Source: a virus (lineage: Duplodnaviria; Caudoviricetes). From it: 30,212 bases of DNA. Numbering within the stretch: the first letter of the stretch is position 1; each line of letters starts with the position of its first letter. Location of the stretch: IMG/VR virus record IMGVR_UViG_3300033067_001183, positions 1 through 30,212 of that record; one strand, written 5' to 3'. The position numbers and the translations under genes are program-made. The notes below the pieces were generated by a model that did not search any database, was not told the origin of the DNA, and saw only the letters and a program-made list of their open reading frames with translations. Shown in pieces: positions 1 through 30,212 of the stretch.

Positions 1-2
1 GG

Positions 3-122
3 CTTTACATTGCAGTGATGGAAATGGTGTATGGTAAGGCCTCACAAAACATTGATGTGACAACTCAAGGGGAAAAGATTGTGCCTCAAATTACTGGTGT
101 GCGAATAGTAAAAGAAGAATAA
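3..122 (+). CDS. terS: Terminase small subunit, C-terminal fragment (5'-truncated)
   Basis: Open frame from the window edge reads ...LYIAVMEMVYGKASQNIDVTTQGEKIVPQITGVRIVKEE*. The 'GK..Q.IDVTT.GEKI' tail is typical of TerS C-termini, and the frame lies just upstream of TerL. Not in the ORF track. Confidence 0.6.
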   Translation, partial: LYIAVMEMVYGKASQNIDVTTQGEKIVPQITGVRIVKEE

Positions 123-126
123 ATAT

Positions 127-363
127 ATGAAATTTAAAATAGGCGACAAAGTTCGCAAGATTAAAGGTTACAAGTTTGAGGGGATTGTAATTAGTGGTGG
201 CACTAAAATAGAGGGAGATAGAATACTTTATGCTGTAGAAATACCAAATGAAGCTATCTTACCAATCACCTGTGTTCGTTGTGACCACCAATTTCCTTTG
301 TACGAACAAAACTGTGGAGGTATGGTACACATATTTGCAGAGCAAGACTTAGAACTTATATAA
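127..363 (+). CDS. SH3-fold, DfrB/R67-DHFR-like small protein with a Cys-containing insertion
   Basis: FKIGDKVRKIKG...YAVE...GMVHIFAEQDLELI parallels R67 DHFR (FGMGDRVRKKSG...YAVE...GSVQIYPVAALERI, recalled from memory); CVRC insert. Confidence 0.5.
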   Translation: MKFKIGDKVRKIKGYKFEGIVISGGTKIEGDRILYAVEIPNEAILPITCVRCDHQFPLYEQNCGGMVHIFAEQDLELI

Positions 364-365
364 TT

Positions 366-590
366 ATGGGAAACTACCTACCAAAACCTAGAATATGGGA
401 TGCGCAAGACTGGATTGACGCACAAGAGAAGTTTTTGTATGGAACTTGTACTTCTCGTTGGCACAGGTTTTTTTACAAAGACACAAAACAAATCTCTTCT
501 AAAGAAAAAGCAGATGGCTCGTCTGCAAGTTTATATTTGTGTAAAAAGTGTAATGGAATACGAGACGCTTGGGTGACTATAAAACTTTAA
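366..590 (+). CDS. Hypothetical protein, possible Zn-binding (C..H..CKKC)
   Basis: Tightly packed ORF in the operon; Cys/His pattern. Confidence 0.6.
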   Translation: MGNYLPKPRIWDAQDWIDAQEKFLYGTCTSRWHRFFYKDTKQISSKEKADGSSASLYLCKKCNGIRDAWVTIKL

Positions 591-594
591 TAAT

Positions 595-2049
595 ATGGAA
601 AGCATCGAAGTAGTATTTAAAACTAAAAACCAAAAGCAAATCGAGGCAGCTGAAGCGTGGCTTGATAATGTGACTGAGGAGATTTTGTATGGAGGTGGAA
701 AGGGAGGAGGTAAATCTTATCTCGGAGTGTCTTTGATATTTGGCGATGCTCTTACTTATCCTGAAACTCACTACTTCATTGCTCGTGCTGAATTAACAGA
801 CCTGCGCAAATTTACAATTCCAACCATTCACGAGGTTTTTACAAACTGGGGTTTAAAAGTGGAAGACTACGCATCTTTCAATGGGCAAGACTCTGTTTAT
901 AATCTAAAAAATGGCTCTAAGGTCTATCTTTTAGCCTGTAAACACATACCATCCGATCCATTGTTCGAGAGGTTCGGTTCAATGCAAATGACAAGAGGGA
1001 TGATTGAAGAGGGTGGAGAGGTGGCTGAGGCTGCGAAAGCAAACCTGTGGCTGTCTGTAGGTAGATGGAAAAATGATGTTTACAATCTCAAAAAGAAACT
1101 TCTAATCACTGCCAATCCTAAAAAAGGGTGGATGAAAAGAGACTTCGTTGATCCACACAAAGAGGGAGTGCTCCCTAAGTCTAGAAAGTTTATACAGGCT
1201 CTGGCTATTGATAACAAATACTTACCGGCTGACTATGTTGAAACTCTTAAAAATGAAAAAGACCTTGTGCGTAGACAACGCCTGTACTTGGGAGACTGGG
1301 ACTATGATGAAAGCAAAGACTCGATTGTTTCCTATGACGCTTTGATTGATACTTTCACAAACACAGTCGATGGTTCTGATGACAAATACCTTTGTGTCGA
1401 TGTGGCTCGGTTTGGTAAAGATATGACAACCATTCAACATTGGGAGGGTATGGAATTGGTAAAAATTGAAAAGAGGGCTAAGCAATCGGTAGCACAAAAC
1501 ATTCAAACCATAAAGGATATATTGGCTTATGAGCGTATCCCTTACGCAAATTGTATTATCGATGAAGATGGTATCGGTGGAGGTGTTGTCGATGGTTTGA
1601 TTGGTGTGAGAGGTTTTCAGGCTAACTCATCGCCATTACCTACTGCAAATGAAATCAGACAGCGCAACAAAATCACAGACGACTTCATGGTAGGTAAACC
1701 AAATTACAGAAATCTTAAATCTCAATGTGGTTTTAAACTGGCTGAGGTTATAAACGAACATAAGATTGCTTTTGCAGTTCCAAGTTTCAGAGATGAAATC
1801 ATTGCAGACTTGGGAGCGCTTTTGAAAGTGAAAGATGTTGACTCAGATGGGAAATTGCAAATCAGACCTAAGGATTTAGTGAAAGAGGAATTAGGAAGGT
1901 CTCCCGATGTGGGCGATCCAATCATATTCAGAATGTGGTTTGAATTACAAAAAGAAGCCACGCAAGTTGATCCGGAAATGGAAAAAGTATTTTCATTCCA
2001 AAGATCGCAAATGCAAATGAAGTCGCAAGAGAGACGCTCGAACAAATAA
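595..2049 (+). CDS. terL: Terminase large subunit
   Basis: Walker A YGGGKGGGKS, Walker B IEEGGE, coupling motif TANP, RNase H-like nuclease motifs VDVARFGKD, IDEDGIGGGV and SPDVGD. Confidence 0.95.
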   Translation: MESIEVVFKTKNQKQIEAAEAWLDNVTEEILYGGGKGGGKSYLGVSLIFGDALTYPETHYFIARAELTDLRKFTIPTIHEVFTNWGLKVEDYASFNGQDSVYNLKNGSKVYLLACKHIPSDPLFERFGSMQMTRGMIEEGGEVAEAAKANLWLSVGRWKNDVYNLKKKLLITANPKKGWMKRDFVDPHKEGVLPKSRKFIQALAIDNKYLPADYVETLKNEKDLVRRQRLYLGDWDYDESKDSIVSYDALIDTFTNTVDGSDDKYLCVDVARFGKDMTTIQHWEGMELVKIEKRAKQSVAQNIQTIKDILAYERIPYANCIIDEDGIGGGVVDGLIGVRGFQANSSPLPTANEIRQRNKITDDFMVGKPNYRNLKSQCGFKLAEVINEHKIAFAVPSFRDEIIADLGALLKVKDVDSDGKLQIRPKDLVKEELGRSPDVGDPIIFRMWFELQKEATQVDPEMEKVFSFQRSQMQMKSQERRSNK

Positions 2050-2057
2050 AACACTAC

Positions 2058-2083
2058 TTGACTTTTAAAAAATGTGCTACACT
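2058..2083 (+). promoter_or_regulatory. Putative promoter for the portal operon (extended -10)
   Basis: TG-c-TACACT at 2075-2083; TTGACT at 2058-2063 has only a 14-nt spacer. It is followed by TAAAATTA, as is the 5111 promoter. Confidence 0.5.
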
Positions 2084-2115
2084 TAAAATTACAAATTAAT
2101 AATAATAAAAAAATT

Positions 2116-3951
2116 ATGGATTACACAAAAAAGGTCGCCGAGTTAGTTCGCAAGTCAGAGGACAATTATACTACTGGCACAACTAAGATTTCAAAGTATG
2201 TAGAGTTCTCGCAATACGAAAACATCGAACGCATACTTGCTTACATTAACTCAAAGCATATCTCAGGAGATACAGACGCTCTTGATAGAGAAAAGCCATT
2301 TTTTAACATTGTAAATGCTGCTCGTAACCTTTGGTATCGTGCAACCGATATAGACAGAAAAGACATCAGAATTAAATCGACTAAGTTTTCTAATGTCCTT
2401 TTTTCATTTATAGCAACACTTAAATTGCAGGAGTGGATGCGCAAAAACAACTTCGGACAATTCTTAAATGAATGGGGAAGAGACCTCGCAACATTCGGTT
2501 CATCTCCAATCAAAGCCGTTGACACAGATGAAAAATTACACTTGGAAGTTGTGTCGTGGACTAACCTCATCTCAGATGTAATTAACTTTGCAGCCAATCC
2601 TAAAATTCAAAAGTTTGATTTTGCAGAGAGTGAATTGCTACAACATCCTCTTTACTACAAAGACCAAGTGAAGTCTTTGCTAGGTTCTAAAAGCACAAGA
2701 AAAACAGCTGACAAACAAAATGTAGACCAAAAGGATGACTTCTATGAAGTTTACGAAGTAAATGGGTATTTCCCAGAGTCATGGATTTCAGGAAAAGAGG
2801 AGGACGATGATATTTATTCATACCAAATGCATGTTATTTCTTATTACTTGAATGAAAATGATGAGTACGAAGACCTCTGCCTTTACAAAGGTGTTAGAGA
2901 AGATGATCCTTTCACACTCACTCACTTGATTAAAGAAAATGGTAGAGAGCAATCAATCGGAGCAGTAGAGCATTTGTTTGACGCTCAATGGATGCAAAAC
3001 CATACTGTGAAGGCAATGAAAGACCAACTAGACCTTTCATCAAAGCTAATATTCCAAACAGCAGATGGAAACCTAATCGGACAGAATGTTTTGTCAGCAA
3101 TGGAAACAGGAGACATCTTAATCCACGCTCCAAACTCTCCACTTACAATGGTAAACAATGTGTCGCATGACATCGGAGCATTAAAAACTCTGGGTGAGCT
3201 ATTCTATTTGCAAGGCAACAAGACTGTGGGTGCAACTGAAGCCATCACCGGAGACAATCTAAACTCAAATGTTCCTCTAGGTTCTTTTGAAATCGCAAAC
3301 AAAGAGTCTCATGGCCTATTTGAAATCATGGTGGAAAACAAAGGCCTACAACTTGCGCAAATCATTAAAAAGCATGTTATCCCTCGTATTAAAAAAGAAC
3401 TTGATACAAGTGAGGAAATTGCTGAAATCTTATCAGCAGAGCATATTGAAACTATTGATTCTCTTTACATTCCAAACGAGGCAATCCGTAGATACAACAA
3501 AAAGGCAGCTGAAATCATATTTGATGGAGGTGTAGCGCCAGAATTCAATCCTGCAGAGGCTGAAAAAGAAATCAGGGATGAGATAGCGCCATTGCTAAAT
3601 CAACGCTTTATAAAACCTTCAGAAATTGACTCAGTAAAATGGAAAGATATTTTGAAAGACATCGAATGGGAAGTTGAAGTTGACATCACAAATGAAGGCT
3701 CAGACAGAAGAGTTGTATTGCAAACACTTAACACACTATTGCAAACAATCGTTTCAAATCCTGCAATCTTACAAGATCCAAATGGTAAAATGCTATTTAG
3801 TAAAATCCTAGAGGAAACTGGAGTAATATCATCTGTTCAACTACAAAACACTAAACAAAAATCCCCATCACCTATTCCCCAAGCGAGTGGTGGGTCGCCA
3901 AAATCGGTGGGGGAATTATTAAATAAAGTTGCTGAAGCAACAACCCAATAA
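2116..3951 (+). CDS. Portal protein
   Basis: About 610 aa, directly after TerL, helical with a P22-like portal size and position. Start moved to the ATG at 2116 (MDYTKK), because the GTG at 2074 lies within the promoter. Confidence 0.8.
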   Translation: MDYTKKVAELVRKSEDNYTTGTTKISKYVEFSQYENIERILAYINSKHISGDTDALDREKPFFNIVNAARNLWYRATDIDRKDIRIKSTKFSNVLFSFIATLKLQEWMRKNNFGQFLNEWGRDLATFGSSPIKAVDTDEKLHLEVVSWTNLISDVINFAANPKIQKFDFAESELLQHPLYYKDQVKSLLGSKSTRKTADKQNVDQKDDFYEVYEVNGYFPESWISGKEEDDDIYSYQMHVISYYLNENDEYEDLCLYKGVREDDPFTLTHLIKENGREQSIGAVEHLFDAQWMQNHTVKAMKDQLDLSSKLIFQTADGNLIGQNVLSAMETGDILIHAPNSPLTMVNNVSHDIGALKTLGELFYLQGNKTVGATEAITGDNLNSNVPLGSFEIANKESHGLFEIMVENKGLQLAQIIKKHVIPRIKKELDTSEEIAEILSAEHIETIDSLYIPNEAIRRYNKKAAEIIFDGGVAPEFNPAEAEKEIRDEIAPLLNQRFIKPSEIDSVKWKDILKDIEWEVEVDITNEGSDRRVVLQTLNTLLQTIVSNPAILQDPNGKMLFSKILEETGVISSVQLQNTKQKSPSPIPQASGGSPKSVGELLNKVAEATTQ

Positions 3952-3956
3952 TCCTT

Positions 3957-4412
3957 ATGGAAAATCAAGAAAATGTAAATGCTGCTGAAGTGGAAATGCC
4001 AACTGTTGTCACACAAGAAATGCTTGACGCTAATCCTGAATTAGCAGCAGCAGGTGTGGAAGTAGGCGCTCCAATTGGTGAGGCAACTGATGAAGAGGTG
4101 GCAGACGCTATCGAAAATGGCGCTGTGGTAGTAGACAATACAGAAACTCAACCAGAACCTGCTGTAGTAGAGGAAACTCCTGCTCCTGCAGAACCTGTGG
4201 TAGAGCCTGTAGTTGAAACTGTACCGGAAGTCGCTCCAACATCGGAGGAAAAAAAAACTGAATTAGAGCCATCTAATGAAGTAGGTACTCTACCAAACAC
4301 TACAAAAGAACAATTTGTTTCTTATGTGGAAAAACTAAAAGTCTCAAATCCTGAGGAATACCTTAGAAAGAAAGACTATTTAGACAAAGTATTAATCGCA
4401 TATAATCAATAA
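3957..4412 (+). CDS. Highly acidic, Pro/Glu-rich head-module protein
   Basis: E/P/V/T-rich low-complexity sequence with a helical C-terminus; lies between portal and scaffold. Confidence 0.7.
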   Translation: MENQENVNAAEVEMPTVVTQEMLDANPELAAAGVEVGAPIGEATDEEVADAIENGAVVVDNTETQPEPAVVEETPAPAEPVVEPVVETVPEVAPTSEEKKTELEPSNEVGTLPNTTKEQFVSYVEKLKVSNPEEYLRKKDYLDKVLIAYNQ

Positions 4413-4419
4413 TAAAATT

Positions 4420-4512
4420 ATGAAAAAAACTGTAAAAAAAGCGCCAGTAAAAAAAGCAACTAAAGTTGTAAAAAAGGTCGCAAAAAAAGTTATCAAAAAA
4501 GGTAAAAAATAA
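4420..4512 (+). CDS. 30-aa Lys-rich, histone-H1/protamine-like peptide
   Basis: MKKTVKKAPVKKATKVVKKVAKKVIKKGKK* (15 of 30 residues Lys). It fills the gap between flanking ORFs with 7-nt and 4-nt spacers. Below the ORF-track cutoff. Confidence 0.75.
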   Translation: MKKTVKKAPVKKATKVVKKVAKKVIKKGKK

Positions 4513-4516
4513 TTCC

Positions 4517-5083
4517 ATGCAAGAAAAAAAGAAACAAACAATGAGGTTCACCGATGCAGAGCTTGAGTTAATCAAGAGAATATTTGCAGAGAATGATACT
4601 CTAATTACTCAGTTAAGAAAAAAGTTTCTTCAATTTCCGTTGTCGGCTGCTGACAAAGATAACATTGCTAAAACATTCCCAATGGGGAGTGAGGCATGGG
4701 CAGTCCTGTTCAAACTCTTTAATCCAAAACTCGATCCTGAGGCTCCACTATATCAATTAACTGATATGTGGCTCAATGTTGAAATAAAAGATAGAGATAC
4801 AGAAATGTCTATCCCTTACATAATTGCTAGAGACAAATTGGTAAAATACTTTGATACTCTAGAGGCAAAGTTCCAAGATGATGACTGCTATGCATTTGAT
4901 CTTGCTGACTTACTATCTTTTGATGGAAAATCAGACAGACTTATCCACGCAGACATTCTTACTAGAAACGCCATTGTGTCTCACACAGAGGCTCACTTAA
5001 ATCAATCATATTTATTGGCCGGACTTAAAACAGAAACCATCCAACAAACAACTGAAAGATTAAAAAAGAACTCTAGTAAATAA
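4517..5083 (+). CDS. Hypothetical head-module protein
   Basis: 188-aa ORF in the operon; no motif recognised. Confidence 0.7.
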   Translation: MQEKKKQTMRFTDAELELIKRIFAENDTLITQLRKKFLQFPLSAADKDNIAKTFPMGSEAWAVLFKLFNPKLDPEAPLYQLTDMWLNVEIKDRDTEMSIPYIIARDKLVKYFDTLEAKFQDDDCYAFDLADLLSFDGKSDRLIHADILTRNAIVSHTEAHLNQSYLLAGLKTETIQQTTERLKKNSSK

Positions 5084-5088
5084 ATCGC

Positions 5089-5116
5089 TTGACAAAAAAT
5101 TATAAACTAATACACT
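5089..5116 (+). promoter_or_regulatory. Sigma70-type promoter for scaffold/capsid
   Basis: TTGACA-16 nt-TACACT, followed by a short hairpin GGAG-tagaagat-CTCC. Confidence 0.7.
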
Positions 5117-5156
5117 TAAAATTAACTGGAGTAGAAGATCTCCTAAAAAACATTCT

Positions 5157-5753
5157 ATGACAATCCCAAACGCCAAAGATGATGGCTCAAACATCGAAAA
5201 CGACAATGCTGAGTTCGTAAACAAAAACGCCGACGATCAAAACGATCAAGGTGGCTCAGAAGGAGCTGATGATGGAGAAGAAGAGATGACTCCTGAAAAC
5301 TTTAAAAAGTATAAAGAGTTAGCTCACAACTACAAAATCAGAGCCGAGAAAGCCGAAAGAGGAGGCAAAGATCCAAAAGATGAAGGTAAAAAGCCTAATC
5401 CTACTAAACCTAACGCCAAAACTGACGACTTTTCTACAAAGGATATGTATTCATTAATCAAGGCTGATGTTCCTGAAGAAGATTTTGAAAGAGTAGGCAA
5501 CTATGCAAAACTCAACAAAATATCTATCGCAGAGGCTTTGAAGGATGAAGACTTGCAAATTATCCTAAAACGACAAGCTGAAAAAAGGGAAACTGCAAGA
5601 GCCACTAATATGGGTCAACGCAGAACCGGAAATCAGAAGGTCAGCGATCAAAAACTTCTTGAGGATGCCTCAAAAGGTAATCTACCTGAAAACGAGGATG
5701 ACATCGAGAGGTTAGCGAAAGCAAGAATTGCAGCAAGAAAAGCAGGTAAGTAA
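5157..5753 (+). CDS. Head scaffolding protein
   Basis: Acidic disordered N-terminus, coiled coil (KIRAEKAE), basic C-terminus; immediately upstream of the major capsid gene. Confidence 0.75.
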   Translation: MTIPNAKDDGSNIENDNAEFVNKNADDQNDQGGSEGADDGEEEMTPENFKKYKELAHNYKIRAEKAERGGKDPKDEGKKPNPTKPNAKTDDFSTKDMYSLIKADVPEEDFERVGNYAKLNKISIAEALKDEDLQIILKRQAEKRETARATNMGQRRTGNQKVSDQKLLEDASKGNLPENEDDIERLAKARIAARKAGK

Positions 5754-5799
5754 TGCTGATCGGTGGGTTAATAGATTAATAATTTAATTTTTAACCTTT

Positions 5800-6651
5800 A
5801 TGGCTAACACTATCAGTACTAAATCGTACAGAGATAAATATCGTCAATCAACTCTAGAACAAGCATTGAGAAACATGCTTGTGGCAGAAAAAATCTGTCA
5901 AGTTGATCGTTCTGATCTTAAAACATTACAAAATCCTTATGGTTCACAAGCAAGTGCAACTGTACAAGCAATAGCAGGTACTTATTCAGTAGCTGACTTT
6001 ACTCTTACAGACGACACACTGACTGTAAACAACGAGGTTATCGTTGCAGAACATGTCTACGACTTTGAAAGTTCTCTTTCACAGTTTGATTTGTTTGCAT
6101 CTAGATTTGATGAGCAAACTTACGCAGTTGCTCTTAAAATCGACAGATTCGTTCTTAACAACCTTTGTGAAGATGGAACAGGAGCTTACACTACTCCAGC
6201 AGGAGGGTTTACAGCTGCGAATGTTAACACTATCCTTTCAAACTTGGGTGGAAAATTAGCAGGTTACGCAGATGTATACAAGGGATTGTTCCTAGTAATC
6301 GAAAACACAGATGTACCGGGATTCATCGAAGCGCAAATGACAAGTGGATTCTCATTCGCAGACTCAGCGCTAAACAATGGATTCTTAACATCTCAAGCAG
6401 GTTTCGACATTTATGTTGTTAGAACAGGAACTTTTGCATCTGAAACATTGGGTACAACTACTTACACTAACTCTGGTCACAGAGTTGCAGGTGTTAAGGG
6501 TGTAGCTACTTACGCAGCTCCTCGTGGTCTTAAATTTGAAGAGAAACAAGTATCTGGTAAAACAGGTATGGAAACAGTAACATTTGGTTACATTGGTTTC
6601 AAACTATGGGCTCCTAAAACAGACCTAGTTATTGACATCACACTAGCCTAG
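5800..6651 (+). CDS. Major capsid protein (HK97 fold, P22-coat-like)
   Basis: Position after the scaffold. Motifs 'AVALKIDRFV' and terminal 'E.V.FG..G.KLW' are typical of P22-coat-like capsids. Confidence 0.8.
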   Translation: MANTISTKSYRDKYRQSTLEQALRNMLVAEKICQVDRSDLKTLQNPYGSQASATVQAIAGTYSVADFTLTDDTLTVNNEVIVAEHVYDFESSLSQFDLFASRFDEQTYAVALKIDRFVLNNLCEDGTGAYTTPAGGFTAANVNTILSNLGGKLAGYADVYKGLFLVIENTDVPGFIEAQMTSGFSFADSALNNGFLTSQAGFDIYVVRTGTFASETLGTTTYTNSGHRVAGVKGVATYAAPRGLKFEEKQVSGKTGMETVTFGYIGFKLWAPKTDLVIDITLA

Positions 6652-6671
6652 CCTTCGATTTATTACCAACC

Positions 6672-6754
6672 ACCTTTATAGGTGGGGGTGTGGTATATAT
6701 AAAATGTCATCCCACCGATACAAATTGTATGTACCACATCCCCACTTAAAAGGT
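6672..6754 (+). other. Long RNA hairpin downstream of the capsid gene, apical loop CCCACCG
   Basis: Imperfect inverted repeat of about 35 bp (6672-6707 with 6720-6754). Most mismatches in the core are G-U pairs on the + strand RNA. No U-tract follows. Confidence 0.75.
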
Positions 6755-6778
6755 ATTAACTAAAAATATTAAAAAAAT

Positions 6779-7243
6779 ATGTTAAGAGGACTCAAACAAA
6801 TCTTGGATGTACTCCAAGCAGGAAAAAATGTTATATCAGGAGAAGGTGCAACTAGATCACTTAATGCAAAAGAGAGTGGTTCAATTGTCCTTTTCGATAG
6901 AGCAGCCGGAATTGTTTATACCTTACCAACTGCTAAAGTTGGGACATACTTTGATTTCTTTGTTACGACTACCATCACATCCAATGCTGCTAAGATCATC
7001 ACAGCTGCCGGAACAGAACTCCTAGAAGGAGCTTTGCTTTCGATAGATACTGATACTTCAAACGCAACAGTAGGATTTGTAGCCAATGGGTCAACTCATG
7101 TGGCTATCTCAATGAATGGTACGACAACAGGAGCAGTCAAAGGAACTAGAATAAGAGTGGAATGTGTCTCAGCAACTCGCTGGGCTGTTTCAGGAACTGT
7201 TCTAGGTACAGGTACTGTGGCGACTCCGTTCGCAACTTCATAG
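6779..7243 (+). CDS. Putative capsid decoration/head fibre protein
   Basis: Beta-rich, Thr/Gly/Ala-rich; 'ESG..LFDRAAGIVYTLP' motif; directly after the capsid gene. Confidence 0.55.
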   Translation: MLRGLKQILDVLQAGKNVISGEGATRSLNAKESGSIVLFDRAAGIVYTLPTAKVGTYFDFFVTTTITSNAAKIITAAGTELLEGALLSIDTDTSNATVGFVANGSTHVAISMNGTTTGAVKGTRIRVECVSATRWAVSGTVLGTGTVATPFATS

Positions 7244-7248
7244 TTGTA

Positions 7249-7289
7249 TATCCTTATAGCTCATCAGCAATGGTGGGCTATCTAGGGTA
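7249..7289 (+). other. Intergenic stem-loop with GCAA (GNRA) tetraloop
   Basis: ATAGCTCATCA-GCAA-TGGTGGGCTAT with G-U pairs; possible processing, stability or weak termination element. Confidence 0.55.
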
Positions 7290-7312
7290 ATAAATACCCA
7301 CAATTTAAAAAT

Positions 7313-8059
7313 ATGGCACAATTACAATTTAGTGATACAACAAACAAAGATGGTATTGTTCAGAAAATCCAAGACGCCTGTGGATTGATTTCAGCAACTA
7401 CAAATTCGTACCCATTAAAACGAATAGCAAAAGATGTCAACAGCGCCTTAGATGAATATTTTGCAATTGCTGAGAAGAACTCAAACAAAATCAAGGTAGA
7501 CGACACAAATCACTCGTCAGAGCCTGCATTCTTAATAAACTTGGTGTCCGGAACACAGAGATATACTTTCAATACTGACGCTGCTTCAAACCAAATCACC
7601 AGAGTTGATAGAGTGGACATCTTGAGGGCAGATGGCTCGTCTAAGAGGCTAATTTTCAAGAATAAAGAGGAAATTACAGAGGGTATCGCCTCTTATAAGG
7701 CGACTGCCGGCGAACCAGAGGAATATTACATTGAGGGAGAGGAAGTTGTGCTCTTTCCTAAGCCTAATTACAACTCTACAAATGGTTTGAAACTATTTGA
7801 TACAAGATCACCATCTTATTTTGCATCTACTGACACTACAAAGGTGGCCGGAATACTAAATCGTTTTCACGACTATTTGTGGATAAGACCATCTTACTTT
7901 TGGTGCTTACTAAAAGACCAGAACCGAGCAAGGAATTTAAAAGTGGAACTATTAAAGATGGAGGCAGATATTGCAGACCATTTTAAAAGACTAAATGCAG
8001 ACTCAACTCGCATGGGGTCAATTCAAAGGATGAAACCAATGAGACAAAACAACAAATAA
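7313..8059 (+). CDS. Head-tail adaptor (tail tubular protein A-like)
   Basis: Synteny, size, and motifs 'LVSGTQRY', 'GEPEEY', 'LFPKP' and 'FHDYL' typical of podophage adaptors. Confidence 0.65.
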   Translation: MAQLQFSDTTNKDGIVQKIQDACGLISATTNSYPLKRIAKDVNSALDEYFAIAEKNSNKIKVDDTNHSSEPAFLINLVSGTQRYTFNTDAASNQITRVDRVDILRADGSSKRLIFKNKEEITEGIASYKATAGEPEEYYIEGEEVVLFPKPNYNSTNGLKLFDTRSPSYFASTDTTKVAGILNRFHDYLWIRPSYFWCLLKDQNRARNLKVELLKMEADIADHFKRLNADSTRMGSIQRMKPMRQNNK

Positions 8060-8060
8060 T

Positions 8061-9554
8061 ATGTCAATCAAAAAAGCATTAGTAAATAGATTTGATGGAG
8101 GACTTGCTGAGACCAAGTATCCAGATAGAAAAAACCAAGCTGCCGACATGCAGCATTGCGATATTTTTACTGATCCGAGACTTTTGAAAAGCCATAGAAA
8201 AAACGAAAGAGAAACAGACCAATCAGGATCATATGAGTTTTATGTTTATGATGGAGTAAGAAGAAGTGATGGAAAAATAATTGGAGTTGGGTATACATCT
8301 GCTGCATCAAGTGCCGCTAGGTTTTACAGAAAAAACAATGACGATGTGTCCTCTTACTGGCAACAAAGCTCAGTAACTGCCGGAAACACTCCATATTATA
8401 ATGGTGCGATTTCTTATAAAGACTCGGTGTACTGTCTTTCATATTCAGGAACTTCTAATTATCTTTACAGATACGATGGCGATGCAACAGCGACAAGTGT
8501 GGTTTCCTCTTTTACAGAGTCTACAGGAACAGGCTCAAGAATTCCTAAACCAATAATGCATCCACAAGACTCAAAGCTTTATATTGCAATCGGAAAAACA
8601 GTTTTTGTGTGGGATGGCTCAGCCGGAACAGTTACTTCAGGAATTACAACTCCTTATACAATTGTAGGTATTTCACACTGGGGAACTTATGTGGCTTTGG
8701 CCTGTGTTGATGGACAAGGGAGAAGTATTGTTTATTTGTGGGGAAGAGACACAACAATTACAACTTTCCAAGAGGTTATTTCGTTTGGAGATGACAGAAT
8801 TGTTTTACTAGCAAATATGAATGGTGTGCTTGTAAGTGTGTCTACAAAAAGTCAGGCTTCAACATTCCTAGATGCAAAAATTACAATAAGAGGATATGTT
8901 GGTGGAACTCCTAAAATTCTAAAACAATGGTTCAGTACAGACTATGTATATCTTTATGGATATTATTTTGTGTGGAAAGATGTACTTTATTTCCTAGACT
9001 CAAACAACACTCCTCAGGTTTTTGCTTTTGGATTTAATAAAAATGGAGAGCCGATGCTAAGCAAAGACAGGGTGACAAATTATGAGGGAGAAACAAGCAC
9101 AACTTGTTATCACTTTTTTAACATTCACGACTATTTCTTTTTTGCAAATGTAACAGGGAAACTGAATAGAACCTATGGGGGACAACCACCTTTGTATAAT
9201 ACTCAAGACTCAGTTTATACATTCCCAATCAATGTTGATGTAGCTTTGGAAGACCAAGCTAAAATAAAAAAACTCCACAGCGTTTATGTTAGATGTTATG
9301 CAAACTCCACTTCCGGCAGCACAAGTTATGGAACTATAAAATTGGAATATTCGGTGGATGGTGGCTCTTTTTCAACTGTGTTCAGCGAAGCAAGTCCAGT
9401 AAACAAGTCCAACTTCGTTATTGAAGCATTGGGAGATTTAAATGGTGATGCTCTTGGGGAAGGGCGCGACATTCAATTCAAACTTACCTTTGATCAGGGT
9501 GTGGACATTGCAGAGTTTGGCTATAAATATGAAACAGTAGAAACTACTATTTAA
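8061..9554 (+). CDS. Tail nozzle/stabilisation protein (tubular protein B / P22 gp10-like)
   Basis: N-terminal 'FDGGL', aromatic beta-propeller-like body, C-terminal 'GRDIQFKL'; follows the adaptor. Confidence 0.7.
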   Translation: MSIKKALVNRFDGGLAETKYPDRKNQAADMQHCDIFTDPRLLKSHRKNERETDQSGSYEFYVYDGVRRSDGKIIGVGYTSAASSAARFYRKNNDDVSSYWQQSSVTAGNTPYYNGAISYKDSVYCLSYSGTSNYLYRYDGDATATSVVSSFTESTGTGSRIPKPIMHPQDSKLYIAIGKTVFVWDGSAGTVTSGITTPYTIVGISHWGTYVALACVDGQGRSIVYLWGRDTTITTFQEVISFGDDRIVLLANMNGVLVSVSTKSQASTFLDAKITIRGYVGGTPKILKQWFSTDYVYLYGYYFVWKDVLYFLDSNNTPQVFAFGFNKNGEPMLSKDRVTNYEGETSTTCYHFFNIHDYFFFANVTGKLNRTYGGQPPLYNTQDSVYTFPINVDVALEDQAKIKKLHSVYVRCYANSTSGSTSYGTIKLEYSVDGGSFSTVFSEASPVNKSNFVIEALGDLNGDALGEGRDIQFKLTFDQGVDIAEFGYKYETVETTI

Positions 9555-9559
9555 AATAT

Positions 9560-9802
9560 ATGAATAATCAAGATTTAAGAATACAAGAGTTGGAGAAAGA
9601 AGTAAAAAGACTAAAAGAAGTAGTTGATAGTGTTTTTCAATACAATGGTCAAGGCAGAACATATTTAAAAAATATAATTGTAATTGATAAGGAGGCTAAG
9701 ATTGGGTTTTTTGGAAAAGAACCGGCTCGCCAACAAACATTGGCATCCGATACCCTTGCAAATTTATTAACAGCGTTAAGAAGTCTAGGCTTGATTTCCT
9801 AG
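9560..9802 (+). CDS. Small virion protein
   Basis: Coiled-coil N-terminus; 'IGFFG..P..Q' and 'LL.ALR.LGLI' motifs seen in phage structural proteins. Confidence 0.6.
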   Translation: MNNQDLRIQELEKEVKRLKEVVDSVFQYNGQGRTYLKNIIVIDKEAKIGFFGKEPARQQTLASDTLANLLTALRSLGLIS

Positions 9803-9807
9803 AAATA

Positions 9808-9816
9808 TGATAAACT
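9808..9816 (+). promoter_or_regulatory. Possible extended -10 promoter for the ejection-protein genes
   Basis: TG-a-TAAACT, 12 nt before the ATG at 9829. Confidence 0.35.
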
Positions 9817-9828
9817 AAAAATAAAATT

Positions 9829-11955
9829 ATGAATAACTCAATTGTAGACTATTTAGATACGACCGGACAAGCTAGTGATTTTTCATCTAGAAAAAAACTT
9901 GCAGAGTCAAGTGGTATTTCAAATTACATGGGAAGTGCTGATCAAAACATTCAGCTTTTAAATACACTAAAGGCAAAAGCGCCGGCAACTAATCCAACAA
10001 CGACAACAACTCCAACACAAGCAGGTGCAATTACTGTCGACCAAATGAAACCTGCAACTCCAATCAAATCAGTAACTCCTCCAGTTGATTCAACAAATTA
10101 TACTGGCATTGGAAGTGCTGCAACATCGTCAACTGCAAAGGCATATGAGGAAATCAACAAGCTGTATCAAACCTTACAGACTAAAAATGTGACAGACGCA
10201 ACTTCTATCTCCTCTACGATGGAAAAGCTACTCGGAAAAGGTGCAGACACAGTACAGGCTAATGAAACTGCAGGTGTAAATTCAGCCACAGAAGAACTAA
10301 ATAAATATCTAACTCAAATCGCTGACATAAATGCGCAATCGTCTGTTCTAGACAAGGAGGCTTCAGCTATTCCTTTGATATTGCAAGAGAAAGTGGCCGG
10401 ACAAGGTGTGACAGATGCAGGCCTAGCGCCAGAGCAAGCCGGAGAACTTCGTAAAAATGCAATCAAGCGCCTTGAGTTATCTGCAAAAGCCGACATTGTT
10501 TCAGCAGGGGCAACTGGCTCACTAAATAAATTAAATCTTGCAAAAGAAAAAGCACAACAAATTATTGATTTGAAGTATAAACCTTTGGAGGACAACTTGA
10601 ATGTTCGTTTGAAACAATACGAACTTAACAAAGACATTCTTTCTACTATTTCAAAAGAGAGAACTGAGGCTTTGGATGCAAAATTAAAAGAGGAAACTGC
10701 TATCCTTTCATATTACAAGGACAAGGAAAAAGCAAAATCTGATTTGATTGTAAAGGCTGCTCCTTATGCTCCTGCTGCTCTTTTGGAGAGAGCTTCAAAT
10801 GCTCCAGATGCGCAATCTGCTGCAATTATTCTAGGCTCATATGCCGGAGATTATTTGGCACAACAAAAACTAAATCAAGAAATCATTAAACTCAAAATAG
10901 AAAATGGTACTTACAACATGAATGACACTACAAGCATTGGAGTAATTTCAAAAGACAATGGCTTTACATTGGAAGATTTCAAGCGAGGCATTGGAATGCT
11001 CGAGTCTAGCCAGAATTACTCAGCATTGGGCAAAATAATGGAAACTGGGGCGTATAAAGGGGACAGAGCCTATGGTAAATACCAAGTAATGGGGAAAAAT
11101 ATCCCTGACTGGACACAAAAAGCGCTTGGAAGATCACTAACTCCTCAGCAATTCTTAGCATCTCCGGAGGCACAAGAGAAAGTTTTTGAATATCAATCAG
11201 AATTAAACTACGCTAAATATGGAAACTGGGATGATGTAGCAAGCGTATGGTTCTCAGGGCAACCAGTATCTGGGAATTATGCTTCAGATGGTCAAACTTC
11301 AGTACCTGATTACATTAAAAAAATGCGCAAGTTTATGGGCGTGACTGAAAAAACACCTATTCAAATTGATGGGTACTCTCCACAAGTAATTAATGCAGTA
11401 ACAAATGGATTGGTGTCAGCAGGTCAACTAGTAACTGCAACTACTGGCCAAGTACCTAAAAATATCGGTGCAGAGGAACAGAAAGGTGTGACTGCTCTTA
11501 GAGATTTGATTAAAAAAATGGATGAATATAAAACTTTGTACACAGAACTTCAAGGCGAGGGAGTGACAGGGGTGTTTGGAACTGGAATTGTGAAAGGATT
11601 AAAAAACTCTATCGCTCCATCCGTAAATGCGACAGCTTTGTCTTCATTGCAAGATGAAATTGTCGACCTTTTGTCTCGTGCTAGATCAGGTGCTGCATTG
11701 TCAGTAGTAGAAGAGGCAAGATATGCAGAGAAACTGCCAACATCTTACTCAGCAGACTCCTTCTTTGGTAATCCGCAAGTGGAAATTGATAGTTTGAAGA
11801 AGAGTTTAGAAGGGACACTAAACAGTAAACTTACAACTTACGGAGTTACTTTCGCTCCGACAGCAGAGGATATATACTTTGCGCAAATGAAAGGTGCTAT
11901 AACCGGCGCAACCTCTACCTCTTCAGGAGGAGGAGTAGGTGGATATAGTTATTAA
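9829..11955 (+). CDS. Internal virion/ejection protein with a DUF3597-like N-terminus and a lysozyme-like (lytic transglycosylase) domain
   Basis: N-terminus SIVDYL..GQ.SDFSSRKKLA...GI.NY.GSADQN..LL; central ESSQNY...AYGKYQVM...FLASPEAQE...WFSG; long helical regions. Confidence 0.75.
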   Translation: MNNSIVDYLDTTGQASDFSSRKKLAESSGISNYMGSADQNIQLLNTLKAKAPATNPTTTTTPTQAGAITVDQMKPATPIKSVTPPVDSTNYTGIGSAATSSTAKAYEEINKLYQTLQTKNVTDATSISSTMEKLLGKGADTVQANETAGVNSATEELNKYLTQIADINAQSSVLDKEASAIPLILQEKVAGQGVTDAGLAPEQAGELRKNAIKRLELSAKADIVSAGATGSLNKLNLAKEKAQQIIDLKYKPLEDNLNVRLKQYELNKDILSTISKERTEALDAKLKEETAILSYYKDKEKAKSDLIVKAAPYAPAALLERASNAPDAQSAAIILGSYAGDYLAQQKLNQEIIKLKIENGTYNMNDTTSIGVISKDNGFTLEDFKRGIGMLESSQNYSALGKIMETGAYKGDRAYGKYQVMGKNIPDWTQKALGRSLTPQQFLASPEAQEKVFEYQSELNYAKYGNWDDVASVWFSGQPVSGNYASDGQTSVPDYIKKMRKFMGVTEKTPIQIDGYSPQVINAVTNGLVSAGQLVTATTGQVPKNIGAEEQKGVTALRDLIKKMDEYKTLYTELQGEGVTGVFGTGIVKGLKNSIAPSVNATALSSLQDEIVDLLSRARSGAALSVVEEARYAEKLPTSYSADSFFGNPQVEIDSLKKSLEGTLNSKLTTYGVTFAPTAEDIYFAQMKGAITGATSTSSGGGVGGYSY

Positions 11956-11967
11956 TAATAAAAATTT

Positions 11968-13776
11968 ATGCAAAACAACAACAAAACAATTTCAAGACAA
12001 CAAATGCAGACGATGTTAGACAATCGTCCTCAGGGAGTTGATGGTAAAAAATTTATAGACAGATTTGTGGCGGATGGTTTTACTGTGGAAGGAATAAATG
12101 ATACTCCAGTACAAAAAGCTCCTGAAAAACCTTTGACTGAAAAACTTACAGACAGAATAAAAAACATTACAGACGCCGGAGCAGGCATTGGGGATAGTTT
12201 CTCGAAGGCTGTTGATCCAAATGCCACATTTCAAGATTCTACAAACGCCGGAATGACAAACGCAAAGGATACTGCAAAGATAATTGGAAACACAGTTGGT
12301 CTGGCTGCTGATTCTATCAACTCTTTAATTGACTCTGCAACTGAAATCACCGGAGTAAATGCAATAATGGAAAAGGCAATCACATCCCTGCCTGAAAGTG
12401 TGCAAATTCAACTTGGCCAGACGCTTTTGAAAGGAGAGGAAGTGGTAAATCAACTATTCCCAGATGAAACAATCAGAGGAGAGGTAGCGCAGGCTCTTGG
12501 AAACATCCTAAGTGTGGCCGGTTCAGTAACTGGTGCAAAACTAGGTGCTAATTTGCTTAAAAAAGCAGCTGTAAAAACTGCAGAGACATCTGTTGCAGCC
12601 GGAAAAGCCACAGTAGACGCTACTAAGCAAGCATTAGAAAAGACAGCCGGAGTCACAAAGCCAATCGTTGAGAAAGTAAAAGGTGTGGGTAGAAATGTGG
12701 TCGCAAATGTAGAAGACGCTAAGAAAACAGAGGCTATTATTACTGCGCTCCCAACTAAAATTCAACAAAATGCTGCTAGAACTGGAATTGATATTGCTGA
12801 TATTAATACCTTGTCTAGACTAGACAAAAATAATCTACCGGAAGTAAAACAATTAGTTGATGCGGCCGAAGCCTTTGCAAGAGGAACATCAGCAACTGAT
12901 CCACAAGAGATTGTAGGTAAGCCTTTGACTGCAAAAATACTTGAATTAGCTAAAAGACAAGATGAAGTTGGCGCTAGACTGGGCGAAATTTCAAAAAATC
13001 TTGGCATACTTGATAATGAAACTGTACAGAACTCTGTACTCAAGAGGTTGCAGTCAATTGGTGGCTTAAAAGGATTAAAAATAAAAGAAGATGGTGGATT
13101 AGACTTTGATGCTACCACTCTTAAATCTGCTCTCACGAGCGCCGACAGGTCTGCGATTGAAACTGCCTTCAAAGAGGCAATTGACTCAGGAACAGGCGAG
13201 CAAGCTCACTTGTTTAGACAAGAGTTGTTTGAAGTATTGGATGGTAAAAAGAAATCACTTGCAAATATTACAGACACTCAGGATAAGGCTTTAAATGCTA
13301 TCCGAGCCGGTCTTTCTGATGTCCTAGAAGCAAACAATCCTCAATACAAAAAGGTAAGTAATGAATATAGAAAAATTGTACAGCCTCTTTCTGATTTGAG
13401 AAAGCTAAACAAAAACTTAACTCCAGATAATGAGAAATTAGAAGATGTGTTAGACATCTCTGGTGGATTACTTGCTCGCAGACTGGTAAGCAATGCGCCA
13501 TCTCGTGCCGAAGTTATGAGAGTTTTGAAAGCGCTTGACGATGCAACTCCGGAAAAAGGAACTACAGCTAAAAAACTGCAAGACCTGATTGAGGCTTACT
13601 CGGTGGTAGGCAAATATTACGATGTTTCGCCGAAGACTTCATTCAAAGGTCTGGTGGAACAGGCGAATGGTATCTCAGAGGAGATTGTTAGTGCTGCAAC
13701 TCAACTGGCCGGAGTGACTCCTGCAGTTAGACAAAAACTTCTGAAACAATTAATTGAGGAACTTTCACAAAACTAA
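11968..13776 (+). CDS. Internal virion/DNA ejection protein
   Basis: Large, Ala/Lys/Leu-rich helical protein lacking Cys and Trp, in the typical podophage position. Confidence 0.65.
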   Translation: MQNNNKTISRQQMQTMLDNRPQGVDGKKFIDRFVADGFTVEGINDTPVQKAPEKPLTEKLTDRIKNITDAGAGIGDSFSKAVDPNATFQDSTNAGMTNAKDTAKIIGNTVGLAADSINSLIDSATEITGVNAIMEKAITSLPESVQIQLGQTLLKGEEVVNQLFPDETIRGEVAQALGNILSVAGSVTGAKLGANLLKKAAVKTAETSVAAGKATVDATKQALEKTAGVTKPIVEKVKGVGRNVVANVEDAKKTEAIITALPTKIQQNAARTGIDIADINTLSRLDKNNLPEVKQLVDAAEAFARGTSATDPQEIVGKPLTAKILELAKRQDEVGARLGEISKNLGILDNETVQNSVLKRLQSIGGLKGLKIKEDGGLDFDATTLKSALTSADRSAIETAFKEAIDSGTGEQAHLFRQELFEVLDGKKKSLANITDTQDKALNAIRAGLSDVLEANNPQYKKVSNEYRKIVQPLSDLRKLNKNLTPDNEKLEDVLDISGGLLARRLVSNAPSRAEVMRVLKALDDATPEKGTTAKKLQDLIEAYSVVGKYYDVSPKTSFKGLVEQANGISEEIVSAATQLAGVTPAVRQKLLKQLIEELSQN

Positions 13777-13883
13777 GCTTTCCTAAGTATGACAAAAATT
13801 ATAAACAAAAATATATACAAAAATAGGGCTAATCCCCAACTGATAGCAAGTCCAATTAATCCAAAGAAAATTAAATCTTTCAT
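13773..13883 (-). CDS. 36-aa hydrophobic membrane peptide, antisense to the virion operon
   Basis: MKDLIFFGLIGLAISWGLALFLYIFLFIIFVILRKA*. TGTGA-TACAAT (-10 at 13891-13896 on the - strand) lies 7 nt before the ATG. Confidence 0.65.
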   Translation of the reverse strand: MKDLIFFGLIGLAISWGLALFLYIFLFIIFVILRKA

Positions 13884-13944
13884 TGTGTATATTGTATCAC
13901 AAAAAAATATGATAGACTCCAATAAGGAGAAATAAAAAATATTT

Positions 13945-16110
13945 ATGAATGAAGAAACCACAAAAGCATTAACTAATCTGGCTAAAATGTTTGGCTCAGA
14001 CAGAGTATTAACTTCTCAAGAAATTGATAAGGTTTTAAATAGTATTTTGAAGATGCTTGTAGAAAATAAAAAGTCGACAGACTCTCTAAATGCTGACACA
14101 AAAGCACAGGTGGAAAAGCTTTTAAATAAGTTTTTAGACAAATACAAAGTCTTTACAGAGGACATGAAAACTCTCAAAGAGGATGTTACCGATGTGGAAA
14201 AGTCAATGCTAGAAAAAGTAGAAGTTAAAGTGCAGGAGGTTTCTTATTTAATAGAGGAAATTAAAAAAATAAATACTACTCATGAAAAACTTGAGATAGA
14301 TGATGTAGTACAAGCTGTAATGGAAAACATTACACTTCCTGAGGTTCAGGAGATGATGGAAATATCAGGAGAAAGAATTATTGATTTAATCAATGAGACT
14401 GCAAATACAGATGAGAATAAAATATCTTGGTCTAAAATAAAAGATGTGCCGGAGTTTTTTTCTACGCCTCAAAGTAAAAAAGGCAAGCTAAAAGAGGGTG
14501 GAATGTCGCCAACTGTTCTAAGACAAGCAGTAGACCTTGATCACACTACAAGAGCCGATGGGTATGCAATCGTCTGGGATGAGACCTTACAAAAACACAA
14601 ATATGCTGCTTCCGGTGGAGGTGGTGGTGGGTCAGGAACAGTAAATTCAGGTACTCAATATCGTATTGCTTATTACGCTACAACTGGAACTGCAGTATCT
14701 CAGGCAGCAGCAATTACAGCCGACAGAGTTATTATTTCAAACACAAATGGCGTACCGGTTCACTCAAGCGTAACAACAACGACTCTTGGATACCTAGACG
14801 CTACTTCATCTATTCAAACTCAATTAAATGCAAAACAAGCAACTATTACCGGAGGTGCAACTTCAATAGTATCCTCTGATTTAACTGCTTCTAGAGTATT
14901 GGTTTCAGATGCAAGTGGAAAAGTTGCAGTATCAAGTGTTACAACAACTGTTCTAGGCTATTTAGATGCAACATCTTCAATACAAACACAATTAAACGCA
15001 AAGCAAGGCACAATCACAACAGGCACAACTTCTCAATATTTTAGAGGGGATTTATCTTTGGCAACATTTCCAACGGCTGTGTCTTCGTTTTCAAATGACG
15101 CAGGATATATTACCTCTTCATCTTTGACTCCATACGCGCTTTTGTCAGGAACATTGGCACAATTTGCTTCAACGACATCTACAGAATTGAGAGGTGTAAT
15201 TTCTGACGAGACCGGTACTGGTTCTTTGGTGTTTGCAACTTCTCCAACACTTGTAACTCCTGTTCTTGGTGTAGCAACAGCAACTTCAATCAATAAATTA
15301 ACAATTACAACTCCGGCCACAAGTTCTGTTTTGACTATTGCAGATGGTAAAACTTTGACTGCAAACGCTTCAATTATATTAGCAGGAACAGATGCATCAA
15401 CATTAACATTAGCTGGGAATTTAACAACATCAGGTGCAAACGCTTTGACACTAACAACATCTGGTGCAACAAATGTAACACTTCCAACAACAGGAACACT
15501 TGCAACATTAGCAGGTGCTGAAACATTTACAAATAAAACGCTCACTGCTCCAAAATTTGCAGACTTAGGGTTTATTGCTGATGCAAACGGAAATGAAATG
15601 GTGATCTTTGATACAACAACATCAGCAGTTAATGAGTTTACTTTAGTAAACGCAGCAACTGGTACTGCTCCACAAATTAAATCAACAGGTTCAGACACAA
15701 ACATTGATTTACTTCTTGTACCAAAAGGAACTGGAATTGTGAAGGGTGAGTTAAAAAGATTTATGGTGCGCCTAGTAGAAGCAGCAACAGATCAGGCCAC
15801 TGGGACTGCTATTGGTGGAGATTACAGAATTTCAAATCGTGCGATTACTGTGAAGGCAGTCGGATCATATTGTGATACTGCAGGTACTACTGGTACTTAC
15901 ACAATTGATATCAATGAGGCAGGCACAACAATTCTTTCTACAAAAATTACTGTAGACTCGACTGAAAAATCATCTGAAACCGCTGCAACAGCTCCAGTAA
16001 TTTCAGACGCAACAATTGCTGCTGACGCAATAATTACTTTTGATGTTGACGCTGTTCAAACTACAAAAGCCAAAGGTTTGGTAGTTTGGGTTGACTATGT
16101 GTACGCATAG
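13945..16110 (+). CDS. Tail fibre protein
   Basis: Coiled-coil N-terminus, poly-Gly hinge, Thr/Ser/Ala-rich beta shaft with duplicated LGYLDATSSIQTQLNAKQ and an 'LVFATSPTLVTP.LG' fibre motif. Confidence 0.8.
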   Translation: MNEETTKALTNLAKMFGSDRVLTSQEIDKVLNSILKMLVENKKSTDSLNADTKAQVEKLLNKFLDKYKVFTEDMKTLKEDVTDVEKSMLEKVEVKVQEVSYLIEEIKKINTTHEKLEIDDVVQAVMENITLPEVQEMMEISGERIIDLINETANTDENKISWSKIKDVPEFFSTPQSKKGKLKEGGMSPTVLRQAVDLDHTTRADGYAIVWDETLQKHKYAASGGGGGGSGTVNSGTQYRIAYYATTGTAVSQAAAITADRVIISNTNGVPVHSSVTTTTLGYLDATSSIQTQLNAKQATITGGATSIVSSDLTASRVLVSDASGKVAVSSVTTTVLGYLDATSSIQTQLNAKQGTITTGTTSQYFRGDLSLATFPTAVSSFSNDAGYITSSSLTPYALLSGTLAQFASTTSTELRGVISDETGTGSLVFATSPTLVTPVLGVATATSINKLTITTPATSSVLTIADGKTLTANASIILAGTDASTLTLAGNLTTSGANALTLTTSGATNVTLPTTGTLATLAGAETFTNKTLTAPKFADLGFIADANGNEMVIFDTTTSAVNEFTLVNAATGTAPQIKSTGSDTNIDLLLVPKGTGIVKGELKRFMVRLVEAATDQATGTAIGGDYRISNRAITVKAVGSYCDTAGTTGTYTIDINEAGTTILSTKITVDSTEKSSETAATAPVISDATIAADAIITFDVDAVQTTKAKGLVVWVDYVYA
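14764..15018 (+). repeat. Duplicated 29-aa tail-fibre module, 168 nt apart
   Basis: SSVTTTTLGYLDATSSIQTQLNAKQATIT (14764-14850) versus SSVTTTVLGYLDATSSIQTQLNAKQGTIT (14932-15018), with synonymous divergence. Confidence 0.85.
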
Positions 16111-16139
16111 TTTTAGAAAGATAAACATAAAAAACATAT

Positions 16140-16490
16140 ATGGCACATTTTGCAAAAATAGAAAACAATAAAGTAACTCAAGTAATCGTCGCTGACACTC
16201 AAGAATGGTGTGAGGCTGCTTTAGGTGGTGAATGGCTACAAACTTCTTACAATACGCAAGGTGGAGTACATCTAAATGGCGGTACACCACTACGTAAAAA
16301 CTATGCAGGCATAGGATATACATACGATAGGAATAGAGACGCTTTTATACCTCCTCAACCATATCCAAGTTGGATTTTGAACGAAGAAACTTGTTTATGG
16401 GATTCACCAATTCCTTATCCTGATGACGGTGGATTTCATGAGTGGGATGAAGAAAGGTCGCAATGGAATAAAATAACAATAAACTTATAA
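16140..16490 (+). CDS. Conserved tail-fibre-associated protein
   Basis: MAHFA.I...V..VIV, W.QTSYN, RKNYAGIGYTYD and FIPPQPYPSW motifs, common beside Gly-rich fibre genes. Confidence 0.75.
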   Translation: MAHFAKIENNKVTQVIVADTQEWCEAALGGEWLQTSYNTQGGVHLNGGTPLRKNYAGIGYTYDRNRDAFIPPQPYPSWILNEETCLWDSPIPYPDDGGFHEWDEERSQWNKITINL

Positions 16491-16494
16491 TTTT

Positions 16495-17334
16495 ATGGCA
16501 ACCTATGATGTAAGAATAGTAGCTGGTGGTGGTTCGGGTGGAGACGGGGGTGGTGGTGGTGGAGGAGCTGGGGCAGATAGAATTTTAACAGCGCAATCAA
16601 TTACCGCAGGTACATATACAGTTACTGTAGGAGCTGGAGGGGCTGCTGCCACAGGAGTTATTGCTAAAGGTAATAATGGTTCTGACTCATCTTTTAACGG
16701 AACTACAGCTACGGGTGGTGGTGGTGGAGGTGCTTACGGAACAAACACTACTGACCGTGCAGGTAAAAACGGTGGTTCTGGTGGAGGGGGAGGATGGGGG
16801 GCAGGAACTGGAACAGCTTTAGGTGGAACAGCTTCAACTGGCGGTAACGCTGGAGGTAATGGACAAACAACAGATTCTTCTGCTGCTGGTGGGGGTGGAG
16901 GTTCTTCAGCTGCAGGAGGGAACTCTTCTGGTACAACAGGAGGTAATGGAGGAAATGGAACAGCTAATTCAATTACTGGTTCTTCTGTAACTCTAGCTGG
17001 TGGTGGTGGGGGTTCAATGTTTTCTGGAACTTCTGGTGGTACTGGGGGTACTGGTGGAGGTGGGGCAGGTAAAGTATCAACCCCAGGAAATGCAGGTACG
17101 GCAAATACTGGAGGTGGAGGAGGGGGTGTTGGTGACGCTAATGCTACTTCTGGTGCAGGAGGTTCAGGAGTAGTAATTATACGCCTATTAACTTCAGACT
17201 GGTCAACTATCACAGGAGGCACACAAACTACTGACGGCTCATATACAGTTTGTACATTTACTTCAAGTGGGAACTTGGTTTTAGCAGGTGGAGGAGGAGG
17301 AGCAACTTACATACCTAAAATAATGATGAGTTAA
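16495..17334 (+). CDS. Glycine-rich tail/adhesin protein
   Basis: Poly-Gly segments with Y.VTVGAGG, ANTGGGGGG, GGSGVVII and FTSSG. Confidence 0.8.
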   Translation: MATYDVRIVAGGGSGGDGGGGGGGAGADRILTAQSITAGTYTVTVGAGGAAATGVIAKGNNGSDSSFNGTTATGGGGGGAYGTNTTDRAGKNGGSGGGGGWGAGTGTALGGTASTGGNAGGNGQTTDSSAAGGGGGSSAAGGNSSGTTGGNGGNGTANSITGSSVTLAGGGGGSMFSGTSGGTGGTGGGGAGKVSTPGNAGTANTGGGGGGVGDANATSGAGGSGVVIIRLLTSDWSTITGGTQTTDGSYTVCTFTSSGNLVLAGGGGGATYIPKIMMS

Positions 17335-17339
17335 ATTAT

Positions 17340-17618
17340 ATGCCAAATAATATTAGAGAGACTAACCAAATAAATACAACAGAAGAACACCTCCTTAAAG
17401 AATTTATGATGCAAGAAGAATTAAAAAAATTAAATGAAACACTAGAAACCTTACTTAGACATTCTGAGGAGCGAGACATTAAAGTTGATGAAATGTATCA
17501 GCTTTATAAAAGTGGAGGCATGGTAATTACCTTCTTAAAGTGGACTTTCACTTTAATAATGGCTCTTGGTGGGGCTTACCTATTATTAAAACAGATCTTT
17601 TCAATCGTAATAAAATAA
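17340..17618 (+). CDS. Putative holin/lysis membrane protein
   Basis: Coiled coil plus one C-terminal TM helix; directly before the endolysin. Confidence 0.5.
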   Translation: MPNNIRETNQINTTEEHLLKEFMMQEELKKLNETLETLLRHSEERDIKVDEMYQLYKSGGMVITFLKWTFTLIMALGGAYLLLKQIFSIVIK

Positions 17619-17620
17619 TC

Positions 17621-18205
17621 ATGACAAAAGAAAAATTCTTATCATTTTATGCAAATACTCCTTATTATACAAATGCTAGTGCCTGTTGGGATGCTCTTGA
17701 GACTGCATTTGCAGAGATTTACAAGACCTGTCCATTCTGTGGACATCAGTCAGAAAAACCTGCAGTACCTCCTCTTGTTATGGTTGGTGCTTTGGCAACT
17801 GTTCGTATAGAAGTCGGAAAAAACTTCTTTCCTATTTCAGAATATGCGCCAAATCCGGCTTATTTTAACAGATACGAAGGTAGAGCCGACTTGGGTAATA
17901 CAATCGCAGGAGACGGCCTAAAATTCAAAGGTAGAGGCCTAATTCAGCTTACTGGGAGGGCAAATTACACTACCTACGGCCAGAAACTGGGTATAGACCT
18001 AGTGTCTAATCCTGATTTGGCCTTAGACTTGCAGGTATCTGCTCGGATATTTGCAAGGTATTTTGTGGATAGAAAGGTCGACAGAGCATGTATTAATCAA
18101 GACTGGCTTACTGTTCGCAAACTTGTGAATGGTGTCAATCGTAATACAGGTTTACCAAATGGGTGGGATGAATTCAAACACATTATTAATCAATTCTTAA
18201 AATAA
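17621..18205 (+). CDS. Endolysin, glycoside hydrolase family 19
   Basis: YEGRADLGN...GDG.KFKGRGLIQLTGRANY...VNG signature. Start placed at the ATG at 17621. Confidence 0.9.
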   Translation: MTKEKFLSFYANTPYYTNASACWDALETAFAEIYKTCPFCGHQSEKPAVPPLVMVGALATVRIEVGKNFFPISEYAPNPAYFNRYEGRADLGNTIAGDGLKFKGRGLIQLTGRANYTTYGQKLGIDLVSNPDLALDLQVSARIFARYFVDRKVDRACINQDWLTVRKLVNGVNRNTGLPNGWDEFKHIINQFLK

Positions 18206-18207
18206 AT

Positions 18208-18468
18208 ATGCAAATGTTTCAATCAGCAACAAGAGTTTCACTCTTAATCATGATCTTGTCATTAGTAGGTATTAATGTTTTCTCTCTGGTTTTTTACCCA
18301 GACACAGCATTCAAAGATACCTTCGCAGTTTTTTCTAACATAATTGTAGCAGTTACTTCCTTCTTTTTTGGTAAATCATCTGCGCAAGTAGAAAAGAAAG
18401 CAGAGCCTACACCTGTTGACAAGACATTAGACAAGGTGGAAAGTGACTTTACACAGGCCGGATTATAG
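18208..18468 (+). CDS. Putative holin (2 TM helices)
   Basis: Two hydrophobic helices ending in 'FFFGKS', charged tail; follows the endolysin. Confidence 0.7.
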   Translation: MQMFQSATRVSLLIMILSLVGINVFSLVFYPDTAFKDTFAVFSNIIVAVTSFFFGKSSAQVEKKAEPTPVDKTLDKVESDFTQAGL

Positions 18469-18529
18469 GTAAACTTATAAGTGAGAGTGGGTGCAGGGGT
18501 CTCGGTGGGACTCAGTCACTCTCTTACTT

Positions 18530-18682
18530 ATGAAAAAATATCAAGATTTGGCCGATGCTGTTTGGGTAAGACATCTCTCAAACAAAATCGCCTCAGGAAT
18601 TGCAGCCATTGTGTTCTTCATAAAAAAGAACATCCCAATGCTAGTAGTTTCCATGTTGTGTATTACACAAGTGTTCGCTTGA
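18530..18682 (+). CDS. 50-aa hydrophobic peptide with a structured leader
   Basis: MKKYQDLADAVWVRHLSNKIASGIAAIVFFIKKNIPMLVVSMLCITQVFA*. The ATG sits at the base of the hairpin at 18477-18531. Confidence 0.4.
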   Translation: MKKYQDLADAVWVRHLSNKIASGIAAIVFFIKKNIPMLVVSMLCITQVFA

Positions 18683-18706
18683 CAAAAAAATAACAGTGTA
18701 TAAACT
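18679..18706 (+). promoter_or_regulatory. Sigma70-type promoter with no downstream ORF
   Basis: TTGACA-16 nt-TAAACT. Confidence 0.6.
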
Positions 18707-18712
18707 TAATAT

Positions 18713-18850
18713 TGTAGGCAGTTATCGTCACTGTCTATAAATATTTTGTACTATGAAGTTCTAGTGAATTTTGTTTTCATATATTGTCACCAATCTGTCG
18801 TGGATTGGTGTCTGGCATGGTCGATTGCCAGACACGAGTCCATGATGTCC
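18713..18850 (+). ncRNA. Candidate structured small RNA
   Basis: ORF-free 140 nt after a promoter; hairpins at 18713-18739, 18788-18810 and 18797-18846 with G-U pairs. Confidence 0.45.
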
Positions 18851-18861
18851 ACTAAAATCAA

Positions 18862-18889
18862 TTGACATTCTCATTGCAATTGGTACACT
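18862..18889 (+). promoter_or_regulatory. Sigma70-type promoter, probably giving a leaderless mRNA
   Basis: TTGACA-16 nt-TACACT with extended TG; ATG 8 nt downstream. Confidence 0.7.
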
Positions 18890-18897
18890 GTTTATGT

Positions 18898-19206
18898 ATG
18901 AAAATAAATACAAATACAATTATTAATAATTTAAAGAACGAACCTTTTACTATCAAAAAAGATGGTATAGATGTAAGTCTTACGGTGGGTGATGTTTTAT
19001 TTGCTGAGTTATCAGCAGCCTCAGGTGTTCCACTAAAAACGAGTTGGAAACTTCTACCTGAATTAGCAAAAGAAAATAACGAATTTGAAATAACAGAAGA
19101 TGAAAAAAAGACTCTTCTTAAAGTAATCCAAGACTCTGCTGAAAAACCTGCAGAGGGTCGATTTAACTTGGTTATTTATGGTCGCCTAATGGAAATATTA
19201 TCTTAG
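18898..19206 (+). CDS. Hypothetical protein
   Basis: Start moved to the ATG at 18898, because the TTG at 18862 is the -35 box. Confidence 0.65.
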   Translation: MKINTNTIINNLKNEPFTIKKDGIDVSLTVGDVLFAELSAASGVPLKTSWKLLPELAKENNEFEITEDEKKTLLKVIQDSAEKPAEGRFNLVIYGRLMEILS

Positions 19207-19208
19207 GT

Positions 19209-19430
19209 ATGAAACTAATCACCAGACCTGAATGTCCACATTGTGACGCAGTCAAAGAGTGGTTAGCAACTCACAAACCTGATTTAAAAATTGAAATTGA
19301 GTGCCTTGAAACAAAAGTGGTTGATAGTGCGTATTCACAATATAGCGATAAAGCGCCAATCCTTTTAACAGGATGGGGATTTGTGGCCGGATCACACGCC
19401 ATTATTGACTACTTCCAAACATTAGCATAA
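19209..19430 (+). CDS. Glutaredoxin/NrdH-like redoxin
   Basis: TRPECPHC..VKEWL, cis-Pro motif APIL, and GS.AIIDY. Confidence 0.8.
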   Translation: MKLITRPECPHCDAVKEWLATHKPDLKIEIECLETKVVDSAYSQYSDKAPILLTGWGFVAGSHAIIDYFQTLA

Positions 19431-19462
19431 ACTAACAACTAACTTCTTATCCCGAAGTTAAC

Positions 19463-19498
19463 AAAAAAGCAGCCTTACACAGCTGTTTTTTTGTTTTT
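19463..19498 (+). terminator. Intrinsic terminator, possibly bidirectional
   Basis: AAAAAAGCAGC-loop-GCTGTTTTTTT, followed by GTTTTT. Confidence 0.7.
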
Positions 19499-19599
19499 GG
19501 TATATACTAATTCTAAGGTTGGTTTTTGTAGGTTTCCCTTTCCAGACAGGTTAGCGCCTGTAATAGAAAAAACCTACACCACAAAGAGGAGTTACTGCG

Positions 19600-19797
19600 A
19601 TGAAACTGCGATGCTCAAATCCGACCTGCAACTGTGTAGTTGATACTAGGCAAGGCTTCAAAAGGCATTGTGACCGAGTCTTCTGTTCGACCGACTGTGT
19701 AGAAACCTACATCGTCCAAGTACAAAGATTTGCATTCACAACATCACCTTTCAGAGAAAGTCCACCACTCAACTACAAGCAGAGAAGAACAAGCTGA
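19600..19797 (+). CDS. Small Zn-finger protein (CxxxxC...FCSxxC, TRASH/MYM-like)
   Basis: CSNPTC and FCSTDC; GAGGAG SD 8 nt upstream; TATACT -10 at 19503-19508. Confidence 0.65.
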   Translation: MKLRCSNPTCNCVVDTRQGFKRHCDRVFCSTDCVETYIVQVQRFAFTTSPFRESPPLNYKQRRTS

Positions 19798-19801
19798 CAA
19801 G

Positions 19802-19855
19802 TTATCCACAACTCTTCTTTTTTTTGTTGACTTTATTTTTATACAGGTGTTTACT
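19802..19855 (+). promoter_or_regulatory. DnaA box plus promoter
   Basis: TTATCCACA at 19802-19810; TTGACT at 19827-19832, 17-nt spacer, TTTACT at 19850-19855. Confidence 0.55.
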
Positions 19856-19894
19856 TTAATTATCATGGTAAGCCATGAGAAAGGCAGGTGCTAG

Positions 19895-20083
19895 ATGTAC
19901 CAGTTCACTATTCGAGGACAAGTGTTCTCCTTCCCTACTCGTGAGGCATATCTCTTGGCGTTCTCTCGAGCGCTTGATATTGCCGATGCGCAGGACTACA
20001 AGGAGCCACCTCCAGACGAGCAGATGGAACTGCCCCTCTACAAACCTCCGATAGGCATTGAGTTGCCACAACTTGAGGGATGA
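19895..20083 (+). CDS. 62-aa protein with a candidate beta-clamp-binding motif (QMELPL)
   Basis: Has its own promoter, an SD-like AAGGCAGGTG and a downstream terminator; about 52% GC by hand count. Confidence 0.6.
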   Translation: MYQFTIRGQVFSFPTREAYLLAFSRALDIADAQDYKEPPPDEQMELPLYKPPIGIELPQLEG

Positions 20084-20096
20084 AACACTCCCTTAC

Positions 20097-20136
20097 AAAA
20101 AGAGCCGAAGTCATCACAGACTCCGGCTCAATTTTT
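20097..20136. terminator. Bidirectional terminator between the convergent arms
   Basis: AAAAA-GAGCCGAAGT-loop-ACTCCGGCTC-AATTTTT. Confidence 0.65.
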
Positions 20137-20147
20137 GTAAAATGGTT

Positions 20148-20390
20148 TTATTTTTTGTAAAAAGTCACCATTTTTTTGTGTAACTGCCCTTCAATTTGTC
20201 TTACCCTTTCTCTGGTTATACCCAGATCTTTGGCAATGTTTTGTAGGGAGTCTCCTTTGTGTCTACGCAGCAATATAGTTTTCCATCTTGCAACTTTTTC
20301 TTTTGTTTGCTTTGGATCAGAAAACTTTGATGGCTTGTAGGCTTTGAAATATGTATTTACATATTCCTTGTAGTTTTTTTGGTCTATCAT
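20148..20390 (-). CDS. Sigma70 region-4-like HTH protein
   Basis: SLQNIAKDLGITRERVRQIE matches the sigma region 4.2 signature. Confidence 0.8.
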   Translation of the reverse strand: MIDQKNYKEYVNTYFKAYKPSKFSDPKQTKEKVARWKTILLRRHKGDSLQNIAKDLGITRERVRQIEGQLHKKMVTFYKK

Positions 20391-20391
20391 A

Positions 20392-20838
20392 TTATTTTAT
20401 AATTCCTTTTGCTACCAGTTGTGTGTACATCTCTTGGAAAGCGTAGGCTCTGGTTTCTGAGTCTTTTCCGGCAAAGTGAATGTCTGCCCAGTGGAATAAT
20501 TCATGTAGCACAGTATCGTTTGACATGTCTTTGTCTATCCAAATTGTGACTGTGTCTCTAATAAAATATCCTCTTACCATTGGCACACCTATTTCGACCG
20601 GCTGTGCTTTTTTTCTTTCACAATAAGTTAATGTACCTTGCTGAATATCTGTAAACTTTTGACAATTATAGTTTTCAATTTTTGTGTCCATTTCTCTCAC
20701 CTGCTGTCCTTTTTCTAATTTACCGACTGTAATTTTTGTGGTCGGCTCATCTTTAAAAATAAAGTAGAGTAATTTAATTGAAAGTATAATTGCGATCACT
20801 AACGCAACTCGGACAATTATTTTCCAGTATCTTTGCAT
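20392..20838 (-). CDS. Membrane-anchored HEXXH metallopeptidase-like protein
   Basis: N-terminal TM helix; VLHELFH...SETRAY. Confidence 0.65.
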   Translation of the reverse strand: MQRYWKIIVRVALVIAIILSIKLLYFIFKDEPTTKITVGKLEKGQQVREMDTKIENYNCQKFTDIQQGTLTYCERKKAQPVEIGVPMVRGYFIRDTVTIWIDKDMSNDTVLHELFHWADIHFAGKDSETRAYAFQEMYTQLVAKGIIK

Positions 20839-20839
20839 A

Positions 20840-21130
20840 CTATCTTAATCCTCTAAATGGTTCTGTCATTTCAGATAGAACTTTCCAAGCTTTAGAGCCT
20901 TTTTGGTCTGTTTGTACATCAGCGTACAAACGAACATCAACTACAAAGTCTGCAAATCTTTTAATTAATTCATCTTTTTTGTCTAGCGTCTTGTCTAAGA
21001 TTTCATTAGACCTTTTGTAGGCTGCTATTTCTTTCCTGAGTTCTGCAACTTTTGGTTTTACAATAAAGTAGTATTCAAAGATTGCTACTATAAGTCCACC
21101 GGTTAGTAATAATATTATTTGGTCTATCAT
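20840..21130 (-). CDS. Hypothetical membrane protein (N-terminal TM plus coiled coil)
   Basis: Hydrophobic N-terminus; ATGA overlap with the upstream gene. Confidence 0.65.
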   Translation of the reverse strand: MIDQIILLLTGGLIVAIFEYYFIVKPKVAELRKEIAAYKRSNEILDKTLDKKDELIKRFADFVVDVRLYADVQTDQKGSKAWKVLSEMTEPFRGLR

Positions 21131-21402
21131 AAATTTATTTTGTTTTTATAGTTTCTTTTAATTTGACTAATGTGAGACGGGCTTACATTGTAGTCTTTTG
21201 CAATTTCCGAGCAGGTTCTAGGGTCTAGGTAGATGGCTTGATGGTCTTCCGGTTTAATTTTCCAGTAGCCTTTCCATTTTCTACTCAGATTACCTTGTTG
21301 TGGTTCTACAAAAAGCAAGTGGTCGATTTGGTCTGTGAGTCTTTGAATGCGAACCTCACTCCATACCATCCATGCTAACAAGAATAATGTGAATATTATC
21401 AT
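21127..21402 (-). CDS. Membrane-anchored HTH protein
   Basis: Hydrophobic N-terminus; C-terminal SEIAKDYNVSPSHISQIKR HTH. Confidence 0.6.
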   Translation of the reverse strand: MIIFTLFLLAWMVWSEVRIQRLTDQIDHLLFVEPQQGNLSRKWKGYWKIKPEDHQAIYLDPRTCSEIAKDYNVSPSHISQIKRNYKNKINL

Positions 21403-21647
21403 AGACCTATTTTTTCTTTTACCTTATCAAGCACGGTTGGGTTGGCTAGTTTTGTGTAAACCATGAAGGCTTCTTGTGCCTTCAATCCCCACTTCTCTGC
21501 TTTTTTTAATAATGTATCTCCTCCCCTAAATCTTTCTTGTGGACTAAGAGCCTTGTAAATTCTTAGGAATTTCTCGGCTTGTTTTTTCTTATGATTATAG
21601 TCTGCCCTGCGAGATCTGATTAGTTTGATTTTGTCCTCTGATTCCAT
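21399..21647 (-). CDS. Hypothetical basic protein
   Basis: ORF in a tightly packed operon. Confidence 0.6.
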   Translation of the reverse strand: MESEDKIKLIRSRRADYNHKKKQAEKFLRIYKALSPQERFRGGDTLLKKAEKWGLKAQEAFMVYTKLANPTVLDKVKEKIGL

Positions 21648-21650
21648 AAA

Positions 21651-22013
21651 TTAAAAGTTTTTTAAATCTATTTGCATTCTTAGGTTTTTAATTTCTGTTT
21701 CCAGATTTAAGATTTGATTATCTTTGTGTCCGATAGTTGCTTTTAAATCTGAGTAGCTGTCTTTTGCTAATAATTTACCAATGTCTGCTGCCACTTCCAT
21801 CCAAGTCTTGTAAACTTTGGAGTTTGTCTTTCTTTGAAATGCATAGCCTTCGTAATCATCTGTGTCGGCGCCTTTGATAATTCTACTGAAGGCCTCGAGC
21901 ATTTCTGTTTCTTGGCTTTTCAAACTTTCATTTTGAGCCTCTAACTTTGCAATCTTTTCATCAGCACCTCGTAGGAGGTCTGACAATGGAATTCTAACTT
22001 TTTTTGTTTTCAT
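21651..22013 (-). CDS. Hypothetical coiled-coil protein
   Basis: ORF in a tightly packed operon. Confidence 0.65.
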   Translation of the reverse strand: MKTKKVRIPLSDLLRGADEKIAKLEAQNESLKSQETEMLEAFSRIIKGADTDDYEGYAFQRKTNSKVYKTWMEVAADIGKLLAKDSYSDLKATIGHKDNQILNLETEIKNLRMQIDLKNF

Positions 22014-22015
22014 AA

Positions 22016-23980
22016 TTATTTGATTGAATATCCTTGTAATCTTATTAATCCTTGCTGACTTGGAGTCTTGAATAGCAAGTCTCCTCTGCCAGTAAGTTTC
22101 TCAGCGCCAGACTCGTCAAGGATAATGCGACTGTCTGTTACTGAGGAAGTTGTCAAAGCAATCCTCGTAGGAAAGTTTGCTTTGATTAATCCTGTCACCA
22201 CATCAACTGAAGGCCTTTGTGTTGCTAGGATTATATGCACTCCGGCTGCTCTACCCATTGCTGCAAGTCTTGTGATTGAGATCTCTGCATTTATTGGTTC
22301 AGGTCGATCATTTTTCTTTTTAGACTTGTTTACTTTTGGTTGGAGCATAAAGTCTGCGTATTCATCAATTACCACTACAATGCGAGGCAGTTTTGTCTTT
22401 GCTTTGGCATTGTATTTTTCAATGTCTTTGGTTTTTGATTTTCTTAGCAATTCGTAGCGATTTTCTACCTCATTCATGATACTTTGTAGCTTTATAGAGG
22501 CTTCGTAGCCATCGGTAATGGTTTTATTCCCCTCCACATGGGCTAAATCTGCGAAACCTGCGAGTTCTACTCGCTTAGGGTCTATAAGTACCAGTTTGAG
22601 CTCTTTTGCGCTGTTTTGAGCCGAAATTGACTCCAATATCACATTCAGAAGCACACTCTTTCCTGATCCGGTGGTTCCGGCAATCAAAAGGTGTGGCATC
22701 TCAGCAATATCTCCGTAATAATCCTGTCCGTCAATCGTCTGTCCAATTGGAAACTTTAATGTTCCTTTGTTCAGGAGTTTTTTGTCAAAGTACGCTCTTG
22801 TTCTGTCTTTGTTTGGCACTTCAACTCCCACAAGGCTTGTACCTTGAATTGGAGCGAGAATGTTTACCTTTCCATCAGACTCAAGAGCTAACTCAATATC
22901 GTCTTTCATTTTTTTAACAGTCTGCATTTTAATACCGGCTGCAACTTTGAAACGATACTGAGTAACCTGTGCGCCAGTTTTCTTTTCGACTGGCATCACA
23001 GGAATTCCAAATTCGGCCAGTTTCAATTTAATTTTTTCCTCAGGGAGTAAGTTCTCATTTATTTTACTGTCAATTTTAGATGCAATAAACTTTTTTGAAA
23101 CTAACTGCACATCTTTCACTTTGTGCATAACTTCCACATCGGACAAGTCGGCATCCATCAAGCCTTGAGCGTAAATCAAACCGGACTCTTCGCCATCCAT
23201 TATGTCTGCAATGTTTGGTAAGAATACTGGGTCGTTTTTCAGGAACTTTGTGATGTCTTTTATAAGGTTGTAAAACAATGCAAAGTAAGGCTCGTGGTCA
23301 AATGGAATTGAGTAGTCTTGTATTTGAGAGTCGCCATTTTTATTATCTGATATTTTTGTTTGTCTGAAGAGCATTCTTTTTGCCTTGATACCTTTTGTTT
23401 CCCATAGCAAGTGATACATAAACATCGCTTGAATTATTTTTACATAATCTTCTGTTTCGTATGATGTAAATCTGTCAGAGAATTTGGTATCAATTATTTC
23501 TACATTTTCAGGGTTGTCATCCCACTGATGCACTAAGTCTGCTATCCCTGTGAATGCGATAGGCAATTCATCTCCGTAGATTGTTTTACACTTTGCTTCC
23601 CATTTTTCCTCGACTGATATTATTTTGTGGTACTTTGGTTCTTCCTTGAAATAGTTTCTGATTACTTTGTTGTAACCTTGTAGCATCTTTTCTCGGCTAT
23701 CCCATCGTGCTCCGTATTTAATAAATCCATCTGAGGACTCTACCAAATAATCCATTCCAACTTTTATTACATCCTCAATATCCTGTTCCATATCTGTATA
23801 ACGATATTCGAGCGCTTTGTGTGCTGCTTTGCCGATCATCATTGGTACTGTTGAAAGGCTATCATTATATTTTAGGATGTATTTCTTTTTAAACATCGCA
23901 GGGTTTCTAAGCAAGGTCACAACTGCCGAGTAGGACAATCGGTCGACCGGCATAAAAACATTATTCGTTTCCGAGTTCAT
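22016..23980 (-). CDS. PD-(D/E)XK exonuclease fused to an FtsK/SpoIIIE motor domain
   Basis: N-half: LSYS, GKAAHKALE, GIADLV, IIDTK, Q...Y. C-half: FtsK alpha domain (VGVEVPN), PHLLIAGTTGSGKS, IDPK, VIDEYAD, GRAAGVHIILATQRPS, GAEKL.GRGDLL. Confidence 0.9.
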   Translation of the reverse strand: MNSETNNVFMPVDRLSYSAVVTLLRNPAMFKKKYILKYNDSLSTVPMMIGKAAHKALEYRYTDMEQDIEDVIKVGMDYLVESSDGFIKYGARWDSREKMLQGYNKVIRNYFKEEPKYHKIISVEEKWEAKCKTIYGDELPIAFTGIADLVHQWDDNPENVEIIDTKFSDRFTSYETEDYVKIIQAMFMYHLLWETKGIKAKRMLFRQTKISDNKNGDSQIQDYSIPFDHEPYFALFYNLIKDITKFLKNDPVFLPNIADIMDGEESGLIYAQGLMDADLSDVEVMHKVKDVQLVSKKFIASKIDSKINENLLPEEKIKLKLAEFGIPVMPVEKKTGAQVTQYRFKVAAGIKMQTVKKMKDDIELALESDGKVNILAPIQGTSLVGVEVPNKDRTRAYFDKKLLNKGTLKFPIGQTIDGQDYYGDIAEMPHLLIAGTTGSGKSVLLNVILESISAQNSAKELKLVLIDPKRVELAGFADLAHVEGNKTITDGYEASIKLQSIMNEVENRYELLRKSKTKDIEKYNAKAKTKLPRIVVVIDEYADFMLQPKVNKSKKKNDRPEPINAEISITRLAAMGRAAGVHIILATQRPSVDVVTGLIKANFPTRIALTTSSVTDSRIILDESGAEKLTGRGDLLFKTPSQQGLIRLQGYSIK

Positions 23981-24815
23981 TTAATGGTACGATTTTATGA
24001 TTAGCGCCTCCGACTGCAGGGCTACTTGCGTTTAATTGATACTGGCTAATAATCGAGTCCTTGTTATCCTCTTCGAGAGCTTTGTTTATGTCCTCGTTTT
24101 TTGAAAGAGTTTTTGCAAGTTGTTTGATTACTGTTTTTCTCCACATCCACATTTCAGGGTCGTTTGAATTCCATGGGGAGTAGGCTGAAGTCTTAGCTTG
24201 TGAGAACTCTTTGAATTTTAATATTTCAGTTGCGTTCATCACTTTGAATTGCTTTGTGCCATTTTGCATTGTTGCAATTGCGTACACTCCGATTGCTTTG
24301 CCACGATCAGGCGACATCACATCCGGCTTGTGTATTAGCTTTGGTTCTAGACCTTCTTCGTATTCAAAGTGGTCTTTTTCTCTCACAATTGAAGTTGTGA
24401 TTGAAACTCCTGTGCGCGCAAGTAAAGTTATAAGTCCTTGATATCCTAGTTGAAACTGTGCCTTGCCTTTGTAAGGTAGGACATAAGCCTCGCCGGATGC
24501 GTTGGAGGGGAATAAGTTTAATTGGGCGCAGGTTACGAATGCATCAAATACTGAATTTCTATCACACTCTAGCAATGCAGGTATTCTATTTACACTTTGG
24601 ATTACAGATGAAGCAAACTTTTGTGCTTTCTCTTTGTTTCCATTTAAATAGTTTTCTATTGTTTTGTACTGCTTTGCTGCAAATTCGTTTTTGAATACTT
24701 CGATTGGAGTTGGTGGTCGTGTGTTTGGCTTTGTTATTGAATGCGTAGCTGTTGGTTTTGTCTCTGCTACTTTCTCAAAGCCTTCAGCGTCAGCACCATC
24801 GTTTTTTGTTGTCAT
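23961..24815 (-). CDS. recT: RecT-family single-strand annealing protein
   Basis: AYVLPY..AQFQLGYQGLI.L..R, SPW...EMWMWRKTVIK. Start placed at the ATG at 24815. Confidence 0.9.
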   Translation of the reverse strand: MTTKNDGADAEGFEKVAETKPTATHSITKPNTRPPTPIEVFKNEFAAKQYKTIENYLNGNKEKAQKFASSVIQSVNRIPALLECDRNSVFDAFVTCAQLNLFPSNASGEAYVLPYKGKAQFQLGYQGLITLLARTGVSITTSIVREKDHFEYEEGLEPKLIHKPDVMSPDRGKAIGVYAIATMQNGTKQFKVMNATEILKFKEFSQAKTSAYSPWNSNDPEMWMWRKTVIKQLAKTLSKNEDINKALEEDNKDSIISQYQLNASSPAVGGANHKIVPLNELGNE

Positions 24816-24857
24816 ATGTTGTTGATAATTATTGTGGGCGACTACTCCCACATCTTT

Positions 24858-24903
24858 AGTATAGCAATATTGACACTAAATGCAAATTGCTGATTGTGGA
24901 TAA
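24858..24903 (-). promoter_or_regulatory. DnaA box plus early promoter (recT operon)
   Basis: On the - strand: TTATCCACA-9 nt-TTGCAT-16 nt-TATACT (extended TG), followed by a 5' hairpin GTGGG...CCCAC. Confidence 0.75.
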
Positions 24904-25089
24904 CTATATATGCTCCTCTTTCATTGCTAAAATGATGTGTTTGCAAGTCTCTTTTCTGATTTTGTTTGCCTTGCATTCACAAGTCCATCCGGTCTTGTCA
25001 AAAACTACTTTGTAGAAAACTCCTTGTTCAAACTCAGAGGACACTAAAGCCTCCAAGTACATTTTTTTGACTATTCTTTTGTATTCCAT
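24904..25089 (-). CDS. SWIM zinc-finger protein
   Basis: Y.V...WTCEC...CKHI. Confidence 0.8.
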   Translation of the reverse strand: MEYKRIVKKMYLEALVSSEFEQGVFYKVVFDKTGWTCECKANKIRKETCKHIILAMKEEHI

Positions 25090-25090
25090 A

Positions 25091-25306
25091 TTAGAATTTA
25101 ATTATTTTGTATTTGTATTTAATATCATACCAATTGTAGTATGTTTCTTTTTGTGGGTATTCACTTGACCTCACTTTTTTAAAGCAGACCATACCACTTT
25201 TTGATCCAAGATTTTTTCTTTGCTTTTCTGTAGGAGACCTTAGAATTGAACCTTTTTTTAGTTTTAAATAACTTTTAAATGATATTAATACTTTTACACT
25301 AGTCAT
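25091..25306 (-). CDS. Hypothetical basic protein
   Basis: Start placed at the ATG at 25306, overlapping the upstream stop. Confidence 0.5.
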   Translation of the reverse strand: MTSVKVLISFKSYLKLKKGSILRSPTEKQRKNLGSKSGMVCFKKVRSSEYPQKETYYNWYDIKYKYKIIKF

Positions 25307-25694
25307 GCTCTGATTGGGTGTCTGATATTCTATGTTTTCTGTCGACCTTGTAAGAAATATCAAGCATATTGAGGAATTCTGCTGTTGTAAAGTTTTCTAT
25401 TTTGAGTCTGTAAACTGTGTATGCGCCTTGTGGCCGGCTTTCGCAATAAAAAGGGTAGTAAATGGAAAGGTCGGAAATGCGCGCCGGAGCCTTGTGTGAG
25501 CCAAATAATTGGCCGTACGCTCCTACAAATTCCCAAGCGTTCCACCAAACTTTGCCACTATTTTGGTATTCTTGTGCCATTCTAATCACGCATTGATCTA
25601 TGCCGGATATTTTTTTTGAAACTGGTTTGTAGTCTGCGAGCTTTTGTTTGTACTCGCTCTCTACTATGTATAAGTATCTTTCAAAGTTGTTCAT
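25299..25694 (-). CDS. Hypothetical protein
   Basis: 131-aa ORF in the operon. Confidence 0.65.
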   Translation of the reverse strand: MNNFERYLYIVESEYKQKLADYKPVSKKISGIDQCVIRMAQEYQNSGKVWWNAWEFVGAYGQLFGSHKAPARISDLSIYYPFYCESRPQGAYTVYRLKIENFTTAEFLNMLDISYKVDRKHRISDTQSEHD

Positions 25695-25870
25695 AAGTTT
25701 TGTTTTAATATTGTTTTTATAATATCTCTCAAGTTTGATCTGACGCTGTGGTTTGTTCCAAAGTGCCAGTTGTCGTACGCTTCCATTATTTTAATTGTTA
25801 TTATCTCGGCTTGCTCGTCAGGAGTTAAGTCTTTCAGGGGTTTCTTTTTGTTTTGGGCAGGTTTTTGCAT
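25691..25870 (-). CDS. 59-aa hypothetical protein (not in the ORF track)
   Basis: MQKPAQNKKKPLKDLTPDEQAEIITIKIMEAYDNWHFGTNHSVRSNLRDIIKTILKQNL*. ATGA overlap with the next gene; fills the operon gap. Confidence 0.6.
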   Translation of the reverse strand: MQKPAQNKKKPLKDLTPDEQAEIITIKIMEAYDNWHFGTNHSVRSNLRDIIKTILKQNL

Positions 25871-26033
25871 GTGTGTATAATTTCATTAGGGTTTTGAGGT
25901 TTTTAGACTCTAGTTCCCAATAACTACAGGTACATCCATTTCTAAGTTTCATTTCCCTCTCTTTTTCTTTTTCCCAGTGAGCTTTGTTATGCTCTTCAAA
26001 GTTTACTTCCACCATTTTGAATCGGTCTGGCAT
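25818..26033 (-). CDS. Hypothetical protein (CxC...HxxxCP)
   Basis: ORF begins 1 nt after the upstream stop; possible Zn ligands. Confidence 0.55.
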   Translation of the reverse strand: MPDRFKMVEVNFEEHNKAHWEKEKEREMKLRNGCTCSYWELESKNLKTLMKLYTHAKTCPKQKETPERLNS

Positions 26034-26034
26034 A

Positions 26035-26613
26035 TTATTTTATGTAATTTAAATATTTGCCATTGTTGTAGTCCGACCAAGCTGTGAAGCCATCGCCAAA
26101 CAATTTTTTTCGTTCCTCATAGATCTTGCGCGCCATTGCGAAGTTTTTTTCTAAGTCGTGCATTTCTTTACAAAATGTCTCCTTTGTAGTTCCAGCTTTT
26201 CTGTGAATCGTGTTTGTTTGGAAAAATCCACAATCCCATGATCCGTTCGAGTTTAGTTTGTAAGTTGTGACTTGCTTTCCTTTTGACTCCGAGAGCGAGA
26301 TGGCTCTCATTGTCTTTGCAATCTCTGGCTCTGGGAAGTATTTTTTAAAAAGGTATGATACTTTTGGGTTTTTGGAAAGGTTGTCGTAGAATTGATTTTC
26401 TAAGTCTTCTCTGGCAGTTGCGTCTCCATCGATTTGGCCTTCAAAATATCCAACTTCCCATCCTTCTTGGTATATTCTTTTTGTTTCCTTTTCATAGTAA
26501 AGATGTCCTCCAAAGATGGCCGACCAGAATATTATGTTAAATATAATGGCGAACCAGATTGCTTTTTTGTAGTCTTGTCCGGCTGTGAATTGTCCTAGTT
26601 TGTTTCTTTTCAT
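26035..26613 (-). CDS. Membrane-anchored lytic transglycosylase (SLT/lysozyme-like)
   Basis: N-terminal TM; AIS.SES...NSNGSWDCGFFQTN...GFTAWS.Y. Confidence 0.8.
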   Translation of the reverse strand: MKRNKLGQFTAGQDYKKAIWFAIIFNIIFWSAIFGGHLYYEKETKRIYQEGWEVGYFEGQIDGDATAREDLENQFYDNLSKNPKVSYLFKKYFPEPEIAKTMRAISLSESKGKQVTTYKLNSNGSWDCGFFQTNTIHRKAGTTKETFCKEMHDLEKNFAMARKIYEERKKLFGDGFTAWSDYNNGKYLNYIK

Positions 26614-26615
26614 AA

Positions 26616-26804
26616 TTATTGTTTTATTCTGATAAGAGTTTTGTTTTTATAAAGTTCTCTAACCACTAAAGCGATGCGTACATAGATTTGCATGTGTCTT
26701 GGGTTCGCTCCGATCTTGCGCGCAAGGTCTGCGAGTGTAATTCCATCCTCTAGCCACAGCATAACATTTTCAACTTCGCTCTTTTTTATTTTTTTAATTA
26801 GCAT
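26616..26804 (-). CDS. Small HTH-like protein
   Basis: ITLADLARKIG motif. Confidence 0.55.
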   Translation of the reverse strand: MLIKKIKKSEVENVMLWLEDGITLADLARKIGANPRHMQIYVRIALVVRELYKNKTLIRIKQ

Positions 26805-27084
26805 TTTGTTTTGTTGAGTTTACTTCAGCGTCTAATTGTTCCTTTGTTAATAAAAGCACATATTTTATATCGTAATGTTCAGTCACTGTGTTGTATCCGG
26901 TTGAGTCGTTTGTTTCTGACATTGTCTTCCAACTGTATGGGTATAAAATATTTTTTTCATCGTCAAGCTCTAAGTCATCCATTGTAATTTGGTTTTCAAA
27001 TACATCGTAGGCAGGGTTCTGCTCTAGGTATGAATGCAGGGCTTCTATTTCTGCAATTGTTAATGTCCTAATTATTTGTTTCAT
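26794..27084 (-). CDS. Hypothetical acidic protein
   Basis: First gene after the 27123-27168 promoter. Confidence 0.65.
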   Translation of the reverse strand: MKQIIRTLTIAEIEALHSYLEQNPAYDVFENQITMDDLELDDEKNILYPYSWKTMSETNDSTGYNTVTEHYDIKYVLLLTKEQLDAEVNSTKQNAN

Positions 27085-27122
27085 ATATTTTTTGTGTAGG
27101 GCTTGTTTTCCCTACATTGTTA

Positions 27123-27168
27123 AGTATGGCTCTTTGTGTGTTAATTGCAAGTAGCACATTGTGGATAA
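27123..27168 (-). promoter_or_regulatory. DnaA box plus early promoter
   Basis: On the - strand: TTATCCACA-9 nt-TTGCAA-16 nt-CATACT, followed by hairpin TGTAGGG...CCCTACA. Confidence 0.75.
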
Positions 27169-27516
27169 CTATTTTGCCGAAATAATGCCGGAGTTTACAA
27201 GGTTTTGTCGCACTCTGGCCATCGCTTCTCTAGACCTTTGCAATTCCTCAGGTGTCATTTGCGGCTCGATCTGCTGCTTTTTCTCTGGGGGGAATAAGTC
27301 GTTTTTAAGTTTCCAGTAGTCTTTGTCGTCATTCACAAAAACATCTCTAATGTCTATTTTAGAAAATGTGTAGGGGTCTAGCGACTCGGCGTGATTTACT
27401 TTGAATTTAAAATCATTGCCTATTTTTTCATTCATGAAATGCTCCTGAATAAAAAGGGCGTCCTTCCTTTCGATGTACAGGGGGGTTCTCCTGTTTTTTA
27501 CCATTAGGTTGCTCAT
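27169..27516 (-). CDS. Hypothetical protein in the replication operon
   Basis: TAATG coupling to the upstream gene. Confidence 0.65.
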   Translation of the reverse strand: MSNLMVKNRRTPLYIERKDALFIQEHFMNEKIGNDFKFKVNHAESLDPYTFSKIDIRDVFVNDDKDYWKLKNDLFPPEKKQQIEPQMTPEELQRSREAMARVRQNLVNSGIISAK

Positions 27517-27740
27517 TATTGATTTGCCTCTGCGTCAGAAATGTTATAGTCGACCTCTGCTATAACTCTAACATCCTCAACTGGCGTGTCCTCCAATGCT
27601 GCACACAAGTCTCTAATTTCTTGTAATTCCTCCTCGCTTTCAAAGGCTGATTTCATAACCTCTGCGTACACTTCCTCGTCAGTTGCAAAAATTAAAACTG
27701 TCACTAATTTTCCACTTTGTAATGTTAATATTTTTTTCAT
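27516..27740 (-). CDS. Hypothetical acidic protein
   Basis: Downstream of the initiator gene. Confidence 0.6.
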   Translation of the reverse strand: MKKILTLQSGKLVTVLIFATDEEVYAEVMKSAFESEEELQEIRDLCAALEDTPVEDVRVIAEVDYNISDAEANQ

Positions 27741-27754
27741 AAATTAAGTATAAA

Positions 27755-28546
27755 TTATTTTTTAGTTAAGTCCACTCCACCACCGGTTGTTAATTTGCGC
27801 TTTCCTTTGCGCTCGACCATCACCACATTGTCCTCCCACCTCTTTTGATTTAGCCAAGTTGTCGGATGAGGGGGGTTGTCTCCACCTATCCCATCATTTA
27901 GCCAATCTTTCCAAAAGTGATTATTTTCCACCTGCTTGTTAATAGCATTTACACACTCGGTTTGTAATTCCTCAGTAAGCAATTGAAAAACCTCGTAGGC
28001 CTTCCCCTTTGCCACCTTGTTAGGGTAGGCAGTCCAGAAAGACTCAAATTTGAAACCATATCCACCATTTAGCCTTTCCTTTTTTGAAGTTTTAGACTCA
28101 GTGATCTTAATAATATTAGTATTGTTAATATTAGTATTGTTAGTGTGACTGTGTGTCACTCGGTTATTGGACTGTAAGTCACTCGGCTGTCCGTATGACT
28201 GTAAGTCACTCGGTTTGTTTTTCCATTGTGATTTGTCTAGCAAAACATAGTCATTATTCATTTGTTTGCCATCTGATCCCTTATTTCTTTCAACTTTTAT
28301 AATCCTCCATTCCTCAAGGAGTTTAATTGACCTGATTACACTTCTCTCGCTTATGTTGTTTTCTTTTGCGATTAATTTAATGCTAGGGAAACACTCCTGT
28401 GTCTCAGCTCTGGCGTGTCGGCAAAGGGAAAGGTATGTTACAGTAGCATTCGGATTTAATAATTTTGCGTACCCATTAAGATACTCGTTGTCCACCATAA
28501 AGAAATTTTTATTTCTAAAATCTCTTATAACTAGTTCTTGTTTCAT
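27755..28546 (-). CDS. Phage replication initiator (N-terminal wHTH)
   Basis: Y..LCRHA...CFPSI..IA...ISERSV.R.IK.LEE HTH; C-terminal FESFW.AYP.KV.K..A and PHPTTWLNQ.RWED; iterons in the linker. Confidence 0.85.
   Translation of the reverse strand: MKQELVIRDFRNKNFFMVDNEYLNGYAKLLNPNATVTYLSLCRHARAETQECFPSIKLIAKENNISERSVIRSIKLLEEWRIIKVERNKGSDGKQMNNDYVLLDKSQWKNKPSDLQSYGQPSDLQSNNRVTHSHTNNTNINNTNIIKITESKTSKKERLNGGYGFKFESFWTAYPNKVAKGKAYEVFQLLTEELQTECVNAINKQVENNHFWKDWLNDGIGGDNPPHPTTWLNQKRWEDNVVMVERKGKRKLTTGGGVDLTKK
28111..28213. repeat. Putative replication origin: three 17-bp iterons plus an AT-rich tandem repeat
   Basis: GACTGT(aa/gt)GTCACTCGG at 28147, 28170 and 28197; TAATATTAGTATTGT twice at 28111-28140; located inside the initiator gene, as in lambda O. 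Confidence 0.8.
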
Positions 28547-28565
28547 ATTGTTTTTTTAAAATTAG

Positions 28566-28652
28566 CCGATCAATTCCTGTCGTGTTTTTTTCTGATCCGT
28601 ACCTAGCCTTGCAAGTTAGGTACAGATCAGAGAATGCAAGGCAACTGACCGG
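28566..28652 (-). promoter_or_regulatory. Structured 5' leader of the initiator gene
   Basis: Outer 10-bp stem, inner 15-bp hairpin, and an 8-bp GCCTTGCA/TGCAAGGC alternative pairing. Confidence 0.65.
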
Positions 28653-28659
28653 TAGAGTA

Positions 28660-28745
28660 AGTATGCATTGAGAACTGCTAAATGCAAAGCGTGGGATTGT
28701 GGATAACTCAAACTCGCTTGACATTGTATTAATTCGCAGTACACT
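28660..28745. promoter_or_regulatory. Divergent promoters sharing a central DnaA box
   Basis: Leftward TTGCAT-16-CATACT (28660-28687); box TGTGGATAA at 28698-28706; rightward TTGACA-16-TACACT (28718-28745). Confidence 0.75.
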
Positions 28746-28752
28746 TGATCTT

Positions 28753-29202
28753 ATGGCCAGAAAGTCTGTAAAATGGTGGGAGTTAGAGACTAAATCTTCT
28801 CCGAAAACTCTTGCTCGAGCAAAAAGAGCAAGAGAGAAAGCGAACCTTGATCCTGAGAAAGTTGAGAAAAGAAAAAAATATCTCAAAGAGTACCGAGAAA
28901 AAAACAGGGAAGAAACTAAACAAAAACACATCATCTTTAGATATAAGGTCTTGTCGTTGTACTCAAATAATCAAAAACCTAGCTGTGCGTGTTGTGGAGA
29001 AGATGAAATAAACTTTTTATCCCTTGACCATATTGACGGAGGAGGAACACAAGAAAGAAAAAAACTAAATTCAAGAGGTGGAAATTCATTCTTCTTTTAT
29101 TTAAAAAAACTTGGATTCCCTAAAGGTTTTCAAGTTTTATGTCACAATTGCAATATGGCAAAGGGAATATATAAAACATGTCCACACCAACTCAAAAAAT
29201 AA
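28753..29202 (+). CDS. HNH-like endonuclease
   Basis: CACCG...LSLDHI.GGG...QVLCHNCN..K. Start placed at the ATG at 28753, 7 nt after the -10 box. Confidence 0.8.
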   Translation: MARKSVKWWELETKSSPKTLARAKRAREKANLDPEKVEKRKKYLKEYREKNREETKQKHIIFRYKVLSLYSNNQKPSCACCGEDEINFLSLDHIDGGGTQERKKLNSRGGNSFFFYLKKLGFPKGFQVLCHNCNMAKGIYKTCPHQLKK

Positions 29203-29504
29203 AAGAAACTCAAATACAAACAGCAATTTGTGATTACTTAGCACACAAAAAACTATTCTTTTGGCGACAAAATACTGGAGGGATGTTCCGAGACAACAGG
29301 TGGTTTGCAATGCCTAAGTACTCAAAAAAAGGAATACCTGACATTCTTTTAGTCAAAGATGGTTTATTTATTGGCCTAGAGGTAAAAAGACCAAAAGGAA
29401 GACAAAGCGATCATCAAAAAGCCTTCGAGCAAGAATGCAAAAAAGCCGGAGGACAATATTATATAATTACATCTGTCGAGGATGTGCAAAAATTAGGATT
29501 TTAA
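29178..29504 (+). CDS. VRR-NUC domain nuclease (putative junction resolvase)
   Basis: E..IQ..I..YL, GIPDI, LEVKRPKGRQS..QK.F. Confidence 0.9.
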   Translation: MSTPTQKIKETQIQTAICDYLAHKKLFFWRQNTGGMFRDNRWFAMPKYSKKGIPDILLVKDGLFIGLEVKRPKGRQSDHQKAFEQECKKAGGQYYIITSVEDVQKLGF

Positions 29505-29514
29505 TAAAAAATAT

Positions 29515-29793
29515 ATGAATGATAATAATATAAATGGTGCTCAAGTAGGCAATGTTGGTAGAACACTCACAGCCGGAGAAATTGCTGTAGGTACTCTTTT
29601 TAATCCAAGTGGAGATCAAAAGGTAGCAGAATTAAAAGCGTTATTTGCAAAAGCATTTGACATTGTAGAACAATCTGTACCTGCAGATGATGGCACAATT
29701 CCGACTGCTAGAAAAAGAAAAATGCGTGATGAGGCACTTGCAAACATTATTACAGCACAAATGTGGGCTGTAAAAGTAGTAACTTTGAAATAG
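29515..29793 (+). CDS. Acb2/Tad1-like helical hairpin protein (candidate nucleotide-signal sponge)
   Basis: LT.GE.AVG..FNPSG...V..LK...A...I.TAQMWAVK pattern and 92-aa size; family link recalled from memory. Confidence 0.45.
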   Translation: MNDNNINGAQVGNVGRTLTAGEIAVGTLFNPSGDQKVAELKALFAKAFDIVEQSVPADDGTIPTARKRKMRDEALANIITAQMWAVKVVTLK

Positions 29794-29796
29794 GAT

Positions 29797-30212
29797 ATGC
29801 AAGAAAAAATTATCAAAAACAAAGTAAAAGACACAAAAACGCTTACTTTACAAGCCTTTTTAGACGATTTTACATTCAACACTCTCAAGGACGCTAACAA
29901 GCGTGATGTCACAAAACTAAAAAACGCAATGCGAAAGCGTGGGTGGACTTCGCCTGTTTTTACATGGCAAAAGTTTGTGGTGGATGGAACAGGTCGTAGA
30001 AAGGCTGTAGTGGAATTGCTCGAGGAGGGCTACACATTCCCAGAGGGCATTCCCTATGTGGAAGTAGAGGCAAAGGATATGGCAGAGGCAAAGCAACTGG
30101 CTCTCGACTTTTCTTCTCAACATGGATACATCACAAAGGACTCTTTCCTAGAATATACTGCCGACTTTGAAGTTGACTTTGAAACTATGCAAATTGCAGG
30201 GTTTGACAAAGA
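29797..30212 (+). CDS. ParB/Srx-like N-terminal domain protein (3'-truncated)
   Basis: Open to the window end: MQEKII...LKNAMRKRGWTSPVFTW..FVVDGTGRRKAV...IPYVEVEA. Not in the ORF track. Confidence 0.75.
   Translation, partial: MQEKIIKNKVKDTKTLTLQAFLDDFTFNTLKDANKRDVTKLKNAMRKRGWTSPVFTWQKFVVDGTGRRKAVVELLEEGYTFPEGIPYVEVEAKDMAEAKQLALDFSSQHGYITKDSFLEYTADFEVDFETMQIAGFDK

Follow-up and report, generated by a model that had tools for sequence, protein, structure and literature searches.

A covarying long-range RNA pairing between the capsid leader and a hairpin behind the capsid gene in a phage family, with a predicted role in translational control

Head genes, hosts and the hairpin behind the capsid gene

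The window, by which is meant the whole stretch of 30,212 nucleotides that was analysed, is a linear virus record of estimated completeness 85%, and its head module comprises a terminase gene, a portal-sized gene, a scaffold-like gene and a capsid gene of the HK97 fold. The predicted model of the capsid protein resembles phage capsids and encapsulins in structure comparison (best E 2e-10), and the protein has 3161 homologues; no capsid relative was found among annotated phage records. Shine-Dalgarno (SD)-like words are rare, with one among the 22 window genes and none at the capsid start. The features around the capsid gene are these.

5088..5125, + strand: sigma70-like promoter, TTGACA-16-TACACT, by consensus match only
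5157..5753, + strand: upstream gene, scaffold-like by position and acidic N-terminus; no family match
5759..5767, + strand: primary target ATCGGTGGG, its 5' part predicted single-stranded (a toehold), its 3' GGG the base of the lock
5765..5797, + strand: the 'lock', a predicted AU-rich leader hairpin of 14 bp that ends 2 nt before the capsid ATG (z -2.7)
5800..6651, + strand: major capsid protein, HK97 fold, 283 aa (PHROG 267 major head protein, E 5e-8)
6670..6685, + strand: small competing hairpin within the key's 5' arm (fold z -2.5), with no U tract
6672..6754, + strand: the 'key', a long RNA hairpin 3' of the capsid stop, one per phage locus, from fold and covariance model
6710..6719, + strand: apex of the key, TCCCACCGAT, complementary to the targets; family consensus core CCACCGA

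The promoter-like site would yield a single transcript carrying lock, capsid and key, although sigma70-like matches are no commoner in this region than in its shuffles (14 vs 15.2). It has CTTGAC...TACACTTAAAATTA in common with a second promoter-like site at 2057-2095, the two preceding the scaffold-like and portal-like genes, respectively, and the common string is a possible late-promoter signature. Data from RNA runs took the form of assembled contigs, without strand or ends, and came mostly from a relative less than 90% identical.

Relatives of the window are phage-sized contigs binned under many taxa, several of them Patescibacteria. Two are prophages at tRNA genes (G001:C22:15397-57230 and G002:C5:119688-160054), each with a tyrosine-recombinase gene and with flanking repeats of 48 bp and 39 bp, and the phage family is therefore at least partly temperate. 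The long contigs that bear them are titled Blastocatellia and Alphaproteobacteria, the second adjoining photosynthesis genes, and both prophages are SD-poor and of lower GC. Elsewhere in the window the - strand encodes, at 22016-23980 and beside a RecT gene, an FtsK-like motor that carries a fused PD-(D/E)XK nuclease domain.

A sequence-only reading of this DNA had described, behind the capsid stop, a hairpin of about 35 bp that was compatible with G-U pairing on the mRNA strand and lacked a U-tract, and all of the sequences that it listed are found where it put them. The hairpin folds with 36 bp, including 4 G-U pairs, at -47.1 kcal/mol (z -8.8) on the + strand, as against -34.8 kcal/mol (z -3.0) for the same region on the - strand, and no intrinsic terminator was called at 6670-6754. 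The tip carries CCCACCGAU, the complement of ATCGGTGGG. The ten nucleotides assigned to the apex do lie there, but in the energy model only CCACC (6712-6716) is unpaired, the flanking 4 nt forming a short apical helix. Among related phages the stems run to about 22-36 bp and mostly begin 6-17 nt past the capsid stop, and their structure is conserved while their sequence is not. Isolated non-Watson-Crick oppositions in these stems are G-U in 136 cases vs A-C in 11, and the element is therefore RNA on the mRNA strand; the + strand also folds better in 71 of 81 relatives. With a covariance model the hairpin was recovered once each from 60 of 100 sources, on the strand of the capsid gene, and a single weak match fell on the opposite strand. 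Among 151 Patescibacteria genomes the key model R1 matched in two, once in a phage contig and once at a short hairpin within an ORF, and a many-copy, REP-like host repeat was not found there by this consensus-biased model under strict filters. Comparison with Rfam, which the sequence-only reading had proposed, gave no match at E <= 1 in the window and none at gathering score in four related loci.

The competing hairpin at 6670-6685 also folds as had been suggested. Self-folding of the 5' arm of the key (z < -2) recurs in 66 of 81 relatives, against 10 of 81 for the 3' arm; the small hairpin starts a median of 7 nt after the capsid stop, and at least 5 U within 8 nt past it were present in 6 of 81. 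It is likely to be a co-transcriptional folding intermediate, or a 3' guard left after processing. Two further long hairpins of the window, at 18794-18849 near the strand switch and at 28585-28640 beside the replication gene, score weakly with the key model (E 0.12 and 0.56, respectively), and at locus L142 a 12-nt unit is tandemly repeated in about five copies between the capsid stop and the key.

Complementarity between the loop and the capsid leader

Within the window ATCGGTGGG occurs at 3903 and at 5759, where it ends 32 nt upstream of the capsid ATG, and as its complement at 6711. The expectation is 0.09 copies and none of 100 shuffles reached three, in keeping with the earlier estimate of well under one chance copy. 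Relatives extend this observation. Of 185 capsid loci fetched from viral, metagenome and genome contigs, 98 were kept once duplicates, loci with short flanks or no clear ATG, and the copy from the window itself had been set aside, and the loop core was found in 86 of these 98. An exact 7-nt complement lay within 70 nt before the locus's own ATG in 56 of the 86 (permutation mean 12.7, maximum 24 in 20,000), rising to 67 when one G-U pair was allowed. Where the loop departs from the consensus the leader follows it, in that 42 of 56 such loci had the complement of their own loop and only 5 had the consensus target. An independent second set supplied 32 new usable loci, and 23 of the 31 with a hairpin had a match of at least 7 nt (7.8 expected).

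With the apex picked by structure alone, the pooled set of 130 distinct related capsid loci had a hairpin in 113, and in 88 of these the tip had a Watson-Crick match of at least 7 nt in its own leader; 25 hairpin loci lacked a 7-nt match and 17 loci lacked an adjacent hairpin. A control window further upstream in the same genomes matched in 1 of 108, and controls taken from the stem arms in 6 of 113 and 1 of 113. When one locus was kept per 80%-identity cluster, 50 of 60 were matched (18.2 expected, maximum 31), as were 26 of the 34 clusters with non-consensus loops (4.5 expected). Matched loop and target variants are found on separate branches of a tree that is a quick version with 27 of 94 forks open: TTCACCTATTT/AAATAGGTGAA, CCATCAG/CTGATGG, CCCGTCGA/TCGACGGG, CCCCAGCGTT/AACGCTGGGG and TTCCACATA/TATGTGGAA. 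Several pair types occur at each of loop positions 1 and 3-8, in a table that is anchored on the best match and so partly circular. RNAalifold predicted no pairs from a 72-sequence MAFFT alignment because the stem registers differ, and alignment-free tests were therefore used; in a 20-sequence subset with a shared register 19 of 19 pairs covary, a figure partly fitted by the choice of subset.

The most distant locus with the element, L185, is 41% identical; among more distant capsids, one query gave a partial match and one alignment was too diverged. A scan of viral contigs for the 15-nt loop pattern gave 78 loci, with the word at a hairpin tip in eight, of which two are one capsid flank of the same family in two contigs and six have no leader target, so that the scan gave no evidence of spread to other capsid families.

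That a long-range RNA pairing exists between the key loop and the capsid leader is, on this evidence, hardly in doubt. A different origin for the repeated words can nevertheless be imagined, namely that they are DNA sites for a phage protein, present as inverted operator copies, or an SD-like signal for host 16S rRNA. Copies do recur before several late genes and in promoter-proximal leaders, and the C's at loop positions 1, 2 and 5 are nearly invariant. Against a DNA site stand the placement of the inverted copy at a hairpin tip, the excess of G-U over A-C in the stem, and the finding that imperfect matches between loop and target are rescued by G-U in 11 loci (7 of them from one clade) and by A-C in 2. 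As for the ribosome, the targets vary by phage, and the 16S ends read from 13 Patescibacteria (out of the best-scoring 14 of 43 genomes) all end in ACCUCCUUU, one common anti-SD, and contain no CCACCG. We regard this reading as extremely improbable and as largely refuted. The sequence-only reading had proposed that covariation between loop and upstream motif be sought in relatives, conservation without it pointing to a protein-binding site on the DNA. The two are co-conserved with compensatory changes, and these, together with the RNA nature of the element on the mRNA strand, mean that the pairing withstands that test and that a DNA site is unlikely.

Host 16S pairing was rejected as a candidate, the target matching none of those 13 ends, which also answers the comparison with 16S rRNA that had been suggested earlier; no 16S gene was found in the five bins with relatives. 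The SD-less host of the earlier reading stays a supposition: the phage genes are indeed SD-poor, but the 16S ends read retain an anti-SD and the two prophages reside in contigs titled Blastocatellia and Alphaproteobacteria.

A predicted start-hiding leader hairpin and its proposed opening

The capsid leader itself is predicted to fold into a hairpin that hides the start and that has the 3' half of the target as its base, a feature absent from the sequence-only reading. In the window this lock is closed by the GGG of the target pairing with (T)CC at 5795-5797, and the ATCG(GT) half is left free. By our own criterion the lock geometry is present in 42 of 67 relatives, and a simple lock is absent in 25. 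The two arms match within phages, at -7.5 vs -5.1 kcal/mol for permuted arms (n=61). The computed cost of opening positions -12 to +4 has a median of 6.4 kcal/mol at the capsid vs 3.2 at 591 other genes, and at the capsid it is 3.4 kcal/mol with the target occupied vs 6.2 with a neighbouring segment occupied (p 2e-7); in the window it falls from 11.1 to 7.2 kcal/mol when the target is occupied, these energies being model values that ignore the geometry of a kissing loop spanning about 950 nt. The computed gain is below 1 kcal/mol in 22 of 67 loci, and the strengths of lock and duplex show no correlation (rho -0.10, p 0.40).

Targets in relatives end a median of 26 nt upstream of the ATG, mostly beyond the usual footprint of the ribosome. 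Their core begins a median of 5 nt past the stop of the scaffold-like gene (n=65 relatives), the spacing also found in the window. The start codon itself is often weak: among 161 distinct genes the aligned capsid start is not ATG in 28, with GTG, TTG, ATA, ATC or ACG instead, as compared with 4 of 118 for the portal gene and 3 of 94, 9 of 112 and 3 of 27 for other control genes, several of these non-ATG control starts looking like misplaced alignment starts. The codons are ATC at L011 and L155, ACG at L076 and L226, and ATA at L034, L064, L069, L183 and L217; about 19 other capsid genes start at GTG or TTG, and several of the non-ATG loci have extra sequence between lock and start. Ten leaders (L017, L025, L038, L046, L047, L106, L113, L147, L170 and L171), mostly from the clade with the CCACCGG loop, have one more conserved word, (TA)GTCG, within a hairpin that separates the target from the ATG.

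We consider it probable, with the folding models as guide, that the key loop pairs with the word in the capsid leader, opens the start-hiding hairpin and so switches capsid translation on. Evident from the sequences and their folds are the complementarity, the covariation, the RNA strand bias, the sharing of nucleotides between the target and the base of the lock, and the position of the target behind the upstream stop; translation control is the likeliest role of the pairing. The leader would first shut by folding during its synthesis. The target would then be exposed either by the ribosome that finishes the scaffold-like gene, which would melt the lock when it terminates so close to the target, or by the single-stranded toehold alone. 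Once the key had been transcribed, its C-rich loop would take the G-rich base of the lock in a duplex of 7-13 bp, leaving the AU-rich start region unpaired. As the loop lies behind the gene that it would regulate, activation would wait for the full transcript, and as the key can take the lock base only once it has been transcribed, capsid would be made only from full-length late mRNA and after the scaffold.

A further reading, that of a 3' enhancer as in the sequence-only reading, has the pairing loop the mRNA, so that ribosomes finishing on the capsid gene, or else a factor that binds the stem, are brought back to the start. Stems that are long, structurally conserved and rooted close behind the stop would suit such a loop, as would genes without an SD and the nine or ten relatives that seem to start on ATA, ATC or ACG. 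It is nonetheless decidedly unlikely, because at five loci (L005, L009, L035, L148 and L181) another gene precedes the key, which is displaced by 550-690 nt and yet remains complementary, because stem sequence is not conserved, and because the lock is left unexplained.

The pairing might also govern processing or stability of the mRNA, a nuclease site in the leader being masked or exposed and the stem serving as a substrate of RNase III, whose cleavage would leave the small hairpin as a 3' guard. Precedent comes from hbs of B. subtilis, where, according to the abstract, a 14-bp pairing of 5'- and 3'-UTR modulates cleavage by RNase Y (PMC5737220), and stems of the observed length with a conserved alternative 5' hairpin fit a processing site. 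As the primary function we find this highly doubtful, for neither the closed start region specific to the capsid and its relief by pairing nor the targets at several start sites are accounted for; it may coexist with lock-and-key activation as a side effect.

Further targets, known systems and exceptional loci

Three additional sites in the window could be addressed by the same loop.

3903..3911, + strand: secondary target within the final codons of the portal-like gene, the following ATG being 45 nt away
7270..7277, + strand: putative weak target ATGGTGGG, with 7 bp of which one is G-U, in the arm of a hairpin upstream of ATG 7313, from sequence and fold
18502..18510, + strand: candidate target TCGGTGGGA in the loop of a long hairpin burying ATG 18530, from sequence and fold

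The first and third had been listed in the sequence-only reading for their distances of 45 and 19 nt from the following ATG, and both distances are right; but the first lies in the 3' end of the portal-like ORF and not in a gap, and shows no computed opening gain, and the third proves to be the loop of a hairpin that buries the start codon. Exact cognate sites occur before the equivalent of the ATG-7313 gene in 3 of 20 genomes, and no relatives were found for the gene neighbouring the third site. That strong hairpin, at 18476-18532, covers the ATG of a 50-aa ORF (18530-18682) past the lysis genes, which has a hydrophobic C-terminal half and no Pfam match.

Among relatives, a cognate site lies before the portal gene in 13 of 58 loci (5.0 expected) and before the post-portal gene in 13 of 63 (4.2 expected), following each phage's loop variant; the terminase gene (0 of 35) and the scaffold gene (0 of 63) have none. 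The computed opening gain at 20 secondary sites is 1.1 vs 0.8 for the control. In a genome-wide scan of 20 phage records, in two of which (G157 and G163) the key was mis-picked, 12 sites preceded starts on the same strand and 5 did so on the opposite strand, while 93 lay elsewhere; little enrichment is seen outside the head module. The capsid leader is therefore the core target and the others are optional; it is likely from these counts that the same key also addresses the leaders of portal and other head genes in a minority of phages, in cis on a long transcript or in trans.

At the portal gene the majority of targets end 9-19 nt upstream of the ATG, and pairing at that distance usually represses. 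The key might accordingly act in the opposite sense, blocking a standby site or the start region and providing negative feedback as full-length mRNA accumulates; on a structured start without an SD the ribosome would need the single-stranded toehold, of which the pairing would deprive it. The icaR mRNA of S. aureus, in the abstract of its description, is repressed by pairing of its 3'UTR with the SD in its 5'UTR (PMC3868564). We hold repression to be unlikely, since at the capsid the predicted duplex would break up an inhibitory hairpin where its pairing is strongest, with a fall in the computed opening cost, and since several portal targets, including those of G160 and G173, also lie in loops of small hairpins that hide the start; it may hold at the portal even if the capsid is activated. 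In icaR and hbs, as here, both ends of one mRNA pair, and whether they do so in cis or in trans is open for icaR too; the icaR pairing covers the SD, whereas the phage capsid has none and its target ends well upstream. Neither abstract (PMC3868564, PMC5737220) describes a long hairpin with a covarying loop placed to open a start-hiding stem.

Activation by the key admits a bolder extension, rather doubtful to our minds, in which a private and reprogrammable RNA address code replaces the SD: one 3' guide hairpin per genome would open capsid, portal and neck leaders in cis and in trans, set their order and ratio, and place ribosomes for AUA, AUC or ACG starts. If true, this would amount to a toehold switch of natural origin, triggered by the tail of the gene itself.

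Among worked-out systems the nearest is the rep switch of ColIb-P9 (IncI-alpha) and related plasmids. As described in PMC4705826, a ribosome at the leader stop exposes the word CGCC; a distant loop then pairs with it and keeps the start from closing, and the design includes a weak GUG start. The phage element resembles it in having a start region hidden in a hairpin (here by computation only), an upstream ORF that ends beside the pairing word, a distal stem-loop whose loop complements a short GC-rich word in the region that is locked, and weak non-AUG start codons. It differs in that the activating loop of ColIb-P9 lies upstream in the same leader, whereas here it lies about 950 nt downstream, past the stop of the regulated gene, once per locus; in that ColIb-P9 has an SD and an antisense RNA that competes for the loop, whereas the phage capsid start has no SD; and in that the phage has a complete protein gene as its upstream ORF, a word that differs from phage to phage, and extra targets before other genes. 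A phage RNA with an activating role is IsrK of prophage Gifsy-1, whose binding is reported to turn a translationally inactive phage transcript active (PMC4825925); IsrK is a 5'-derived isoform that acts in trans on its own read-through RNA, whereas the element described here follows a structural gene and has the leaders of late genes as its targets.

The 3' cap-independent translation enhancers of plant RNA viruses bind eukaryotic initiation factors. The phage element, unlike them, has no evident factor-binding module and a stem sequence free to vary. The likeness, drawn in the sequence-only reading, is that in such viruses, BYDV among them, a 3' structure pairs over long range with the 5' leader and favours initiation. 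Enhancers of this kind are mentioned in PMC3868564. The earlier assignment of the phage pairing to translation control stands as the likeliest role, with extra targets before other head genes, but the plant-virus enhancer is a weaker analogue than the rep pseudoknot because the phage target is built into a start-hiding hairpin.

Literature searches returned no description of a capsid key and target, and none is given in the parts of PMC6733600, PMC10690425, PMC10746230 and PMC4288162 that were available. The loop and target word is absent from six supplement files of the catalogue of candidate viral RNAs in PMC10690425; files 1, 2 and 4 lay outside the search, so that the hairpin alone may be listed there. 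The element thus appears from sequence comparison to be real and uncatalogued, a strongly covarying long-range RNA element whose predicted function is loop-mediated translational control.

Its phylogenetic support is unusually strong, extending over more than 100 phages. To our knowledge, known 5'-3' pairings in bacterial mRNA are few. Those of icaR and hbs, from their abstracts, repress or alter decay, whereas the geometry of the phage element predicts activation. It would allow a direct test of how phage genes without an SD reach high output, and it bears on how the order of scaffold before capsid and the ratios of head proteins are set; its many natural variants of loop and target already form orthogonal pairs that could serve in compensatory tests and in the design of riboregulators in laboratory strains.

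A few loci depart from the usual arrangement. At L165, L248 and L179 an ORF lies between scaffold and capsid genes and the capsid leader has no target, and the key persists; L248 retains a target directly past the scaffold stop. At L012 the key was looked for and was not found. Where an ORF intervenes before the key, an HNH match was obtained for L035 and L209 only. More generally, ORFs of about 150-210 aa are repeatedly inserted in the lock or just before the key, at L005, L034, L035, L148, L165, L179, L181, L209 and L248.
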